This document shows, piece after piece, positions 1 through 64,000 of a stretch of 64,000 bases of DNA (within the stretch, counting starts at the first letter, position 1; each line of letters begins with the position of its first letter). Under the pieces are notes generated by a model. That model saw only the letters and a program-made list of their open reading frames with translations. It was not told the DNA's origin and did not search any database. Source of the DNA: Patescibacteria group bacterium (GTDB taxonomy: Bacteria; Patescibacteriota; Patescibacteriia; Magasanikbacterales; JBBTQS01); the NCBI GenBank assembly GCA_038065555.1, contig JBBTQS010000001.1, positions 363,751-427,750 on the forward strand, given 5' to 3'. The position numbers were made by a program, and so were the translations under genes.

Positions 1-533
1 TAGAGATCGTACAACAACTGGTAGTACTCACCCTTGCGACCAAATACAACGGGCGCAAAAACCAGCACAGGTTCGAACGTGTCAGCCGCTCCTTCGCCAT
101 GTGTTGTTGCGATGACGCGCGACACGATTTCTTCCGGAGCCATCTTCGCAATAGGTCGCTCACACAGCACACAATGCGGCCGACCAATGCGCGCGTAGAG
201 CACGCGCAAGTAGTCATAGATCTCCGTGATGGTTGCAACGGTCGAGCGCGGATTCGCAGAATGCGCCTTTTGATCAATGGCGATTGCTGGCGAGAGTCCT
301 TCGATCTCATCCACATCTGGCTTCTCCATCACGCCGAGGAATTGTCGAGCATATGCTGACAATGATTCCACATACCGACGCTGCCCTTCGGCAAAAATAG
401 TATCAAAAGCAAGTGAAGACTTGCCCGAACCAGAGAGTCCCGTGAACACAACCATTTTGTTGCGTGGGATCTCGAGCGAGATGTTCTTCAGGTTGTGCTC
501 GCGCGCACCCTTGATGGTGATGAGTTCTTTCAT
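1..533 (-). CDS. uvrA: Excinuclease ABC subunit A (UvrA), N-terminal part; gene continues beyond the window start
   Basis: The minus-strand translation from the ATG at 533 reads [67 protein letters not shown]..., a canonical UvrA N-terminus with Walker A. The start overlaps the uvrB stop (ATGA). Confidence 0.9.
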
Positions 534-2635
534 ACGGTTGGTTCTACGATTGCTTCTTTTTGTTTTTTCTTCCTCGTGCGCTCATTCGCTGCTTGCAGCT
601 TCTCGAGTGACATGACTTCGTCACGCAATACTGCTGCGAGCTCGAACTGCAATTCCTTCGCCGCTTCCTTCATTTGCTTTTGCTTCTCGCGAATAATCGT
701 TGAGATCGGACGCGTATCACCGGAGAGCTCAATATCTAGCACGCGATTCCCTGTCTTACCCGACTTCAATGCACGCGCGCCTTCACGCTCACGCTTTTGT
801 GCATCTGGAACGATGCCGAACTCCTCGACGAGGTTACGGATCGACTTCTGAATTGTCTTCGGTGTAATGCCGTGCTCCTTGTTATACGCAAGTTGAATCT
901 CGCGACGACGATTGGTCTCGCGAATCGCACGATCAAGTGAACCTGTCATCTTGTCTGCATACAACACCACTTGGCCACCAACGTTACGTGCCGCACGACC
1001 AATCGTCTGGATGAGCGATGTCTCCGATCGCAAGAATCCTTCCTTGTCCGCGTCGAGAATCGCAACGAGCGATACTTCGGGCAAATCCAAACCTTCACGC
1101 AACAAGTTCACACCAACGAGCACCTCAAAAATTCCCTTGCGAAAATCCGAAAGAATCTCGATGCGCTCAATGGTCTTGATATCACTGTGCAGATAGCGCG
1201 CTGGCACCTTGCGATCCGCGAGATACTGCGCAAGATCCTCAGCCATCTTCTTGGTAAGTGTCGTTACAATCGTACGTTCGCCACGCGCACGTCGCTCGTC
1301 AATGCGCACAAGCACATCATCAACTTGTGATGGCTGTGTTGCAGAACCTGTCACTGGCGCAATGATGATTTCAGGATCTACAAGTCCTGTTGGACGGATG
1401 ATCTGTTGCACAACACGATCCGCATGCTCGATCTCATACTTGCCTGGTGTTGCGCTCACACAAATCGTCTGCGGCATCTTCGTCTCGAACTCATGGAACT
1501 GCATCGGACGATTATCGCGCGACGATGGCAAACGGAATCCATAATCAATGAGCGTGTCCTTACGTGCACGATCACCATTGAACATGCCACCAATCTGCGG
1601 AATCGTAACGTGCGATTCATCAATCACAAGCAACCAATCACGCTCTTTGTAGAAGAAGTAGTCGAGCAATGTATGCGGTGCAGAATCTGCTGGACGACCA
1701 TCGAAGTACCGTGAATAATTTTCGATCCCTTTGCAGTAACCGATTTGCTCTACCATTTCCATGTCGTAGTTGGTGCGACGCTTGAGACGCTCGGCTTCGA
1801 GCTCTTTGCCTTCCGCCCGCAACTGTTCGAGACGCACAGCGAGCTCTGCGCGAATCGACTCCACCGCGCCCTTACGCGAAGATTCTGCAACAACATAATG
1901 CTTCGCCGGGAAAATCCACAAATCCCCTGTCACCGCCTCACGTCGACGCTCAATAGGATCCATCCACTCGATTGCGATAACCGTGTTATCTGGGGAGAGT
2001 TCGAGAATGTACACTTTTTCCTCACTCGTCGACATGATCTCCAGTTGATTGCCGCGCAACTTGAACTGTCCGCGATCGAGCTCGCCACTCACCCGCTCGA
2101 AATGCATTCCAATAAGTCGCTCGAGCAATACTCCACGACCAAAATTGTCACCAACGCGCACGCGCAATCGCGTGTTCTCATATTGCATCGGCGAACCGAT
2201 GTTATAAATGCAAGAAACTGATGCAACAACAATGACATCTTCACGTGTGAGGATCGCCTGCGTCGCACTGTGGCGCAGACGGTCAATCTCCTCGTTGATC
2301 ATCGCTTCCTTCTCAATATAGGTATCTGTGTTAGGCAAATACGCCTCTGGTTGATAGTAGTCGTAGTACGATACGAAGTACTCCACCGCGTTATTCGGGA
2401 AAAACTCTCGAAACTCGCTACACAACTGCGCCGCAAGCGTCTTATTGTGCGCCAGAACCAATGTCGGACGCTGCACCTGCTGGATCACATTCGCCACGCT
2501 GAACGTCTTACCCGTAGCTGTTCCACCCAATAATGTCTGCAAATGCTCGCGTTTTTGTAGACCATCGACAAGACTGGCGATCGCTTTGGGCTGATCTCCT
2601 GCAGGCTGAAATGGTGAAGTAAGTTGAAATGCCAT
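530..2635 (-). CDS. uvrB: Excinuclease ABC subunit B (UvrB)
   Basis: The ORF translation contains [21 protein letters not shown] (Walker A) and helicase motifs ([13 protein letters not shown]). I trimmed the start to the ATG at 2633-2635 ([11 protein letters not shown]). Confidence 0.93.
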
Positions 2636-3141
2636 AGATATTGCAAATATGTTCCAAAAACGCACAAAACGGCCACTTTCGGGCCTTCTATAGCGACTTC
2701 TGTCTCAGATTCCATCCTAGCATGACCCACAAACCTTGACAATTTGCCCAAAAACTGCTAGTATTGGGCGCAACAGGAGGTAGTCCTATGGACATTCGAC
2801 AAAATAGGTGAGGTAGAGATCCCGGAAGATCTCCTCCGCCGCCCACTCTGTAGTACCACTCTCCGCACCTCGGTGCGGCGGCCACCAGGAGCTGGTTTCC
2901 TGAGATCTTGACCAAGGAGAAGGTGAATCCATGATCCCCGACGTGCACAAAGCACACGGCCTGACATACTGAAAAGTACGAAGGTTGGGGTAAAAAAACA
3001 ACAAAGCCGAGGCGACGAGCGAGTGCCAGGCGTCCACATAGGGCAAAATCTCGCACGGTGGCAATTCCGACCATCGGTGGCGCTAACGGCTAGCGCAACT
3101 CGGAAAATAGGCTCGACGCAAATCCAACTGCGGCGGGCCTT

Positions 3142-4146
3142 TTACTTTTTTTCACCCTCTTCTTCGATAGCATCTCCTAGTGTATCGGAGACTAGAGCGT
3201 ATGCCGCATCACGCATACTTGGGTATGAGGTCCCCATTTGCACCAAGGGCTGAATACTTGCCGGGGACCACGCATGCAACCGTTTGATAAATAGGTAGGT
3301 ACCATTACGTGCGTCCAAGTAGACTTGATTTTTTAATTCATGGAGCTGCACCCCTGGGTGGTGAGTAATATACTCCTCCATAACTGCCTCAAGAATACGG
3401 GTTGCTGGCCCAAGAGAGGTAATAGAAGTTATTGACTCACGAATAGGCGAATTCTCTGGTATTCCTTTTGCGTCACACCATTCATGACGAACCTGGCAAG
3501 CGATCAATTCCATCACCGCTTCGTGATATCCTTCAAGCCCCCGATCACGAAGCTTCCAGAAATCACCAAGCGCTTTCGCAGCAAATCGATTACCCTCGCG
3601 ACGTTGACGGAACTTCGCTTGCGAATTAAGGACCACACCCTCATGTTTCCCCTCAAGTGATTCAATCTGAAGCACTTGCTTTGCGGCAAGGTGACTGAGT
3701 TCATGCGATAACACCTGTAGTCGTTTCTCCTCATCCGCATACGGAGGGAAATACACATGACTATTCTGCACAAAAGCTTGATACGCATCATGCAACTCAG
3801 GAGTAGTCGCTACTCTTGCTTGGATGGTTGAAGGTTGCACTGGTACGAATTGATCCGCACGCGCAACAGGCTCATGCACCCCCAACTTAGACCAAAATGC
3901 TTGTGCAGCGATAAGCAGTTCTTGAATGGTTTGCAATTCTTCGCGGCTTGGCTCTCGATCAGCGTCTAGTACCGCTCTTTCGTTTGATGCAATTGCCTCT
4001 TGCGCAAATTGTGCTCGCTGTTCTGGAGTCCAAATCTGCTTCTTGTATGCAAGGTGCATTTCCTCAGGATCGCTCTCCTTCGGGAGAGGAGGGTGGGTCT
4101 GCGCAAATCGCACCTCTACATTGCGTCGTGATTCGTAGGAAGCCAT
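3142..4146 (-). CDS. Hypothetical protein with an HExxH (HELSH) putative zinc-metallopeptidase motif
   Basis: 334-aa ORF with good coding appearance. An HELSHLAAKQ motif resembles ImmA/IrrE or YgjP-like metallopeptidase signatures. No other recognisable domain. Confidence 0.6.
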   Translation of the reverse strand: MASYESRRNVEVRFAQTHPPLPKESDPEEMHLAYKKQIWTPEQRAQFAQEAIASNERAVLDADREPSREELQTIQELLIAAQAFWSKLGVHEPVARADQFVPVQPSTIQARVATTPELHDAYQAFVQNSHVYFPPYADEEKRLQVLSHELSHLAAKQVLQIESLEGKHEGVVLNSQAKFRQRREGNRFAAKALGDFWKLRDRGLEGYHEAVMELIACQVRHEWCDAKGIPENSPIRESITSITSLGPATRILEAVMEEYITHHPGVQLHELKNQVYLDARNGTYLFIKRLHAWSPASIQPLVQMGTSYPSMRDAAYALVSDTLGDAIEEEGEKK

Positions 4147-4191
4147 AGTGGCTTCATTCTACCACACCTTTCTGGTACACTGGACACGACT

Positions 4192-4833
4192 ATGCGACAA
4201 GACACTGGCACCAAAACAGGTTCATCTATTGAGTTCGCAACAGACGAACCAAAGGAGAAATCCAAACAAGCACTACGCAGTTGCGCCGAGCGATCCTGCG
4301 CAACAGGTGCGGGGTGCATTACGATTGTACTTATTGCCATCGCACTCCTCTTGCGGTTGTTCCTTGGTGGCGGAACCGAAGAAATCGTGGGCGTACCATC
4401 ACAGGTACCGCAGAACTTCCCTATCTTGGAGCGCGACAGCATGCACGGCTCAGAGCTCACAACCACACAACACAAATCCCGGCTCGTCCAAGCATCGCTC
4501 TGGTGGCCACGAATGCTCATGGCACTCAACGCAAATGGGTTTAGTGATGCAACACTGCGCACACAAGCAATTGAGAACACCATGCGGGATACCTTGCACG
4601 CATCACGTGATACCGTAACACTCACCTGGAAGAAGATCCCCCGAGATCGCACAGTGTGGTTGCAATCCTACCGCGATGCGCTGACCACTGCTGGGTACAC
4701 GATTCTCGCAACCACAGACACGACGATTGCCTTCTCTGCTGATCGTGTTACAGGCCTCCTCACCATTGTCGATTCAGAGTACACTGAGCATATTGATGAC
4801 GCCTCGCTCGTACTGCATATTTCACAGCCGTGA
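4192..4833 (+). CDS. Hypothetical membrane-anchored protein
   Basis: 213-aa ORF with one hydrophobic segment (ITIVLIAIALLLRLFLGG). The stop lies 1 nt before the murJ ATG. Confidence 0.55.
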   Translation: MRQDTGTKTGSSIEFATDEPKEKSKQALRSCAERSCATGAGCITIVLIAIALLLRLFLGGGTEEIVGVPSQVPQNFPILERDSMHGSELTTTQHKSRLVQASLWWPRMLMALNANGFSDATLRTQAIENTMRDTLHASRDTVTLTWKKIPRDRTVWLQSYRDALTTAGYTILATTDTTIAFSADRVTGLLTIVDSEYTEHIDDASLVLHISQP

Positions 4834-4834
4834 C

Positions 4835-6457
4835 ATGCTCTCCTTCTTGAATGGCAAATCCAAATCCATCACTGGCGCAGCAATGGTACTTGCCGCTGCG
4901 TCATTTCTGAGCCGCTTCATCGGAATTTTTCGTGAGCGCATCTTTGCATCACAGTTTGGCACTGGCGACTTGGTAGATGCGTATGTCGCTGCATTTCGAA
5001 TCCCAGACCTCCTCTATATGTTGCTGGTGATGGGAGCACTCTCTGCTGGATTCATCCCCGTCTTCACGAGTTTGTGGCAGAAGGACACAGAACGCGCATG
5101 GCGACTCGTCTCCACCGCACTCAATATTCTCGGAATAGTACTCATTATTGTGAGCGGCGTACTTATTGTCTTTGCGCCAGCAGTCACCGCAGTCATCGTT
5201 CCAGGATTCTCGCCAGAAAAGATGGAACTCACGACGCGACTCATGCGCGTTATTTTCATCAGCCCGATCATCCTGGGGCTGAGCGCCATTGTGAGCGGTG
5301 TGTTGCAGTCACTGCATTATTTTGTAATCTACGCACTCACGCCGATTCTCTACAACCTTGGTATTATTGCTGGTGCGGTATTTCTGGTGCCGTACTTCGG
5401 ACCAATGGGACTTGCGTACGGTGTACTCATCGGCGCACTCCTCCACTTGTGCATTCAGTTGCCGGCACTGTGGCGCGCAGGATTCCGCTGGCGCCACCAC
5501 ATTGATTGGCGCATGAAGGAGTTGCACCAAATCATCCGCATCATGGTCCCCCGCGCTATTGGACTTGGCGCAACACAATTCACAATCATCGCACTCACAT
5601 CATTTGCTTCCACCTTCTCTGTAGGCGCACTTGCGATCTTCCACTACGCGAACAATTTGCAGTCATTTCCTGTCGGGATCATTGGTATTTCGTTTGCCAT
5701 TGCGGCGTTCCCCACACTCTCAGCATTAGCTGCGAAGGGAGATATTGAATCGTTTGTGTCGCACGTGAGCGCGACGCTGCGTCAGGTTATTTTCTTCATG
5801 GTGTTGCTCACGGTGTACTTCCTGTTGTTGCGCGCACAGATCACTCGCGTAGTTCTGGGCACAGGCGCATTCGATTGGAACGCAACCATCGCGACTGGGG
5901 ACGCACTTGCTCTCTTCTCGCTCTCTCTGATTCCCCAAGCAATTCTGCCGCTGCTCCAACGCGCGTTCTACGCACTGCATGATGCACGCACACCACTCAC
6001 TGCTGCGATCACTGGGCTCATTGCGACCATCGGACTTGCATATGGACTGGCCAACCACACTACTCTCGGAATCGCTGGCATCGCCCTTGCATTCTCTCTT
6101 GGTGTCACTGTCCAAGTAATTGTGCTGTGGTGGTTATTGCGCCGCCAAGTGGGGTCATTGGGAGAGGCTGGGAGTCTGCGCGCAATCTATACTATGGTCG
6201 GCGCCGGCCTTGTTGCAGGTATTGCTGTCCAGGTGAGCAAGACGCTCGTGGGAATGGCCATCGGTACTGAGACGTTCTGGGCGGTGTTTACGCAACTCGT
6301 GGTACCTGCTACGATCGGGGCACTGGTGTACGGTGGAATCCTCTACGCATTCAAATCTCCTGAAATGGTGAGCTTCGTCGCTGCAATCCGCTCCCGACTG
6401 TTCAAGAACCCAGGACCGACCGAAGAGCTCACCAACACCACTAGCGCCAACGAATAA
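4835..6457 (+). CDS. murJ: Lipid II flippase MurJ (MviN family)
   Basis: MLSFLNGKSKSITGAAMVLAAASFLSRFIGIFRERIFASQFGTGDLVDAYVAAFRIPDLLY is a typical MurJ N-terminus. The protein is polytopic, about 540 aa. ATG at 4835. Confidence 0.88.
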   Translation: MLSFLNGKSKSITGAAMVLAAASFLSRFIGIFRERIFASQFGTGDLVDAYVAAFRIPDLLYMLLVMGALSAGFIPVFTSLWQKDTERAWRLVSTALNILGIVLIIVSGVLIVFAPAVTAVIVPGFSPEKMELTTRLMRVIFISPIILGLSAIVSGVLQSLHYFVIYALTPILYNLGIIAGAVFLVPYFGPMGLAYGVLIGALLHLCIQLPALWRAGFRWRHHIDWRMKELHQIIRIMVPRAIGLGATQFTIIALTSFASTFSVGALAIFHYANNLQSFPVGIIGISFAIAAFPTLSALAAKGDIESFVSHVSATLRQVIFFMVLLTVYFLLLRAQITRVVLGTGAFDWNATIATGDALALFSLSLIPQAILPLLQRAFYALHDARTPLTAAITGLIATIGLAYGLANHTTLGIAGIALAFSLGVTVQVIVLWWLLRRQVGSLGEAGSLRAIYTMVGAGLVAGIAVQVSKTLVGMAIGTETFWAVFTQLVVPATIGALVYGGILYAFKSPEMVSFVAAIRSRLFKNPGPTEELTNTTSANE

Positions 6458-6469
6458 TTGCCGTTCCAC

Positions 6470-8287
6470 ATGCTCGACCGCATTCGCAATTTTTGCATCA
6501 TTGCACATATTGATCATGGCAAGTCCACACTCGCGGACCGTCTTCTCGAATTGACGCACACGGTGTCTGCGCGCGAAATGAAATCACAGTTGCTCGACCA
6601 GATGGATATCGAGCGCGAGCGCGGCATCACCATCAAATTGCAGCCAGTGCGCATGAAGTACACGCATCCGACGCGCAAGGAAGAGTACACACTCAACCTC
6701 ATTGATACGCCAGGACATGTGGACTTCACGTACGAAGTGTCACGATCACTCGCTGCTGTAGAAGGCGCGCTCTTGCTCGTAGACTGCACCCAAGGAGTGC
6801 AGGCACAGACACTTGCCAACCTCTATCTCGCACTCGAGCAGAACCTCGAGATTATTCCTGTCCTCAACAAGATCGATCTTCCTGCTGCTGAAGTAGAAAA
6901 AACCCGCGAGGAAATCAAAGGACTCATTGGCTGCCGCGACGAAGACATTATTCTCGCAAGCGGCAAGACTGGTGCTGGTGTGGAAGAAATTCTCCAAGCA
7001 ATTGTCGAACGTGTCCCTCCACCAAAGGGAGCAGAGTCTTCCCCACTTCGCGCATTGATTTTTGACTCCTACTACGATGAATTCCGCGGTGTAGTCGCGT
7101 CTGTGCGTGTTATTGATGGTGCGATGGATTCGCGTGCGCCATTGCGATTCATTGGAACTGGCCGCGACACCCAGCCGCTCGATGTTGGCTATTTCACTCC
7201 CAAGTTCAAGGTGACAGACCGTATTGCCACAGGCGAGATCGGCATGCTCGTCACAGGACTCAAAGACCTCAAGACCTGTCGCGTCGGTGACACCATCACT
7301 CTCACGTCCACTCGTGACGGCGTATTGCAACTCGAAGGATACAAAGAAATCAAGCCGATGGTTTTTGCCGGCATCTTCCCGAAGGAAGGCGACGGCTATT
7401 CTGCGCTGCGTGATGCGATGGAGCGACTCGTGCTGTCTGATTCGTCGTTGCAATTCGAACCTGAGCATTCACGTGCCCTTGGCTATGGATTCCGCTGCGG
7501 ATTCTTGGGTCTGTTGCACCTAGAAATTGTGCAGGAGCGATTGCGCCGCGAGCACCATCTTGAAATCACTGCGACGATTCCTTCGGTTGCGTACCGCGTG
7601 TCCAAGAATGACGGCGAAATTATCACCATCAAGAGTCCGCAGGATTTGCCGGAGCAGAATCACATTCGCAGTATCGAAGAGCCTTGGATGAATGTAGATA
7701 TTGTCACCACGCATGACACGATCGGCAATGTCATGACACTCGTGCAGGAGAAGCACGGTGAATACATCACCACAGAATTCCTCGCCTCAGTCACTGGCCA
7801 ACGCCGCGTGATTCTTCACTATCGCATGCCGCTTGCTGCGATCCTTGTAGACTTCTACGACAAGCTCAAGTCTGTGAGCTCTGGATACGCATCGCTCAAC
7901 TACGAGTTCTTCGAAATGCGTCCGGCTGATATTATCCGCCTCGACATCATGATCGCAGATGAGCCTGTTGAAGCACTCGCAACACTTGTCTGGCGCGAAG
8001 AAGCGTTCCACCATGGTAAGATCATCGTAGAGAAGTTGAAGGGCACGCTGCCGCAGCAAATGTTCGTGATCAAGATTCAAGCAACGATTGGTGGCAAAGT
8101 CATTGCGAGCGAACGCATCTCAGCACTTCGCAAAGACGTAACTGCCAAGCTGTACGGCGGTGACGTAACTCGCAAGCGCAAGCTGCTCGAAAAGCAGAAA
8201 AAAGGTAAGAAAAAAATGATGGAAATGGGTGCGGGCAAAGTCGATATCCCTCCTGAGGCGTATCTGGCAGTGCTGCGTCGCTCTTAA
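6470..8287 (+). CDS. lepA: Elongation factor 4 (LepA)
   Basis: IRNFCIIAHIDHGKSTLADRLL, DTPGHVDF and NKID G-domain motifs, plus the LepA C-terminal domain. The ATG at 6470 is preferred over the in-frame TTG at 6458. Confidence 0.93.
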   Translation: MLDRIRNFCIIAHIDHGKSTLADRLLELTHTVSAREMKSQLLDQMDIERERGITIKLQPVRMKYTHPTRKEEYTLNLIDTPGHVDFTYEVSRSLAAVEGALLLVDCTQGVQAQTLANLYLALEQNLEIIPVLNKIDLPAAEVEKTREEIKGLIGCRDEDIILASGKTGAGVEEILQAIVERVPPPKGAESSPLRALIFDSYYDEFRGVVASVRVIDGAMDSRAPLRFIGTGRDTQPLDVGYFTPKFKVTDRIATGEIGMLVTGLKDLKTCRVGDTITLTSTRDGVLQLEGYKEIKPMVFAGIFPKEGDGYSALRDAMERLVLSDSSLQFEPEHSRALGYGFRCGFLGLLHLEIVQERLRREHHLEITATIPSVAYRVSKNDGEIITIKSPQDLPEQNHIRSIEEPWMNVDIVTTHDTIGNVMTLVQEKHGEYITTEFLASVTGQRRVILHYRMPLAAILVDFYDKLKSVSSGYASLNYEFFEMRPADIIRLDIMIADEPVEALATLVWREEAFHHGKIIVEKLKGTLPQQMFVIKIQATIGGKVIASERISALRKDVTAKLYGGDVTRKRKLLEKQKKGKKKMMEMGAGKVDIPPEAYLAVLRRS

Positions 8288-8298
8288 TACACTATTGT

Positions 8299-10086
8299 AT
8301 GCGCGTTCTTTCGTTGACACTCCCTGTGGCTCTGGCCGCATTTGCACTCACCACCGCAACAGCCTCTGCTGCACCGTCTGGAATCGAGCAGCGCATGGGC
8401 AACTACGATCACTCCTGCTCCAAGGCTTCAGCACTCGCAAAGCGTGTCGCAGGACATGTTGTCGTTGAGCCCGAAGCACAAGGTGCACTCTGGTATATTG
8501 ATCCAGTTCGCTGTGATCGATATCGTATCTACCGCCCAGAAGATGTAGCGAATCTCACTGCAGCAACAGGCGTCGGCGTGAGCAACGCGAATCTTGCGAG
8601 ACTCGCGCTCGGATTCGACACCAAGTCTGACGATCCGCTTCCTTTTGCCCATTTGCGCGCGGGGGACCCTGATGAAGACGGTGATGGCGTTCCTGACATG
8701 TTGGAGCAGGCACTGGGAACCAATCCCAAGAATACAGACACTGATGCAGACTCATACAACGACATGGTGGAGTTGCGTAATGCCTACGATCCACTACGGG
8801 CCAACGCGCTGCGACTCCCCGTCGACCTCGCATTCACGAAAAAACTCGCAGGCAGATTCATTCTCCAGACAGAAACTCGCGGCCACGTCTGGTACGTAAG
8901 TCCCCGTGACAACCGACGCTACTTCCTCGGCGGCAATGCAACGTCTATGCGTGTGCTCGCTGCGATTGCGCTGGGAGTGAAATCCAAAGATCTCGCAACC
9001 ATTCCAGAGAGCCGATCTGTCTACGGATTGCCGACCAAGTCCAATGGCAAAATCCCGTTTGTACTCACCACACCTCCTGGATTCAAAACAAGTTTGTTTG
9101 CGAGTGGTTTGCTTGCGCCGCGTGTCATGGTTTTTGCACCTGATGGCACCATGCTCGTGACTGATCTTGTGGACCGCACCGTTGTTGCACTGCCCGACGA
9201 CAACCGCGATGGTATCGCTGATCGTCGCGTGCTCGTGTTGAGCAACCTCCTCTTCCCTAATGGATTAGCGTTCCTCGATGGACGACTCTTTGTTGCACAA
9301 GAAGATGGGATTTATAGCTACGCATACGACAGCAAATCCTACCGCGCAAGTGGTGCCACAAAAATCATGGAGTTGCCAACAGGTGGTGAGCATCGCACTC
9401 GAAGTATATTTGTTGGTCCAGACAAGATGCTCTACGTCAGCATTGGATCTAGTTGCAATGTGTGTCGTGAGACTGATGGTAGATTTGCCACAATCTGGCG
9501 TATCTCCCCTGACGGGACGACCAAAACTCTCTTTGCCAAGGGTGTGCGCAATACAGTCTTCGGCGCATTTGATCCCGAAGGACGACTCTGGGGTAATGAT
9601 ATGGGGCGCGATGAAATGGGACACGATCTACCACCTGATGAAGTCAACATTATCCGAGAAGGCGGAACATTTGGCTGGCCCAACTGCTATGGCGACAATG
9701 TCCCTGATCCATCAATGGCAACTGCCACTGACTGTGCAGGACTTGATGCGCCTGCGCACATGTACGCGGCGCACGTAGCACCACTTGGCATGGTATTCGT
9801 AGATTCGAAGAAGTTCCCACCAGAATGGCAGGGCGATATTCTCAGCGCGCTGCATGGTTCGTGGGATCAAGAAAATCCTACGGGATATACCGTCGTTCGA
9901 CTGCATCGCCAAGGCACAACCATCATTGAGGAGGAAGTGGTGATCTCAGGATGGAAACGCCTCATCGAAGGCCAGAATCCTGCTCGCACCGCTCATGGTC
10001 GTCCAACAGGACTCGCATTTGGCCCTGACGGATCGCTCTTCATCAGCGACGACAAGTCAGGTATGATATATCGCGTAACCCGTTAG
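8299..10086 (+). CDS. Secreted PQQ-dependent sugar/sorbosone dehydrogenase-like beta-propeller protein with a duplicated N-terminal domain
   Basis: Signal peptide (MRVLSLTLPVALAAFALTTATASA). Two N-terminal repeats (WYIDPVRCDRYRIY and HVWYVSPRDNRRYF). An Asp-rich Ca-binding-like stretch (DPDEDGDGVPD...NTDTDADSYND). C-terminal GSDH-like motifs (GLAFLDGRLFV, TFGWPNCYG, GLAFGPDGSLFISD). Confidence 0.7.
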   Translation: MRVLSLTLPVALAAFALTTATASAAPSGIEQRMGNYDHSCSKASALAKRVAGHVVVEPEAQGALWYIDPVRCDRYRIYRPEDVANLTAATGVGVSNANLARLALGFDTKSDDPLPFAHLRAGDPDEDGDGVPDMLEQALGTNPKNTDTDADSYNDMVELRNAYDPLRANALRLPVDLAFTKKLAGRFILQTETRGHVWYVSPRDNRRYFLGGNATSMRVLAAIALGVKSKDLATIPESRSVYGLPTKSNGKIPFVLTTPPGFKTSLFASGLLAPRVMVFAPDGTMLVTDLVDRTVVALPDDNRDGIADRRVLVLSNLLFPNGLAFLDGRLFVAQEDGIYSYAYDSKSYRASGATKIMELPTGGEHRTRSIFVGPDKMLYVSIGSSCNVCRETDGRFATIWRISPDGTTKTLFAKGVRNTVFGAFDPEGRLWGNDMGRDEMGHDLPPDEVNIIREGGTFGWPNCYGDNVPDPSMATATDCAGLDAPAHMYAAHVAPLGMVFVDSKKFPPEWQGDILSALHGSWDQENPTGYTVVRLHRQGTTIIEEEVVISGWKRLIEGQNPARTAHGRPTGLAFGPDGSLFISDDKSGMIYRVTR

Positions 10087-10089
10087 TCT

Positions 10090-10191
10090 ATGCAAAAGAA
10101 AAAAGTGCTCAAAATTACCTGGGCCGTTGTGTGCGGTATCATGATCCTCTCTCTCCTTTTCCTTGAACTTGCGCCGATTTTCAGTTACTAA
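10090..10191 (+). CDS. Candidate small hydrophobic peptide (33 aa)
   Basis: ATG...TAA encoding MQKKKVLKITWAVVCGIMILSLLFLELAPIFSY, with a Lys-rich N-terminus followed by one TM helix. It sits in the gap between the dehydrogenase-like gene and recJ. No clear SD sequence. Confidence 0.3.
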   Translation: MQKKKVLKITWAVVCGIMILSLLFLELAPIFSY

Positions 10192-10210
10192 CGCGCTGTA
10201 ATTCAGGAGC

Positions 10211-11956
10211 ATGGAGAAAGTCTGGACAGTATCAACGCCTCCTGCGGCGACTGATACAACTGATGGATATCTCGCAACGCTGCACCCCTTGGTGCAGCAG
10301 TTGCTTCGTAGCCGAGGAATGCACACCGCTGAGTCAGCCGAGAAATTTCTCACACCGCGATACGACCGTGATGTGCACAATCCATTTCTCTTTCGTGACA
10401 TGCGCCGCGCAGTGGATCGCGTGTGGCTGGCTATCGCATCCCAAGATCTCATCATTGTGCATGGTGACTATGATGCTGATGGTGTGTGCGGTGCAGCTAT
10501 TCTCTGTACAACTCTGCGCGCATTGGGCGCCAATGTAGAGTCATTTCTCCCCCACCGCGAACACGACGGCTACGGACTCAACAAAAAAACAGTCGACACA
10601 CTCCACGAGCGCGGCGCGCGACTCATCATCACGTGTGACTGCGGAGTGAGCAATGGTGCCGAGATCGCACACGCCAATACCTACGGCATTGATGTCATTA
10701 TCACTGACCATCACCAGGTACCGCCGATTATTCCGGAAGCGTTTGCAATCCTGCATCCCAAGGTTGATGGCGAGACATACCCAGACCAGACACTCTCTGG
10801 TGGTGGTGTGGCATTCAAATTAGCGCAGGGGCTCCTTGCAGAACATCGCGCGCGCGGGAATCAGACTATTGCAGGAATGCCACACGAAGGATTCGAAAAA
10901 TGGCTTCTCGATCTTGTTGCAATCTCGAGTGTGGCAGACATGGTTCCGCTCCTGCATGAGACTCGCGCACTCACACGATTTGGTCTCGTCGTGCTCAACA
11001 AAACACGCCGCATCGGACTCCAAAAACTTCTCGAGACCACCGGACGCAAAGAGCGCACCATGGATACCACGACCATTGGATTCAAGATCGCACCGCGTAT
11101 CAATGCTGCCGGACGCATGGACCATGCAAGTGAAGCGCTCGCGCTGCTCATGAGCGAGACTGAAGAAGAAGCACAGCCCATAGCAGAGCGTATTCATAGC
11201 TACAACACCTTGCGCCAAAAGTTGACTGAGGAGCTGACAAAGCGCGGCCGAGAACTCGTACGAACTACGCACGACACGGAAAACGATCCGATTCTTTTTG
11301 TTCGAGGTGACGGTTGGTCCCCTGGAGTCATCGGTCTCATTGCTAGCCGACTCAAGGACGATTACAACAAGCCAGTCATTGTGTTAGGGCAAGCAGGCGA
11401 TTCCTACGTTGGATCAGGTCGGTCTGTGGAGACATTTCATATTACCAACGCACTCCATGAAGTTGCGCCGTACTTGTTGAAATTCGGCGGGCACCCACAA
11501 GCATGCGGATTTACACTCAAATCGCGCGACGTCTATGACGAATTTTGCGCAGCGCTGACCGAAGTTGCGAAGCGTCGACTCGTGGAGTCGCCGACAGCGC
11601 CACCGATTCTGGAGATCGATGCGGAGCTCAACCTCGACACGATCGATACACGACTCGTGCAGGTGCTGGAGCAGTTCGCGCCATTTGGCATTGGGAACAA
11701 CGAACCAACATTCGTTGCGCGTGGCGTGATTGTGGTAGAGTCACTGGGCATGGGTTCTACACAGAACCACACTCGCCTCACCCTCCAGCAATCTGACCGT
11801 GGCCGCCCTATGAAATTTGTGGCTTTTTTCTCCAAACTGTGGCAACGTGTGGAGCGAGGAATGCGTGTAGACGTCGTATTCCAGCTCGGCACCAACGAAT
11901 GGAACGGCCGGCAAGAAATTGAATGCAAAATAATTGATCTCAAGCCTCTCGTATGA
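10211..11956 (+). CDS. recJ: Single-stranded-DNA-specific exonuclease RecJ
   Basis: DHH motifs (IVHGDYDADGVCG, ITDHH) and a DHHA1 C-terminal region. AGGAG RBS 3 nt upstream of the ATG. Confidence 0.9.
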   Translation: MEKVWTVSTPPAATDTTDGYLATLHPLVQQLLRSRGMHTAESAEKFLTPRYDRDVHNPFLFRDMRRAVDRVWLAIASQDLIIVHGDYDADGVCGAAILCTTLRALGANVESFLPHREHDGYGLNKKTVDTLHERGARLIITCDCGVSNGAEIAHANTYGIDVIITDHHQVPPIIPEAFAILHPKVDGETYPDQTLSGGGVAFKLAQGLLAEHRARGNQTIAGMPHEGFEKWLLDLVAISSVADMVPLLHETRALTRFGLVVLNKTRRIGLQKLLETTGRKERTMDTTTIGFKIAPRINAAGRMDHASEALALLMSETEEEAQPIAERIHSYNTLRQKLTEELTKRGRELVRTTHDTENDPILFVRGDGWSPGVIGLIASRLKDDYNKPVIVLGQAGDSYVGSGRSVETFHITNALHEVAPYLLKFGGHPQACGFTLKSRDVYDEFCAALTEVAKRRLVESPTAPPILEIDAELNLDTIDTRLVQVLEQFAPFGIGNNEPTFVARGVIVVESLGMGSTQNHTRLTLQQSDRGRPMKFVAFFSKLWQRVERGMRVDVVFQLGTNEWNGRQEIECKIIDLKPLV

Positions 11957-12363
11957 AACTCATCAGCTACACCGACGGCGGCGCACGCAACAACCCAGGA
12001 CCAGCAGCCTCTGGCATAGTCATTCTCACAGAATCTGGCGACGTTGTTGCAGGATTTGGACGATGGTTGGGATCTCAGACCAACAACTACGCCGAATACA
12101 TGGCACTCGTCTTCGCACTCGAACGCGCACTTGAGCTTGGCGCAGACGAACTCGAATGTCGCATGGATTCCAAGTTAGTAGCAGAACAAATGTCAGGCAA
12201 CTGGCGCGTGAAGGATCCAGGATTGCAAGTGTTGTTTCTCAAGGCGATCAAACTCGTCAAAGAATTCAAAAAAGTGAAGTTCGTGCATGTGCGTCGCGAG
12301 TATAACAAGGAGGCTGACGCGTGGGTGAACAGAGCGTTGGACGTGCAGCACGACGTGTCGTAA
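11953..12363 (+). CDS. rnhA: Ribonuclease HI
   Basis: YTDGGARNNPGPAASGIV...NNYAEYMAL...DSKLV are RNase H catalytic-core motifs. The start overlaps the recJ stop (ATGA). Confidence 0.8.
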   Translation: MKLISYTDGGARNNPGPAASGIVILTESGDVVAGFGRWLGSQTNNYAEYMALVFALERALELGADELECRMDSKLVAEQMSGNWRVKDPGLQVLFLKAIKLVKEFKKVKFVHVRREYNKEADAWVNRALDVQHDVS

Positions 12364-12375
12364 CTACAACAAAAA

Positions 12376-12444
12376 GCAAAAGGAGTTCATTTTCAAGTCC
12401 TCCCCGTTAACTGAGGTCCGGGCTTGAAAATGAACTCCTTTTGC
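12376..12444. terminator. Bidirectional rho-independent terminator (22-bp perfect stem)
   Basis: GCAAAAGGAGTTCATTTTCAAG...CTTGAAAATGAACTCCTTTTGC with a 25-nt loop, T-runs on both sides. It lies between convergent rnhA (+) and the 12472-13050 gene (-). Confidence 0.7.
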
Positions 12445-12471
12445 TTTCTCTCGCAGCCACGCTACACCGCG

Positions 12472-13050
12472 CTACTCGTCGAAATCTTCTACGCCCATGC
12501 GTCGGCCTCCGCCGCCGCCTCGATTATTTTGGAGAACAATCATGGCTACGATTGGTGCGATGAGCCATACGAATCGGCCGATATCAGACAGAAATACTTG
12601 TTGTGTCATTGGCGCAAGGAGCGCAATGCTCGTGAGCGGTAGGAATGACAAGACGATGCTGATGAGCAGTCCAACGTGCAGTACGCTATAGATCGATACT
12701 TGGAGCCAATTGCCATTGCGTGGGTTGGCACGCGAAAGCGCGTCTGAGAGTGCACTGCGGGAAAGTAAGAAAAAGAAGATCACGAATGATCCAACGAACA
12801 CGGTGAATTTGGCGCCAAATCCTTGGACGTCTACTTGTGCTGTGATCGTGCGCAGAAATGGTGTATTCCCTACAATAGCCAGCGCCATGTAGAGCCCCAC
12901 CATGATCACGATGATACGGTCGCGCCCGAGCGACACACCGTACAAGAACGACGCAACAATGAAAAAAATCCAAATGAAAAGATCCCACGTTGGCGAGGTC
13001 CAGTTGATCGAATGAGCGAAATTGGTCACGCTTCCCAAGAAGCTGGACAT
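12472..13050 (-). CDS. Hypothetical polytopic membrane protein
   Basis: 192-aa ORF with four or more hydrophobic helices and a Gly/Arg-rich C-terminus (RGGGGGRRMGVEDFDE). Confidence 0.55.
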   Translation of the reverse strand: MSSFLGSVTNFAHSINWTSPTWDLFIWIFFIVASFLYGVSLGRDRIIVIMVGLYMALAIVGNTPFLRTITAQVDVQGFGAKFTVFVGSFVIFFFLLSRSALSDALSRANPRNGNWLQVSIYSVLHVGLLISIVLSFLPLTSIALLAPMTQQVFLSDIGRFVWLIAPIVAMIVLQNNRGGGGGRRMGVEDFDE

Positions 13051-13106
13051 AGTTGAGTAGATCGATTATACCATATGCAGTTACGCGGACCAACCTGCGT
13101 ACATGA

Positions 13107-13946
13107 TTGGAGGGATGCACCGTGCGATCTGAACACGTCGAGGCACTTCGTTCCTACATCGACAACCTCGGCAGACTAAGTTCTGTGCTGTCGAAGACTA
13201 TTGTTCTTTTGTTCTCCATTCTGCCGGTCGTGCTTACACACAATCTCATTCGTGAAGCACAGTCGATCGAATACGCGATTACGCAGACTACTCTCTACGC
13301 GTTTCTCATCGTGCTCGTGTGCAGAAAGACACGAGATGCATTTCTACACATCTACTGCCACGATAAGTACGTAACACCAGAGCTACTTGTGCAGGAAGTT
13401 GTGAAACAACTGCAAGCTGCACCATGCGCCGAAGAAGACAGACTGCGTAGTACACTGCTCATCCATCAACAATGGCGCAGCCTAGACACCGCACCTTCTG
13501 TCTGGCTGAGCTACGGCCACCGATTGATGTCTGGCGGGTTGATGTTAGCCTTGTTTGTAGCTCCACTTGTACGACCATTTGCTGCAAGTGCTCACCGCGT
13601 ACCATTTGGTGACCCTGCAGCTCCGTGGAGTTCCTACGTAGTAATTGGACTCATCTACGTCATAGCAATGCGCATCACATGGGTAACCACAGTCGTCACA
13701 ACACGCACACAGCGCGATGCGTGGGAAAAGGAGTCTGACAGGTCGATCCTATACACTCCACCCTATCAACTCTTAGACCGTACGCTCCCCACATCTCGCG
13801 TCGATCAATTGTGGATTCGGATCACGAGCAACGGAACAATATCCCTCTTCAACGAACGTCCCACCACAACTCGTGCATCTGGGGCAACCCGAAAAGGGCA
13901 TCTGCGCATCGTACGAACGAACACAGGCGACTCTGATTCGCCGTGA
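13107..13946 (+). CDS. Hypothetical membrane protein
   Basis: 279-aa ORF divergent from the previous gene, with several hydrophobic segments. No recognisable motif. Confidence 0.5.
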   Translation: MEGCTVRSEHVEALRSYIDNLGRLSSVLSKTIVLLFSILPVVLTHNLIREAQSIEYAITQTTLYAFLIVLVCRKTRDAFLHIYCHDKYVTPELLVQEVVKQLQAAPCAEEDRLRSTLLIHQQWRSLDTAPSVWLSYGHRLMSGGLMLALFVAPLVRPFAASAHRVPFGDPAAPWSSYVVIGLIYVIAMRITWVTTVVTTRTQRDAWEKESDRSILYTPPYQLLDRTLPTSRVDQLWIRITSNGTISLFNERPTTTRASGATRKGHLRIVRTNTGDSDSP

Positions 13947-14089
13947 TCCAACAACACTCCGACATACATCTGCCGCTTCTGGGAATTCCCTGAGCGGCAG
14001 CGCTGTTATTATGTGTCATATTGTAGCATTCATGACGATGTGTTAGGGTGCAAACGACTCTGACACAGCCGTCAGAATGAGGAGAATTC

Positions 14090-14695
14090 ATGGAAGACAC
14101 CGATCCTCAGATCGTTGCTGACCACCTCGTGGCAAGCAACAACTTCGGCAAGGCAACGTACGACAGGACGTTGCGCTACGCAGACGGATACGAAGAGGTA
14201 CACCAAGTCACATCGATCGGACCGTCTGTCACCATCTTCGGGATGGTGGAAGATGACCCCGACAGCGTGATCAAGGTGATCATCGTGAAGGAGTACAAGG
14301 AAGGAATCGGCCGTCGGCATCTCGCATGCCCTGGAGCACGCATCAGCACCATAGAAGATGCAATCGACGCCGCGACACGACGCCTGCTCCAAGAGACCGG
14401 GTACGCACCTCGCCCACCATCGCCGCACCACCCCGCAGCCATTCCACTGGGCAAAGGTCCGTACATGGCTCGCAGCGCAATCGACGAAGTCGACATCGTC
14501 ATTCTGCGCAACTGCCACAAAGTTGCAGAACCGCAGCTCCGGCCGAGAGAATCCGTCATGGTGTTCCATTACGACCTCGTGACGCTACTCAACCTCATAC
14601 GCTGCAACGAAATCTCTGACGTGCACGCAGGCAACGCAACGCTTCGCGCATTGCTACACCTCGGATGGTTCACACTGCAACTGCCGAGCAAGTGA
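14090..14695 (+). CDS. Nudix-family hydrolase-like protein
   Basis: The segment PGARISTIEDAIDAATRRLLQETGY fits a degenerate Nudix box (E-x7-RR-L-x-QE-x-GY). Confidence 0.5.
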   Translation: MEDTDPQIVADHLVASNNFGKATYDRTLRYADGYEEVHQVTSIGPSVTIFGMVEDDPDSVIKVIIVKEYKEGIGRRHLACPGARISTIEDAIDAATRRLLQETGYAPRPPSPHHPAAIPLGKGPYMARSAIDEVDIVILRNCHKVAEPQLRPRESVMVFHYDLVTLLNLIRCNEISDVHAGNATLRALLHLGWFTLQLPSK

Positions 14696-14732
14696 CGCCC
14701 TGCACACGCGTAACAGCAAACCGACAACACGA

Positions 14733-14760
14733 ACGCCCACATCCAGACGGAGGTGGGCGT
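14733..14760. terminator. Bidirectional terminator hairpin between the Nudix gene and dnaJ
   Basis: ACGCCCAC-(12 nt)-GTGGGCGT with T-rich flanks on both strands, between convergent genes. Confidence 0.55.
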
Positions 14761-14778
14761 CGTCATTTCTATATTGTC

Positions 14779-15846
14779 TTACGACTCTAATTCGCGTTCT
14801 AGCTCCTCGAGCAACTTGCGAGCTTTGCGACTCACGCGCTTGGGGACATTTACCTCTACTCGGACGAAGAGATCACCGCGCCCTGCAACACCTTTACCAC
14901 GAACACGGAACGTGGTGCCTGATTGTGTGGCGTCTGGGATTTTGAGCTTCACTTCTTCATCTACGATTTGGATCTGCGCTGTTGTGCCGTTGACGAGTGA
15001 CGAGAATGGGAGAAAGTACGTGACGTGGAGATCCATGCCATCACGTGTAATGCGCTCGTCGCGCTCGACGTGGATACGAACGTAGAGATCTCCTGCAGCA
15101 CCGTGCTGTGTCGATGCTTCGCCTTTGCCAGTGAACCTCATGGTGTCGCCATTATTGACGCCACCTGGAATCTTCACAGTAATCTCTGTCTCTTTGCGCT
15201 CGACACCTGTGCCGCGACAGGTGTGACACTTCTTCTCGGGAATGCGACCAGAACCATGACAATCAGTACACGTTGCTCGTGTTTGCATTGCACCGAGAAT
15301 CGTGCGCTGCACCTGTGTGATCTGACCAGAACCGCTACACGTCTTACATGTCACCACAGATGATCCTGGCTCAGCACCAGAACCACTACACGTGTCGCAT
15401 GACTCTCCTTTGCGCAATCGGATCACACGCTCGAGCCCACGAATAGACTCAGCAAATGTGAGCGTGACGTCCACTGCAATATCATCACCTCGCGCAGGTC
15501 CACGCTGACGACCGCCGCCGAAGAAATCACCAAAGCCACCAAACATCTCACCCAGATCTTCGAAGTTCACGTTAAATCCTCCAGGTCCTCCGCCGAAGCC
15601 ACCAAATCCCCCTGCACCACCTGGCGCCGAACCATCAAAAGCACCTGATCCAAACTGATCATATTGCGCCCGCTTCTGCTTGTCGGAGAGCACTTGGTAC
15701 GCTTCGTTGATTTCCTTGAACTTATCCTCAGAACCACCCTGCTTGTCGGGGTGGTACTGATGTGCGAGTCGGCGGTAGGCTTTTTTGAGCTCGTCTTCAG
15801 ACGCACTCTTGTCTACGCCGAGTGTTTTGTAGAAGTCTTTGCTCAT
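14779..15846 (-). CDS. dnaJ: Chaperone DnaJ
   Basis: J-domain (DFYKTLGV...HPDK), a G/F-rich region, and a CxxCxGxG zinc-finger repeat (CDTCSGSG, CKTCSGSG, CTDCHGSG, CHTCRGTG). Confidence 0.95.
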   Translation of the reverse strand: MSKDFYKTLGVDKSASEDELKKAYRRLAHQYHPDKQGGSEDKFKEINEAYQVLSDKQKRAQYDQFGSGAFDGSAPGGAGGFGGFGGGPGGFNVNFEDLGEMFGGFGDFFGGGRQRGPARGDDIAVDVTLTFAESIRGLERVIRLRKGESCDTCSGSGAEPGSSVVTCKTCSGSGQITQVQRTILGAMQTRATCTDCHGSGRIPEKKCHTCRGTGVERKETEITVKIPGGVNNGDTMRFTGKGEASTQHGAAGDLYVRIHVERDERITRDGMDLHVTYFLPFSSLVNGTTAQIQIVDEEVKLKIPDATQSGTTFRVRGKGVAGRGDLFVRVEVNVPKRVSRKARKLLEELERELES

Positions 15847-17784
15847 TTATTTCTGGTCGTTCACGACTTCACCTTCGATTGGACCTTCGTCCTTCTTTGG
15901 CTCGTTGGTGTTGCTTGATGCATCAGCTCCTGGTTGAGCTGCACCGGATTTTTGCTCGTGCTGATACATTGCGGCACCGACTTTTTGCGCTGCATCGGAG
16001 AGCGCGTCGCCTGCTGCCTTGATCTCTTCGAGATTGTCGCCGTCTTTGACGTTCTTCACGGCCTGGATCTTGTCGAGGACTGACTGGCGATCAGCTTCGA
16101 CGATCTCAATCTTCTTCTCTGCTGCTTCCTTGAGCATCTTCTCCGAAGTATAAATCAACGTGTCAGCAATGTTGCGAACTTCGATGAGCTCACGCTTCTT
16201 CTTGTCTGCTTCGGCATTGGTCTCGCCTTCGCGCTTCATGCGTTCGATTTCTTCCTTCGAGAGACCGCTGGATGCCTCAATGCGCACCGACTGCTCCTTG
16301 CCTGTTGCTTTGTCCTTCGCGCGCACCTGGAGAATTCCGTTGGCGTCGATGTCAAAGACTACTTCAACCTGTGGAGTGCCACGTGGTGCTGGTGGAATAC
16401 CATCGAGGATGAATTTGCCGAGTGTCTTGTTGTCTGCTGCCATTTCACGCTCACCTTGCACCACATGAATCTCTACTGATGGCTGACTATCTGCTGCGGT
16501 GGAGAATACCTGCGCTTTGCTCGTTGGAATCGTGGTATTGCGCTCGATGAGCTTGGTCATCACGCCGCCGAGTGTCTCGATGCCAAGAGAGAGTGGAGTG
16601 ACATCAAGGAGCAAAATATCCTTGCCCAAATCACCCTGCAACTGTCCTGCCTGAATCGCAGCACCAACTGCAACCACTTCATCTGGATTCACACCCATGT
16701 GCGGCTTCTTGCCGAAGAACTGCTCTACGATCTTTTGCACAAGCGGCATGCGAGTCATTCCACCAACGAGTACTACTTCATGGAGATCGCTATTGGTGAG
16801 TTTGGCATCTGCAAGCGCTTTGCGGCATGGCTCGAGTGATTTCTCTACAAGATCCTGCACAAGATCTTCGAGTTTTGCACGCGAGAGCTTCAATACCAAA
16901 TGCTTTGGACCTGACGCATCGCTCGTGATAAACGGCTGATTGATTTCGGACTCTTGTGATGTGGAGAGCTCGATCTTCGCCTTCTCCGCAGCTTCCTTGA
17001 TGCGCTGAAGTGCGAGTGGATCACGAGAGAGATCAATCCCTTGATCCTTCTTGAACTCTGTGAGAATCCACTCGATGATGCGCTGGTCGAAGTCATCACC
17101 ACCCAAGTGCGTATCACCGTTGGTTGCCTTGACTTCAACGGTGTTCTGATTGGACTCTGCGTCGTGCGCAACTTCAAGAATCGACACATCAAATGTACCA
17201 CCACCAAGGTCATACACTGCGATCTTCTGATCCTTCGTCTTGTCGAATCCGTATGCAAACGCTGCTGCTGTTGGCTCGTTGATAACGCGCAACACCTTGA
17301 GTCCGGCGATTTCGCCTGCATCCTTGGTTGCCTGGCGCTGTGTGTTGTCGAAATATGCTGGAACCGTGATTACTGCTTCGGTAATCTTCTCGCCGAGACG
17401 CTCTTCAGCATCTGCTTTGAGCTTCGCAAGAATCATTGCGGAGATTTCTTGTGGTGTGTACTCCTTGTCACCGAGCACTGCCTTCACGCCATCTCCAGCC
17501 TTCACGATCTTGTATGGCATGTTCTTGATTGCACGCTGCACTTCTACATCTTCGTATCGACGACCAATGAGACGCTTGATCGAGTAGAGTGTGTGCTCTG
17601 GGTTAGTCACAGACTGACGCTTCGCGAGCAATCCTACTTGGCGCTCCCCTGTCTTTGTGACAGCAACAACCGAAGGTGTGGTGCGCGCACCTTCGCGATT
17701 TTCAATAATTTTTGGGCTACCACCCTCCATGATCGCAACTGCGGAGTTGGTAGTACCGAGGTCAATACCGAGAATTTTTGCCAT
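15847..17784 (-). CDS. dnaK: Chaperone DnaK (Hsp70)
   Basis: [34 protein letters not shown] and the Hsp70 signatures, 645 aa. Confidence 0.97.
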
Positions 17785-17785
17785 A

Positions 17786-18214
17786 CTAGTTTTTCTTAAT
17801 TTCTACTTCGATTGTCTTAGTTTTTTTGTCGTCCATCTTGGGAGCAGTGATCTTGAGAACACCATTTTCGTATTCTGCTTTTACTGCTTCGGCGTCTACC
17901 TTGCCTGGCAAGTGGAGTGCGCGGCTGAATGATCCCGAACGAACTTCCTTGCGATAGTAGTTCTTCTCATCAACCTCGCGTTCGCGACGCGTCTCACCAC
18001 TGATGATGAGCATATCGCCCTCCACGCGAACTGACACATCCTTGGGCTCAATACCCGCAAGTGGAGTCTCGACGACCACCGCATCCTTCGTCTCATACAT
18101 ATCGACTGCTGGAATGAAGCTGCGTCCGCCAGCTGTTGCTGGCAAAAACGTGTTCATGAGTTCATCCATCTCCTGGAACGGATCAATGCGTGGCGACCAT
18201 TTGATAAGTGACAT
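17786..18214 (-). CDS. Small heat-shock protein (Hsp20, alpha-crystallin family)
   Basis: The ORF-track N-terminal extension runs into grpE, so I trimmed it to the ATG at 18212-18214 ([13 protein letters not shown]...). An alpha-crystallin-like domain ([40 protein letters not shown]...[10 protein letters not shown]) is present. Confidence 0.85.
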
Positions 18215-18231
18215 ATGAGATTGGTTAGGAA

Positions 18232-18720
18232 TTATGTGGTTTGCTTCACAACCATGACCTTGGCAACACGTACGACGGTCTCGCCAATGCGGTACCCAGG
18301 CTGCACGCACCGTGCGATCGTATCCTCTGCCGCACCTTCCTTGGGCTCGCTTCCAATGACTTCGTGGAGTCGAGTGTCGACAGCGCCTGTGCATGGAATC
18401 TCTTCGAGTCCCAATTCTCGCAACGCCGCAGCGAACTGATTCTTGATGTGCTCGATCCCTGTGATCCACTGCTGCACTTGCTCGGGAGACTCGCTCGGCG
18501 CATGCGCAAATGCCATCAGGAAATTATCATAGACTGGGAGAAACGTTGCAGCAGCAGTGTAGATACTACTCACGCGCATTTGCGAACGCTCGCGCAAGAG
18601 ATCTTTTTGGAGATTCTCGTAATCTGCAACTGCTCGCTTCCATTGTGCGAGATAGGACTCGCACTGATGCGGCACTGATTCTGCCGCAGCGTCATTTGAA
18701 ATGTCTTTGTGATCTTCCAT
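18232..18720 (-). CDS. grpE: Nucleotide exchange factor GrpE
   Basis: Trimmed to the ATG at 18718-18720 (MEDHKDIS...). The GrpE C-terminal region (RYQPGYRIGETVVRVAKVMVVK-like, beta-sheet domain) is present. Confidence 0.85.
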   Translation of the reverse strand: MEDHKDISNDAAAESVPHQCESYLAQWKRAVADYENLQKDLLRERSQMRVSSIYTAAATFLPVYDNFLMAFAHAPSESPEQVQQWITGIEHIKNQFAAALRELGLEEIPCTGAVDTRLHEVIGSEPKEGAAEDTIARCVQPGYRIGETVVRVAKVMVVKQTT

Positions 18721-18724
18721 AGTG

Positions 18725-19429
18725 TTATGCAATACAATGTGTTTCGAGATAGGTCTTGGCTGCACGCATGGCGCCGATGGATGTGTTGTAATCCATACGC
18801 ATCGGTCCGATGATTCCCATGAGACTCTTCGTGTTCCCTTCCCACGCAAATGGGACGAACATGATGGTGCACGAGTCACCAAACGGATTGCCTGGGCCAA
18901 TATGCATATGCATATCCTTGTCCCCGATGAGACGGTAGAGATCTGGCGCAATGTCATCAAATCGATCGAGCAACGCCGTAACATTTTGCACCGTGCCCAT
19001 TTCTGCAAATTCAGGTTGACTGAATAAGTGCGTGAGACCGGTGTAGTATGTCTGCTCTCGCGAGAGCACAAGGAACACAGCAGCATTGAGCGCTTCTGCC
19101 TGTTGCTTTGCAATATGTTTGATGGCGCGCGCGATATCTGTTACATCTGGCTGCTCAGACAATGCTGCAAAGAACGATTCAGGAACGGTTGGCTGCAGGA
19201 AATGCTCGACATACTTGCGGTATGCACGCGCAGTAGGAATGCGACCCGCACTCGTATGCGGCGAGATCACATAGCCTTCTTCTTCCAACTCCTTGAGGTC
19301 ATTGCGCACCGTTGCTGAGCTTACCGAAAGGTCGAGGAACGTAAGGAGCGCCTGGGAGCCAACTGGCTCAGCAGACGTAACGTACAAATCCACGATTCCT
19401 TTGAGTAATTCCTCTTTGCGGTCTGGCAT
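18725..19429 (-). CDS. hrcA: Heat-inducible transcription repressor HrcA
   Basis: VGSQALLTFLDLSVSSATVRNDLKELEEEGYVISPHTSAGRIPT is the HrcA winged-helix signature. The start is probably the ATG at 19429 rather than the TTG at 19444. Confidence 0.88.
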   Translation of the reverse strand: MPDRKEELLKGIVDLYVTSAEPVGSQALLTFLDLSVSSATVRNDLKELEEEGYVISPHTSAGRIPTARAYRKYVEHFLQPTVPESFFAALSEQPDVTDIARAIKHIAKQQAEALNAAVFLVLSREQTYYTGLTHLFSQPEFAEMGTVQNVTALLDRFDDIAPDLYRLIGDKDMHMHIGPGNPFGDSCTIMFVPFAWEGNTKSLMGIIGPMRMDYNTSIGAMRAAKTYLETHCIA

Positions 19430-19456
19430 AGGGCTTGCCCCCAATATAACGCAAGA

Positions 19457-19483
19457 TTAGCACTCATGTCAAGAGAGTGCTAA
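19457..19483 (-). promoter_or_regulatory. CIRCE operator (HrcA binding site) upstream of hrcA-grpE-hsp20-dnaK-dnaJ
   Basis: TTAGCACTC-ATGTCAAGA-GAGTGCTAA is a perfect match to the CIRCE consensus TTAGCACTC-N9-GAGTGCTAA, about 28 nt upstream of the hrcA ATG. Confidence 0.92.
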
Positions 19484-19503
19484 TCACTAAGAAATCCGCG
19501 GAT

Positions 19504-20307
19504 TTAGAAGAGAAAAAGCCAAGCAATCACCCCTGCCAATGCCAGGCGATACCAGATAAAAATCGAGAGACTCTGCTTTGCGAGCACGCGCATCAACCAC
19601 CGAATTACGGCGTACCCGACTACGAACGCGGTCGCGAGACCTACGAGCACTGGAGTAGCAAGGAGGGCTTGCGCTCCAGACTCCTGCGCCACCTGAACTG
19701 CCTTCAATGATCCCGCGCCGAGAAACGCTGGAATACCGAGCAAAAATGCAGTGCGCGCAGCCATGCGTGCGTCAGCTCCCATGCGGATCGCTGCAGCCAT
19801 CGTGATGCCCGAACGTGACACACCTGGGAATAGCGCCATTGCCTGCGCCAATCCAATCCACAACCATTGCTCCAGTCTCCACCGCTCCACTTTCCCGAAC
19901 CGCTGCGCGCGCAATCGCAGATGCGCCATAATGAGCGCGAGTGTTCCCACCGCACTTCCCACAAGCACCATCACCGGTGTACGTGTGAACTGTTCAATCA
20001 CATCATCGAAGAGCAATCCCACAATGACTACAGGAATCGTACCCAATATCATCCCCCACGCTGTGGTCGACTCCTGCGGATATTTGCGAGGATTGAAAAA
20101 CCCTCGAATAATTTCAAGGAGATCATTCCAAAAATACACAACAATGGCGAGCAGCGTACCAAGGTGCAACATGGCATCAAACGCCAACCCCATGTCACTC
20201 CACCCCAACACACGCGGAACCAAAATCAAATGCCCTGAGCTAGAGATTGGCAAAAACTCAGTGATTCCTTGAACAGCACCCAGGACTAACGCTTGTACTG
20301 CTTCCAT
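19504..20307 (-). CDS. uppP: Undecaprenyl-diphosphatase (UppP/BacA)
   Basis: GITEFLPISSSGHLIL and PGVSRSGITMAA are BacA signatures, 267 aa. Confidence 0.92.
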   Translation of the reverse strand: MEAVQALVLGAVQGITEFLPISSSGHLILVPRVLGWSDMGLAFDAMLHLGTLLAIVVYFWNDLLEIIRGFFNPRKYPQESTTAWGMILGTIPVVIVGLLFDDVIEQFTRTPVMVLVGSAVGTLALIMAHLRLRAQRFGKVERWRLEQWLWIGLAQAMALFPGVSRSGITMAAAIRMGADARMAARTAFLLGIPAFLGAGSLKAVQVAQESGAQALLATPVLVGLATAFVVGYAVIRWLMRVLAKQSLSIFIWYRLALAGVIAWLFLF

Positions 20308-20310
20308 ATT

Positions 20311-21573
20311 CTAGAGTTGACTCGTATCACGTCGCACGAGTGCTCCTGTGATCCACGCTGCAGTCACACGCACACGATTCCACCATCCTGAGAGCTGTTG
20401 CAAAAATACAATGCGACGAATGATCCACAAGAATCGACCAGAATACGTGCGATTGCCTATCTCACCTACAGCAAACCAATCACCAATTGGCATGATGTAC
20501 CCACGCTGCGTAAACGCAACAGATTCCATCGGAGATTGCTTGCGTCCCAGCACGCGCAAGAGATTGCGTGCAACAATAGGTGCAAGTGTTGCTGCTGCCT
20601 GCGCTGTTTGTGGAACAAATGGAACACCGTCCTCCTTGCCGTCTAGCGCCGCAGCATCACCCAACACAAATACATTTGAATGCCCTGGCAGGTGTAGTTG
20701 TGGTGTAATGCGAACCTGGCCTGCTGCTGTGAGGAATGTGTCAGCCAGCTTGCCCTTCATCACCGATTGCACGCCACTGCTCCAAATAGGAGTCTGCGTG
20801 AGAATGCGCTCGCCCGTTGTGAGCGTGACACTATCCTCATCAATAGCAGCTGCTCCGGTGTCGAGAAGGACTCGCACACCCAATTGTTGTAGTCGCCGAA
20901 GTGCTATAGCAGATGTTGCTTCACCAAATTGTGGCAACAATCGCGGTCCACGCTGTACCACAGTGATTCCAATTTCTTCGAGTCGAATCGATCCATATAA
21001 TCCACACAACTCATGCTGTGTGAGATCAGCGATCTGCCCTGCGAGCTCCACGCCAGTTGGGCCGCCACCAATAATGACGAATTGCAATTGTGCACGCCGC
21101 GCAGTAACACGCGTCTCTGTCGACGCCTTCTCGAATTGCTCGAGTAATCGATTGCGTAGCCGCACCGCATCGGTAAGTGTCTTGAGTGGGAATGCGTTTT
21201 TCTCTGCTCCAGGAACACCGAACCACTGCACTTTTGAGCCCAATGCTACAACGAGTACATCATACGAGAGCGTACGCTCTTCGCCATGCGCTGCATAGCT
21301 CACCTTCTTTTTTGCTGGATCCACAGCCGTCACTTCTGCTTGCAAGAAGGTATCTGAGGCGCACGAGCTCATAATTTCGCGCAGCGGCTGCACAATATGC
21401 GAGCGCTCGACGCTTCCTGTTGCCACCTCGTGCAACATCGGCGTGAAGGTGAAGAAATTGTTGCGATCAATAACAGTAATGCGCATCGCGGTATCATGTC
21501 GAGCATGATGCAACGCGCGATACACACCCACACCAGCAAATCCGCCACCAAGAATTACAATATGTTTTGCCAT
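20311..21573 (-). CDS. ndh: Type II NADH dehydrogenase (NDH-2) / FAD-dependent pyridine nucleotide-disulfide oxidoreductase
   Basis: MAKHIVILGGGFAGV (FAD GxGxxG) and a second dinucleotide fold (QFVIIGGGPTGVELAG). Trimmed to the ATG at 21573. Confidence 0.8.
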   Translation of the reverse strand: MAKHIVILGGGFAGVGVYRALHHARHDTAMRITVIDRNNFFTFTPMLHEVATGSVERSHIVQPLREIMSSCASDTFLQAEVTAVDPAKKKVSYAAHGEERTLSYDVLVVALGSKVQWFGVPGAEKNAFPLKTLTDAVRLRNRLLEQFEKASTETRVTARRAQLQFVIIGGGPTGVELAGQIADLTQHELCGLYGSIRLEEIGITVVQRGPRLLPQFGEATSAIALRRLQQLGVRVLLDTGAAAIDEDSVTLTTGERILTQTPIWSSGVQSVMKGKLADTFLTAAGQVRITPQLHLPGHSNVFVLGDAAALDGKEDGVPFVPQTAQAAATLAPIVARNLLRVLGRKQSPMESVAFTQRGYIMPIGDWFAVGEIGNRTYSGRFLWIIRRIVFLQQLSGWWNRVRVTAAWITGALVRRDTSQL

Positions 21574-21577
21574 AAGA

Positions 21578-22747
21578 CTACAAGCTGCGAGCAATACCAG
21601 CAATGGTCAACACCGCTGCAATGGCAAATACAAGTACGACAAGTGACACACTCCACGAACCAAATCGATGATACATACGCGCCCCACCACGCGAGTGCAA
21701 CGCACGCACATACGCAATACAAATAAGCACCGCATTCATGCTCCCAAATACCGCACCAGCCACACTCATCGCAAGGATGAAGTCACGCACTCCAACGCCA
21801 ATAATCGCAATAGGAATGCCAACAGTACACGCGACAGCAATCACCTTGCGATAATGCAAATCCCACTCCAGTGCGCGGCGCATCGCATACGCCATGGTGC
21901 ACAAGGCGCCCAACATAGCCGTAAGCGCAAACAAATTACCAAAAATATGCGCGATTGGCCCAAGATATAATCCAATGCCATGCGTAGCAACCGCGGGAGT
22001 TGCCGCACCCATCACACACACCATGGTCCATGCAAAAATCAAATAGAGCACGATGGAAATACTCGAAGCCCACAGGACAGACTTGCGCAAAATGCGCGGA
22101 TGACGTGGCACAATCTCTTCGGCCGTTGCAATGGACGAGAGTCCCATGAATGCAAAGAGAATCACGCCGTATGGCATGAAGAAATTACGCCACGACGCCT
22201 GCAGAACTGGCGTGTAATTAATATGCGGAACGCTGAGCAAGAGCAACAGGAAAATCGCGAGGAAAATCAATGTCACGAACACACCATCGAGGCGTGCCAG
22301 GACTCGCGCCCCGCGCACCACCACAAACGTCATGAGCAACCACGCAATCCCCATCCACAGTTGTGGCGAGCTGTACGGAATTACCTGATGAAAAAGAAGA
22401 TCTGCAGTCGTACCAATACCAAGCAAGTACGCAACCATGGCACATACACCTGTGGCCGCCATACTCCAACCCACAAGTCTTCCTGCAGAAGGTCCAACGT
22501 ACCGTCCAACTAATCCACCAATCTGCATTGGCTCTGGAGTGATGAGAACAAGCTCACACACCATGAGATGGAGCACCAACACAATGAGTCCCAACCCGAG
22601 GACATAGAGCAGGCCCGTCGTGAGACCAACTGCCGCGACAACGTATGGAATACCAAGGACACCAGCGCCGATAATAGCGCCAAGAATCACCATGGTACTT
22701 GCAAAAAATCGATGTGGTGGAGTTGAAGGGGCTGAAGGCACACGCAA
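21578..22747 (-). CDS. Amino-acid permease (aromatic amino acid / APC-like transporter)
   Basis: Polytopic, about 11 TM segments. ILGAIIGAGVLGIPY is typical of Trp/Tyr-permease-like transporters. The start is uncertain (MVILGA at about 22693 is an alternative). Confidence 0.65.
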   Translation of the reverse strand: MRVPSAPSTPPHRFFASTMVILGAIIGAGVLGIPYVVAAVGLTTGLLYVLGLGLIVLVLHLMVCELVLITPEPMQIGGLVGRYVGPSAGRLVGWSMAATGVCAMVAYLLGIGTTADLLFHQVIPYSSPQLWMGIAWLLMTFVVVRGARVLARLDGVFVTLIFLAIFLLLLLSVPHINYTPVLQASWRNFFMPYGVILFAFMGLSSIATAEEIVPRHPRILRKSVLWASSISIVLYLIFAWTMVCVMGAATPAVATHGIGLYLGPIAHIFGNLFALTAMLGALCTMAYAMRRALEWDLHYRKVIAVACTVGIPIAIIGVGVRDFILAMSVAGAVFGSMNAVLICIAYVRALHSRGGARMYHRFGSWSVSLVVLVFAIAAVLTIAGIARSL

Positions 22748-22753
22748 ACAAGG

Positions 22754-25297
22754 TTACACACCAATGAGAGATCCTTTGAAATCGCGATAGTAGAACTTGG
22801 AGTACTTATCGAGGCGACCGTTGATCGTAGACTTCGTCGAATAACTTGGTTTCTTGTCCACCTTCACTACAAACTTGTCCTGGAATCCATTGTCTGCAAA
22901 ACCATTGGAACCAAATGGATACAAATCGCCACTTTCTACATACCAACGAACGCCATTTGCCTCCACAACAACACCGTCTGGAACCACGCTGAACTCGCCA
23001 TACTCGCTACTGTTCACCGTGTACGCTGAGAAAAACGCATCTGGGAGATCGACTACGCGGCTGGCCCAATTCTTGCCGAAGTGTTTGATCGCTGCTGCCT
23101 CGCTCTTGAGCGGACGCAGCACACCACCTGGCGTTACAACATATACGCGTGGGATCGTAGGTGACTTCACCAAGTACGTTCCAGGGCGAACGAGCATTGG
23201 CATGCCCAATGGAATCTGCGACATCGTGTCCATTGAGACAACTTTTACGTTGTAGAAATTCGCAAACCAGGAATCGTACACCTTGAACATTGGAAATGCG
23301 TGACGCTTGCCATCAGATCCAAAGTAATAGACTGTCTGATCATGCGTTGTCTCCTTGTTGCTGTCATCTGGGAGCTTGATGAGATCTCCTGCGGACAACC
23401 CAGTGACATTGAGAATTGGATAGACCGAATTTGGATATCCAATGGTAATCACGTCGCTCACATAACTAGACTCAACAAGTGATGATGAGCGGAACTGCAC
23501 GTACACTGATCGCTGACCAGATCCACCAACAATGTTCCAAGCCACTGCTGTCTTGTATGGAATCCAGTTGGAGCCCTCCATAGAAGAATTGTTGCTAATG
23601 CGCATTTCTGCTGCATTGGTTGCCTTGATGGCGAGTGTCACAAGAGTACTGGTGGTGAAGTCATTGCCTTTATCAATCACTACACTCATTGACGATGGCT
23701 CCTTGGCAGCAGAGTCGAAAAGAATCGTGTCACATTCGGTTGTAGAAGTCTTCACCGAGTTACGAAATCGAACACACACCGTCTTTGTCCCCTTGCCTGA
23801 AGTGAGAGTCCATGTTTTGCTCGACGAGTAATCAATCCAGGTTGCGCTGCTGAGGTTGCTGCTGTTGGCAATTTGCATTTGCGTGGCGTTGCCTGCGTAC
23901 AAATCCAACGTAACAGACTGTGTCTTCGTGTAATTTGCCTGATTGTTGATGCGAACAGACGGATACGAAATATCACCTGGCGTCTGCGGTGTCGGTTCTG
24001 GTGTCTGCTGTTTTGGTTGCTCGGTTACTGGTGGGGTTGTTGTTACTGGCGCTGGTGTCGTCACCACAAGTGGCAACCCGATAAGTACTGGATACCGATC
24101 TGTGCTATTAGCAGAGATTGTACCAGCAACTACTCCATTTCCTGCGGAATCTTTGAGTACGCTATTAGGAGAGATTACAAACTTGAGCCTTGTACCAGCA
24201 TTCCCCGCTGACGCAGATTCTGCAAATCGAATGATCGCACGTGCGCCAAAGTTATCTGAAAAATTCGTGATGGACAAATAATTACCGCTTTGCTCCTCCA
24301 TCACACGGAAGATCACGAGCGCTTGGGACAATGTGAGTGTGCCGATGCCAACGTTCTCCGTAAAGGTAATCTCAGCCTGATCGTATGTACCATTGAGATT
24401 CGTGTCAGAAAGCACTGCAGATTTGACGCGTGGCACTGCGAGATCTTGAATCGCAGCGTCCGTGAACCCAGATGCGCTCACACCTTGCGCACTGCGCACG
24501 CTGCTGCCACTTCGCAATGAGAGTATTGGCTCTACACCATGACTGGTTGCGCTGTTGCCAGTCCCCTCATACCCATCTACCTCCAATGTCACATCACTTC
24601 CACTCACACCAACAACACGATTCAATCGAAGGCCAGTCCACGTTCCTGCATTCAATGTCCAATCAGACAAAACCTGAGCAGTTGTCGTACTAAGCGTCGT
24701 GTTGAATGTAACAATAATGCGATCTACCGAACCATCCCCTGCCGCAGGAACCATGTCGTACATTTTGATACCCACTACTCGAGGACCTGCTACTACCGTT
24801 TGTGTTGTTCCTGCCAGCACCAATGATCGAGAAACAATCACTCCAGTGCTTGCAGTCTTTGGCTGTACGAGAAGATGTGGTTGCTCTGTGGTTGGCGATC
24901 CAGTGTATCGAAGTGAGAGCCCGCTCACGGTGAGCAAACCACCTTCTCCACACGTAGGAAGACTGGTTGGCTCAAATGCAAAACCATCAGCATTCACTGT
25001 GACTGCACGAGTCGAAGCATCGCCACCAGACCAACTACCTGTGAACGTAAATGTTGCTTGACCAACAAATGATAATCCAGGAATCTGGTTACTCACACTG
25101 AGCTTGAAGCCTGATGCGATTTCATTTGCAGCCACGCACTGAATCGTGAGATCTCCGTACGAAACTGGCGACGATCCCACAGTCAATGAACCCGAATTCA
25201 CGCTCGTGGTTCTCACTGCAGCATCAGCTGGTGCTATCAAGAAGAGTGAGAACGCAACCGCACCAAGAAGTGAACCAACTGATGTGCGTTTGAACAT
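22754..25297 (-). CDS. Large secreted/cell-surface protein with two tandem ~85-aa repeats (hypothetical)
   Basis: Signal peptide (MFKRTSVGSLLGAVAFSLFLIAPADA), 847 aa, Thr/Ser-rich. Internal repeat units (...VTLDLYAGNATQMQIANSSNLSSATWIDY...KTVCVRFRN and ...VTLAIKATNAAEMRISNNSSMEGSNWIPY...RSVYVQFRS) plus a Pro/Thr linker. Confidence 0.65.
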   Translation of the reverse strand: MFKRTSVGSLLGAVAFSLFLIAPADAAVRTTSVNSGSLTVGSSPVSYGDLTIQCVAANEIASGFKLSVSNQIPGLSFVGQATFTFTGSWSGGDASTRAVTVNADGFAFEPTSLPTCGEGGLLTVSGLSLRYTGSPTTEQPHLLVQPKTASTGVIVSRSLVLAGTTQTVVAGPRVVGIKMYDMVPAAGDGSVDRIIVTFNTTLSTTTAQVLSDWTLNAGTWTGLRLNRVVGVSGSDVTLEVDGYEGTGNSATSHGVEPILSLRSGSSVRSAQGVSASGFTDAAIQDLAVPRVKSAVLSDTNLNGTYDQAEITFTENVGIGTLTLSQALVIFRVMEEQSGNYLSITNFSDNFGARAIIRFAESASAGNAGTRLKFVISPNSVLKDSAGNGVVAGTISANSTDRYPVLIGLPLVVTTPAPVTTTPPVTEQPKQQTPEPTPQTPGDISYPSVRINNQANYTKTQSVTLDLYAGNATQMQIANSSNLSSATWIDYSSSKTWTLTSGKGTKTVCVRFRNSVKTSTTECDTILFDSAAKEPSSMSVVIDKGNDFTTSTLVTLAIKATNAAEMRISNNSSMEGSNWIPYKTAVAWNIVGGSGQRSVYVQFRSSSLVESSYVSDVITIGYPNSVYPILNVTGLSAGDLIKLPDDSNKETTHDQTVYYFGSDGKRHAFPMFKVYDSWFANFYNVKVVSMDTMSQIPLGMPMLVRPGTYLVKSPTIPRVYVVTPGGVLRPLKSEAAAIKHFGKNWASRVVDLPDAFFSAYTVNSSEYGEFSVVPDGVVVEANGVRWYVESGDLYPFGSNGFADNGFQDKFVVKVDKKPSYSTKSTINGRLDKYSKFYYRDFKGSLIGV

Positions 25298-25333
25298 ACG
25301 AATTCGGGTTAGGTGCTATGGATTGGAAGTGTA

Positions 25334-26692
25334 CTAGTAGTTGAGACAGCGCGTAGCAGGAGACGATGTTCCTGCTGGGAACTGCAACGCCTTCGAAGAG
25401 ACAAATGACGAGAGAGTGCGCGTTGGTGAAATACAGAGCACATCATTCACAGATGCGTCCAACACGTCATACGTGACATAGAAGTCCTTCGTGCCAACCA
25501 ATTGGATAGGCGAAGTGAATGGCGAGCCAACCGTCAGCGTGTACAATCCGAGCTTGTCATCCATTCTCCATGTCTTGGCATTCAGCACTTTTTGGTACAC
25601 GAGATTGAAAGAACTAATGCTATCTTTGTAGATCTTGAGCTCACGATCACCCTGTGGGGCAAACGACGCATTCAAGTTCATTGGCAGACCCTTGAGATTT
25701 ACGACTGTTGACGAACTGCTATTGCTCACACGAAGAATTGCAATAGTCTTGTCATCCCCCATGTTCGCTGAGCCAGCTGGAGATGCGCTGCTCCAGACCA
25801 TGTTCACAGTAACAAGAGATTCTGCTGCGCTTTTCACCACTACCGCAGGCGATGGCACCTTGTTCCCTAGGTCCTTACCATCCACAATTACTTTCACGGT
25901 CTTACCAGCGTTGTCCACTACCTTGAGATCTGTCGCAAGTACGTACGGCGTGAAGGAACACCCTTCGAGAAGCTGCACGAGCTGCTGATTCGTCACTGCA
26001 GCCGATGCCATGAGTACGAGAGAGGACGACTTCCCTGCTTGCAATGTGTGTGTTCCTGTGAAATCCCACCAAACACCGTTTTGCTCTTTTGCAGTTGGGA
26101 GCTTGTTGCCAAACTGCACACCACCAGTCTCTGTCATTGCCATGAGTGAGAAGCTAACAAGCCCACAGGCATTTACTGTTGCAGGATTTTTTTCTGCCAA
26201 CTTAAGAGCAGCTCCATTGACTTTCTTTGCTTCTACGCGAATACCAATGCGCTTCAAGGTAATCGGCTGTTGGCCATAGTTGTTCAACCCAAATGCTGCA
26301 ACACGGTAGCCTCCGTTGGTTGCAACGACAAATGGCGTCTTCGAGAGATCAACAGGACCTCCGGCCATGTTCGACATGGTGAGGGCTGCTACTGGAATTC
26401 CGGATAGATCACGAGATGGCGTGGTCGTTGCTACTGTGCTTGTAGCATAACCACCTCGAGCGTTGCCATATGCCGCACGTACGTCACCATACGCTGCACG
26501 AGAATTCATGGGACGAAACTGTGCAAGATCGCGAACATTTCGTTCGCTCGAAACGCCTGCAGCTGCTGCTGCAACGCCGACAAGGGCCAAGAAGCCGACA
26601 AGCGTGCCTGCTCCCATGCGGCGCATGGAGTGTTCAGGAGTGTGCTTGTGTGCATGATTTCTCATACGTGAGTTGGGATGGTGAGATCGCAT
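25334..26692 (-). CDS. Secreted hypothetical protein
   Basis: 452-aa ORF. A hydrophobic signal-like segment (GAGTLVGFLALVGVAAAAAG) follows internal Met candidates (MRRMGAG), so the true start is probably about 20-25 codons inside the ORF. Confidence 0.55.
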   Translation of the reverse strand: MRSHHPNSRMRNHAHKHTPEHSMRRMGAGTLVGFLALVGVAAAAAGVSSERNVRDLAQFRPMNSRAAYGDVRAAYGNARGGYATSTVATTTPSRDLSGIPVAALTMSNMAGGPVDLSKTPFVVATNGGYRVAAFGLNNYGQQPITLKRIGIRVEAKKVNGAALKLAEKNPATVNACGLVSFSLMAMTETGGVQFGNKLPTAKEQNGVWWDFTGTHTLQAGKSSSLVLMASAAVTNQQLVQLLEGCSFTPYVLATDLKVVDNAGKTVKVIVDGKDLGNKVPSPAVVVKSAAESLVTVNMVWSSASPAGSANMGDDKTIAILRVSNSSSSTVVNLKGLPMNLNASFAPQGDRELKIYKDSISSFNLVYQKVLNAKTWRMDDKLGLYTLTVGSPFTSPIQLVGTKDFYVTYDVLDASVNDVLCISPTRTLSSFVSSKALQFPAGTSSPATRCLNY

Positions 26693-26719
26693 AAAAAGAA
26701 CGCGAGTGAATAATTGAGA

Positions 26720-27490
26720 CTAGAGAACACTGTCGAGAATCTGTTTGATCTGACTTGCTGGAAGCGCGCCAGAGAACGGAATCTTTTGGCCATCTGGAGT
26801 GAGCACGATCGTGTGCGGCGTACCCTGTACACCAGCGGCATCACCCGATGCTGCGTCTTCTGTAACCATTGCAGCCTTCGAACCACTGTCGAGACACTTG
26901 TTGAATGCCGCAACATTCACACCTACGTGCTGTGCGATCTTCGGCAATTCTGCCAAATCAAGACCATTATTAGCAGGAGTTACTTCAAAAACGCGATCGA
27001 TATACTTCCAGAACGCTGTGCTTCCACCGAGCTCTCCAGCACATTCTGCAGCCTCAGCTTCTTTTGGAGCCTTTGGGTGAATTGATGTGAGTGGATAGTG
27101 GCGATAGACCCACAATACGTTGTCCGCGTACTTCTTGTCTGCAAACACTTCACGCAATGAATTGTGGAACTGTTTGCAAAATGGGCACTCAAGATCTGAG
27201 TACTCAATCAATGTAATCTTCGCATTTTTGTTACCACGGACATAATCTCCGTCAGTAACAGGCGCTACGGTGATTTCTGCTGCTGGCTGTGTGCCAGGAT
27301 CAACCACAGATGGCGCTGCTGCGTGTTGTGCACCAGCATTGGAACTTGCTCCAACGCCACGCGTAAGTACTACTGCGAGCAAGATGAAAAAGCCAATCGT
27401 ACAAAGAACGAGAAAACCACCAACGAAGCCAAGCATGGCGCTTCGTTTGTCGAGACCCATCGGATTCTCCGGCATAAAAAAGGAAAACAT
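26720..27490 (-). CDS. DsbA-like thiol:disulfide oxidoreductase (membrane-anchored)
   Basis: N-terminal TM anchor and a thioredoxin-fold CPFC active site (YSDLECPFCKQFH). Confidence 0.8.
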   Translation of the reverse strand: MFSFFMPENPMGLDKRSAMLGFVGGFLVLCTIGFFILLAVVLTRGVGASSNAGAQHAAAPSVVDPGTQPAAEITVAPVTDGDYVRGNKNAKITLIEYSDLECPFCKQFHNSLREVFADKKYADNVLWVYRHYPLTSIHPKAPKEAEAAECAGELGGSTAFWKYIDRVFEVTPANNGLDLAELPKIAQHVGVNVAAFNKCLDSGSKAAMVTEDAASGDAAGVQGTPHTIVLTPDGQKIPFSGALPASQIKQILDSVL

Positions 27491-27545
27491 TAATGACGGG
27501 TACAGTATACAATACCAAGGGGGTAAGTTCCTAATGGGTTGTGGA

Positions 27546-28802
27546 TTACTCCTGACGAAGTGCTTCGATCGGACTCAAATTCGCGGCACGGCGAGCTGGA
27601 TACAAGCCGAATACCAATCCAATCACTGCCGAAAATCCTACGGCGATAAAAATAGAAGAAATTGAGACAGAATACACCCACGCAAGTCCGAACGACGTTG
27701 CTGCTGCGTAGATTCCATACGCCAACACCGCGCCTCCTGCTACACCAAGCAACCCACCGCCGACAGTAACAAGTACTGCCTCAGCAAGAAATTGAAAGAG
27801 AATGGTGCGTCGCGGAGCGCCGAGCGCCTTGCGCAGTCCGATTTCGAACGTGCGTTCAGCTACGGTCACATACATAATGTTCATAATACCCACACCACCT
27901 ACCACGAGCGAGATGCCAATGAGCGCCATCAGCAAAATCGTGATTCCACCTGTTACGGTCGTGAGGATTGAGGCTGCTTCGGCCGTAGTATTCACAGTAA
28001 AATCATCACGCGATGGATCTTCGATCGAGTGATTCTCACGCAAGAGTGATTGCAAGTCTTCCTTGGTTGTTGCAGCGTCATCTGCATCCTTCATTCGCGC
28101 AATAATCATCATGAAATAGTCAGTACCAAGCAACTTCTTTTGCATGGTTCGTGTAGGAATGATAATGACATCATCCATATCAATGAAGAACGCCGCACCA
28201 CGAGGCGCCGTAACACCAATCACACGAAACGGCTTGCCACGAATGGAAATAAGCGCGCCCACCGCATCCTGATCACCAAAAAGCTTTTCTTTTGCAGTAG
28301 AACCGAGCACGGCGACTTCTTGGATAGACAACTCTTCTTCACGTGTGAAAAATCGACCTTCGGTGAACTCGAGTCGATCAATATCCACCGAGCTATACCC
28401 GTAACCACTGAGCATTACTTTCTTGAGTTGTCCTTGATAACTCACGGCTTCTTGGCCATTCACGAGTCCGTAGGCCGCGAGAATATTCGGGTGCTTGCGC
28501 ACCGTCTCGAGATCTCGATCTTTGAGTGTTGTAATGACGATTCCAGATGCCTGTCCCCCGCCATTATCTGTCCCATTGGCACTTGTGCTCGGAATACGCG
28601 TCTCGATACTGAGCGTGTCACTCCCAAAGACGTCGAGCTGCCCCAACACCATACGCTCCAATCCCGCACCTGCGGCAAAAATAGTCACAACAGCACCAAC
28701 ACCAATACTCATCGCAAGCATCGTGAGAATACTTCGCGTGCGTTGGCGACGCAGAGAGTCGAATGCCTGGCGAATCAATGCAGTCCACAATCCATTATTC
28801 AT
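27546..28802 (-). CDS. ABC transporter permease (FtsX/MacB-like), copy 2
   Basis: N-terminal TM segment, a large periplasmic domain, and a C-terminal FtsX four-helix region. Paralogous to the upstream permease. Confidence 0.8.
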   Translation of the reverse strand: MNNGLWTALIRQAFDSLRRQRTRSILTMLAMSIGVGAVVTIFAAGAGLERMVLGQLDVFGSDTLSIETRIPSTSANGTDNGGGQASGIVITTLKDRDLETVRKHPNILAAYGLVNGQEAVSYQGQLKKVMLSGYGYSSVDIDRLEFTEGRFFTREEELSIQEVAVLGSTAKEKLFGDQDAVGALISIRGKPFRVIGVTAPRGAAFFIDMDDVIIIPTRTMQKKLLGTDYFMMIIARMKDADDAATTKEDLQSLLRENHSIEDPSRDDFTVNTTAEAASILTTVTGGITILLMALIGISLVVGGVGIMNIMYVTVAERTFEIGLRKALGAPRRTILFQFLAEAVLVTVGGGLLGVAGGAVLAYGIYAAATSFGLAWVYSVSISSIFIAVGFSAVIGLVFGLYPARRAANLSPIEALRQE

Positions 28803-30033
28803 ATCGGAGTGCTTCAATAGGATTGAGTTTGCTCGCGCGTCGCGCTGGAATGATGCCGAAGATCAGTCCGATCGCAATCGAAACCACACACCCGAGCACA
28901 ATAGACCCTGGTGTAATCACCGTGTCCCAAGAATATCCGAGATAGCGTGCAACAAATCCTACAGAAGCCGAGATAATCGCGCCTCCGATGATACCAATAA
29001 TACCACCCGTGAGTGTGATACACGCTGTCTCAACAAGGAACTGGAACGTAATCGTTCGCGACGTTGCACCAATCGCCTTACGCAATCCAATTTCTCTCGT
29101 ACGCTCCTGCACTGCAGCCAACATGATATTCATAATTCCAATTCCTCCGACGATCAGTGAGATTGCTGCGATGGCCGCAAGGAAAAATCGCAATGCATCA
29201 GTAATCGACGTGAGTGCATCCAGCGCCTGCGTCGTCGCACGCACCGAGAAATCATCCTCTTCAGGATCATCAATCCCATGGCGATCTCGCAAAATTGCCT
29301 CAATCTCGCCAATGGACGACTCCACTGTCTCTGCATCCCGGATCTTGATGCGCATGAAGTTGATATGATTCATGCCTAACAACAATTTTTGCGCAGTGGT
29401 CACCGGAACAAAAATTTGGTTATCCTGATTCTGGAACGTTACCGTTCCTCGCTCCTCTACCACGCCAATAATCTCAAAATTAGTTCGCTTGATCTTCAGT
29501 GTCTCACCGATAGGATCCTCATCAGGAAACAACTCCTTCGCCACTTCTGATCCCAACACGACCACACGCGCCATTGCGCGCTCCTCATCTTCTGTGAAAT
29601 AGCGCCCACGTTCAATCGTCACGTCCTCGACATTTGTATACGACGCAGACGTTCCCACAAATGAGGTGTCCTTCTCCACATCCCCAATACTCACCCGATC
29701 AATCCCCTTCACGTAGGATGACACAGCCTCAATAGGCTCATACCCCGAAGTTGCAATCGCGCGTGCGTCAGCATCAGTGAGCGTCGTGATCACAATGCCA
29801 AATGCTGATGCTGGTGGACCATCTTCCTCAGATTTGCCAGGCAACACGCCGACGAGATTACTCCCCATTCCTGTGATTTGATCCAGAATGAGACTCTGCG
29901 CACCTGCACCAACAGACATGATGACGATTACTGACAAGACGCCAATAATGATACCCATCATCGTGAGGAAGGACCGCATTTTGTTGCGGGTCAACATCTG
30001 CCACACATTCTTGACGTACTCAAGAATTGGCAT
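28795..30033 (-). CDS. ABC transporter permease (FtsX/MacB-like), copy 1
   Basis: Same architecture as copy 2 (MPILEYVKNVWQMLTRNKMRSFLTMMGIIIGVLSV...). Start trimmed to the ATG at 30033. Confidence 0.8.
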   Translation of the reverse strand: MPILEYVKNVWQMLTRNKMRSFLTMMGIIIGVLSVIVIMSVGAGAQSLILDQITGMGSNLVGVLPGKSEEDGPPASAFGIVITTLTDADARAIATSGYEPIEAVSSYVKGIDRVSIGDVEKDTSFVGTSASYTNVEDVTIERGRYFTEDEERAMARVVVLGSEVAKELFPDEDPIGETLKIKRTNFEIIGVVEERGTVTFQNQDNQIFVPVTTAQKLLLGMNHINFMRIKIRDAETVESSIGEIEAILRDRHGIDDPEEDDFSVRATTQALDALTSITDALRFFLAAIAAISLIVGGIGIMNIMLAAVQERTREIGLRKAIGATSRTITFQFLVETACITLTGGIIGIIGGAIISASVGFVARYLGYSWDTVITPGSIVLGCVVSIAIGLIFGIIPARRASKLNPIEALRYE

Positions 30034-30034
30034 A

Positions 30035-30763
30035 TTATTTCTTGAGCTCAGACGTCGCGTGCGCAATGATACGATTCTTCACCTGTTCATCATTGGTGAT
30101 AACGCCATCGCGAATGGTGAGGATGCGCTTCGCGTGCTCCGCAGTATGACGTTCGTGGGTCACGAGAATGATGGTGTGACCTGATGCGTTGAGATCTTGG
30201 ACGATTTTCATCACTTGCAGACCCGAGCGAGAATCGAGGTTACCTGTTGGCTCGTCAGCGAAGATCACTTCTGGATTATTAATGAGCGCTCGAGCGATTG
30301 CCACACGCTGCTTCTCACCACCAGAGAGTTTGCTCGGCGTGTTACCCAATCGATGGGACAAACCTACAGAGTCGAGCATTGCTGCAGCACGACGCTCACG
30401 ATCCTTGGCGCTCACGTTGGCGTAGAGCAGTGGCATCGCCACATTCTCAAGCGCGGTTGCACGTGGCAACAGATTAAATGCCTGGAACACGAAGCCAACC
30501 TTGCGATTGCGCATGGCTGCAAGCTGATCTTCTTCTAATTTGCTCACATCATCACCTTCGAAGAGATACTGACCGGAGCTCGGCGTATCGAGAAATCCGA
30601 GAATGTGCATGAGTGTGGACTTGCCCGACCCCGACGGTCCCATGATCGACACAAAATCGCCTTTTTGGATCGTGAAATTCACACCATGCAACACCGGCGT
30701 CTCAACCTCTTCATTTACATATACTTTTGCGAGGTCTCGTACTTCGATGAGCGGATGTTGCAT
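30035..30763 (-). CDS. ABC transporter ATP-binding protein (MacB/LolD-like)
   Basis: Walker A (GPSGSGKST), ABC signature ([15 protein letters not shown]), Walker B ([11 protein letters not shown]). Confidence 0.93.
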
Positions 30764-30768
30764 AGAGA

Positions 30769-32520
30769 TTACTTTTTGACCGAGAGGATTACTTCTTGGC
30801 CTTCAGTCAGTCCTGTGATGATTTCGGTGCGACCTTCATCTGCGCGCATGCCTACCTTGATAGTAACTTCCTTTTCTACGCCATTTTCCAGAACACGGAC
30901 GTATTTGTCGTTGGTCTCATTGTCGCGAGTGCGCACAGCACGTGTTGGAATGGAGAGCGCGTCCTCACGTGTCTCTGTTGTAATATCTACATTCGCAGTC
31001 ATGCCTGGCTTGATCGGCTCATCAGTATCAGCAATGCGTACACGGACTTGGTAATACACAACGTCCTGTACTTCTGTAGATCCTGGATCAATAGCAATGA
31101 CGGTTCCAGTGAGCACCTTCTCAGAACCAAATGCGTCGAGCGTAATACGCGCCTTGTCATTGAGAGCCAACTTGGACACATCTGTCTCAGGAATATCTAC
31201 AGAAATCTCATAGTGAGGCGAGAGGAGCTGCACCATCACATCACTGCTGCTCACAAATTCTCCGCGCTTCTTCGCAATCTTCGTCACTACACCGTCAATT
31301 GGTGCGATAATAATTGCCTTATCGCGCGTGGCAACTGCCTGGCTCACTGCTGCGCGAAACGCTGCGACGTCCACTGCGCGAGGGGGTACAGTCTTTGCCA
31401 GGTAGTTAGCCTTTGCTTGGGCATAGGCAGCACCACGAATGGCACTATTAGCCTCTGCTGTTGCTCCTGCTTCAATGAGATCGCGCTCAGCTCTACCCAG
31501 GGCAATCTGGTAGTTAGCAAGCGCGTTACGACTATCTTCAATTGCCTGTTGTGCACTGATTACTGCTGTGTACTTCGTCGTCACCGCTGTGCGGCTCGCC
31601 TCAAGTGTGCTCTTCTTCGCGTCTAATGTGGTCTGCGTGAGCGACCCAACAGGGCGCATTGCTTTCACAAGCTCAATAACGGCGTCCATTAGGGTATTAC
31701 TGGAGAGCAACGCGGTCTGAGACACTGTAAAACCCACATCGATCGACGCATGCGTGCTCGCGGTGGTGAGTGGCAAGACTGCGGTGCGCGCTGATTGCAC
31801 CTGAGCCTTCGCTTGTGCATACGCTGCAATAGCTCGCGTCTGCTTCGCAGGTTCTGTAATCTCGACATTTAACTTAAAACTCTCATTCGCAAACGTGTTG
31901 TCTACGGCTAGAATATTATCTGCTTGCGTGAGTGTATCACTGAGTGTTCCCAACGTGGATTGTAATGTTGCTACTGCGGCATCATACTTCTGTTCCACAA
32001 CCGCACTATTATCCCCACCTTCTGCCAACTTCAAATTATTACGCGCAGTCTCTACAGCTGCCACTGCTGCGGCAATGGCTGCATTTCCATCATTTTGCGT
32101 CTGTTCCCAGCTTGCATTTGCAGAATCCAACGCCGCTTTGTAATACTGCCGGTCTTGTTCCGTTGCTCCGGCGAGCTTCTGATTGAGATTGGCTGCTGCT
32201 TGCGCAACTGCAGCGTTGAGTTCGCCCAAACGAAGTGCCGCAAGACGCTGGCCAGCCTTCACGGTTTGTCCTTCTTTCACCAACACTTCATTAACCGTTC
32301 CTGGCATTTCGAACCGAAGCGCGAGATCGTCTACTGAGGCAATTTTGCCCACAGCGCTCACCGTCTGCTGGAGCTCGCCACGTACCACAGGGGTCGTGTC
32401 GTACTGCACAGGCGCGTTCTTGGAGCTATACGAGCTATACCCAATACCGCCCACGACAAGAACTGCCGCAAGCGCGAGGTAGAATTTGGTACTTTTGAGA
32501 AATGTCCATGTCATAGTCAT
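30769..32520 (-). CDS. Periplasmic adaptor / membrane-fusion protein (HlyD/MacA-like) with a long coiled-coil
   Basis: N-terminal TM anchor, a beta-barrel/lipoyl-like start (VSAVGKIASVDDLALRFEMPGTVNEVLVKEGQTVKAGQRLAAL), and about 300 aa of Ala/Gln-rich coiled coil. First gene of the ABC exporter operon. Confidence 0.75.
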   Translation of the reverse strand: MTMTWTFLKSTKFYLALAAVLVVGGIGYSSYSSKNAPVQYDTTPVVRGELQQTVSAVGKIASVDDLALRFEMPGTVNEVLVKEGQTVKAGQRLAALRLGELNAAVAQAAANLNQKLAGATEQDRQYYKAALDSANASWEQTQNDGNAAIAAAVAAVETARNNLKLAEGGDNSAVVEQKYDAAVATLQSTLGTLSDTLTQADNILAVDNTFANESFKLNVEITEPAKQTRAIAAYAQAKAQVQSARTAVLPLTTASTHASIDVGFTVSQTALLSSNTLMDAVIELVKAMRPVGSLTQTTLDAKKSTLEASRTAVTTKYTAVISAQQAIEDSRNALANYQIALGRAERDLIEAGATAEANSAIRGAAYAQAKANYLAKTVPPRAVDVAAFRAAVSQAVATRDKAIIIAPIDGVVTKIAKKRGEFVSSSDVMVQLLSPHYEISVDIPETDVSKLALNDKARITLDAFGSEKVLTGTVIAIDPGSTEVQDVVYYQVRVRIADTDEPIKPGMTANVDITTETREDALSIPTRAVRTRDNETNDKYVRVLENGVEKEVTIKVGMRADEGRTEIITGLTEGQEVILSVKK

Positions 32521-32534
32521 AGGATAGTATCCTA
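32520..32534. promoter_or_regulatory. 15-bp perfect palindrome TAGGATAGTATCCTA at the adaptor start codon (possible operator)
   Basis: 7-bp arms around a central G. It overlaps the ATG of the 30769-32520 gene in the divergent intergenic region. Confidence 0.25.
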
Positions 32535-32600
32535 GCGTATTTTACTGGATTTGACAATGGGTGTCGATTCATCGAAAGTGAAGACACAGGAGGTGCAATC

Positions 32601-32993
32601 ATGCACACAGTCAATGGAGAAATCGGTAGATGGTTCGCACTTTCCGCTCTTGCACTCATTGCATGCACGGGACTGTGCGCACTGACCAACATCAGTGCAT
32701 CCGGAATTCCCCAGTTCTACCCACGTTCCAACACGGAATACCTCCTCATCGGCGGGATCAGTTGCGTACTATCAGTCCTCATCCACTGGAACGCGCCATC
32801 GTGGAAATCAGTCCTCGGCTCGAACCTCGGATTCATCGCCGCATGGCTACTCATGACCTGGGTTGTGCCCTGGTTGCAGCTGAACGACATCACGCTCATG
32901 CTCGTGTGCATGAGCAACGCCGCAGTTGTTGCCTGGATTGTATTCCTCTCCAAGCGCGCCTACATCTCATTCGTCCTGCGCATTCGCGTGTAA
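32601..32993 (+). CDS. Hypothetical small membrane protein
   Basis: 130 aa with four hydrophobic helices. AGGAGG RBS 6 nt upstream of the ATG. TTGACA at about 32551. Confidence 0.55.
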   Translation: MHTVNGEIGRWFALSALALIACTGLCALTNISASGIPQFYPRSNTEYLLIGGISCVLSVLIHWNAPSWKSVLGSNLGFIAAWLLMTWVVPWLQLNDITLMLVCMSNAAVVAWIVFLSKRAYISFVLRIRV

Positions 32994-33119
32994 CACGCAA
33001 TGCGCACCACCCGAGAACCATCGTCCAACTGTGACGATGGTTCGCTCGTTTTGTCCCAAAATAGTAACAACCCGAACACGTGTATACGTATTCGGGTTGT
33101 CTGGTGTGCTCGAGCACGT

Positions 33120-33755
33120 TCAGAACGTCGCTTGCACAGCATGTTCTGCCACGAACTTGAAAAATGGTTGGAAGAAATCGTTGTGCATGCGCCGTGCGAA
33201 CTCTTCCGCCTCCCCGATCGTTGCGAACTCGCCCATGTGCAGCGCGTACATGATGCAGATGGCCTCGTTGACCATCGCATCTTGCCCTGCGAAGCTGTAG
33301 ATGTTCCCAGACTTGGCGCCGCGGATCGCACCCGCATAATTGTCCGATGCATCGCGACTTGCGACGCGCGTCGGATTCTGGACCAGAAACTCCGCAAGAG
33401 CGCGGGCCTGGTGCTTGTTGGCCACGTGACGCTCTGCCGGCACCGTATTGGCGCTCGGGAAATAAATCACCGACAGCTCCGTCCCTCCACTCCTATTCTT
33501 GATGTGGAACGCACCACAGCACATCAGTGGATCGAACATGCTCTGGAACTGCGTGGAGTTGACGCCGAACATGCATGCGACCTGCAGTATCTTGCTCGCA
33601 GGAAGCGCCAACTTCTCCGAGAGTTCAGTATCATCGTCATCGAATTGGTACTCTGGTCGATCCATCGAATCCACCTCACTGTTACATGGATTGAGAACAC
33701 GCAACACCCCTATGTTACGTAGCGGAATCGAATCATATTCGTTGCCGAACGTCAA
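33120..33755 (-). CDS. Hypothetical protein (no recognisable motif)
   Basis: 211-aa ORF (probable start MDRPEYQFDDDD near 33665). GC appears higher than the flanking genes. No signal peptide. Confidence 0.5.
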   Translation of the reverse strand: MTFGNEYDSIPLRNIGVLRVLNPCNSEVDSMDRPEYQFDDDDTELSEKLALPASKILQVACMFGVNSTQFQSMFDPLMCCGAFHIKNRSGGTELSVIYFPSANTVPAERHVANKHQARALAEFLVQNPTRVASRDASDNYAGAIRGAKSGNIYSFAGQDAMVNEAICIMYALHMGEFATIGEAEEFARRMHNDFFQPFFKFVAEHAVQATF

Positions 33756-33761
33756 GAATAT

Positions 33762-34400
33762 CTACGCGCGACTCGCCTGCAGTACAAGAATGGGATGCGT
33801 GCCCATCTCGACAGCATCGAACACCACAGCAGTTTGCACCCCCGTAAACCCTGCCGTCACTGCTGCACACGCAAGTGTCTCCTGCGCCACGTGATGAAAA
33901 AATATTTTGTGACCCATGCTCCCATCAGCTGCAGTCAGCCATTCATCGCGGACTTCCTCCTCGTCCGCACCAAGGCTTGTGATAATACTGATCACACCAC
34001 CCGGCTTGAGCGCGCGATACCACCCACTCAGTGTACGCGCAACATCCGCCTTCGGAATATGAATAATAGAAAATGAGGACCAGACTGCATCGAACGTCGC
34101 GTCGGCAAAATCTACCGCTCGAATATCCATCGACAGCACAGTCGCCTCTGGCGCTGCTTGGCGTGCCAACGTCAGCATCGTGTCTGAGAAATCAACACCC
34201 GTTACATTGTACCCATGTTGCACGAACCAGCGCGTTGCGCGACCAGCACCACACCCAACGTCGAGCACAGCAGCACCTGCCGGGAGCCGCGCCGCGAATT
34301 GCTCGAACTGCTGGAGCAGGAATAGAGTGTCACCGTAGCGCGCAGCGTACGAGGCGCCGACAGCGTTGTAGGTAGATTGGACGAACTCAGACTCCTTCAT
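33762..34400 (-). CDS. Class I SAM-dependent methyltransferase
   Basis: Motif I LDVGCGAGR and motif post-I (GYNVTGVDFS). 212 aa. It overlaps the next gene by 4 nt. Confidence 0.85.
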   Translation of the reverse strand: MKESEFVQSTYNAVGASYAARYGDTLFLLQQFEQFAARLPAGAAVLDVGCGAGRATRWFVQHGYNVTGVDFSDTMLTLARQAAPEATVLSMDIRAVDFADATFDAVWSSFSIIHIPKADVARTLSGWYRALKPGGVISIITSLGADEEEVRDEWLTAADGSMGHKIFFHHVAQETLACAAVTAGFTGVQTAVVFDAVEMGTHPILVLQASRA

Positions 34401-35353
34401 GTTCGTGGGAGTGTCTTTTCAAATCGTAGAATCTCATTACGCATACGATTTGCATCCCACGCCTTTCGTTTGTTCAACATATAATCGTCCATAATGCGGA
34501 AGAAATCCAACACTATTTTCACAGCGTAGATGCGCTCGAGGTGTTGTGCGTCTACCGCACGTCCGTAATACGTCTTCAAAAAGAGTTGCTGTTGCATCTT
34601 CGTAAGCCGCGAGTCTGCAAAAAAATTACCAATGTCCACTTCAGGAATATCAGATCCACCACCCTCCCAATCAATAAGCCTAATCTTGTCACCAGCCACC
34701 AACATATTCTCCTTCTTCAAATCCGCGTGCACGAGACTGAAAGACGTGATTCCATCAAAACAATGCAGCCCACTGAAGTACAAGCCCAGTGATTTCCTCA
34801 CCCGATTGAATGGTTCAACCACAAGCTCAATACCAGGTAGATCCGTATACTTTTCAATCTGCTTATCCGCACCGTTCGCATACAGATCAAAAATATCGCA
34901 AGTATATGGCAGCGCGTCCTTGGGTGGAAATGTGTCTCCAGAACGCCTGAATGTAATGGCATGCAACTTCTTCAGAGTCTTTGCTACAGAAATAATATGC
35001 GTATCTGCAAATCGCCGCACAGGCTCCCCTTCTACATAATCCACAATAGTGAAGTGTTGCCCTAGGGGATTTTTTGTGCTCAGATAGTACACCTTTGGTG
35101 CAATACTAAGGTGCTCAATTTTCTTGAGGATTTGGAACTCCTGCTTCTTGATCCCCCAATCATTTTTCAGCGAATAGAAGTTCACCCGCGCAACATATTT
35201 CTTTTTTCCACCCGTGATCAAATACAGATGCGTTCCTCCACCACTCTTGAAGTACGTGACGGAAAAGTCCTTGCGCAACGTCACACCTGCGATGCGCTTC
35301 GATGCCAACAACTTCGAAAGATACGCGATGGTCTGTTGATGTACTGTCTCCAT
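34397..35353 (-). CDS. Phosphotransferase-family kinase (APH/ChoK-like)
   Basis: Brenner motif LVHADLKKENMLV and IRLIDWEGGG (DFG-like), 318 aa. Noticeably AT-richer than its neighbours. Confidence 0.75.
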   Translation of the reverse strand: METVHQQTIAYLSKLLASKRIAGVTLRKDFSVTYFKSGGGTHLYLITGGKKKYVARVNFYSLKNDWGIKKQEFQILKKIEHLSIAPKVYYLSTKNPLGQHFTIVDYVEGEPVRRFADTHIISVAKTLKKLHAITFRRSGDTFPPKDALPYTCDIFDLYANGADKQIEKYTDLPGIELVVEPFNRVRKSLGLYFSGLHCFDGITSFSLVHADLKKENMLVAGDKIRLIDWEGGGSDIPEVDIGNFFADSRLTKMQQQLFLKTYYGRAVDAQHLERIYAVKIVLDFFRIMDDYMLNKRKAWDANRMRNEILRFEKTLPRT

Positions 35354-35402
35354 ACGATTTTACACAAGAATACCACTTCGATAGCCACGCGCAAAGAACA
35401 AC

Positions 35403-35421
35403 AACCGCCTTTGAAGCGGTT
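35403..35421 (-). terminator. Terminator-like hairpin downstream of tRNA-Trp
   Basis: AACCGC-CTTTGAA-GCGGTT followed by a T-rich run on the minus strand. Confidence 0.4.
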
Positions 35422-35434
35422 GCTGTTCTTTGTT

Positions 35435-35508
35435 TGGCAGGGGCGGTAGGAATCGAACCTACGCAGAAGGTTTTGGAGACCTTTGTACTACCATTATACG
35501 ACGCCCCC
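35435..35508 (-). tRNA. tRNA-Trp (anticodon CCA)
   Basis: The reverse complement folds as a cloverleaf GGGGGCG...GGTCTCCAAAACC...GGTTCGATTCC...CGCCCCTGCCA. The anticodon loop is CTCCAAA. 3' CCA is encoded. Confidence 0.85.
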
Positions 35509-35548
35509 AGTACTTGAGATCGACTCAAGTATACCAGAATACCACAAC

Positions 35549-35564
35549 GCCGGCAGATGCCGGC
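35549..35564 (-). terminator. GC hairpin downstream of rpmG
   Basis: GCCGGC-AGAT-GCCGGC just past the rpmG stop. Confidence 0.4.
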
Positions 35565-35572
35565 GAGCGGAA

Positions 35573-35728
35573 CTACTTTGTTTCCTTGTGTGGGGTGTGC
35601 TTCACGCAAAACTTGCAGTGCTTATTTGTAAGCATGCGAGCCTTGATGATCTTCTTGTTCTTGTGGGTGTCATGCGTCACGCGGCTGCATGCGCTGCACT
35701 CAAGGTGAATCAAATTGTCTTGTGACAT
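35573..35728 (-). CDS. rpmG: 50S ribosomal protein L33
   Basis: 51-aa ORF below the ORF-track size cutoff. MSQDNLIHLECSACSRVTHDTHKNKKIIKARMLTNKHCKFCVKHTPHKETK carries the CxxC...CxxC zinc ribbon and the Lys-rich L33 pattern. It sits inside the tRNA cluster. Confidence 0.8.
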   Translation of the reverse strand: MSQDNLIHLECSACSRVTHDTHKNKKIIKARMLTNKHCKFCVKHTPHKETK

Positions 35729-35763
35729 ATGTCAGTAATTAACTGGTCTTTCAATACTCTCGG

Positions 35764-35836
35764 AGCCATCTCCGGGGTTCGAACCCGGGACCTACGGTTT
35801 ACAAAACCGTTGCTCTACCAGCTGAGCTAAGATGGC
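35764..35836 (-). tRNA. tRNA-Thr (anticodon UGU)
   Basis: The reverse complement reads GCCATCTTAGCTCAGCTGGTAGAGCAACGGTTTTGTAAACCGTAGGTCCCGGGTTCGAACCCCGGAGATGGCT. Anticodon loop TTTGTAA. CCA is not encoded. Confidence 0.85.
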
Positions 35837-35840
35837 GCTG

Positions 35841-35922
35841 TGGGCAGGGGGGGATTCGAACCCACGAAGGCGTAGCCAGCAGATTTACAGTCTGCCCCGG
35901 TTGACCACTTCGGTACCTGCCC
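35841..35922 (-). tRNA. tRNA-Tyr (anticodon GUA), long variable arm
   Basis: The reverse complement reads GGGCAGGTACCGAAGTGGTCAACCGGGGCAGACTGTAAATCTGC...GGGTTCGAATCCCCCCCTGCCCA. Anticodon loop CTGTAAA. Confidence 0.8.
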
Positions 35923-36003
35923 ATGGAAGTAACGGCGGTATTGTATGCAATTGTCGTATTTTTGTCAAAAGGACCAACTTCCTCAAATTTCCTTAAAAAA
36001 AGC

Positions 36004-36039
36004 TCACCCCACCACCGACGTCTGTCAGTGATGGGGTGT
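36004..36039 (-). terminator. Rho-independent terminator of the S1-S2 small-gene pair
   Basis: TCACCCCA-(20 nt)-TGGGGTGT followed by TTTTTTAAGG on the minus strand, 30 nt past the S2 stop. Confidence 0.6.
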
Positions 36040-36069
36040 AGCAGTGCCGGACGTCGTACGTCCGTACTG

Positions 36070-36366
36070 TCAGTCGCCCGATCGCTTCATACGATCGAAC
36101 GAGTCTGGGTCGTTGTTCCAGGCCTCGAGTGTCTCCTCGAAGGCCCACTGCGTATTGGACCGAAGCGTCGCGAGGTCTCCCTCACAGACGAACCAGTACA
36201 ATCGCCTCTTCGTATGCGGCCCGCCGCCCTCATAGTCCGGCGTGGTGCTGCTCAACGCCAGTGTCATGATATCCCGCATCTTGCCGGGGAAATCTTTGCG
36301 TTGGAGGTGGAGCACCCGAGGTGGGCACTCCTCGGAGCTGCCAGCTGGTCTTGCTTCGAGATACAT
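36070..36366 (-). CDS. Small hypothetical protein S2 (~98 aa), paralog of S1
   Basis: Start trimmed to the ATG at 36366 (MYLEARPAGSSEECPP...). AGGAGG RBS 6 nt upstream. Shares MYL-RP-SS-CP...DFP...YW-VC...WN-P-SF with the adjacent gene. Confidence 0.65.
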   Translation of the reverse strand: MYLEARPAGSSEECPPRVLHLQRKDFPGKMRDIMTLALSSTTPDYEGGGPHTKRRLYWFVCEGDLATLRSNTQWAFEETLEAWNNDPDSFDRMKRSGD

Positions 36367-36368
36367 GG

Positions 36369-36662
36369 TCAGCCTCCTGTCGCCTTCTTGAACGACTCGG
36401 GCTTCGCGTTCCAGCGCTTGAGCTGGGAACGAAGCGCTCGCTCCGTGCAGTCCCAGACGCGTCGCGGCTCGTAGTCGCACACGTACCAGTACATCTGGTC
36501 GCTGGGGCTGGCATCTGGATCCGAGTCGGGACTCGAGGAACTCCCCATGACCTCCTGGATCAGCCCCTCGAGATCGTCATTCGGGAAATCCGACGATTCG
36601 AGAACGATGACCATCGCAGGGCAGTCCGCGGAGCTGTTGGGCGGTCGATTATCGAGATACAT
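36369..36662 (-). CDS. Small hypothetical protein S1 (~97 aa), paralog of S2
   Basis: Start trimmed to the ATG at 36662 (MYLDNRPPNSSADCPAMV...). GAGGAG RBS 6 nt upstream. Acidic, Ser-rich linker. Confidence 0.65.
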   Translation of the reverse strand: MYLDNRPPNSSADCPAMVIVLESSDFPNDDLEGLIQEVMGSSSSPDSDPDASPSDQMYWYVCDYEPRRVWDCTERALRSQLKRWNAKPESFKKATGG

Positions 36663-36794
36663 GAGATGCTCCTCATTTGAACAGAACGAATTCCACATCA
36701 CTCGGGACCCCGAGCTGCGGAAAACAAATATGTATACCACATTTTTAGGCTTTTGTCAAGATGTGCATTGAAAAACAGAAAAATTACAAAAGAA

Positions 36795-36822
36795 AACACC
36801 CCACTCTCTCGAATGGGGTGTT
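36795..36822 (-). terminator. Terminator hairpin ACACCCCA...TGGGGTGT downstream of P2
   Basis: 8-bp stem, 10-nt loop, followed on the minus strand by TTTTCTTTTGTAATTTTTCTGTTTTTC. Confidence 0.6.
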
Positions 36823-36903
36823 CTGTTAGTCGTGCGACGGCAATCCGCCACATGGACGCTGGAGCGTCCGCCATCGAAGTCCGCTCATTGGATACTCCTC
36901 CTG

Positions 36904-37656
36904 TTAGACGGTGAAGGGATGAATGATGGGAAGCTCTTGCGTTCGCAGCGGCTGGTACATCCGATCCTTGCGCGACGCAGGGCTCTCGGATTGCACGTAG
37001 ATTGCGTTCGGGTACACTCGTTCGAGCGTTGCGCCCTCGAACGCATATGCTGCGACCTGTCGTTGCGCCGCCTCACGCGTTCCGCCAGGGAACAGGATGT
37101 CAGGGAACGCTCGCAGGTGTTGATCTTCTTGATGCACGTGCAGTGCTTGTGCTGACTCACTCGCCCACCGCACTGCGTGCGCGTGAGTCACGTGAAGTGC
37201 CGCACGAGATTCGATCGAACTCCACGTCGCAACATCCCAGTTCTCAGGAATCTGTTTGCGTCCCTCCTCGATCATCAGCTCACAGGCTGTTGTACTCTCA
37301 CTCTGATCACAGCTCCAGCCCCACGTGCGAACCGGCTCACAATCAGGGAGCACCACCAGCATCTGTGCATCGACATGATCACGAATGCGCTGAAGCAACG
37401 ATTGCATCTGTCCGTACTTGCGACTGCGCAGGAAATACGTTTCGAACAGATCGAGTCGCAGTTCCTCTTTGTCCTTGTACGTTCCCAGGCAGGAGAATGC
37501 GATGAACTGCAGCGGTTGGTTCGCATGCAATGCTGCGAGCACTCGCGCAGGCGCGTAGAATGATTCTTGCTCACAGGCCTCGAACAGTTCGAGCACTCGT
37601 TGTGCACTCGTACTGAGCGCACGCCTGAGCTGTCGTTCTTCCTTTGTTGATGCCAC
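36904..37656 (-). CDS. Hypothetical protein P2 (250 aa), paralog of P1
   Basis: Shares PLQFIAFSC, LLQRIRDHVDAQMLVVLPDCEP and a C-terminal RMYQPL block with the upstream gene. No known motif recognised. Confidence 0.6.
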   Translation of the reverse strand: MASTKEERQLRRALSTSAQRVLELFEACEQESFYAPARVLAALHANQPLQFIAFSCLGTYKDKEELRLDLFETYFLRSRKYGQMQSLLQRIRDHVDAQMLVVLPDCEPVRTWGWSCDQSESTTACELMIEEGRKQIPENWDVATWSSIESRAALHVTHAHAVRWASESAQALHVHQEDQHLRAFPDILFPGGTREAAQRQVAAYAFEGATLERVYPNAIYVQSESPASRKDRMYQPLRTQELPIIHPFTV

Positions 37657-37734
37657 GTGCCACCTCCTCGGTGCGAGATCAGCTGTGAAGCGTCCTGACC
37701 TTCAGGACGCTCGTGCAGCTGACCGCTGCACACG

Positions 37735-38592
37735 TCATTGATATCCTCCGTTATCAACGCCGTAGAAATACACAATCGGCAACTGCGCATCATACTGCTG
37801 TGCAATCAGCGGTTGATACATCGTTGATCGCAGGACTGACGGATTCTCATTCTGGATGAGAATCATTGGCATGAGCGACTTGTACATCCACCGCGCCTGC
37901 AACGCATACTCTACGAATTTGCGACGAATCCAATCGCGCAAGACTGTCTCGTCAGGCGCCGTGAGTCCATCGAAATATTTGCCCACAGTGAACTGTGTTC
38001 GCAGTGCACGCAACTCCCATTCGCGATCAGTCTCACTCCCCACTCCCCGCGCCAACTCCTGATCGAACTCTTGCTCGAACGTCTGTGCACGCAACTGATT
38101 CTGTTCCTGCTCCCAGACATACCAACTCACCACACGCGCACGGAGCGCTGGATATGTTGCTGCAACCCATGCTTCCAACGCATCGCGATACTGTGCCCAT
38201 CGCGCTGCGAACTGCTCGACTACCGACGCGCGATCAGCCTGGGACAACTCCTGGAACTGCTGCCGATAGATGTAGTACGGATCTGTATTACCAATCATGA
38301 TCACGACTTCGACTGGATACACCTCGCGTAGCGCCTGCACAATCCTCGTGAGCCGCGGCAAATCTGCTTCCAGATTGTTGCCCGCAGTATCAGTGCGCAC
38401 GTACATCCACGGCGTGTCGCTGTACATCTCTCGCGCAGTGATCGTTGAACACGTGAACGTCACGAACCGCAGTGGTACACCCGCTTCCACAGCACGCTCT
38501 ACTGCCTGTTGAACCGCGGCGCGATACGTATCCTCTGCGGCGTCATACACCGCAAGTTTTTCCATGATGTCTCGAATGATTTGTTTTTGCAT
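37735..38592 (-). CDS. Hypothetical protein P1 (285 aa), paralog of P2
   Basis: Start trimmed to the ATG at 38592 (MQKQIIRDIMEKL...). The longer ORF-track start would read through the upstream terminator tail. Carries PLRFVTFTC, VVIMIGNTDPYYIY and TMYQPL. Confidence 0.6.
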   Translation of the reverse strand: MQKQIIRDIMEKLAVYDAAEDTYRAAVQQAVERAVEAGVPLRFVTFTCSTITAREMYSDTPWMYVRTDTAGNNLEADLPRLTRIVQALREVYPVEVVIMIGNTDPYYIYRQQFQELSQADRASVVEQFAARWAQYRDALEAWVAATYPALRARVVSWYVWEQEQNQLRAQTFEQEFDQELARGVGSETDREWELRALRTQFTVGKYFDGLTAPDETVLRDWIRRKFVEYALQARWMYKSLMPMILIQNENPSVLRSTMYQPLIAQQYDAQLPIVYFYGVDNGGYQ

Positions 38593-38614
38593 ACTGTAAT
38601 GAAGAGAAAAAAGA

Positions 38615-38642
38615 AACACCCCTCTCTTTCGAGAGGGGTGTT
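38615..38642 (-). terminator. Perfect 12-bp hairpin AACACCCCTCTC-TTTC-GAGAGGGGTGTT upstream of P1
   Basis: Followed on the minus strand by TTTCTTTTTTCTCTTC. Near-identical in style to the hairpins at 36795-36822 and 36004-36039. It could terminate an unannotated transcript from the 38643-38787 gap. Confidence 0.5.
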
Positions 38643-38787
38643 GGCGAAATGATGGTCGGAAATCCTACGCATCAAAGCACACCTCTGTCGAAAGAGAAGC
38701 GTGTGGATGCGGAGCATGAATTGCAAGTGTAGCGCGCAAGATTTGATTCATACATACCCACCGTAGCGAATCTCAAAAAATCTGTCA

Positions 38788-38816
38788 AATGAATGAGGTC
38801 CTGTCACAGCTGAGCT
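38788..38816 (-). terminator. Terminator hairpin after the 766-aa gene
   Basis: GTCCTGT-(15 nt)-ACAGGAC 20 nt past the stop, followed by a T-rich stretch (CATTTGACAGATTTTTTGAG). Confidence 0.5.
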
Positions 38817-38835
38817 GCAACAGGACCTTCGTTGT

Positions 38836-41136
38836 TCACGCCTTCTGCGCTGGGGCAGACTGAGCGTGTGCCGTGAGTCGCGCAGCGACCTCCTCTTGGA
38901 GGAGGCGTCGCTGCGTCTCATCAGGTGCCACCGTAGCGATCTGATCGAGTGCTGCCTTGAAGATTCTCGCAACTTCACGCTGACGATGCAGACACTGTTC
39001 GAGCTCCTGAATGCGTTGCGCTCGTATCTGCTGTTCCTCGATTCGATACCGAAGCTCCGTTTCCTCCTTCTCGTAATCTGCCCGAACTTGCACGAGCTCT
39101 GCTTGGATCGACTCCTCCGAAATAACATAGTACGAGGGCGTCACCGGGGGCTCCTCGTCTTGCACGTCATCTTCCGGAACTCGTTCGCGCCTGACGCATC
39201 TGAATAGGCTCGGCGCTTCGCTGTCGATACCCTCTCGCTCTCCTGGAATGTAGTATCGATCGAGATTCAGCAACCCCTCCTCGTCCACCAGCTTGCGCAG
39301 GAAGTATTCCACGAAGTCCTCCGAACCATCCCAGCCGAGAACAGCACGAACTTCATCGATGTGCCCAGTGCTCAATGCGAAGTAGTCTCTGTCCTTTGCA
39401 TTCTCTGTCGCACGTACGAGCACCTCCTCGAGTTGATCGAGAGCCACACCCTCCTTACGTAGACGACCGATGATCACAGCAGCATGACTCGCGCCAGCGT
39501 TCTGATCTGTTTCCATTGCGAGGAACGCGTACCATCGGGACGTATCATTGAACTTCAGTCGACGCTGATTACTCTCTTCAGAGTACCTCGTCGACGTCAC
39601 ATCTGCGAGACCGTCTTTGATGAGAAGCGACGCGAATTCTGCTGCTGTGACATGGAGCATGAGCCCCGCATTGAACCACGCCGCATCTTCGATCTCCTGG
39701 ACCTTGAAACCGCTGCGCCCATAGAACTCCTTGACGACATCGGTGTAGGCCGCCCGACACGCATCGATCTGCGCCTGCGTGAGATTGTCTGCTTTGGATG
39801 TTTGAGAACCAGTTGCCATGCTGACCTCCGTTGTGCCGCCCGTCGATGCGCAGCGGCAATGCAGCGTCCTGATTTCGCCATCGCTTGGCGATCGCTCAGG
39901 ACGAACTTCGAGCAGCGACCCAGCAGGTGTCACTGCGAACTGTTCGAGGAACCGTTCCACGAACAGTTGATGCTGACGGTGTTGAGACCAGTTGAGCGCA
40001 GTGCGCAGCACACCTGCTACACTCGCCGTGACCTCGAACCACCCAGACTCATCAGTGGGAATGGTGCGCAATGCAGTTGTGAGGGCTTCACGGAGTGTGA
40101 GATCCTCCGAGACTTCCTCGACAGCACTGATACACCTCTCTTCGCCCCAGATTTTGCCCAGTCGCATTGCGATACGGTCTGCAGTGCGGTCATGAGCAAC
40201 CAACCGGAGCTCGCGCTTGTCGCTCTTCTTGTCAACAGTCGCGTGCGTGAGATCCTCGAGATGCGCATCGCGCACCAACGCATCAATCACATCCGCTGCA
40301 GTATTGGGTTTGCCGTGCCCAGTATTAGCTGCGAACCACGGCACACGCTTCACCCGTTCGAGCGTGAACGAACTTGCGCCGTAGAAAGCACTCACGAGCG
40401 CCTCGTGTGCGGCTTGCGCGGTTCCTGGTGACAACCCCTGGGAGACAGTCGGGGCACGCACCACAGATACTTCGCTCTTCCGAAATCGTCCACCGCATTC
40501 CTTGGGAAGGCGATCGAGATCGAACGCGAACTCACCTGGGATCGTGCTTCCCTTCGCTCGTGGTGGTTTGTCGATACGCAGTGCGCTATGCTTGCGCGCG
40601 AGTGCAATCGCAGCGAGCGCAAGACCCTTGTCCGAGACAACTTCAATCGCGCGAGCAAGAGTGAACTCTTTCTCTGACACTGCACCTACCAGCATCTTCA
40701 GGTTGACCACAGTGATATCCGCGTCAGCAGATTCCGTGACTGTTCTTTTATGCGCCTGAAGAGGCATCGGTACAGATTCGGTGCTGCGCCCGTGCAGCTT
40801 GTTCGCGAACCTGTATGACACGTGCTCGTCACCTGCAGAGAGTCCTCCACGAACCAGATGCAGTAATCCAGCTTCGTGGTAGTGAGCCAGTCGCTGACCC
40901 CAACTCTTTGCCGTGCCGTCTGAAAGGATTGGCGCAATTGATGCACCTGAAAAGACCAATCCACTGGACAGTTCTCGGGAGAGCCGCAGGAAATGCGGTT
41001 CATTGCTGAGATCTTCATTCACTGTAGCCTCCAGAAACGGTGATTGTTGTGGTTGCGAGTACCCACTCGCTTGCGCGATCCTACCAATCTTTGCATGACG
41101 GGTCAATGTGTCAGCGTTGATCGTCGAACCCACCAT
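38836..41136 (-). CDS. Large hypothetical protein (766 aa) with three internal repeats and a C-terminal coiled-coil; possibly phage antirepressor/BRO-N-like
   Basis: Repeated blocks: EKEFTLARAIEVVSDKGLALAAIALA, then AFYGASSFTLERVKRVPWFAANTG, then EFYGRSGFKVQEIEDAAWFNAGLM. The C-terminal approximately 100 aa are heptad-rich (ELVQVRADYEKEETELRYRIEEQQIRAQRIQELEQCLHRQ). GC looks higher than the core genes. Confidence 0.6.
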   Translation of the reverse strand: MVGSTINADTLTRHAKIGRIAQASGYSQPQQSPFLEATVNEDLSNEPHFLRLSRELSSGLVFSGASIAPILSDGTAKSWGQRLAHYHEAGLLHLVRGGLSAGDEHVSYRFANKLHGRSTESVPMPLQAHKRTVTESADADITVVNLKMLVGAVSEKEFTLARAIEVVSDKGLALAAIALARKHSALRIDKPPRAKGSTIPGEFAFDLDRLPKECGGRFRKSEVSVVRAPTVSQGLSPGTAQAAHEALVSAFYGASSFTLERVKRVPWFAANTGHGKPNTAADVIDALVRDAHLEDLTHATVDKKSDKRELRLVAHDRTADRIAMRLGKIWGEERCISAVEEVSEDLTLREALTTALRTIPTDESGWFEVTASVAGVLRTALNWSQHRQHQLFVERFLEQFAVTPAGSLLEVRPERSPSDGEIRTLHCRCASTGGTTEVSMATGSQTSKADNLTQAQIDACRAAYTDVVKEFYGRSGFKVQEIEDAAWFNAGLMLHVTAAEFASLLIKDGLADVTSTRYSEESNQRRLKFNDTSRWYAFLAMETDQNAGASHAAVIIGRLRKEGVALDQLEEVLVRATENAKDRDYFALSTGHIDEVRAVLGWDGSEDFVEYFLRKLVDEEGLLNLDRYYIPGEREGIDSEAPSLFRCVRRERVPEDDVQDEEPPVTPSYYVISEESIQAELVQVRADYEKEETELRYRIEEQQIRAQRIQELEQCLHRQREVARIFKAALDQIATVAPDETQRRLLQEEVAARLTAHAQSAPAQKA

Positions 41137-41771
41137 CCGAACAACGTCACACCAACTCCCGCTGCCAGTAATCCGCCCACAGACGTCGCAACTAATGCAG
41201 CAGGACTACGCAACACCACTAACGCCGACCCTCCAAAGCAAAAGAACGCGGTCGGCAACACACCTACTGCGTTTTGGATAACAAAAAATTTCAAAAATCC
41301 GATCGGAGTGAGTCCTGCGGCGTAAGCTACGACCTCAGGCAATGACGCGAGACACACTCGTGCTACAACAAACCCTTTCGTTGTTGTAAGCACCGCTCGC
41401 ACCTTCGCAACCACACCCATTTCATTCTTCACCATGCGCTCAACAGAGGCTCGGCCAAGTCTGCGACTGATCAGAAATGCAATAGCGCTCCCCAGCGCAT
41501 CGCCAAGAAGCAACAATACGAATCCAACATTGAATCCAAATAGCGCACCAGCAAGTGGATAGAGTGGCCCACCTGAGATTGGCGCGAATACAAGAGTACT
41601 CGCCTTCGCAAGCACAAATACTGCAGGCGCCCAGATGCCAGCACGAATGATCCACGCCTGTAACGTTGCATACTCTACGAACCACACAACACCAAAAATC
41701 ACCAACAGCATGAGCACTACGCCCACGCTATTTTTGAACCCATCTTTGTACGCTTGTAGTCCGACACGCAT
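41103..41771 (-). CDS. DedA/TVP38 (VTT-domain) family membrane protein
   Basis: The ORF-track N-terminus (ADVAQLVERIHGKDEVTSSILV) is simply the translation of the tRNA-Thr gene, so I trimmed to the ATG at 41771. The remainder is polytopic with DedA-like G-rich helices (FAPISGGPLYPLAGALFGF). Confidence 0.6.
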   Translation of the reverse strand: MRVGLQAYKDGFKNSVGVVLMLLVIFGVVWFVEYATLQAWIIRAGIWAPAVFVLAKASTLVFAPISGGPLYPLAGALFGFNVGFVLLLLGDALGSAIAFLISRRLGRASVERMVKNEMGVVAKVRAVLTTTKGFVVARVCLASLPEVVAYAAGLTPIGFLKFFVIQNAVGVLPTAFFCFGGSALVVLRSPAALVATSVGGLLAAGVGVTLFGWWVRRSTLTH

Positions 41772-41804
41772 ATATTCGATGATACCAGTTGTGTCGTAAA
41801 CAAA

Positions 41805-41831
41805 GAACAGTTCCGCAATGCGGAACTGTTC
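41805..41831 (-). terminator. Terminator of tRNA-Thr(GGU)
   Basis: GAACAGTTCCGC-AAT-GCGGAACTGTTC is a perfect 12-bp stem followed by TTTGTTT on the minus strand. Confidence 0.6.
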
Positions 41832-41839
41832 TTTTGAGC

Positions 41840-41915
41840 TGGAGCCGACGACCAGGATTGAACTGGTGACCTCATCCTTACCATGGATGCGCTCTACCAA
41901 CTGAGCTACGTCGGC
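41840..41915 (-). tRNA. tRNA-Thr (anticodon GGU), CCA encoded
   Basis: The reverse complement reads GCCGACGTAGCTCAGTTGGTAGAGCGCATCCATGGTAAGGATGAGGTCACCAGTTCAATCCTGGTCGTCGGCTCCA. Anticodon loop ATGGTAA. Confidence 0.85.
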
Positions 41916-41975
41916 GTGGTGGGACTTTTCTAATGCGCCTACACCATACCAGAGAGTTTCTCCGAACACAAGTCC

Positions 41976-42884
41976 CTAGCGCATCCCCTGAACCGTGTTC
42001 TTGAGACCAGGTAATTTCTGGTTCTCTGGGTTCACTTCTTGGAGCTCTGCGAGCTTCTCACGAGCGAGCGCACGATCATTGTGCGAGATAGCGAAATGAA
42101 TAATTTCGTCGAGGATTGCTGGGTTCTTTGGTTCCAACGCATACGCCGACAACAGCGCCTTCTTCGCCTGCTCTTCACGGTCACTCATCTCTTCGTACAC
42201 AGCTGCAAGATCCAACCAACGCTTGGTGACGTCCTTCTTGATTTTGATGGCACGCTCGTACCATGTTGCGGCCTCTTCCCAACGCTTCTCCGCCTTTGCT
42301 ACACGTCCGAGATACGCTGGAGCAATGTCATCGTTCTTGTCGAGCTTCATCAAGAACTTGAACGTCTCCTTCGCATCCACATAGCGCTCCTGCTCGAAGT
42401 ACACTTTGCCAAGTCCTCGATATGCGCGAACACTCTTGGGCTCGAAGTTGATTGCTGCAATGTATTTTTCTTCGGCATGGATGAGATCATCATCATGGCG
42501 CAGCTCATCACCCTCTTCGATGAGGTGATTGAGCTGTCGTGCACGCTCACGAGGCGAGAGCGACTGCGCACGCTCCTGCATGGTTCGACCATACTCGGCG
42601 CGATACTTGTCTGCAACTCTGTCCACGTGTGTGCGGAACTTGCTCTGCACCTGACCAAAATATTTTTCAAATGTATTTGTAACGATGCCGATACCACTTT
42701 GCAGCGGCTTGAAGGCGAGATCGAACTTCTTCTCGAGAATTTTGTCTTTTTTCTTGCGCGCTTGCTCCTCCGGGAGTCCGTCTACATCGAGCACTCGTAG
42801 CTGTGGGAATTTGCGAATAATAATCGCGATAATAATCGCAAGTCCGAGCACAATGAGCACGAGTGGAAGAAAGCTAAACAGCAT
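41976..42884 (-). CDS. TPR-repeat protein with an N-terminal membrane anchor
   Basis: N-terminal TM (LPLVLIVLGLAIIIAIII). The C-terminal half holds TPR-like Ala/Tyr/Glu-rich helices (AYRGLGKVYFEQERYVDAKETF..., AYLGRVAKAEKRWEEAATWYERAIKI). Confidence 0.65.
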   Translation of the reverse strand: MLFSFLPLVLIVLGLAIIIAIIIRKFPQLRVLDVDGLPEEQARKKKDKILEKKFDLAFKPLQSGIGIVTNTFEKYFGQVQSKFRTHVDRVADKYRAEYGRTMQERAQSLSPRERARQLNHLIEEGDELRHDDDLIHAEEKYIAAINFEPKSVRAYRGLGKVYFEQERYVDAKETFKFLMKLDKNDDIAPAYLGRVAKAEKRWEEAATWYERAIKIKKDVTKRWLDLAAVYEEMSDREEQAKKALLSAYALEPKNPAILDEIIHFAISHNDRALAREKLAELQEVNPENQKLPGLKNTVQGMR

Positions 42885-42895
42885 AGCGTCGCGAA

Positions 42896-43615
42896 TTACG
42901 ACGAGCGCAACACATCAAGAATCGGGAACAGTGTGGTCGTCTTGGTGCTCGCACCGCCAATGAGGAAACCGCTAATAAGTGGTTGGGTTGCAAATGCGCC
43001 GACAGTCTCTGCAGTTACGGAACCGCCATAGAGAATTGCCGTGCGCTCACCCATGATGCTCTTCACATATTCGCACATTTGCGTCACGTCTTCAACCGTA
43101 GCAGCTTCGCCTGTGCCAATAGCCCACACCGGTTCGTAGGCAATGAAGAATTCATCTGGATCAGCAATGTCTTCGAGACCTCGCAATTGCTCGCGCACTA
43201 CTGCAGCCGCATCTCCTGCATCTCGTTGCTGACGCGTCTCTCCGATACAAATCACCGGTATCAAACCAACTTCAAGCGCGGTCGTTGCCTGTGCGATGAA
43301 GTGTGACGCTGGCATTGGCGCTGCTGCACGCTGCTCTGAGTGTCCCACAAGCACGTACTGACATCCCAACGTATGCAAATTCTCTGGATCGAGCTGTCCG
43401 GTGTACGCACCATGACGATGGACACTGGAAGTCTGCGCCCCCATCTCGACACTCGTCCCTTCAATCACGTGCGCAACAGACGCAAGGAGCTCTGCAGACG
43501 GTAGGAGCACAATTCCCTTTGCCGAACCAGCGTACTCCACAATCTCAGCCGCCAGTGTCTGGGTCTCACCAACACCGAGATACGTCTTCCAATTGCAGAA
43601 TACTTTTTTGTGCAT
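42896..43615 (-). CDS. tpiA: Triosephosphate isomerase
   Basis: NWK, VGHSE(Q)R, AYEPVWAIGTG and YGGSV motifs. Confidence 0.93.
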   Translation of the reverse strand: MHKKVFCNWKTYLGVGETQTLAAEIVEYAGSAKGIVLLPSAELLASVAHVIEGTSVEMGAQTSSVHRHGAYTGQLDPENLHTLGCQYVLVGHSEQRAAAPMPASHFIAQATTALEVGLIPVICIGETRQQRDAGDAAAVVREQLRGLEDIADPDEFFIAYEPVWAIGTGEAATVEDVTQMCEYVKSIMGERTAILYGGSVTAETVGAFATQPLISGFLIGGASTKTTTLFPILDVLRSS

Positions 43616-43626
43616 ACGTATGGTGA

Positions 43627-44901
43627 TTATTCAGCGAGAAATGATTCAAATCGTTCTGGAGTCTCGAATGGCCCAATGACCGCGAGCTTTGCCTTAGTGA
43701 AATCGAATACCTCTGCAGCAACCTTCTGAATATCTTCGCGGGTTACCGCTTCGTACTCGGAGAGCTTCTCTTCTGGTGTGCGAACTTTGCCCACGAGTAA
43801 CTGTTGCTCTAGGAACATCTGCGCGACAGTGGAGCTGTCTTCGAGCGCGAGAATCATGCTGCCGCGGACATTACCCTTGGCATACGCAAGTTCCTTGGCA
43901 GTTACTCCTTTCTTCGCTACTTTGCGCAATTCATCTACGATCACGCGCAATGCTTCATCAATGCGCTCAGTGTGTAGACCTGCGTGAATGTAGGTGTTGC
44001 CGCAATCGCGATACGTCTCAATATCCGTGCGAACACGATACGCAAGTCCACGCTTCTCACGCACTTCTACAAAAAGTCTCGAACTCATGGATCCGCCCAT
44101 GATACTCTGCAAGAGTGCGAGTGCTGGCACGCGTGGATCACCCTTCTTGTACGCAGGGAATCCCAGAGCGATGTGCACTTGATCTGTTTGTTTGAATTTG
44201 AGATGTACGCGCTCCTTGGACGCTGCAGGTACACTCTTCTTGAATGCTGGCATCACACCCTTCTTGCGTCCTTTGCCGAAGAGGCTTGCAATTGCTGCGG
44301 ACTGCTTGTCTGTGTAGTTACCTGCAACAGCCACCACCATTTTGTCATGGTGGTAGAATCGGTCGCGATACGTCACCATATCTTTGCGCGTGAGCGCGTT
44401 GATGATCTCAGGTGTTCCGCCGATGCGATACCCGAGTGGCGATCCTTCGTGCATGATGATTTCGAATTCTTCCTGAACGGTACGCGTCGGCGTATCCTCG
44501 TACATGCGCAGCTCCTCATTGATTACACCTTTTTCACGTTCGAATTCCTTCGTATCGAAAAGACTGTGGAAGAGCATGTCTTCGAGCAAGTCTGCAGCGA
44601 GCAACAATTTGTTGGAGTCGATCTTGATGTAATAGACGGTCCACTCTTTGCTCGTGAACGCATTCCACTCAGCGCCAACGCCATCAATCTCTTCCGTAAT
44701 ATCCTTGCTCGTCGGACGACGCTTGGTTCCTTTGAACATCAAATGCTCAATGAAGTGAGAAATACCATTGATACGCTCTTCTTCGTAGCGCGATCCGACA
44801 GGAAATCCAACAATAATTGTTGCCGACGCCGTGTGATCCTGCGGCACGGTAATATACGTCGCACCATTTGCGAGTTTCTTCTTCTGGAATACGGTTTTCA
44901 T
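43627..44901 (-). CDS. M16-family zinc peptidase (insulinase/pitrilysin-like)
   Basis: Inverted zinc motif HFIEHLMFKGT...E. 424 aa, with both M16 half-domains. Confidence 0.85.
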   Translation of the reverse strand: MKTVFQKKKLANGATYITVPQDHTASATIIVGFPVGSRYEEERINGISHFIEHLMFKGTKRRPTSKDITEEIDGVGAEWNAFTSKEWTVYYIKIDSNKLLLAADLLEDMLFHSLFDTKEFEREKGVINEELRMYEDTPTRTVQEEFEIIMHEGSPLGYRIGGTPEIINALTRKDMVTYRDRFYHHDKMVVAVAGNYTDKQSAAIASLFGKGRKKGVMPAFKKSVPAASKERVHLKFKQTDQVHIALGFPAYKKGDPRVPALALLQSIMGGSMSSRLFVEVREKRGLAYRVRTDIETYRDCGNTYIHAGLHTERIDEALRVIVDELRKVAKKGVTAKELAYAKGNVRGSMILALEDSSTVAQMFLEQQLLVGKVRTPEEKLSEYEAVTREDIQKVAAEVFDFTKAKLAVIGPFETPERFESFLAE

Positions 44902-44913
44902 ACTGGTATGGGA

Positions 44914-46311
44914 TTAAACGCGCCCGCGCAAATACGCGACGAGCTCTGCAATTGCCACGCGCTCCTGTGTCATGGTATCGCGATCACGAACCGTCACTGC
45001 ATTGTCATTGAGCGTATCGAAATCCACGGTGACACAAAACGGCGTTCCGATCTCGTCCTGACGGCGATAACGCTTACCAATCGACTGTGTCTCGTCATAC
45101 GTTGTGACCCAGTGCTCGCGCAACAATGCCACAACCTCAGATGCTGGTCCTGCCAATTCATCCTTCTTCGAGAGTGGCAAAACTGCAACGGTGTATGGAG
45201 CCACACGCGCTGCGAGACGCAACACGGTGCGGCCTTCGTCATCACCTTCCTTTGGAGCTTCCTGCTCGTACGCATCGAGAAGCGTTGCAAGCATCACACG
45301 ATCTGCACCAAACGACGGTTCGATCACGTGCGGCATGAACTTGCGCTGCGGATTCGTCGGATCTGTCGCACGCAAATCTTCGCCACTCCACTCACTGTGT
45401 TGCGTAAGGTCAAAATCTGTTCGATACGCTGCAGCAGCACACAATTCTCCCCAACCCCACGGGAAGTTGTATTCTACATCTGTTGTGCCGCGCGAATAGT
45501 GCGACAACTCGTCAGCTTCGTGATCTCGGAAACGCAACTTTTCCTCTTTGATTCCAAGTGTGACTGTGAGGAACGCCCACGTATCGCGCTTCCACTGCTC
45601 GAAGAGCTCTTTCCAATCACTTGCTTCTGGATCGAAGAAATATTCAATTTCCATTTGCTCGAATTCACGCGTGCGGAACGTGAAATTTCCTGGTGTAATC
45701 TCGTTACGAAATGCCTTACCAATTTGTGCAATACCAAAAGGCATCTTCGGGCGATGCGTCTGCATTACATTCTTGAAGTTCACAAAAATTCCTTGCGCTG
45801 TTTCTGGACGCAAGTACACCACACTTCCTTCTCCTTCAATAACACCTTGGTGCGTCTTGAACATGAGGTTGAACCGCTTTGCCTCAGTCCAATCACATTT
45901 TTTGCACGATGGGCAGGCAATCTTCTCCGCCATGAGACGAGGCTGTACCTCTTCGAGCTTGATCACAGCCACTACTTCTACACCCAGTCGCTCCTCGAGC
46001 AACTTGTCGCCACGAAATCGCTGCTTGCATGCTTTGCAGTCTACGAGTGGATCAGTGAATGAGCCTACATGACCTGATGCTTCCCACACACGTGGGTTCA
46101 TCAGAATTCCAGCATCGAGTCCAACCATGTCAGCACGACGATGGACAAAGGTCTGCCACCAAAGACGCTTGATGTTGTTCTTCATCTCCACACCAAGTGG
46201 ACCGTAATCCCAGCTATTGGCAAGTCCTCCGTAAATCGCACTTCCTGGATAGACAAATCCGCGCGCCTTGGCGAGTGTTGTCACCTGCTCCATGAGCGTC
46301 TGCTGTTCCAT
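44914..46311 (-). CDS. glyQS: Glycine--tRNA ligase (homodimeric GlyQS type)
   Basis: Class II aaRS motifs and the GlyRS N-terminus (YPGSAIYGGLANSWDYGPLGVEMKNN...WEASGHV). The anticodon-binding C-terminus is present. Confidence 0.9.
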   Translation of the reverse strand: MEQQTLMEQVTTLAKARGFVYPGSAIYGGLANSWDYGPLGVEMKNNIKRLWWQTFVHRRADMVGLDAGILMNPRVWEASGHVGSFTDPLVDCKACKQRFRGDKLLEERLGVEVVAVIKLEEVQPRLMAEKIACPSCKKCDWTEAKRFNLMFKTHQGVIEGEGSVVYLRPETAQGIFVNFKNVMQTHRPKMPFGIAQIGKAFRNEITPGNFTFRTREFEQMEIEYFFDPEASDWKELFEQWKRDTWAFLTVTLGIKEEKLRFRDHEADELSHYSRGTTDVEYNFPWGWGELCAAAAYRTDFDLTQHSEWSGEDLRATDPTNPQRKFMPHVIEPSFGADRVMLATLLDAYEQEAPKEGDDEGRTVLRLAARVAPYTVAVLPLSKKDELAGPASEVVALLREHWVTTYDETQSIGKRYRRQDEIGTPFCVTVDFDTLNDNAVTVRDRDTMTQERVAIAELVAYLRGRV

Positions 46312-46324
46312 ACAATTGCGCTTA

Positions 46325-46876
46325 CTAGATCTTCATGATTTCTGCTTCCTTCTCTGCGCCCAAAATTTCAATTTTTTCGTTCGTTGATTTGGTCAGCTCG
46401 TCGAGCTTGTCCATGTCGTGGAACTTCTGGTCCTCGGTCATGGTTCCAGCCTTCTCATCAGCGTTGATAGAAGTGCGGCATTCTTCGCGATGCTGTCGCA
46501 CGCGAATCTTCGCTCCCTCCAGACGCGTCTTGAGGTTCTTCACCAACTCCTTGCGAGTCTCCTCGGTGAGTGATGGAATCGGCAACCGAACCACCACACC
46601 ATCACTGCTCGGATTGAGTCCAATGTTGGCCGCGATGATCGCCTTTTCGATCGCTGGCAATACCGTACGATCCCATGGCGCGATCTGAATCAGACGAGGA
46701 TCTGGCGTGGTGATTGTTGCCACGTTCTTGATTGGCTGACGTGCACCGTATGCCTCAATCTGAATATCCTCAACAAGCATAGGATTAGCACGTCCTGTTC
46801 GCAGACTTGCTACTTCTTGTTTGAGATGTGCAATGGTTTCGTCACACGCATTTCGCATTGCTTCCAGATGCTGCAT
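46325..46876 (-). CDS. frr: Ribosome recycling factor
   Basis: RTGRANP...IEAYG...LIQIAPWDRTVLPAIEKAI...SDGVVVRLPIPSLTEE matches RRF, 183 aa. Confidence 0.93.
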   Translation of the reverse strand: MQHLEAMRNACDETIAHLKQEVASLRTGRANPMLVEDIQIEAYGARQPIKNVATITTPDPRLIQIAPWDRTVLPAIEKAIIAANIGLNPSSDGVVVRLPIPSLTEETRKELVKNLKTRLEGAKIRVRQHREECRTSINADEKAGTMTEDQKFHDMDKLDELTKSTNEKIEILGAEKEAEIMKI

Positions 46877-46892
46877 ATATCACGTTGTTACA

Positions 46893-47975
46893 CTATTTGA
46901 CAGTAATGTTTCGCGCTCCCAAGTACACCACGTTGGAGTCTCCTTTGTCAATAAGGAGAGCGCTGACTGCTTTTGTTGTTGGGATCGCTTTTTTCTGCCA
47001 ATTCTGACCGGCGTCTGTTGAGCGATAGAACCCGGTGAGTGTTCCATAATAGATCTCATCTGGTTTTGTCGGATTAATCGCGACAGAGAAGATAAGTTCT
47101 GTTCCAGGCGCGTTGATAAGCGGCAACTCTTCCCACGTCGCACCATTATCCGTTGTACGAGAGAGACCGCGCTTGCTCGCAACGATAAGCACTTCACCAT
47201 CTGCACTAAATGCCGCCGTGCTGTGGATCTTTGCATCATTCTTCTTGAGCTTGAAGACCGGCGTGATATCAGACCATGTGTCACCAGCATCATCGCTGCG
47301 GAATAATCCACTGCGGCTGCCTGCCATGAATAGTATGTTGTGATTATTCGGGTGTACAAAGATGTCTTGTACTGTATCGTTGTTCAATCGACGCTTCACA
47401 TTCCAGGAATCTCCACCATCAACTGACTTCATGAGTGCACCGGAGCGTGTACCTGCGTAGAGTACATTCGTATCTGTTGGATCAATAGCAAGACTGCGGA
47501 AAATATCAGGTTGATTACTCTTCACTGCTTCGTTCTTAGTGTACTTCGCTTTCCATGTACGACCACAGTCTTCGGTCTTTTGGATCGCATTCTCTACCGC
47601 TGCGTACACTTCACACGACTCCTTGGGATTCACCGCAAGCGCGAGAACTGCAGCATTCTGCATTACCGCACTTGTTGGACGGATCCAAGATACGCCTGCA
47701 TTCTCAGTCACCCACAACCCCTTGTTCGTACCTGCGTACATTACTTCGTGGTTGACGGGATCCTGTACCAAAAAGCGAATGTCTGCGAACGTGTGCAGTG
47801 ATTCTTTTGTGCCTGACGTCGTGAGCACTGCGGACGCTGTGCCCCACGTCTCACCGCTGTTTGCACTACGGAATACGCCATAGTCATTACCTGTTGGTTT
47901 TTTTTCATCACCACACCCGAGTCCAACGAGTGCGAGTGTCGCGACGAGCGCGACCGTCTTCAATGATCGATGCAT
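46893..47975 (-). CDS. BNR/Asp-box repeat beta-propeller lipoprotein (Ycf48/sialidase-like)
   Basis: Seven S-x-D-x-G-x-T-W repeats (SANSGETWG, TENAGVSWI, TEDCGRTWK, SVDGGDSWN, SDDAGDTWS, TTDNGATWE, STDAGQNWQ). Lipobox-like LVGLGCG after the signal. Start approximately 47975 (MHRSLKT). Confidence 0.75.
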   Translation of the reverse strand: MHRSLKTVALVATLALVGLGCGDEKKPTGNDYGVFRSANSGETWGTASAVLTTSGTKESLHTFADIRFLVQDPVNHEVMYAGTNKGLWVTENAGVSWIRPTSAVMQNAAVLALAVNPKESCEVYAAVENAIQKTEDCGRTWKAKYTKNEAVKSNQPDIFRSLAIDPTDTNVLYAGTRSGALMKSVDGGDSWNVKRRLNNDTVQDIFVHPNNHNILFMAGSRSGLFRSDDAGDTWSDITPVFKLKKNDAKIHSTAAFSADGEVLIVASKRGLSRTTDNGATWEELPLINAPGTELIFSVAINPTKPDEIYYGTLTGFYRSTDAGQNWQKKAIPTTKAVSALLIDKGDSNVVYLGARNITVK

Positions 47976-47976
47976 A

Positions 47977-48759
47977 TTAGATTCCATACAGAGCGAAGAA
48001 TAATGTTTCAAAAAGTAATTTGGGGTGAATATTGCGCGAGATATCGTGCCGCGCTCGGCTAATTGCCCTTGCCGCCTTCACGACTCGCATTGCATCTCCC
48101 CCGCTGCCCACGCGGCTGCGCAGTAACTCGCGCGTATACACATGCCACCAGTACAGGAGCTGCGCGAGCATGCGCCGCTGCACTGCGTGATCTGCTTTCT
48201 TGTCCTTCTCGCCGAACAACGGCTCGAGAAGTTGGCGAGCTTCATGCATCGGGCGCAATCGCACCGCGTCGAAGAGCTCGCGATGTTCGATGTACGCAGG
48301 ATGCGTTGCAACCGCCGTCGCATCAACATGCACGCGATACACGCTCACACGCGATGCAATCGTGGGAAGCACCGCATCCCATGCATCAGACATAAGCAAA
48401 AAATATGAATGTGCTGGCGGCTCCTCCAATACCTTGAGCAACGCATTAGCAGCACCCTGACTCATATGATGCGCATCTGTCACCACAATCCAACGAGGAT
48501 GCGCGGCGTCAGCAGTCGTCATCAAGAATTCTTTGCACGCGCGAATTTGTTCGATAGTAATATCCTTGCCCGATGGTGCAACGTGCATCTCGTATCCAAC
48601 CGAAGATGCGCCTCCATACACTGTTGTGAGAAATGTTCGGCTCAGTCCCGACAAATCCGCAGCACTACATCCCGCAAGCGCAATAGCATGCGGCAAAGCA
48701 CGCGTCTCCCAGAGGCGCGTCAGGAGCCCCACAATGTGATGGGACGCTGCATGATACAT
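47977..48759 (-). CDS. holB: DNA polymerase III delta-prime subunit (HolB)-like AAA+ protein
   Basis: Trimmed to the ATG at 48759 (MYHAASHHIVG...). HAIALAG, the Walker B region (IVVTDAHHMSQGAANALLKVLEEPP) and the SRC-like ASR motif (TIASRV) are present. Confidence 0.8.
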   Translation of the reverse strand: MYHAASHHIVGLLTRLWETRALPHAIALAGCSAADLSGLSRTFLTTVYGGASSVGYEMHVAPSGKDITIEQIRACKEFLMTTADAAHPRWIVVTDAHHMSQGAANALLKVLEEPPAHSYFLLMSDAWDAVLPTIASRVSVYRVHVDATAVATHPAYIEHRELFDAVRLRPMHEARQLLEPLFGEKDKKADHAVQRRMLAQLLYWWHVYTRELLRSRVGSGGDAMRVVKAARAISRARHDISRNIHPKLLFETLFFALYGI

Positions 48760-48767
48760 AGTCAAGG

Positions 48768-50003
48768 CTATTTTAGCACAGGTTCTGCTGTGGGAGAAGG
48801 CGTGACACGCAACACCGTCGTGCCAACCACACCCATGAAAATCGCCACTCCCACCGCACCAAACGCGCCATACCGAACAACCAGAGCTCCGGCAACAAGT
48901 GTCATGACAATATCGACGATATTCTTCACCATATTGAAGTTCGACAACACACTGGCGCGATGAAACGACGCGACAGTGCGATTGAGCTGCAAGATAAAAA
49001 GTGGTTCGCGCAGTGTCTGAGATAGCAGCGTAATGAAGGACAGCGCACCAAGCAACCACAGATTATCGGTGAAGAACATGAGCAACATACTCACAATCGG
49101 CACCCAGAACATATTGTTGGCCAATCGCACGAACCCAAACCGCGCTTCCCATCGATACGTAACTCGGCGCAAGAAATACGCCAATCCGTGGTACACGAGA
49201 TAAAAAAGTCCCAACGCAAACACCGTCCACCCCACATTACTCAAAATCGGCTGGTAGACGCGCCAAAAAATAAGCACACTCACAAATCCCAATCCTTTGT
49301 TCGCTGCAACACGCATCAACCACGGCTGCGTGCGCACAAACCGGATACTACTGAGAATAATATTTACTTCGCGTTCCTCCTCCGACTGATACCGATTCGG
49401 CTCCTCAATGAACCACAACAGCCCCAATCCAACGGCAGTAATCGCCGCATCGATCACCAACACCAACGTGAACTGCCAATCCAACATGTTCGTAGCCAAC
49501 AGCGCACCCAAAAAAGGAATAATCCCTTTGAGCACGTTGCGCGATGCGTAATACTGCGAATTATGCCGAACTGCGTCCTTCTCCTCCCCCAATTCCTTGA
49601 GCGTATCGTAGAGAAGCGCCTCATCAGCGCCTGACAAAAAGGCATACGCAATTGCAGCCAAAACCTGCGAAACAACAAACCACTCAAACTCATGCGCAAA
49701 CGCTTGCACAAGCGTCGCCACAATATAAAACCCAAATCCAACACCCAGACTGCGCACACGTCCCATGCGATCCGCCACATATCCCGTTGGAATTTCTGCG
49801 AGAAATCCTGCGACAGACCACACGACCGTGAGGATCATCACTTCTTGCAACGTAATCCCGCGTGCAAGATAAAACAGTGTCAAAATAGCATTGAGTGCCT
49901 TGGTCTCAAAGAGCGCACGCGCCCAAAACAACAACTTCATGTTGCGACGCAGTCGCTGTGTACGCAGCTCACCAGGAGCCGTCGCGTGGCGCCCCCACAT
50001 CAT
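48768..50003 (-). CDS. MFS transporter
   Basis: Twelve hydrophobic segments. GYVADRMGRVRS sits in the loop 2-3 position typical of MFS transporters. The start is uncertain (MKLLFW about 21 codons in). Confidence 0.75.
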   Translation of the reverse strand: MMWGRHATAPGELRTQRLRRNMKLLFWARALFETKALNAILTLFYLARGITLQEVMILTVVWSVAGFLAEIPTGYVADRMGRVRSLGVGFGFYIVATLVQAFAHEFEWFVVSQVLAAIAYAFLSGADEALLYDTLKELGEEKDAVRHNSQYYASRNVLKGIIPFLGALLATNMLDWQFTLVLVIDAAITAVGLGLLWFIEEPNRYQSEEEREVNIILSSIRFVRTQPWLMRVAANKGLGFVSVLIFWRVYQPILSNVGWTVFALGLFYLVYHGLAYFLRRVTYRWEARFGFVRLANNMFWVPIVSMLLMFFTDNLWLLGALSFITLLSQTLREPLFILQLNRTVASFHRASVLSNFNMVKNIVDIVMTLVAGALVVRYGAFGAVGVAIFMGVVGTTVLRVTPSPTAEPVLK

Positions 50004-51121
50004 AGAGATCCCATGAGCTCAGTAGCGATGCGCTGCGCAGTACGCTCCCAAGTATATTCCTTTACTTGCTCACTATCGCGCAGAGCGGCTTCGCGTACAT
50101 CTGCACTCGTACTCAACGCTTTCTCGAGCATCAACACCAAGTCCTCTGTCGTTCCATCAGTAATGAATGTTGCTTCGCCTGCGATTTCCTCTGTAGCGCT
50201 CCCTGCACGAACAATAACTGGTGTTGCACACGCACGAGCCTCAAGTACAGGAATTCCAAATCCCTCATACTTTGTCGCAAAGGAAAAAACACTCGCCCCA
50301 GCATACAACTGCGGCAAATCTGCCGCAGGGACAAATCCCAACGCTCGAATACGCGTTGCCATCGGCGACGCGTCAATAGCTGCGCGGACCGATTCATATC
50401 CATACCCAGGCTTGCCAGCGAGCACGAGCAAGTGCGGATCATCCTGATGCGTTCGCAAATACTGTTCAAATGCACGGATGAGTTGCGTTACGCCTTTTTT
50501 TTCTTCCAGCCGTCCCACGAAAAGAATGTAAGGTGATCCAATCGTGTATCGAGTGAGCGTGTCTGCAACAGCGCGCTGCTCAATTGCAGTATTGAACTGA
50601 TTGTGGTCGTACGCCTCAGGAATCACCACGATCTTCGCGCGAATCTGCGTGTATCCATTTTCAATATCACGACGCGTTGCCTCTGATGGCACAATAACCA
50701 CATCAGCATCACGCAACGCACACCGAGTCATGCGATTGGCATACCATCGCTCAAAAGACGAATAGCATTCTGGATTATGCAAGAATGCGACATCATGAAT
50801 GACAGTCACCGTGCGCTTGCCCCGCACCAGCGGTAACACATGCGCCGGAACAAAGAGCACGTCCGGCTTGTGCAACACCATTTCGAGAGTCAATCGAATA
50901 CTTGTCCACGCACGCATTCCAGGCATAGACAGCGGCCTCGCACTCCATGATGCAGGTAACGGTGTTGCGTCAGGTGCCTGCTCGTCCCCGCGCAGGTAGA
51001 GTCGTACTTCTACAGACTCCGGAATCGCAACCTTGAGCGCTTCAATAACAGAAAAAGCGAACTGCTCTACCCCGGTTCGCTGACTCGTAGTTGCGCGTGA
51101 TCCATCAATACCGATCACCAT
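50000..51121 (-). CDS. Glycosyltransferase family 4 (GT-B, RfaG-like)
   Basis: Trimmed to the ATG at 51121 (MVIGIDGSRA...). The C-terminal EX7E region (FSFATKYEGFGIPVLEARACATPVIV) is present. Confidence 0.85.
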   Translation of the reverse strand: MVIGIDGSRATTSQRTGVEQFAFSVIEALKVAIPESVEVRLYLRGDEQAPDATPLPASWSARPLSMPGMRAWTSIRLTLEMVLHKPDVLFVPAHVLPLVRGKRTVTVIHDVAFLHNPECYSSFERWYANRMTRCALRDADVVIVPSEATRRDIENGYTQIRAKIVVIPEAYDHNQFNTAIEQRAVADTLTRYTIGSPYILFVGRLEEKKGVTQLIRAFEQYLRTHQDDPHLLVLAGKPGYGYESVRAAIDASPMATRIRALGFVPAADLPQLYAGASVFSFATKYEGFGIPVLEARACATPVIVRAGSATEEIAGEATFITDGTTEDLVLMLEKALSTSADVREAALRDSEQVKEYTWERTAQRIATELMGSL

Positions 51122-51122
51122 A

Positions 51123-52130
51123 CTATCGAGTCGCAAGAATACTACGCTTGTAACTATCGAGGTTCTCCAGTGCAATACCTGTCCCCTTTGCCACACACAA
51201 CAGCGGCTCATCAGCCATGTACGTTGGAACACCTGTTGCCTGTGCGATGAGTTCATCGAGATTGCGCAGCTGACTCGTACCACCGGAGAGAATCATTCCT
51301 TTGTCCATGACATCCGCAGAAAGCTCTGGTGGCGTCTCATGCAGCACATCTTTGATCGCTTGAATCAACCCAGCGAGCTCATGCTGGATCGCATCTGTGA
51401 CATCATTACTCGTCACACTGATCGTTCGTGGCAATCCGCTGACCATATCGCGCCCACGAACATCCATCGCCAATTTCTTGTCCATGTACATCGCAGAACC
51501 AACCTGAATCTTGATGTCTTCTGCCGTGCGTTCGCCGATAGCAAGTCCATATTTGCGACGGGTGTGCTCGGCAATAGCTGCGTCGAGCTTGTTACCACCA
51601 ATACGAACGCTGCCGCTACTCACAATGCCGCCCAGCGATATCACGGCGATCTCGGCGGTTCCGCCGCCAATGTCGACAATCATATGTCCTGAGGCAGAGC
51701 CAATAGGCACGTCAGCGCCAATTGCTGCCACGATTGGTTCTTTGATGATATACGCAGCACGCGCGCCCGCAGCTATGGTTGCGTCGATCACGGCGCGGCG
51801 TTCGGTTGAAGTAATACCTCCAGGCACCGCAACCATCACTTCAGGGCGGAAGAGTCGCACGCCGCCAAGCGCCTTATTAATGAAATAGCGAAGCATCGCT
51901 TCGGTGGTACGATAGTTAGCAATCACACCGTCTTTGAGTGGTCGCTCAGCAATAATCGTGTCTGGTGTTCGACCAATCATGTCCTTTGCCTCTTTTCCTA
52001 CCGCGAGGACCATGCGATCTGCCTTCGAAATCGCAACAACAGACGGTTCATTGATAATAATGCCGCGTTTTGGGACGTAAACCAGCACGTTGGTGGTGCC
52101 CAGATCAATACCGACTTTTTTGGTGAACAT
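51123..52130 (-). CDS. mreB: Rod-shape determining protein MreB (actin homolog)
   Basis: [30 protein letters not shown] and the actin-fold motifs, 335 aa. Confidence 0.93.
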   Translation of the reverse strand: MFTKKVGIDLGTTNVLVYVPKRGIIINEPSVVAISKADRMVLAVGKEAKDMIGRTPDTIIAERPLKDGVIANYRTTEAMLRYFINKALGGVRLFRPEVMVAVPGGITSTERRAVIDATIAAGARAAYIIKEPIVAAIGADVPIGSASGHMIVDIGGGTAEIAVISLGGIVSSGSVRIGGNKLDAAIAEHTRRKYGLAIGERTAEDIKIQVGSAMYMDKKLAMDVRGRDMVSGLPRTISVTSNDVTDAIQHELAGLIQAIKDVLHETPPELSADVMDKGMILSGGTSQLRNLDELIAQATGVPTYMADEPLLCVAKGTGIALENLDSYKRSILATR

Positions 52131-52195
52131 AAAAAGGGAGAGCCTGTGTACAGGCTCTCGTATAGTAGCTTCGCAACACTCCCCGCGTCAATCAA

Positions 52196-53593
52196 TTACT
52201 TATTTCGCAGCTGAAAAGACGCATCGCTCGTCAGGATCGCATCAATAACTGCGTCTCCCATGAACTGGAGCTGCAATGGCATGGCTGGTGTGCCCGATTG
52301 CTTCTGCACATGTAATTCGTATGTACGATCTGCCAGGCGCTGACGCACCGCCGCCGGAAGTTGATATTCCAACTCAATCGTATGCGTTGCACCAGGCTCA
52401 ACCACAAAGAAAAATCCAACTACAGGGCGATTGTACTCACGCCCAACAAAGAAATCTCCTACTGCAGGATCCTTTTCGCGAATCATTGCACCTTCGCCCC
52501 GAAGAAATTCCGTTCCCGCAGGGAGGTACACTCGCGAGTACGATCGATACCGCGTTGTGCGCCAATCAAATGCTCCACGATTCTTGTACGTGATACGCAA
52601 TGTTGCTCGACCGTCAGGTGTAACCGAATATGCAACACTGCGCGCCATCACACGATCAGTCTTGAGACTCGCAAAGTTCGCGTCTACGAGAAGCCATCCA
52701 TCATCCCCCTCGCCCAGCTGCGCCACCTCGCCACCCCATTGCTGACTCAGAACCGTACGCTGCACACCAGCATCGGTTGCATAGAGCTGCACATCCTTGA
52801 TGTCGAGCCCTTCGAAGAAAATACGCGCCATCTTGGGCCACAGCACCGTGAAATTGTTTTTTACTCGATCGAACATGATTGCCATTACGTGCTGAACGAA
52901 TTCTTTGCGATTCTCGTACGAATCCCCACGCGCCGCATACCCATATTCCACTTCCCATTGGAGCTGCTCTACGAATGTATCCGGATCCAGTCGCACTCCA
53001 TCAGCCGTGATCGGCCCCAACACGCGCATGACACGCGCTACAAATTCCGCATTGATCGCAATCACACCATCAAATGGCTCTGTATCCCCTGACTCCTGCG
53101 CGTACCGCTCCATGAGCAGCTTCGCCGATGATGGGAAGTCCGGGAGCCAATTCGAATCTCGGAAAAAGAATTTGGGCTGTGCGAGATAATTGCGCAGTGG
53201 CGGTGGAGATTGTGGAATCTTCGATTGATCTGCGCGCGCATCGAGCTTCTCTGTACCTTCCACGAACCACGAAGTTACACTCGCATCATCCATCTCGATG
53301 ATGGCGTAATTACCCACGAACCCACCCGTCGGCCGCAGCTCAGTGTTGTTCTGGAAAAGCACCAAAAAACGTTTGGGACTGTCCATCCCAAGAAAATAAG
53401 GAAATACTTCTTTCGCAGTATCAACTACCGCTGGCCCATAGGCCTGCTGGAGTTCCTGCGTTACTTGCTGATATGAACGTAGCTGCGGTGCAACATATCG
53501 GTAGTACGCGCCAATCACACCGATCGAAAGTGCGAGTACAATCCAAATCACCACCCACAACCACACCCTCCTGCGGTGTGTCATACGCGACAA
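52196..53593 (-). CDS. DUF4012-family membrane-anchored protein
   Basis: N-terminal TM (VWLWVVIWIVLALSIGVIGAYY) and FQNNTELRPTGGFVGNYAI, which I recall as the DUF4012 signature. 465 aa. Confidence 0.6.
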   Translation of the reverse strand: MSRMTHRRRVWLWVVIWIVLALSIGVIGAYYRYVAPQLRSYQQVTQELQQAYGPAVVDTAKEVFPYFLGMDSPKRFLVLFQNNTELRPTGGFVGNYAIIEMDDASVTSWFVEGTEKLDARADQSKIPQSPPPLRNYLAQPKFFFRDSNWLPDFPSSAKLLMERYAQESGDTEPFDGVIAINAEFVARVMRVLGPITADGVRLDPDTFVEQLQWEVEYGYAARGDSYENRKEFVQHVMAIMFDRVKNNFTVLWPKMARIFFEGLDIKDVQLYATDAGVQRTVLSQQWGGEVAQLGEGDDGWLLVDANFASLKTDRVMARSVAYSVTPDGRATLRITYKNRGAFDWRTTRYRSYSRVYLPAGTEFLRGEGAMIREKDPAVGDFFVGREYNRPVVGFFFVVEPGATHTIELEYQLPAAVRQRLADRTYELHVQKQSGTPAMPLQLQFMGDAVIDAILTSDASFQLRNK

Positions 53594-53597
53594 AAAA

Positions 53598-55094
53598 CTA
53601 TGCTGTAATTATCTTACGCTTTTTTGCCGAAACATTGAAGCCGAGATAGCGTCCGAGCATCAATCGCGTCTGCGCATCAATCGCAGGCAGCGAGCTCATG
53701 AAAATGAGAGAGATCGGCAGCAACAGCCACTGCAACACCATGATCAGAAATGTATACGAACGCACCGAGCTCGGACGTGGCGGCAAGAGCAATAGACTGT
53801 ACGTCATCGAGAATACAAGTCCAAGCATTGCACCACCCATGAGCCACTCGAGAATATGCGGCGTATTCTGGAAGAGCACAGTCGAGCGCACTTCATCCCC
53901 TGCAACAAGCAATGGAAGACGACCAAATACGAGCAGAATAATCGCCGTCATACCCCACGAGAATTTGCCTTCAATCATGTTGAACATGTAGTACCACTTG
54001 CGCTTCCACGAAATACCAGGATGCTTGGGCAAATTCCAGAGCATGAACGGAATATGCTCGGTTCCCCACGCCCAACGACGCTGCTGCTTGTAGAGATTCT
54101 TGCACGAACGCCAGAATGTTTCGTCACGAACGGTATCCATGGACACTGGCAAGAAGATCGGATACGTACGGTAGTCTCCATCGTATTTGAGCACGCACTG
54201 CCAATAAATACGCGAGTCCTCGCTCACAATACGCTTCTCCCAGAATCCAACGTCCACCAGCGCTCGAAACGACATGCTGTGTGACGAGAATGTCACCATG
54301 CGATCCACACGAGGCAACTCGGTGAGCAACCAGAATGTGGTACCAAAAGCCATGATACGCAACACCGCCGGCGACTCCCACATGTTGTTGTTATAGAGTG
54401 CAAACGGCTGATACGATGCGCGCGTCGGATTCGGCACACTCAAATACGTATAGGACAACGCACTAAAATAGTGCGGATGGACAATCGTATCAATATCAAA
54501 AGCACTCACGATAACACGGTCGTAGTTATACCCAATCGCATCAATATATTCTTTGACCTTCTGCCCAGCGTAATGGATGTTACTCCCCTTTCCTGGAATT
54601 TCGTCTGGCAAATCCGACGGATGAATCGTGACGAGGAAGTCAAAGAATTTGTCGCCGTATTCTTCCTTGAGCGCATAGCAAAATGCCCCAAAGTGATCGA
54701 GCTTGCGCTCCTCTCCTGCGAGTACCACGAGCATTTGCTTCGCTGGCAATGACGATTTGAGGAGCCCTTCGAGCGTGGTACGCACGACTGCTTCATCCTC
54801 ATCGTACACTGGCAGAAAAATCGCATGGACATATTCGCGCCACTGCGGCTTCTCCTCCTGCAATTTCGCAAACCAATCTGTGCGTAGCGCTCGTCGATAT
54901 TCGCGCAGCGACAAGGTCAAGAAAAAAGAGAAGTACACCACTCGGTGTACCCAATAAATATCATAGACAATCACGAAATAGATCATCCACAACGGCGCAA
55001 AGAACGACAACAAAATACCGCCGACAATGGAGAACCAAATCAGCGCTCCAGGGAGAATTTCGTACAATCGGTATTTGGTGTAATCAGACAACAT
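53598..55094 (-). CDS. Processive family-2 glycosyltransferase (cellulose/chitin-synthase-like, QxxRW)
   Basis: Multi-TM protein with a D,D,D,QxxRW architecture (QQRRWAWG). 498 aa. Confidence 0.8.
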   Translation of the reverse strand: MLSDYTKYRLYEILPGALIWFSIVGGILLSFFAPLWMIYFVIVYDIYWVHRVVYFSFFLTLSLREYRRALRTDWFAKLQEEKPQWREYVHAIFLPVYDEDEAVVRTTLEGLLKSSLPAKQMLVVLAGEERKLDHFGAFCYALKEEYGDKFFDFLVTIHPSDLPDEIPGKGSNIHYAGQKVKEYIDAIGYNYDRVIVSAFDIDTIVHPHYFSALSYTYLSVPNPTRASYQPFALYNNNMWESPAVLRIMAFGTTFWLLTELPRVDRMVTFSSHSMSFRALVDVGFWEKRIVSEDSRIYWQCVLKYDGDYRTYPIFLPVSMDTVRDETFWRSCKNLYKQQRRWAWGTEHIPFMLWNLPKHPGISWKRKWYYMFNMIEGKFSWGMTAIILLVFGRLPLLVAGDEVRSTVLFQNTPHILEWLMGGAMLGLVFSMTYSLLLLPPRPSSVRSYTFLIMVLQWLLLPISLIFMSSLPAIDAQTRLMLGRYLGFNVSAKKRKIITA

Positions 55095-55497
55095 GCGATT
55101 TGGGTATGCGGATATTGGGTTCGGCGGAATATTCTGCTGTTACGCTTGCTGTTGCTGGCACACCAGCAAAAAGCGCTTCAGCCTGTGCCCATGAGAAGTC
55201 ATCACTCAATTGCGCAGGAGCAACGGCAACTGCAGGAACATTCCATCCCGCAGCCAGACCATTGGCCGCCGTGACACTGATACGCGTTGCCATGAATGAC
55301 CCTACGCCAGTCGCGACGATAGTACCACGAATACCTTTTGTGTCCAGTTGGTGCGACTGAATCGCGCGATCCACCACCGCAACCGCTTCTTGCGCTCGCA
55401 CGGGCTCACGAACCGCTGTTGTACCGTTTTGCGCTATCACAAGAACGCGAGTTTGCCCCTCCATTGAGCAATCCAATGCCAAGTACCATGTGTTCAT
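55084..55497 (-). CDS. tsaB: tRNA t6A biosynthesis protein TsaB (YeaZ), short form
   Basis: LALDCS...GVGSFMATRISVTAANGLA matches the TsaB N-terminal ASKHA core (GPGSFTGLRIG consensus). Only about 137 aa. Confidence 0.7.
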   Translation of the reverse strand: MNTWYLALDCSMEGQTRVLVIAQNGTTAVREPVRAQEAVAVVDRAIQSHQLDTKGIRGTIVATGVGSFMATRISVTAANGLAAGWNVPAVAVAPAQLSDDFSWAQAEALFAGVPATASVTAEYSAEPNIRIPKSHVV

Positions 55498-55503
55498 ACA
55501 AGA

Positions 55504-56100
55504 TTATTTGACGCCGCCGAGAATGAGAATGTGCGGTGCCTCAAAAAGTGAAAAAAGAAATCGATCTACCACCTGCTGCCGCTCATGATATTCCTGCGAA
55601 GTGAAGTGCGTATAGCGAATCGGTCCGCCGAGATCATCTTCGTATTTCTTGATCGCACGACCGAGCCGCTTGGGATCCATGTCACCCACACACAGCATAT
55701 CTGTAGGAGCCTCAGACTCACGGACAAACTGACCCGTGAGCAACAACACTTGCATCTCCGGAAATGTCTTGAGCAAATCGTCCGTGAACTGCCGCTGCCC
55801 CACAGACTCAGACTTCAACAGCAGCGCACGCAACTCGTCGTAATAGAGTGATCGTTCGCACAGGCGATACCACACGCGGCGATTCGCTCCCGCGTCCTCA
55901 AGTGAGGTGAGCGTAACGTTGGGCGTGACGATTTCGATGATGCCTGCATCAACAAGATGTGCGAGCTCGCGCCGCACGGCATTGATCTGACTCTTCACCT
56001 CGCGCGCCATTTCACGAACAAAGTACGCAGTCTCAGGATGCGTGAAAAAGAGGCGTAGGAGGCGTAATCGAGTCTTTGAACCAAAAAGGTGTTCAAGCAT
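55504..56100 (-). CDS. Winged-helix transcriptional regulator (ArsR/MarR-like HTH) with a C-terminal domain
   Basis: Trimmed to the ATG at 56100 (MLEHLFGSKTRLRLLRLFFTHPETAYFVREMAREVKSQINAVRRELAHLVDAGII). The upstream extension lacks support. Confidence 0.65.
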   Translation of the reverse strand: MLEHLFGSKTRLRLLRLFFTHPETAYFVREMAREVKSQINAVRRELAHLVDAGIIEIVTPNVTLTSLEDAGANRRVWYRLCERSLYYDELRALLLKSESVGQRQFTDDLLKTFPEMQVLLLTGQFVRESEAPTDMLCVGDMDPKRLGRAIKKYEDDLGGPIRYTHFTSQEYHERQQVVDRFLFSLFEAPHILILGGVK

Positions 56101-56103
56101 AAC

Positions 56104-56132
56104 TTCCTGTACAGACACGGATCTAGTATAAT
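56104..56132 (+). promoter_or_regulatory. Sigma70-like promoter for the 56159 gene in the divergent intergenic region
   Basis: TTCCTG-17 nt-TATAAT. The -10 is a perfect TATAAT at 56127-56132, about 27 nt before the ATG at 56159. Confidence 0.35.
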
Positions 56133-56158
56133 GGCTGCAAGTGTTAAACGTCAAAACC

Positions 56159-58453
56159 ATGCGTGCATTTCTGTCCCATATTGGAGTCCACGAGTTCTTC
56201 GTGGAAGGCAAAGACCCGGACGCTTCCCAAGTCATCGTACACATCACCGAACCAGCCAACGAATCCGAGTACCGCCGTGGATACATCTTCATGATTGCGC
56301 AAGCAGATCACGCGCCCATGAAGACAATCGAAACCATCAACGCCTGGGTACAAGAAGTCGAAACTGGATTCTACGAAGAGCCACTGCATCGTGACTCAGC
56401 CGCAGCCCACTTCGAGCATCTCCTCGAACGCGTGAATCGCAAGAGCGCGGCATTGTTGCGAGATCTCAAGAGCAGAGATGCTTCTTTGAGTCTCGTGATT
56501 GGTATGGTCAATGAACAAACCCTGGCGTTTGCTCTTCGCGGCGTACCTGTTGGATTTGTGGCGTACAAGGACAAGAAGACCAACGCCGTCAATACCATCG
56601 ACATTACTTCCGAGAATACCGAACCACACTCTGACACACAGTTGTTCGGTTCAATTATTAACGGCGCACTCCACGCCGGCGACTCCGTGTTCTTCGGCAC
56701 CCCCGAAATCGCCGAGCAACTCGAGCTCTCCGAGATCACTTCAGTACTCGAGCAAAAAACACCGATCAAAGGTGCAGCGCATTTCCAGAACGCACTCGAC
56801 CGTATTGCCGGCGCTGCGTCCTACGGTGGTGTATTCTTGGAACGCGTTCCAGAACACGCATCGATTGAGACTTCGGAGTACGAATCTCCAAGCAAAAAAT
56901 CTTCGAGCAAACGCGACTCCATCTCCTCTCTCATCGACTCGCAACAAGCAACTGAAGAAACGCTCGCGCCATCGCTCTTTGCCAACATGCGCAAACGGCT
57001 CGAAGCGCGACTGCAGAACTCCCGCGCAACAGATGAGGACGCAGAGGAAGATGATGAGCCATCAGCTTCCATCACCGCTGGTACACGCCATCGCGAACGC
57101 ATTGCCGCGATGCGCGAAGGCCGCAGCACGTCAGGTGGCGCATATCTCCACTCGATCGGCAGCGCAATTGCTCGTGGTGTGCGCGTCGCCTTTCCAACCA
57201 TCATTCGCTGGAGCCGCGCACTCATTGTATTTGTGATCATGGCAGTGGAGACGTTGTTCTTCGTGACCACAAATATGGGTGGCCGTCGCCGTGAATTCAT
57301 TGAATACTGGAAAAGAAATTCGAGCGAGCAATGGGAGCGCACGAGCAGCTGGTTCGGCTCACTCTCCTGGCCACACAAGATCGCGACTGTTGTTGTGGGA
57401 CTCAGTGCCATCGCCTTTGTGATCGGCATCGGCGTTGTACAATGGAACCGCTCGTCCGCAGCTGATGCGCAAGTATACGCTGACACGATTGTTCGCATCG
57501 AGTCACTCATCTCCTCAGCCGAATCATCCCTCATCTACAATGAGGAAACCCGCGCTCGCGTCACCATGACTGAGGCTCGTACAGCAATCGAATCACTCCC
57601 CAACAAATCTATCGACGAAGAGAACGCGCGCGTTCGCCTCTCGAGCAAACTCGCAGGTCTCGAGGAACGCATCCGCCGTGCCACACACGTGTCACCAACA
57701 GAACTCGTAGCTACAGCTGCGTCTGGCATCAACCCAACATCACTGCTTGTCACCAACAACTTACTCATCGTAGCTGATCCTGCGAAGAAATTGCTCGTTC
57801 TCGAACGCGGCTCCCAGAAGATTTCTACCGAGAATGATGTCCCTGCGCTCAATGACTTCATTGGACGCGCAACTCCAGAGGGTCTCACCTTCTTCATCAG
57901 CCGCGGCGAATCAATCCAGTGGAAGAATCAGGCAGACGATGCAAAAGTAGCAACTACAATCCCAGGTTCTGGCATGTTCGACGCAGCCATCTACAACGAT
58001 CGACTCTACTCGCTCGTTCCAAGTGACAAAATGATTTATCGCCATGGCCGCTACCAAGAGGGATTCGGCACTGGTACTGCATGGGCAAAAGGAAATCCTG
58101 ATTTGAGCAATGCCGTGAGTATGGCCATTGATGGCAATGTGTGGACACTCGACAAAACCGGCAAGATCCGCATGTTCGAGCGCGGTGAAGAAAAGCCAAT
58201 CACCCTGAGCCCTGTAGACCCTGCAGTAACCAACGCGACGCAACTCGTCACATTCCTCAACTCCAAGTGGCTCTACACACTCGAGCCAACGACAAAGCGT
58301 CTCATCGTCCACGAGAAAACAGGCGCGTACACGGTGCAATACATTCTGGACAACACCTCTGACATTCGCGCGATGGCGATTGATGAGGCGAAGAAGATGG
58401 CGTTTGTGCTTGATGGTGCTTCGGTGAAGCAGTTTCCGCTCACTCATTTCTAG
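56159..58453 (+). CDS. Large hypothetical membrane protein (~765 aa): cytoplasmic N-domain, 2 TM helices, extracytoplasmic C-domain
   Basis: ATG at 56159 preferred over the GTG at 56141. Approximate domains from my residue count of the translation: a cytoplasmic region of about 330 aa with an acidic linker, two TM helices (ALIVFVIMAVETLFFV, IATVVVGLSAIAFVIGIGVV), and a roughly 350-aa C-terminal domain with a beta-rich, propeller-like composition. Confidence 0.6.
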   Translation: MRAFLSHIGVHEFFVEGKDPDASQVIVHITEPANESEYRRGYIFMIAQADHAPMKTIETINAWVQEVETGFYEEPLHRDSAAAHFEHLLERVNRKSAALLRDLKSRDASLSLVIGMVNEQTLAFALRGVPVGFVAYKDKKTNAVNTIDITSENTEPHSDTQLFGSIINGALHAGDSVFFGTPEIAEQLELSEITSVLEQKTPIKGAAHFQNALDRIAGAASYGGVFLERVPEHASIETSEYESPSKKSSSKRDSISSLIDSQQATEETLAPSLFANMRKRLEARLQNSRATDEDAEEDDEPSASITAGTRHRERIAAMREGRSTSGGAYLHSIGSAIARGVRVAFPTIIRWSRALIVFVIMAVETLFFVTTNMGGRRREFIEYWKRNSSEQWERTSSWFGSLSWPHKIATVVVGLSAIAFVIGIGVVQWNRSSAADAQVYADTIVRIESLISSAESSLIYNEETRARVTMTEARTAIESLPNKSIDEENARVRLSSKLAGLEERIRRATHVSPTELVATAASGINPTSLLVTNNLLIVADPAKKLLVLERGSQKISTENDVPALNDFIGRATPEGLTFFISRGESIQWKNQADDAKVATTIPGSGMFDAAIYNDRLYSLVPSDKMIYRHGRYQEGFGTGTAWAKGNPDLSNAVSMAIDGNVWTLDKTGKIRMFERGEEKPITLSPVDPAVTNATQLVTFLNSKWLYTLEPTTKRLIVHEKTGAYTVQYILDNTSDIRAMAIDEAKKMAFVLDGASVKQFPLTHF

Positions 58454-58458
58454 GCGCG

Positions 58459-58630
58459 CAAAAACAACGATAGCTTTGCATCCCTTTCGGGCACGACGTC
58501 AATTCCACTAACCGTGGAATTGCGTCTCGAACTCGGACTGTCGGACAACGTGTCATGCCTAACGGCGATTACGACTGGCCGACCGTCCTCCGTTAGTCCC
58601 TCAAGGAATGCAAAGCTATCGTTGTTTTTG
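58459..58630 (+). repeat. Structured ~172-nt element, copy A (candidate ncRNA or MITE-like element)
   Basis: 22-bp perfect outer stem (CAAAAACAACGATAGCTTTGCA / TGCAAAGCTATCGTTGTTTTTG). Inside it: CCCTTTCGGG, the hairpin CAATTCCAC-TAACC-GTGGAATTG, and GGACTGTCGG...CCGACCGTCC. Homologous to copy B, in the opposite orientation. Confidence 0.6.
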
Positions 58631-58671
58631 TACACACATCACTGTATGAGCGAACACTCCCTCAAAACACA

Positions 58672-58692
58672 CCACCCTCAGAGTTCGTCTGA
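58672..58692 (-). terminator. Terminator hairpin of the 58720-59361 gene
   Basis: CCCTCAGA-GTTCG-TCTGAGGG 28 nt past the stop, followed by TGGTGTGTTTTGAGGG on the minus strand. Confidence 0.45.
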
Positions 58693-58719
58693 GGGTGCGG
58701 TTTGCGATGATGCTACTGA

Positions 58720-59361
58720 CTACTCGCCAGGCAGCAGACCATCGGGGTTGTTGTTGATGTAGAGGTACGAGTAAGGCAGCTGCCGATCCGGGAACCGCGG
58801 AGCCGCCCTGAGCATATCATATGCCCGGGCGAGGAAGATGGAGGCTCCCCCACTTTCCCCTTGCACCTCAGCACACGAACCCGGAGCTCCACTTGCGATG
58901 ATCATATGCTCACGCTTGCGATTGCGCGCGAGTGTGAGCAGCGTCTGGAGTGGACTCGCACTCACAAGATTCAGATTCCGCGCCACTGCATCGTGCACCT
59001 CGAAATCTGCGAACACGAGCACAGGACGAAAGAACAGTGTTACTCCCGCAGGAAGAGAGAGATCGCAGAATCCCAGCTCTTTTTTCACGAACTCATCCAC
59101 TCTCCCAGCCGCATCGTGAATCAATACTTCTTGACCCGTCGAACCAGACACGGTCACAGGCTGCAGATGACACACCATAGCCTCGTCGTGTTCGGTAATC
59201 ACGTTGCATGTGATCATCTGCCGACCCAGCCGCCGTGCGAGCAGTGGATCATCCACTACACCCTGAACCACTGCCTCTTGTTCTTCGAGCGCAAGCCCTG
59301 GAAACGCCGCCAACACCCCACGCGGAAGTGCAGACTGAAATCCTCGATGCTCAATATCCAT
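58720..59361 (-). CDS. Hypothetical protein flanked by the two structured-element copies
   Basis: Probable start MDIEHRGFQSALPRG (ATG at about 59361). About 213 aa. No motif recognised. GC looks slightly higher than the core. Confidence 0.5.
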   Translation of the reverse strand: MDIEHRGFQSALPRGVLAAFPGLALEEQEAVVQGVVDDPLLARRLGRQMITCNVITEHDEAMVCHLQPVTVSGSTGQEVLIHDAAGRVDEFVKKELGFCDLSLPAGVTLFFRPVLVFADFEVHDAVARNLNLVSASPLQTLLTLARNRKREHMIIASGAPGSCAEVQGESGGASIFLARAYDMLRAAPRFPDRQLPYSYLYINNNPDGLLPGE

Positions 59362-59440
59362 GTGAACACCTCCTCGCCCCGAGCTTCGCACACACACAAA
59401 GGCTTGTCAACGCAGGTCATTTACTTGCGCGCACGTACAC

Positions 59441-59614
59441 CGTCGCATTGCGAGGAGTGTGCGTTCCTTGAGGGACTCACGGAGGTCAGCCGGTCGGCCG
59501 TATTCGCCGTGAGGCGGTACGCGTTATCCGGCTGACCGAGTGCGAGACGGCCATTCCCGGTTAGGGAATGGCACGTTGTGCCCGAAAGGGATGCACACTC
59601 CTCGCAATGCGACG
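59441..59614 (-). repeat. Structured ~174-nt element, copy B (inverted relative to copy A)
   Basis: 22-bp perfect outer stem (CGTCGCATTGCGAGGAGTGTGC / GCACACTCCTCGCAATGCGACG). The reverse complement aligns with copy A across CCCTTTCGGGCAC, GCCATTCCC-TAACC-GGGAATGGC, CGTCTCG, GGTCAGCCGG...CCGGCTGACC and TCCGT.AGTCCCTCAAGGAA. Confidence 0.6.
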
Positions 59615-59633
59615 ATAACGCACGCGCAAAGCA

Positions 59634-59660
59634 AAAGACCCGCCACGAGGACGAGTCTTT
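59634..59660 (-). terminator. Weak terminator hairpin after rplL
   Basis: AAAGAC-(15 nt)-GTCTTT followed by TGCTTTGCGCG on the minus strand. Confidence 0.3.
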
Positions 59661-59679
59661 GTGCGAAGTGTGCGACTGA

Positions 59680-60081
59680 TTACTTGAGAGTAACCTTTCC
59701 GCCTGCTTCTTCGATCTGCTTCTTCATTGCCTCTGCGTCTTCCTTCTTGAGGCCTTCCTTTACTACCTTTGGCGCTGCGTCTACGAGATCCTTTGCGTCC
59801 TTGAGGCCGAGACCTGTGAGTTCGCGAACGATCTTGATAACAGCGATCTTGTTAGCACCAGCTTCTGTGAGCTCAACGTTGAATTCCGTCTTCTCTTCTG
59901 CTGGTGTTGCAGCTGCTGCGCCTGCCATTGGCATCATTGCCATTGGAGCTGCAGCCGATACGCCGAACGTTTCTTCGAGAACCTTTACAAGCTCCGAAAG
60001 ATCAAGTACGGACATCGATTCGATGGACTTCACGAGAGAAGCGAACTTCTCTGGTACCACCACGTTCTTTTCTTCTGACAT
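59680..60081 (-). CDS. rplL: 50S ribosomal protein L7/L12
   Basis: [41 protein letters not shown] with an Ala-rich hinge and a C-terminal [14 protein letters not shown]...[10 protein letters not shown]. Confidence 0.95.
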
Positions 60082-60092
60082 AGGGGTTTGAT

Positions 60093-60617
60093 TTAGACTT
60101 TTGCGTCTTTAATAGCTGAAAGCACCTGTACGAAATTGCGTGGAACACCAGCGAGTACACGGACGAATCCGGTGATTGGCGCCTGGAGTGTACCAACGAG
60201 CTGTCCGAGCAACTGTTCGCGGCTTGGGAGCGACGCGAGACTCTTCACTTCCGCTGCGGAAATAAATCGTCCCTCGAGAATACCGCCGAGGATCGTGAAA
60301 GATTCATGACCCTTTGCAAAGTCTTGGAAGACCTTGGCAGCGCTAACCTCATCTTGTGTCGCAAGTCCTACCGTGAGTGTACCGCGTACTGACTCGAGAT
60401 CCACCGCTGGCTGATTCGCTTCTTTCAAAGCGATTCCTACAAGCGACTTCTTCGAAACATGACACGTTACACCAGTTGCGCGAGCTTCTGTACGGAGTTT
60501 GCTCGCCTCTTTAATCGAGACGTTCACCATGGAAGCGAATACCGCTGCCTTGGATCCGCGAAGGTGGGCCACCAAGTGACTGACACTTTCCTGCTTTTGC
60601 GCGCGAGTTTTTGGCAT
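60093..60617 (-). CDS. rplJ: 50S ribosomal protein L10
   Basis: [30 protein letters not shown]... is the L10 fold. It lies directly upstream of rplL. ATG at 60617. Confidence 0.9.
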
Positions 60618-60799
60618 AAAAAACAAAAACCGTGACTAATGCCACAGTCCATGAGCTACCATCTCTGGCAACTCCCGACTCTTCGACCGCTGAACTACTC
60701 CTAAAAAGAGAGTCCAAGCCTCGGCAGGGTTTATGGCGTGAGCCAACCTGCTGTCTGTGGCGATGGGGCAAGGATACACTGGCTCCTGAAACCTGTCAA
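60618..60799 (-). promoter_or_regulatory. rplJ 5' leader (candidate L10 autoregulatory leader) with a sigma70-like promoter
   Basis: About 150-nt untranslated leader. Minus-strand TTGACA (60799-60794), 17 nt, TATCCT (60776-60771). The leader contains several GC hairpins. Confidence 0.35.
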
Positions 60800-60908
60800 G
60801 AATTACAGCAAACCCCATCCGTAGACCTTAGGTAGTAGTGTATCCTTGCTAAATCAAAACGAGCTCGGACCTTGTTGGTTCGAGCTCGCCCACCGTTCCG
60901 GTGTGTTT

Positions 60909-61871
60909 CTAGTTGGCCTTGCTGCTCTCGTATTCCTCGAGCATCTGCTCATGCTTCTTCCGCCGACGCTCGTTGCGCACGGTGTTGAAGTGAGCAGCGA
61001 TTTTCAGGATGGCTGCGCCTTCGTCCCGAAGCTGCACCTCGCGAGACCCAGGCTTGTGTTCACCGTAGAGAAGCGCGATGGCATGTCCAGGCTGTGGCAC
61101 CGACTGGGAATATGCACGAGGCTGGTGTCGGTGACCCGAAGGCATCTTGACCTCGTACACCGTCTGGCGCATGCGACCCCAGGAGTCGGTGAGTCGATCC
61201 CCGTCAGTGATCACGGTGAGTAGAGACTCTTTCACCATGGCTTCGTAGAGCTCGATCGCGAGCGAGCCCACGATCAAGTCCGACGCCCGCCAGCAGCGAT
61301 TTTCGGGCCGCTGACACTCCGTGATGAAGTCCTGCTTCTCCGCGAAATGCCCCTCCTGAATCGTAGCATTGAGCACACCGCGATGCGCCTTCTGAAGTTC
61401 ATCCCACGCGCGTCGGAAATCTCCTCGGACGATGAACCGACGCGTTTGGTGGGCCCAGTATTCGTCAGCGAGAGAGATGTCGGTCTTGCAGTAGAGCGGA
61501 TGCTCGGGGTGCGTGACCAGGTCTGCGTGATGTGCCAGGAGATGCGCGAGGACCTCGTGTCCCCGTAGAAGTTTCAGGAGTCGACGTGGACTGAGTTCAT
61601 TCTCATCCCACCACAAGGCGGGCATCTGTACCATTGCGGAGAAGAAGCATTTCTGTTGATTTGCACGAGCGAAGTGATCCTGAACCTCGACGATCAGCGC
61701 CTCACCGAACTCGAGATGGCAGCACCGACGCAGAAGTGCGCCAGCACTCATACCCTCTTCAGCCAGCTTGCAGATGATGCGCTTTGCCACCTTGAGGCTC
61801 CGCACCTGCTGAATACCCTCCACGTCATCACGGACGAAGCAGAGCAAAGACAGAAATTGATCTTGATCCAC
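60909..61871 (-). CDS. Hypothetical cytoplasmic protein (320 aa)
   Basis: Long ORF with even codon usage and high apparent GC. His-rich (HLLAHHADLVTHPEHP). No motif recognised. It sits where rplA/rplK would be expected. Confidence 0.5.
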   Translation of the reverse strand: MDQDQFLSLLCFVRDDVEGIQQVRSLKVAKRIICKLAEEGMSAGALLRRCCHLEFGEALIVEVQDHFARANQQKCFFSAMVQMPALWWDENELSPRRLLKLLRGHEVLAHLLAHHADLVTHPEHPLYCKTDISLADEYWAHQTRRFIVRGDFRRAWDELQKAHRGVLNATIQEGHFAEKQDFITECQRPENRCWRASDLIVGSLAIELYEAMVKESLLTVITDGDRLTDSWGRMRQTVYEVKMPSGHRHQPRAYSQSVPQPGHAIALLYGEHKPGSREVQLRDEGAAILKIAAHFNTVRNERRRKKHEQMLEEYESSKAN

Positions 61872-61989
61872 GAGAAGCCTCCTGTCCCAAATGGGGACAC
61901 TGTGAGTCTTTAGCCAACGACATTGTCAGCTGCTGCGCAAAATACACCAAAAGCTGGTTTTTGTCAACCTCTCCTGGCTCAATTCGCAC

Positions 61990-62811
61990 TCACGACTTAT
62001 AAAAATAGAACAAAATATCCTGAAACTTCCCTTGCTGCGCGAGCGGCATTGCGTTGGTGTGGAGGCGGTAGCCGAAGCCTGCGGTTTCCCATTGAGTGAG
62101 GAATGGGGCGAGGGCTGCGGGCTGCTGGTTGATTTGGTGGTGATATTCGAGAATGGCTTGGTCGAGATTCGTGAGGACGTTGTCTCGCGTGAGTGCGCCG
62201 ATGGCTGTGACCTCTCCGCCTTCGATGTCCATTTTGAGCAGCGACACGTTGGTCCCCAGCTCGCGTACGAATTTCGCGAGATCCACTGCTGGAACTTGCA
62301 CTGCATCGTACGCTACACGCCCTTCCACAGTACTTGTCACGAGCGAGCCAGCTGCGCGCGGATCGGTATAGAACGTCATGGTGCCGTCCGCTGCTGCGAC
62401 TGCCGCATGATGCACATGGACGTTGTGCAGAGTATTGCTCTCGATATTTTTGCGAAGTGTGATCACAGTCTGTGGATCTGCTTCGAACGCGTGAATCGTT
62501 GCTTGCGGGTACAGCCAGGAGAAATACAGCGTTGCCATGCCGATGTTGGCGCCCGCATCAATAATGAGCGGCGTCTGCGACGTCGCGCGGAAAAAATATT
62601 CATTATGCACAAAGATCTCGCGGAACAAATACCAAACATTTGCGAACGAATGCGTGTGTACAGTGAATCCAAGGATCAGCGCCTTGTCCGATGGGCGCGT
62701 GATCCACAGTTTCCAGTATGCCCCAAGAACATCCATCTTTTTTGCACGCGAAAGCGGGCTCTTTGCGAGCAGCGCCATGTCGCGAATCATTTGGTAGATC
62801 CCGCTCAACAT
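61990..62811 (-). CDS. FkbM-family SAM-dependent methyltransferase
   Basis: Trimmed to the ATG at 62811 to avoid a 131-nt overlap with the upstream gene. Motif I (IIDAGANIGMATLYF) and FkbM-like FEADPQTVITLRKNIESN. Confidence 0.75.
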   Translation of the reverse strand: MLSGIYQMIRDMALLAKSPLSRAKKMDVLGAYWKLWITRPSDKALILGFTVHTHSFANVWYLFREIFVHNEYFFRATSQTPLIIDAGANIGMATLYFSWLYPQATIHAFEADPQTVITLRKNIESNTLHNVHVHHAAVAAADGTMTFYTDPRAAGSLVTSTVEGRVAYDAVQVPAVDLAKFVRELGTNVSLLKMDIEGGEVTAIGALTRDNVLTNLDQAILEYHHQINQQPAALAPFLTQWETAGFGYRLHTNAMPLAQQGKFQDILFYFYKS

Positions 62812-62812
62812 A

Positions 62813-63505
62813 TTACGGACGGATCCACGTGCCGTGGAATGCCTTGCCACTGACCAGTCCTGGTAATTCCGCAAGGCGTTCACCTGAGAGAACCGCAACG
62901 CTAATCTTGTGCTTGCGCGCGAACTTGGTTGCAATCGGATCAAATGGCGTGTGCATTCCTGGCGTCCACTTCTCCCCTACGATTTCTTGCATTTGCTTCC
63001 ACGTGAGCGTGAGATGACGTTGCGCATCTGGAAACTGTTTCGGATCCTTGTCATACACATACTCGACGTTGCTGAGGTTCACCGCACACGTTGCCTTGTA
63101 CGCACGTGCGAGCTGCACTGCAACGAGATCCGAGGAATTACCAGGCTGATGGCCGCCAGCAATAACTACTTTTCCTTTTGGCAACTTTTTTGCGAGTGGA
63201 TTGGAGATGATCTCAGGCGCTGCAAGATCTCGCAACACACTCCAGATATATCGAGCGTTCGCGTGGGATGCGCCGATCCCTGCCCAATCCAATATTTCGT
63301 TGTCCTTGATTCCAAGTGCTCGCACGCGGTCCTGATACATGCGCGCTGGCGCACCGCCGCCAGTTACGATGACAAAACGTGTACCACCCTTCACCATGCG
63401 CGTAATGAGCGCACGGAACTGCTTTACGAACGCCACCCCATCCCCTTCTGCAGGAGCAATGAGTGATCCGCCCAGTGACATCACAATCGTCTGATTTTTC
63501 GCCAT
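62813..63505 (-). CDS. pyrH: UMP kinase-like amino-acid-kinase-family protein (archaeal-type PyrH)
   Basis: IVMSLGGSLIAP..., FVIVTGGGAPAR and VVIAGGHQPGNSSD are amino acid kinase fold motifs. At 230 aa the size fits archaeal-type UMP kinase. Isopentenyl-phosphate kinase is not excluded. Confidence 0.6.
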   Translation of the reverse strand: MAKNQTIVMSLGGSLIAPAEGDGVAFVKQFRALITRMVKGGTRFVIVTGGGAPARMYQDRVRALGIKDNEILDWAGIGASHANARYIWSVLRDLAAPEIISNPLAKKLPKGKVVIAGGHQPGNSSDLVAVQLARAYKATCAVNLSNVEYVYDKDPKQFPDAQRHLTLTWKQMQEIVGEKWTPGMHTPFDPIATKFARKHKISVAVLSGERLAELPGLVSGKAFHGTWIRP

Positions 63506-63509
63506 AGTA

Positions 63510-64000
63510 TTACAAGGTTAAGCGTGTTCCTTTGCGCGTGACCAACCCGTCGCGCACTAACGACTCTATAATAGCATGGAGCCGTGGAGTGTCGAGCATG
63601 AGGCGCTTCCCCACCTCCACCACAGTCACTGCAGATTCCGCGCGCAGGATCGTCATAATTTTGCCACGATACCATCGATTGGACCCTGCGAATACTCCTT
63701 GCGAACTCTTTGTGACATTACGTTTCACTCGTGTGCCTGCTTCGAACTGCGGTCGTGCCTTGCAGATATCTCGCAGCGGACACACAGCACACTTGGGCGC
63801 GACTGCGACGCAAATTGTTGCACCAATATCCATGAGCGCTTGGTTGAACCGATAGTGACCATCGCGAACTGTGCTGAGCTGCGCGCTGATGCGTGCGAGT
63901 TGTGCAACCACGCGTGTCTCCATTGCCTGATTGCCCGCACTCGCCGCACGCTGCGGCTGACCGAAGAACACGCGCTGCACCACACGACGATGATTCGTGT
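63510..64000 (-). CDS. HhH-GPD DNA glycosylase (endonuclease III / MutY-like), C-terminal part; gene continues past the window end
   Basis: FNQALMDIGATIC and the [4Fe-4S] loop C-x6-C-x2-C-x5-C (CVAVAPKCAVCPLRDIC), followed by an extra C-terminal domain of about 90 aa. Confidence 0.75.
   Translation of the reverse strand, partial: TNHRRVVQRVFFGQPQRAASAGNQAMETRVVAQLARISAQLSTVRDGHYRFNQALMDIGATICVAVAPKCAVCPLRDICKARPQFEAGTRVKRNVTKSSQGVFAGSNRWYRGKIMTILRAESAVTVVEVGKRLMLDTPRLHAIIESLVRDGLVTRKGTRLTL

What the first reader, a model, noticed from the sequence alone, without database searches (positions are those of the whole stretch)
36904..38642. Tandem paralogs P1/P2 (285/250 aa) bracketed by two near-identical ACACCCC...GGGGTGT hairpins
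P1 and P2 share PL(R/Q)F(V/I)(T/A)F(T/S)C, an L-x-RI...V-V-(I/L)...P block, and a C-terminal (R/T)MYQPL motif. These blocks are unknown to me. The pair is flanked by two hairpins of the same design: AACACCCCTCTC-TTTC-GAGAGGGGTGTT at 38615-38642 and ACACCCCA-CTCTCTCGAA-TGGGGTGT at 36795-36822. A third of the same kind lies at 36004-36039 after S2. Look-alike hairpins bracketing a two-gene module may simply reflect island-specific terminators. They could also be short direct repeats left by cassette insertion. The upstream hairpin would then terminate something in the 38643-38787 gap, possibly a small RNA.
Basis: seen in the sequence. Interest (0 to 1): 0.65.

Follow-up and report, generated by a model that had tools for sequence, protein, structure and literature searches.

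The report
Histidine-controlled operon of unknown synthetase-like enzymes
The two look-alike genes are an uncharacterised enzyme pair, shaped like the core of a tRNA-charging enzyme and found only in ultra-small (CPR) bacteria; the hairpin in front of them is the stop signal of a switch that appears to turn the pair on when histidine-charged tRNA runs short.

Summary
P1 (38592..37735, minus) and P2 (37656..36904) are true paralogs, and the three hairpins exist.

The cassette-boundary reading is wrong. Hairpin 38642..38615 is the terminator of a leader-peptide attenuator: a promoter-like site, a 28-codon ORF (38751..38665, MNQILRATLAIHAPHPHASLSTEVCFDA) and alternative 1:2, 2:3 and 3:4 pairings, ending 22 nt before the P1 ATG. 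About 30 distant Patescibacteria carry the same design. There the His-His(-His) codons sit in a stand-alone leader or in the C-terminal tail of a HisR (YerC-type histidine repressor) gene.

Hairpin 36822..36795 ends the operon.

In Microgenomates-type genomes the paralog pair lies between a tRNA-His gene and hisS.

Both proteins model confidently as a TyrRS / cyclodipeptide-synthase / PvcA-like fold. They lack the HIGH and KMSKS motifs, carry an invariant Cys, and match no Pfam, NCBIfam or PDB sequence.

The regulation is well supported. The enzymatic function is unknown, but it is tied to histidine and tRNA-His supply.

The parts
38760..38788 (-). Promoter-like site: TTGACA (38788..38783), 17-nt spacer, TACGGT (38765..38760). 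The leader ATG lies about 9 nt after the -10 box, so the leader ORF may be leaderless or nearly so.
   Evidence: Read from the sequence. The same TTGACA-17-TAnnnT arrangement precedes the stand-alone leader ORFs in L005, L009, L047, L056 and others. The -10 box is weak, so this is a consensus match only.
38665..38751 (-). Leader ORF of 28 codons, MNQILRATLAIHAPHPHASLSTEVCFDA*. Its three His codons (CAT, CAT, CAC) lie at 38718..38701.
   Evidence: The reading frame is conserved in L005 (MKQFVLAIHVPHHTPSLSKEVCLDA*). Analogous short ORFs or HisR C-terminal tails with HH, HHH or HxH are found in about 30 loci.
38668..38711 (-). Leader hairpin, regions 1:2. Its 5' arm overlaps the His codons. Its 3' arm (region 2, core 38688..38678 ACAGAGGTGTG) can instead pair with the 5' arm of the terminator (regions 2:3, the antiterminator).
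   Evidence: The hairpin folds at -18.2 kcal/mol, z -4.1. The whole leader has z -5.5 with competing structures. With a ribosome modelled as stalled at the His codons and the RNA truncated before region 4, 9 of 12 nt of the terminator 5' arm pair with region 2. Cross-locus covariation supports the 2:3 pairing with p = 2e-5.
38605..38642 (-). Attenuator terminator, regions 3:4: AACACCCCTCTC-GAAA-GAGAGGGGTGTT plus the tail TCTTTTTTCT. The stem ends 22 nt before the P1 ATG. This is hairpin 1 of the finding.
   Evidence: -22.5 kcal/mol. Hairpins with the same core, CCCTTCTC-loop-GAGAAGGG, sit immediately upstream of P1 in distant lineages. No P1-specific promoter fits between the hairpin and the ATG.
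37735..38592 (-). P1, 285 aa. It has a class-I aaRS-like (TyrRS / CDPS / PvcA-like) Rossmann fold. Invariant motifs are FTCST, GNTD(P)Y and QNE-P--LR--MYQP. There is no Shine-Dalgarno sequence.
37657..37734 (-). P1-P2 intercistronic region with a long stable hairpin, then GAGGAGG, then the GTG start of P2.
   Evidence: Fold of -41.1 kcal/mol, z -4.1. Its function was not examined.
36904..37656 (-). P2, 250 aa, a paralog of P1 with the same fold. Invariant motifs are FSC, D-EP--TWGW, QSE, K--(M)YQ and L-I-HPF.
36826..36902 (-). Shine-Dalgarno AGGAGG (36902..36897) and a conserved micro-ORF at 36888..36826, MSGLRWRTLQRPCGGLPSHD*. The family consensus is R-x-(C)-G-G-(L/M/I)-(P)-x-H.
   Evidence: Present in 33 of 36 non-redundant P1-P2 loci that have sequence downstream of P2. 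GG-x3-H is invariant. Synonymous third-position variation (TGT/TGC, all four GGN, all four CCN) indicates selection at the protein level. The His codon is CAC in 32 of 33. No Pfam or NCBIfam match.
36795..36822 (-). Operon terminator, hairpin 2 of the finding: AACACCCCATTC-GAGA-GAGTGGGGTGTT plus a T-run. It starts 3 nt after the micro-ORF stop codon.
   Evidence: -20 kcal/mol. It is a near-copy of hairpin 1, as is the corresponding hairpin in L005. Terminators at this position in other lineages are unrelated in sequence.
36005..36038 (-). Hairpin 3 of the finding. It terminates the separate S1-S2 operon (S1 36671..36369, S2 36369..36070; promoter TTGACA-17-TATACA at 36759..36731) and is not part of the conserved module.
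   Evidence: S1 and S2 homologs occur only in the window's close relatives.

Best explanation
The region 38788..36795 (minus strand) is one histidine-responsive operon: promoter, His-codon leader ORF, attenuator, P1, P2, micro-ORF, terminator.

Proposed mechanism (classical ribosome-mediated attenuation, inferred from anatomy and comparison, not measured):
- When His-tRNA(His) is plentiful, the ribosome translates the 28-codon leader to its stop codon and covers region 2. Regions 3:4 (hairpin 38642..38615 plus the T-run) then form, and transcription stops 22 nt before P1.
- When His-tRNA(His) is scarce, the ribosome stalls on the His codons in region 1. Region 2 is left free to pair with region 3, the terminator cannot form, and P1-P2-micro-ORF are transcribed.
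- In many relatives a HisR (YerC-type, histidine-binding) repressor gene is fused to or sits next to the leader. This adds control by free histidine.

P1 and P2 are paralogous, probably heterodimeric proteins with the catalytic-domain fold of TyrRS / cyclodipeptide synthases / PvcA-IsnA. They lack the ATP motifs and share an invariant Cys at the position of the HIGH loop. In other CPR lineages they are co-operonic with tRNA-His and hisS.

My inference is that they act on histidine, tRNA-His or His-tRNA(His) to sustain the His-tRNA supply under limitation. The micro-ORF peptide would be a third subunit, scaffold or substrate. The chemistry is unknown.
For: Shown by tools:
1. Paralogy and fold.
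2. The pair is conserved. A P2 homolog follows P1 in 34 of 51 non-redundant loci, and a larger P1-like paralog precedes P1 in 10 others.
3. Leader ORFs or HisR tails with HH, HHH or HxH end 19-43 nt before a terminator that itself ends 5-32 nt before the first gene.
4. With the ribosome modelled at the His codons, the MFE structure loses the terminator in 7 loci and regains it with the ribosome at the stop codon. In the other loci, 6-11 nt of region 3 pair with region 2 in the co-transcriptional (truncated) fold. In the window dG(2:3) is -10.7 against dG(3:4) -21.7 kcal/mol.
5. Regions 2 and 3 covary across 20 lineages. Cognate duplexes average -13.8 kcal/mol against -9.3 for non-cognate pairs, permutation p = 2e-5.
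6. The window leader is strongly structured, z -5.5, with competing folds.
7. The adjacent regulators belong to TIGR02531 (YerC/YecD) and their best PDB match is 3g1c. This family is HisR, with L-histidine shown as corepressor in vitro (PMC9413887). A gene of this family is upstream in 23 of 51 loci.
8. The palindrome TGTRTTA-N6-TAAYACA occurs 9 times against 0.85 expected, 8 of them at hisR, leader or hisS promoters.
9. A tRNA-His gene abuts the upstream paralog in 5 loci, and hisS follows P1 in 9. In L040 a single operator + NHH leader + attenuator precedes hisS-P1-P2-micro-ORF.
10. Leader His codons are 73% CAT, against 49% in P1 and P2 and 3% in the micro-ORF.
Against: - There are no expression data, so attenuation is inferred from sequence alone.
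- The window's leader has His-x-x-His-x-His rather than a tandem run, and its -10 box (TACGGT) is weak.
- In the window and several other loci the terminator is so stable that the MFE structure keeps it even with the ribosome modelled as stalled. The argument there rests on kinetics, by analogy with E. coli trpL (from my own knowledge).
- A second leader architecture (L006, L008, L022, L034, L040) shows no clear 2:3 pairing in my test.
- The window has no hisR, hisS or tRNA-His within its 64 kb. The histidine link for this particular locus therefore rests on the leader and on homology.
- Heterodimer formation, substrate and catalysis are not shown for P1 and P2.
- Induction by low His-tRNA argues against a His-tRNA-consuming reaction of the CDPS type. 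That leaves the fold-based analogy and the regulatory logic in some tension.
Confidence: 0.75

Rival explanations
1. The look-alike hairpins are direct repeats or boundary scars of a mobile two-gene cassette, or island-specific terminators with no regulatory role.
For: Hairpins 1 and 2 are near-identical. The 36-41 kb region is richer in G+C than its flanks (0.55-0.57 against about 0.50) and lies between tRNA genes.
Against: The hairpin-P1-P2 arrangement is syntenic in L005 at 75% protein identity. The upstream hairpin, with the same CCCTTCTC/GAGAAGGG core, is conserved in front of P1 across CPR classes where the downstream terminator is unrelated. No integrase or transposase lies at this locus in the window. 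The upstream hairpin forms part of a covarying three-way pairing scheme.
Confidence: 0.03
2. Hairpin 1 is just the terminator of the upstream 766-aa gene or of an independent small RNA. P1 would then be transcribed from its own promoter or by unregulated read-through, and the His codons in the gap would be chance.
For: The 766-aa gene's own hairpin (38828..38796) lacks a good T-run, so some transcription may reach hairpin 1. The scan also finds a weak promoter-like site at 38691..38662.
Against: Only 22 nt, mostly T-tail, separate the hairpin from the P1 ATG, which leaves no room for a promoter. The 766-aa gene is absent in L005, yet the leader and hairpin are conserved there. HH, HHH or HxH occurs in the equivalent ORF of about 30 loci, where chance would give roughly 1% per locus (my estimate from about 2% His content). 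In many loci the leader is the tail of HisR.
Confidence: 0.06
3. The leader is not a sensor of His-tRNA charging. It would instead be a ligand-sensing nascent arrest peptide, or an RNA or protein-binding switch (a riboswitch or a HisR-bound RNA), and the His codons or residues would be conserved for another reason, for example Q34 modification status of the GUN-anticodon tRNAs.
For: The sequence after the His codons is also semi-conserved. Asn codons often flank the His codons. tRNA-Asp and tRNA-Tyr genes lie near the module in some loci. CAT is preferred over CAC in the leaders.
Against: No Rfam family matches. The conserved downstream residues are encoded by the stems of regions 1 and 2, which explains their conservation at the RNA level. 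Adjacency of HisR, hisS and tRNA-His points specifically to histidine. The tRNA-Tyr neighbourhood is lineage synteny.
Confidence: 0.08
4. P1/P2 are peptide-modifying (RiPP-like or scaffold-peptide) enzymes whose substrate is the micro-ORF peptide. They might act at or near its invariant His, possibly using aminoacyl-tRNA as CDPS and PEARL enzymes do. The product, not the histidine supply, would be the point of the operon.
For: A tightly conserved 14-25 aa ORF with a strong SD lies directly after P2 in 33 of 36 loci, under protein-level selection. The enzyme folds are related to aa-tRNA-using CDPS. His is the last residue in several lineages.
Against: Microgenomates-type loci have the paralog pair with tRNA-His and hisS but no micro-ORF within 400 nt downstream of P1, so the core function does not need it. 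There are no transporter, protease or immunity genes in the neighbourhoods. Induction under His-tRNA shortage is odd for a pathway that consumes His. The peptide matches no known precursor family.
Confidence: 0.18
5. P1/P2 are a divergent cyclodipeptide synthase that makes a His-containing diketopiperazine from His-tRNA.
Against: No hit to any Pfam model, CDPS included. The nucleophile position carries Cys, not the CDPS Ser. An obligate paralog pair is not a CDPS feature. The regulation switches the genes on when the presumed substrate is scarce. TyrRS and PvcA score as well or better.
Confidence: 0.08

Closest known systems
Leader-peptide transcription attenuators of amino-acid operons (E. 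coli/Salmonella hisL and trpL; His-leader attenuators of Firmicutes lacking HisR, PMC9413887)
   Same: A short ORF with clustered regulatory His codons, a 1:2 / 2:3 / 3:4 alternative pairing scheme, and an intrinsic terminator directly before the first structural gene. Two or three regulatory codons, as in trpL. Co-occurrence with a HisR repressor in the same regulon.
   Different: No Rfam family, His_leader included, reaches its gathering score on any leader, and none appears at E <= 1 on the window leader. The host phylum (Patescibacteria) is not covered in PMC9413887. In many loci the leader peptide is the C-terminal tail of the HisR protein itself. The controlled genes are not his biosynthesis or transport genes but an unknown enzyme pair (plus hisS in L040). 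The terminator core is conserved across classes.
Class Ic aminoacyl-tRNA synthetase catalytic domain (TyrRS/TrpRS)
   Different: There are no HIGH or KMSKS motifs and no anticodon-binding domain. Sequence identity is 5-13%. Canonical class II HisRS is present in the same operons, so the pair does not replace HisRS.
Cyclodipeptide synthases (CDPS)
   Different: Cys instead of Ser. No match to any Pfam model. Occurs as a two-paralog pair. Regulated for induction when His-tRNA is low.
PvcA / IsnA / Dit1 isonitrile synthases (PF05141)
   Different: No PF05141 match. No partner Fe/2-oxoglutarate dioxygenase gene (IsnB/PvcB) in any neighbourhood that was read.
HisR (YerC/YecD, TrpR-family histidine repressor) regulons
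   Same: In 23 of 51 loci the module is preceded by a TIGR02531 protein. 20-bp palindromes of the TrpR/HisR type lie at the promoters.
   Different: The window itself has no hisR within 64 kb. The regulon content is new (P1, P2, micro-ORF, hisS). Fusion of the repressor ORF with the attenuator leader is not described in PMC9413887.

Membership tests
Ribosome-mediated (leader-peptide) transcription attenuator | Short translated ORF with clustered codons for the sensed amino acid, upstream of the regulated genes | tested here: met
   The window leader 38751..38665 has 3 His in 7 codons. HH, HHH or HxH occurs in the equivalent ORF or HisR tail of about 30 loci.
Ribosome-mediated (leader-peptide) transcription attenuator | Intrinsic terminator between the leader and the first structural gene | tested here: met
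   Hairpin 38642..38615 (-22.5 kcal/mol) plus a T-run, 22 nt before the P1 ATG. The same holds in the relatives.
Ribosome-mediated (leader-peptide) transcription attenuator | Mutually exclusive antiterminator (2:3) whose formation depends on where the ribosome sits | tested here: met
   Ribosome-masking folds. Cross-locus covariation of regions 2 and 3, p = 2e-5. Unclear for the L006/L008/L022/L034 architecture.
Ribosome-mediated (leader-peptide) transcription attenuator | Read-through increases when the cognate charged tRNA is limiting | not testable with these tools
   Needs Term-seq or reporter assays.
Rfam His_leader and other curated cis-regulatory RNAs | Match to the covariance model | tested here: not met
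   There is no hit on the window leader at E <= 1. No family reaches its gathering score on 25 related loci or on the whole window.
Class I aminoacyl-tRNA synthetase (TyrRS/TrpRS) | Rossmann-type catalytic fold | tested here: met
Class I aminoacyl-tRNA synthetase (TyrRS/TrpRS) | HIGH and KMSKS ATP-binding signatures; anticodon-binding domain | tested here: not met
   The alignments show FTCST / FSCLG and QNEKPS-LR / QSE-P--RK at the places where I expect these motifs (placement from my own knowledge). The proteins end about 30 residues after the last strand. No aaRS Pfam or NCBIfam hit.
Cyclodipeptide synthase | CDPS sequence family (Pfam model) with catalytic Ser and the Tyr/Glu/Tyr set | tested here: not met
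   No Pfam hit at E <= 1. Invariant Cys, not Ser, after strand 1.
PvcA/IsnA/Dit1 isonitrile synthase | PF05141 domain and an adjacent IsnB/PvcB-type dioxygenase | tested here: not met
   No PF05141 hit. No such neighbour in the 9 annotated neighbourhoods. Fold similarity only.
HisR (YerC/YecD) regulon member | HisR-family regulator and its palindromic operator at the promoter | tested here: inconclusive
   Met in relatives: TIGR02531 above its cut-off, a regulator upstream in 23 of 51 loci, and operator-like palindromes. Not met in the window: no hisR and no such palindrome at this promoter.
RiPP / scaffold-peptide biosynthetic cluster | Short precursor gene next to modifying enzymes, belonging to a recognised precursor or enzyme class | tested here: inconclusive
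   A conserved micro-ORF lies next to the enzymes. There is no known precursor family and no protease or exporter. The micro-ORF is absent from Microgenomates-type loci.

The most novel reading that the evidence does not exclude
P1/P2, with the GG-x3-H micropeptide or with the N-terminally extended paralog in Microgenomates, form a previously unknown ATP-motif-less, Cys-dependent, TyrRS-like heterodimeric enzyme. It would give CPR bacteria, which generally lack the his pathway, an alternative way to keep tRNA-His charged. Possible routes are salvage or generation of histidine from a scavenged precursor, or a tRNA-His-dependent reaction that works together with HisRS. It would be a new branch of aaRS-like enzymology and the core of the CPR histidine regulon.
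Probability: 0.3. Interest if true: 0.92.

Novelty: new variant of a known kind. Interest (0 to 1): 0.8.

Why it matters
CPR/Patescibacteria make up a large share of bacterial diversity, and most of their conserved proteins have no assigned function. This work gives a specific physiological context, histidine and His-tRNA(His) limitation, to a phylum-wide family with no Pfam model. Four independent genomic signals support that context: the His leader attenuator, the HisR repressor and its operator, the abutting tRNA-His gene, and the co-operonic hisS.

The proteins are a new offshoot of the class-I aaRS / CDPS / isonitrile-synthase fold group. They work as a paralog pair and come with a conserved micropeptide.

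The result also extends leader-peptide attenuation and the HisR regulon to CPR, and shows a repressor ORF whose own C-terminal tail serves as the attenuator leader.

All of this can be tested directly with recombinant proteins and reporter constructs, without cultivating the organism.

Tried and rejected
- **Known families for P1, P2, S1, S2 and the 766-aa ORF.** Pfam, NCBIfam and PADLOC gave nothing meaningful. A PDB sequence search with the P1 profile gave nothing. Ten distant relatives, including the long paralogs, have no Pfam domain.
- **Riboswitch, T-box or sRNA in the gap.** No Rfam family matches.
- **Another leader frame.** My first reading, MYESNLARYTCNSC..., was rejected because only the MNQIL... 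frame is conserved in L005.
- **Replacement of HisRS.** Rejected, because canonical class II hisS lies in the same operons.
- **A Thg1-like enzyme adding G-1 to tRNA-His.** Made unlikely, because all five adjacent tRNA-His genes encode G-1 and C73.
- **A queuosine link** (tRNA-His, -Asp and -Tyr neighbours; a Vut_1 gene in L004). Left as a weak idea. The tRNA-Tyr and tRNA-Thr neighbours are lineage synteny.
- **Column-wise covariation counting of the 2:3 helix on the MAFFT alignment.** Abandoned, because the pairing register shifts by one column between lineages. A cross-locus duplex permutation test replaced it.
- **The afdb50 fold library.** Not available.
- **A resemblance of the micro-peptide CGG(L)PxH to the ECGLH tail of PAPS reductases or to the class-I HIGH loop.** Recalled from memory only and not tested.
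- **The second attenuator architecture** (L006, L008, L022, L034, L040). I could not derive a convincing antiterminator for it.
Full report
**1. Observation**

All genes between 36.0 and 41.1 kb are on the minus strand. P1 is 38592..37735 (285 aa). A later ATG at 38565 gives the 276-aa form called in public assemblies. P2 is 37656..36904 (250 aa, GTG start behind GAGGAGG).

Pairwise BLASTP sees only the C-terminal 60 residues. Family profiles align over 198 columns (hhalign 97.1%, E 6.7e-11), and each family HMM finds the other family (E about 1e-10). P1 and P2 are genuine, old paralogs.

The hairpin pattern CACCCC...GGGGTG occurs three times in the window against 0.05 expected. All three are perfect 12-15 bp stems followed by T-runs on the minus strand. 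Other strong terminator-like hairpins in the window have different stems.

**2. What P1 and P2 are**

Neither protein matches Pfam, NCBIfam, PADLOC or any PDB sequence.

P1 has 98 homologs in 5.8 billion clusters. All that carry a name are "hypothetical", and almost all names point to Patescibacteria (Magasanik-, Nomura-, Doudna-, Sung-, Amesbacteria, Paceibacterota). P2 has 11 homologs, on the same contigs. An exhaustive profile search of 1.84 billion representatives finds only 115 relatives. Ten of the distant ones have no Pfam domain.

The P1 family has invariant FTCST, GNTD-Y, R, Y, W, K-F--Y--Q and QNE-P--LR--MYQP. The P2 family has the matching FSC, D-EP--TWGW, Q-A-YA--G and QSE----K--YQ.

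The HIGH and KMSKS signatures are absent, and there is no anticodon-binding domain. One Cys, immediately after the first strand, is invariant in P1, in P2 and in the long paralogs.

**3. Upstream hairpin: an attenuator terminator**

Hairpin 38642..38615 plus its T-tail ends 22 nt before the P1 ATG, so P1 has to be transcribed through it.

Upstream lie TTGACA-17-TACGGT (38788..38760) and a 28-codon ORF (38751..38665): MNQILRATLAIHAPHPHASLSTEVCFDA. In L005 (P1 75% identical) the gap is better conserved than the genes and keeps this frame: MKQFVLAIHVPHHTPSLSKEVCLDA.

I collected 29 loci from GTDB species genomes and 44 from metagenomes. Together with loci from contig look-ups and the window they reduce to 51 non-redundant loci.

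Nearly every locus of the P1-P2 type with enough upstream sequence shows the same layout: a short ORF with HH, HHH or HxH, whose stop codon lies 19-43 nt before a terminator that ends 5-32 nt before P1. Examples:
- MKNIINANKIHHPSMPLDDKGLS
- MVNIYSANQIHHHSIPFSEKRLS
- MNRVISTNQVHHHSTSLGDRG
- MIANKTTLTRLHHHAEPSFKKRSV

The distance from the His codons to the T-run is 68-117 nt throughout.

Most terminators share the core CCCTTCTC-loop-GAGAAGGG, although the P1 proteins are only 40-50% identical.

In the window the 5' arm of a first hairpin (38711..38668, -18.2 kcal/mol) overlaps the His codons. Its 3' arm resembles the 3' arm of the terminator and can pair with the terminator's 5' arm.

*Ribosome-masking folds.* With a ribosome modelled as stalled at the His codons (nucleotides blocked through +13), the MFE structure loses the terminator in 7 loci. 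It regains it when the ribosome is placed at the stop codon. In the other loci, the window included, the terminator is thermodynamically dominant. There, in the co-transcriptional (truncated) fold, 6-11 nt of region 3 are captured by region 2. In the window dG(2:3) is -10.7 and dG(3:4) is -21.7 kcal/mol. To my knowledge the same relation holds in E. coli trpL.

*Covariation.* Across 20 non-redundant leaders, cognate 2:3 duplexes average -13.8 kcal/mol against -9.3 for non-cognate combinations (permutation p = 2e-5; 7 cognates rank first). The loop-proximal bases of region 3 (CGTC, CGA, CGC, TGG, TAC, CCC) covary with the start of region 2.

The whole window leader is strongly structured (z -5.5) with competing folds. 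No Rfam family matches any leader.

Leader His codons are 73% CAT, against 49% in P1 and P2.

**4. Independent links to histidine**

(a) *HisR.* In 23 of 51 loci the gene directly upstream is a YerC/YecD TrpR-family protein: TIGR02531 above its cut-off, with best PDB match 3g1c. This family is HisR, the histidine repressor, with L-His shown to act as corepressor in vitro (PMC9413887). That paper does not cover CPR or hisS. In many of these loci the "leader peptide" is the C-terminal tail of HisR itself (...KLNVHHHTPPLLRKG*...RLHHHGSPPLGKGSN*).

(b) *Operator.* A 20-bp palindrome, TGTRTTA-N6-TAAYACA, occurs 9 times in the loci against 0.85 expected. Eight of these are at hisR, leader or hisS promoters.

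(c) *tRNA-His and hisS.* In Microgenomates/WWE3-type loci the partner of P1 is a longer paralog (360-670 aa; motifs FQFTCPRINA, IGDTDEEDY, LQNEFP--LRTKM) placed upstream of P1.
- In 5 loci a tRNA-His(GUG) gene ends 1-3 nt before that paralog's ATG.
- In 9 loci canonical class II hisS follows P1.

(d) *L040.* One promoter with the palindrome, an MKSKTFSQRNHHTDDLR* leader and an attenuator precede hisS-P1-P2-micro-ORF.

The pair therefore belongs to the histidine / His-tRNA regulon of CPR. It neither replaces HisRS nor adds G-1, which is genome-encoded.

**5. Downstream end**

It is present in 33 of 36 non-redundant P1-P2 loci, with consensus R-x-(C)-G-G-(L/M/I)-(P)-x-H and an invariant GG-x3-H. 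Synonymous variation indicates selection at the protein level. The His codon is CAC in 32 of 33. No family matches it. It was not found downstream of P1 in the Microgenomates-type loci.

Hairpin 36822..36795 starts 3 nt after its stop codon and terminates the operon.

Hairpins 1 and 2 are near-copies (30 of 36 nt, one compensatory flip). The same is true in L005, but not in other lineages. The resemblance is therefore a lineage-specific duplication or conversion, not a cassette scar.

Hairpin 3 ends the S1-S2 operon. That operon has its own promoter (36759..36731) and exists only in this lineage.

**6. Mechanism and limits**

Shown:
- the anatomy and conservation of the operon;
- covariation of the switch;
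- the folds of P1 and P2;
- the genomic links to HisR, tRNA-His and hisS.

Inferred:
- that His-tRNA shortage causes read-through;
- that P1 and P2 form a heterodimer;
- that the invariant Cys is catalytic;
- that the substrate is histidine, tRNA-His or His-tRNA(His).

The regulatory logic (on when His-tRNA is low) favours a role in supply or salvage, or a HisRS-assisting role, over a CDPS-like reaction that consumes His-tRNA. The micro-peptide may be a subunit, a scaffold or a substrate. The chemistry remains unknown.

The window contains no hisR, hisS or tRNA-His. For this locus the histidine link therefore rests on its own leader and on homology.

**7. Verdict**

What is there is a conserved, uncharacterised, histidine-regulated operon of CPR bacteria. 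It encodes a new TyrRS / CDPS / PvcA-like paralog pair and a micropeptide. The attenuator is a new member of a known class. The enzyme system is a new variant within a known fold group, with no described function.

Noticed in passing
window 36826-36888 (-), SD at 36897-36902: A conserved 20-codon micro-ORF, MSGLRWRTLQRPCGGLPSHD, follows P2. GG-x3-H is invariant in 33 of 36 related loci, and the His codon is almost always CAC. Gene callers instead call a probably spurious 58-aa ORF in another frame (36698..36874).
   Followed up: yes
window 36070-36671 (-); promoter 36731-36759: S1 and S2 are two tandem paralogous ORFs of about 100 aa (E about 1e-17 to each other) with their own TTGACA-17-TATACA promoter and terminator 36038..36005. 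They occur only in the window's close relatives. L001, which is nearly the same species, has one copy. No family match.
   Followed up: partly
window 38836-41136 (-): A 766-aa ORF with no family match and a coiled-coil-like C-terminus. It is called as 728 aa in the near-identical contigs L001-L003. In L005 only a remnant of its 3' end is left in the syntenic position. It looks like a variable insertion just upstream of the His leader. Its hairpin 38828..38796 lacks a proper T-run.
   Followed up: partly
window 37657-37734 (-): A very stable hairpin (-41 kcal/mol, z -4.1) fills the P1-P2 intercistronic gap, just before the P2 Shine-Dalgarno. It may be an mRNA processing or stability element, or a translational coupling element.
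   Followed up: no
window 38593-38604 and equivalent positions in L005, L009, L013: P1 has no Shine-Dalgarno sequence in the window or in relatives, only a U/A-rich stretch after the terminator. P2 and the micro-ORF have strong GGAGG sites.
   Followed up: no
L027 3814-3887, L032 3703-3774, L073, L078 (tRNA-His), then the ATG of the long paralog: The start codon of the long P1-like paralog lies 1-3 nt after the 3' end of a tRNA-His gene that has no encoded CCA. The 5' end of the mRNA would then be made by tRNA 3' processing, giving a leaderless message co-transcribed with tRNA-His.
   Followed up: partly
L006, L008, L022, L029, L034, L040, L052 (positions): The candidate CPR HisR operator TGTRTTA-N6-TAAYACA overlaps the -10 region of the leader, hisR or hisS promoters. 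It resembles the proteobacterial HisR/TrpR-type motif reported in PMC9413887.
   Followed up: partly
L040 about 900-1470: A gene whose product resembles a REP-associated or IS200-type transposase (...WVVMPNHMHMLF...), flanked by tandem repeats of about 28 nt, is inserted between hisR and the hisS-P1-P2 operon. The assignment is from my own knowledge and was not tested.
   Followed up: no
window 35435-35922 and 41840-41915 (-): A tRNA-Trp / Thr / Tyr cluster and a tRNA-Thr(GGU) gene bracket the 36-41 kb segment, which is richer in G+C (0.55-0.57 against about 0.50). The long mechanical ORF 41103..41969 runs across the tRNA-Thr gene, so its 5' part is probably not coding. In L005 the VTT-domain gene is shorter.
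   Followed up: no
L010, L015, L018, L019, L022, L023, L026 (record titles): Several public MAGs that carry this CPR-type module are labelled Bacteroidetes, 'uncultured Gammaproteobacteria' or Methanosarcinales. These are probably mislabelled bins, since the module and its neighbours look patescibacterial.
   Followed up: no

Follow-up and report, generated by a model that had tools for sequence, protein, structure and literature searches.

In the genome of a groundwater Patescibacteria, two inverted copies of an element of ~170 nt bracket a small orphan-gene cassette beside rplL. Whether this pair corresponds to structured RNAs, to DNA ends or to by-products of mutation, and what it could do at this site, is the question raised by the locus. 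To our knowledge, very few non-coding RNAs have been described in Patescibacteria (CPR). We have analyzed the element within a 64-kb window, that is, the whole stretch of 64,000 nt, and in related strains. The features to which the text refers are as follows.

58425..58442, no strand: outer flank of A (3' end of the 770-aa gene), with a weak mirror at 58647-58664, at equal distance from P1
58459..58630, minus strand (predicted functional strand): element copy A, 172 nt, with closing stem P1, a tandem GA/GA loop, P2, a three-way junction, P3 and P4
58477..58612, minus strand: core of A, homologous with the core of B (inverted repeat and alignments)
58673..58697, minus strand: intrinsic terminator of ORF213, between ORF213 and copy A, CACCCTCAGACGAACTCTGAGGGTG then GTGTGTTTTG (terminator scan)
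58720..59361, minus strand: ORF213, the enclosed orphan cargo gene (dN/dS), with an AGGAGG ribosome-binding site at 59370-59375
59386..59436, no strand: inner flank of B, an inverted copy, now decayed, of the rplL terminator region
59441..59614, plus strand (predicted functional strand): element copy B, 174 nt, architecture as in copy A
59460..59595, plus strand: core of B, homologous with the core of A (inverted repeat and alignments)
59618..59675, no strand: outer flank of B, host DNA with the rplL intrinsic terminator (hairpin 59637-59657), the template of the inverted duplication

The two copies and the cassette between them

The positions and sequences that a first-pass annotation had given for A and B agree with the DNA, and its description of them as inverted copies is borne out. 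A repeat search pairs 58477-58612 with 59460-59595 over 136 nt, with an ungapped complementarity of 76%, and the identity between the two copies is 81-83% when they are aligned with MAFFT. It is the interior that is 81-83% identical, the copies being unrelated in their outermost 18-19 nt. The copies sit at the two borders of the cassette, which is located between the convergent 770-aa gene and rplL. Copy A begins 5 nt past the stop codon of the 770-aa gene, and on each strand it finishes with GUUGUUUUUG; copy B has no U-tract.

ORF213 is a real protein-coding gene, as judged from its dN/dS of 0.21-0.33 between strains, and an orphan. Its terminator sequence is identical in four strains, and both cargo proteins are under purifying selection. 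Searches among 5.8 billion and 1.84 billion proteins recovered just two relatives, P0001 at 93% identity and P0009 at 35% identity. Neither ORF213 nor ORF155 matches a Pfam, PHROG or PADLOC family, both being orphans, in line with the absence of a recognizable motif reported at first pass for the enclosed gene. Inspection of ORF213 by eye revealed no conserved catalytic Tyr and no properly spaced motif of the HUH/Rep or PD-(D/E)xK type, and a profile search against the PDB yielded a sole match to NADAR (8bau_A, E = 0.14) and no family, which is a lead rather than a result. The AlphaFold models of ORF213 and ORF155 are unusable, with pLDDT of 32 and 34, respectively. As for base composition, thought earlier to be higher in GC than the core, ORF213 (56.7% GC, GC3 of 0.58) is not anomalous next to neighboring genes with GC3 of 0.50-0.69, in a window of 52% GC.

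Comparison of the sequences recovered from different strains demonstrates that the cassette is variable, consisting of one or two genes or of a 35%-identical allele, and that ORF213 or this allele is flanked by the element in all strains recovered. The cargo genes are equipped with canonical terminators of their own, which lie upstream of copy A. The gap between the convergent genes is empty in the distant relatives L010 and L029, and it contains other genes in the sister species L009, where no inverted elements surround what is inserted at this site. The rplJL neighborhood appears to be incidental, with the module filling a variable gap between two convergent genes.

Fold, selected strand and rate of change

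Both copies are predicted to fold into a long closing stem and a three-way junction, in which P3 carries a GNNA apical loop and P4 a GGUUA loop. The fold has a z-score of -10.8 to -12.4 for the two copies, i.e., around -11, and none of 200 shuffles folds equally well. The internal hairpins keep their pairing while changing sequence, as had been noticed at first pass: both of the quoted pairs are present, one stem being CAATTCCAC/GTGGAATTG in one copy and GCCATTCCC/GGGAATGGC in the other around a common TAACC loop, and the second GGACTGTCGG/CCGACCGTCC versus GGTCAGCCGG/CCGGCTGACC. Applied to A and B, RNAalifold finds 67 pairs, with 24 double-sided changes and none broken. When only the core is considered, 11 of the 49 pairs have changed on both sides, 3 on one side and 0 are broken, the 11 double changes comparing with ~3 expected if changes were independent. 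Among nine strain variants, standard pairs make up 97.4% of 390 pair cells, against 33-40% for slid partners, and their covariation score is reached by 0/500 shuffles. Compensatory changes are seen in the internal helices P3 and P4, and the P3 loop reads GUUA, GUGA, GCUA and GCAA across four variants, GNNA every time. All of the evidence, on pairing as on the strand, is drawn from a single locus of a single species-level lineage, with few independent sequences or lineages. Between A and B, 18% of unpaired and 26% of paired positions have changed (p = 0.5), and this lack of significantly greater conservation of unpaired positions counts against the explanation favored below, as do six non-wobble mismatches in the composite copy B of one strain, assembled from two contigs and possibly a chimera.

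The strand under selection can be read from the changes that affect one side of a pair. In the core and inner P1, all of them give G·U on A(-)/B(+), at eight distinct positions versus zero on the opposite strand, an asymmetry seen in A-position and B-position copies alike. For each full copy, folding is favored by 8-21 kcal/mol on the A(-)/B(+) strand over the other. Moreover, a covariance model (CM R1) scores copy A at 194.8 bits on the minus strand versus 56 bits on the plus strand, and copy B at 198.4 bits on the plus strand versus 58.7 bits on the minus strand. Three uncompensated changes in the outer stem of B in strain L016 favor the opposite strand, and these too count against the favored explanation. 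Since the one-sided changes in the core all give G·U on A(-)/B(+), comparison of the variants establishes that the selected strand of both copies reads outward from the enclosed gene and points out of the cassette.

The element also changes slowly. Copy A differs by 3-5% between strains in which synonymous sites differ by ~38% (dS of 0.45), which is 7-10-fold slower than neighboring synonymous sites, and the module is fixed at one locus across strains with dS up to 0.45. These rates demonstrate, at the level of sequence, that the element is under purifying selection. The generic criterion for a functional structured RNA consists of compensatory changes, strand-specific wobbles and a slower-than-neutral rate, and the element displays all three in the strain comparisons. 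With compensation in P3 and P4, wobbles on one strand and slow change, the first-pass view of a conserved secondary structure rather than a decaying repeat holds.

This ~170-nt three-way-junction element is previously undescribed, both in a full-text search of the literature and in Rfam. With Rfam 15 at the gathering threshold, four tRNAs are the only matches in the window and the element is unmatched by any family, including those of tRNA, 6S, SRP, RNase P, tmRNA, Y RNA, ribozymes, HEARO, IS605-orfB and pRNA. The first-pass annotation had not recognized the fold as tRNA, RNase P, SRP, tmRNA, 6S or a hammerhead/twister ribozyme; at E ≤ 10, positions 58300-59800 give only snoR128 noise (21 bits). 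Nor did searches for further copies detect one outside the locus. CM R1, run on the window with filters off and on ~250 kb of related loci, recovers the two copies and their strain variants and nothing else, the scores of plain hairpins being ≤31 bits. Motif scans, in which exact motifs can miss diverged relatives, spanned 596 Gb of genomes, JGI metagenomes and IMG/VR. They produced only chance matches, one in GTDB genomes, inside a coding region (L001), and two in JGI metagenomes that lack covariance-model support (L014 and L015), with nothing in IMG/VR, and blastn against phages and plasmids gave no match. Another long inverted repeat (39474-39650, z = -2.2) is internal to a coding region, and we rejected it as a copy of the element. 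A small peptide was discarded as well, because the 61-aa ORF across A has an in-frame stop in B. No resemblance in sequence to the rRNA GTPase center or to the L10 leader, of the kind that would suggest a mimic, was seen.

Outer stems and their flanking DNA

The first-pass annotation had singled out a different, perfect outer stem of 22 bp in each copy. The pairing is indeed perfect, with 22-23 Watson-Crick pairs, or 28 contiguous pairs on A(-)/B(+) when G·U is counted, but it is not evidence of covariation since it derives from the host flank. The outer P1 of copy B varies among strains, in which three types were seen, and pairing holds in three unrelated outer stems. The symmetry of B extends ~58 nt past the stem, and a local alignment of its inner and outer flanks scores 18, a value reached by 0/2000 shuffles (6.9 ± 1.3). 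The rplL terminator is also present in the sister genome L009, which is devoid of the element, and the -35-like hexamer of ORF213, TTGACA (59410-59405 on the minus strand), now falls within the inner flank of B. For A, the flank mirror is marginal, with a score of 10 equaled by 99/2000 shuffles, and the repeat search gives an inverted repeat with 67-nt arms and 75% complementarity. These alignments demonstrate that the outer stems are inverted duplications of the local host flank, not co-varying homologous positions. The duplicated flanks past P1 have decayed to ~70% while P1 is still perfect, which provides an internal control for selection on pairing.

Possible roles and known systems

Our leading explanation, which we hold tentatively and at a little under even chances, is that the element is a lineage-specific structured RNA module placed at the 3' ends of cassette transcripts, where it would act as a terminator, insulator or stabilizer. 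We infer both the transcription and this role. Copies A (minus strand) and B (plus strand) would each encode an RNA reading outward from the cassette, made of a conserved core of ~136 nt, with two tandem G·A motifs and with GNNA-capped and GGUUA-capped arms, closed by a long duplex. The outer part of this duplex was copied from the adjacent host DNA through foldback or template-switch duplication, and only its pairing has since been kept. Transcripts that exit the cassette in either direction would have such a module as their 3' end, which would stop read-through into the antisense of essential neighbors and shield cassette RNAs from 3' exonucleases, and the duplex of 28-35 bp would probably serve as a substrate of RNase III. 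Copy A, which has U-tracts on its two strands, would also terminate the 770-aa gene. In favor of a terminator-type role, the same genome has a perfect 28-bp hairpin between convergent genes at 12373-12447. Against it count the lack of a promoter, the terminators that the cargo genes already have and the missing U-tract in B: a promoter scan found no promoter-like site for either copy, and there is no evident source of plus-strand transcription into B. A simple terminator scan requires a loop ≤8 nt and cannot score A or B. A three-way junction with a conserved core is also more elaborate than termination or RNA protection needs.

The element could also be a trans-acting or protein-bound small RNA, present in two copies, that would be the partner of ORF213 in a toxin-antitoxin, defense or other ribonucleoprotein module, which we regard as possible, if doubtful. 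ORF213 or its 35%-identical allele is bracketed by the element in all strains recovered, both cargo proteins are under purifying selection, and the core sequence is constrained beyond the needs of pairing, its tandem G·A motifs and invariant GGUUA and GGA loops being typical sites of protein or tertiary contacts. However, the co-occurrence stems from a single inherited locus and is not independent evidence, no promoter was found, and ORF213 has no predictable fold (pLDDT 32) and no family beyond the weak NADAR match (E = 0.14). The inverted, outward orientation at both borders would also be left unexplained.

The element could instead act as DNA, as folded single-stranded ends or recombination sites of a moving or exchanged cassette of which ORF213 might be the enzyme, but we consider this improbable. 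Variable cargo does lie between inverted copies, and the site is empty in L010 and L029 but filled with other genes in L009. On both DNA strands of the unit, the fold under selection is 3'-terminal; host flank is duplicated in inverse orientation around each core, as hairpin foldback priming would predict; and cargo alleles appear to have been swapped, with crossovers inside the elements. Yet no transposase, recombinase, integrase, Rep or HUH family was detected in the cargo proteins or the window genes scanned, the termini of A and B are unrelated, and no direct target duplication was noticed on inspection of the outer borders, rather than by a systematic search. Moreover, the module has stayed at one locus through dS up to 0.45, no further copy was detected in the window by CM R1 or in 596 Gb of genomes, JGI metagenomes and IMG/VR by motif scans, and the R'/R'' motifs of attC are absent. 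There is a slimmer chance still that the pair and ORF213 constitute a new cassette system, in which the orphan protein would recognize a folded RNA or DNA strand to exchange, replicate or guard the cassette; the inverted host-flank duplication would then be the footprint of a hairpin-primed insertion mechanism.

We give only a small chance to the structure being mainly a mutational by-product, i.e., quasi-palindrome correction by template switching, with no function needed. The outer stems and at least 58 nt past the stem of B are inverted adjacent host DNA, a foldback or template-switch footprint, and template switching can alter both arms of a helix at once (quasi-palindrome mutagenesis), which could mimic compensation. 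However, it gives Watson-Crick pairs and fails to explain why 8/8 one-sided changes give G·U on one strand of the element, in copies located on opposite genomic strands. It leaves unexplained the 7-10-fold slower change of A than synonymous sites and a P3 loop that varies only within GNNA, and P1 has escaped the decay seen in the flanks beyond it. As for the last two suggestions of the first-pass annotation, a MITE that captured a gene is unlikely in view of the unrelated termini, the lack of a direct target duplication on inspection of the flanks, the two copies in the window and a locus stable to dS 0.45, and an ωRNA/HEARO-like or retron-like RNA is rejected since the scanned proteins of the 64-kb window yielded no TnpB, IscB or RT domain and Rfam gives no match even at E ≤ 10.

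The element is a clean candidate for a CPR non-coding RNA, with a large and well-supported fold, a clear strand and measurable purifying selection, in an unusual layout where two outward-facing copies bracket a swappable pair of orphan genes. The locus is also a natural example of long RNA stems built from neighboring DNA by foldback and then kept by selection, which matters for how outer-stem "covariation" is read in genome scans. If the copies are recognition sites for the orphan protein or ends for an exchange mechanism, a new cassette system would be at hand; if they are elaborate terminators or insulators, the interest would be local only.

Among known systems, intrinsic terminators, including bidirectional ones, and 3'-stabilizing palindromes such as REP/BIME or ERIC sequences resemble the element, itself an intergenic, strongly folding palindrome of 120-170 nt that is located between convergent genes and would presumably work as RNA at the 3' ends of transcripts. 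Copy A has A- and U-tracts beside its stem, and the hairpin at 12373-12447 is a counterpart in the same genome. The element differs from these in its sequence-conserved branched core, in its inverted pair around a cassette and in the lack of a U-tract in B, and whereas REP/BIME and ERIC are dispersed in many copies, it has two at one locus. Integron attC sites are likewise structured imperfect palindromes that bound promoter-poor or variable cassettes, the fold of one strand only matters and their central structure can branch. In contrast to them, the copies are inverted rather than direct, lack RYYYAAC/GTTRRRY core sites and are conserved in the interior instead of at the ends, the cassette genes have their own promoters and terminators, and no integrase was found among the genes scanned.

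Like retron msr-msd, the element would be a structured RNA of ~150-200 nt, with a variable closing stem reminiscent of a1/a2, and like the TnpB reRNA it borders an accessory module and faces outward. It differs from these, as from IscB and IS110 bridge RNAs, in that no RT, TnpB, IscB or IS110 recombinase, and no RuvC or HNH domain, was found in the neighbors or the window proteins scanned. It is distinguished from HEARO and IS605-orfB by the lack of an Rfam match even at E ≤ 10, and from guide RNAs by a variable stem that is self-complementary host flank. For copies acting as DNA, the hairpin ends of IS200/IS605 offer an analogy. The T-shaped ITRs of parvoviruses and hairpin telomeres resemble the element in architecture only, with a long stem and two arms at both ends of a small unit, inverted, a favored fold at strand 3' ends and a foldback-type duplication of adjacent sequence. 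The element differs from them in that it has no recognizable Rep/HUH or telomere resolvase and is chromosomal and vertically inherited at a single locus, with unrelated end stems. In the TIRs of MITEs and IS, finally, the ends should match and the interior be less conserved, while the element shows the reverse.

Fold and selected strand of the element

The two inverted copies described in the first-pass annotation, A (58459-58630) and B (59441-59614), are present in the window as described and are exactly two in number there. They form a 136-nt inverted repeat, 76% complementary without gaps, and are 81-83% identical once aligned. Folding of each copy, compared with shuffled controls, gave z = -10.8 to -12.4, and the consensus is composed of four parts.

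Consensus fold of the element
P1: long closing stem, running via a tandem GA/GA loop into P2
Three-way junction: joins P2, P3 and P4
P3: long irregular arm with an apical tetraloop
P4: 13-bp arm with a GGUUA loop

A search of RNA family models had been proposed; no Rfam family matches the element, even at E ≤ 10. The claim of a conserved secondary structure holds, with pairing kept through double changes both between A and B and among strain variants. Between A and B, 24 of 67 consensus pairs are altered on both sides and none is broken. Within the 49 pairs of the core, 11 carry double changes and 3 a one-sided change; independence of the 25 changed paired positions would predict about 3 double changes. 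Among nine distinct copies, full or partial, from the strains, standard pairs occupy 97.4% of 390 pair cells (33-40% when the 3' partners are slid by 1-3 columns), and 24 pairs show double changes versus 2-3 in the slid controls. The observed covariation score was reached by none of 500 shuffles, a control that takes no account of relatedness, the deep element lineages being effectively two or three. Fresh compensations are seen at strain level, such as pair 63-75, which goes from U-A to C-G in strain L022.

The element also has a defined functional strand, minus for A and plus for B, and is under purifying selection. All one-sided changes in the core and inner P1 give G·U on A(-)/B(+) and A·C on the opposite strand; 8 distinct pair positions favor A(-)/B(+) and 0 the other strand (chance ~0.004 given equal likelihood), and several of these changes are of independent origin, in copies lying on opposite genomic strands. 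The A(-)/B(+) strand folds better by 8-21 kcal/mol in all full copies, and the P3 apical loop, which occurs as GUUA, GUGA, GCUA and GCAA, is GNNA every time. It is therefore a single-stranded form with outward polarity that is under selection, A reading leftwards and B rightwards, both away from ORF213. There is one exception, the B outer stem of strain L016, in which three uncompensated transitions would be wobble pairs on the opposite strand. It is very likely that the element is both structured and functional as a single strand.

The locus and its cassette genes

A Patescibacteria population living in groundwater at Hainich (well H41) is the source of the window. Exact-protein look-ups with the enclosed gene, rplL and the 770-aa neighbor recovered strains with the same locus (L016/L018, L008+L024, L025, L022 and L023+L026+L027), at a dS from the window of 0.01 for L016, 0.10-0.13 for L008/L024 and 0.24-0.45 for L023/L026. 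In the sister species L009, whose neighbor protein is 83% identical, three other genes occupy the site and the element is absent, while in the distant relatives L010-L013 and L029 rplL directly adjoins, with an ordinary or branched terminator hairpin in between. Since strains share the locus and relatives have other content or direct adjacency, the module fills a variable gap between two convergent genes and is inherited in place within one species-level lineage. The two inverted copies delimit a cassette of orphan genes whose content varies.

Other features of the region and of related contigs
L009:12353-16820: different insertion at the same site, with 700-aa and 402-aa proteins without family match and a 154-aa DnaJ-domain protein
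L009, after the rplL terminator: a stretch of ~340 nt that lacks gene calls and folds weakly (z = -2.4); it may contain a small ORF
L010:12306-12398 (also L011-L013), between a 763-aa gene and rplL: 15-17-bp A/T stem round a ~65-nt branched insert (z ~ -6), analogous to the element in layout, with no sequence similarity seen and no match to its covariance model, CM R1
L010:13382-13509: Rfam L10_leader, 56 bits
Window 60627-60908, upstream of rplJ: no Rfam L10_leader match at the gathering threshold; the leader may be missing here or have diverged too far
L028:6221-6267: end of a contig with a 44%-identical orthologue, 47 nt past the gene's stop codon; this tail (CATGTTCCCTTCGGGCCTAATGCGG), too short to judge, faintly recalls the element's CATCCCTTTCGGGCAC, and the break may mark a repeat

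The enclosed ORF213 (minus strand, 58720-59361) is a genuine gene: it has AGGAGG as ribosome-binding site, a terminator of its own at 58673-58697 and a dN/dS of 0.21-0.33. Its only relatives among 5.8 billion and 1.84 billion sequences are 93% and 35% identical proteins, both located in the same cassette, and it is an orphan. The remote-homology search that had been suggested for it yielded no Pfam, PHROG or PADLOC match. Residues 14-122 weakly match a PDB profile, the NADAR-domain protein 8bau_A (E = 0.14, with a three-member family profile, hence a lead only), and Pfam does not report the NADAR family at E ≤ 10. The AlphaFold models of ORF213 and ORF155 are both unusable. ORF155, a second orphan gene found in some strains, has its own terminator, a TTGACA-type promoter-like site and a dN/dS of 0.14; the window strain lacks a second orphan gene. 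The element might serve as an RNA partner of ORF213, which we consider unlikely.

Variable cassette genes
Second orphan gene (155 or 138 aa), between ORF213 and A: L016:5485-5952 and L018 (ORF155); L022:1036-1452; L027:974-1390
35%-identical ORF213 allele (218 aa), in two samples: L022:257-913; L027:195-851

In the 35%-identical allele, the promoter region, a C-terminal INNNPDG motif and the terminator are nearly unchanged. The 5' UTR in L022 (~190-215, cctggcgaatag) looks like what is left of a further ORF213-like gene at its 3' end, pointing to replacement of a paralogue or of the cassette. The element could act as DNA, its copies forming the folded ends of a cassette that is exchangeable or mobile, an explanation to which we give less credence than to an RNA partner of ORF213. 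A domain survey of the window covered 20 large ORFs from 1-41 kb and precomputed Pfam for ~20 kb round the locus. It found ordinary core genes (uvrB, murJ, lepA, recJ, dnaK/J, a MacB transporter), several ORFs without family and, among the surveyed ORFs, no reverse transcriptase, transposase, integrase, RNA-guided nuclease or mobile-element domain. The window also holds a Trp, Thr, Tyr tRNA cluster (35435-35922) and a separate tRNA-Thr (41840-41915).

Outer stems and sequence constraint

The outer stems are built from host flank. At B, a mirror copy of the 58 nt beyond the stem towards rplL, including the rplL terminator, lies on the inner side; the match scores 18, which none of 2000 shuffles reaches (6.9 ± 1.3). 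This terminator is found also in L009, which is without the element, and the inner flank copy is therefore the derived one; it now supplies the TTGACA -35-like hexamer of ORF213. At A, it is the 3' terminus of the 770-aa gene that is mirrored, at equal distance from the stem; this match is marginal, being reached by 99 of 2000 shuffles. Because palindromic symmetry continues past P1, the outer stems read as inverted duplications of local host DNA round each core, the mark left by foldback or template-switch synthesis on a strong hairpin. Of the different, perfect outer stems noted initially, the perfect pairing stands; being copied from host flank, they are not co-varying homologous positions. 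Past P1, complementarity of the flanks has decayed to ~70%, whereas P1 itself remains perfect in the window; this gradient speaks for maintained pairing over the first 20-35 bp. Pairing is likewise present in a third, unrelated outer stem, where six pairs are G·U on the outward strand.

Sequence differences in A and in neighboring parts of the cassette
A, window vs L026 (67 nt): 3%
A, L016 vs L022 (113 nt): 5.3%
Adjacent ORF155, synonymous sites, L016 vs L022: 38%
Cassette intergenic parts other than A: 8-14.5%

The stem of A has the same sequence across all strains; B is less constrained, and its outer stem takes three forms. The B-position core is A-like in strains L022/L023/L027, indicating concerted evolution of the two copies there; the assemblies of these strains break at the repeat. 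A composite B (L008 + L024) has six non-wobble mismatches and one A·C, and may be a two-strain chimera or a decaying copy. That the element is purely a by-product of template switching is very improbable: its wobble pairs are strand-specific and it changes slowly, both of which contradict such an origin.

Possible role and comparison with known systems

At each border of the cassette the strand under selection points outward; most simply, the element would therefore form a 3'-end RNA module on transcripts that run out of the cassette. Such a module would keep transcription from continuing antisense into rplL and the 770-aa gene and would protect cassette RNAs, and the long duplex would probably be a processing site. 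For the convergent 770-aa gene, A would double as a terminator, as it starts 5 nt past the stop and ends in a U-tract. The use of a long hairpin between convergent genes, demonstrated elsewhere in the window, counts for a 3'-end role.

12373-12447: perfect 28-bp hairpin (AAAAGCAAAAGGAGTTCATTTTCAAGTCC ... GGGCTTGAAAATGAACTCCTTTTGCTTT) between convergent genes 11953-12363 (plus strand) and 12472-13050 (minus strand)

This hairpin is an unusually long bidirectional terminator, and the genome tolerates very long perfect stems. Counting against a 3'-end role, no promoter or plus-strand transcription source into B was found, the cargo genes already end in terminators of their own, B is without a U-tract, and a role of this kind would not call for so elaborate a core. 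A terminator, insulator or stabilizer mechanism is proposed only tentatively.

The element belongs to none of the known systems considered, namely an Rfam family, attC and the MITE/IS ends, retron ncRNA and ωRNA that the first-pass annotation had raised; each was tested on defining features, of which one or more failed. The element is real, well supported and undescribed, private to one lineage and one locus; a demonstrated transcript, protein partner or mobility would sharply raise its significance. Its architecture is like that of attC sites and parvovirus-type terminal hairpins, a likeness that is architectural only. In position, it most resembles branched terminators and REP/ERIC-like palindromes.
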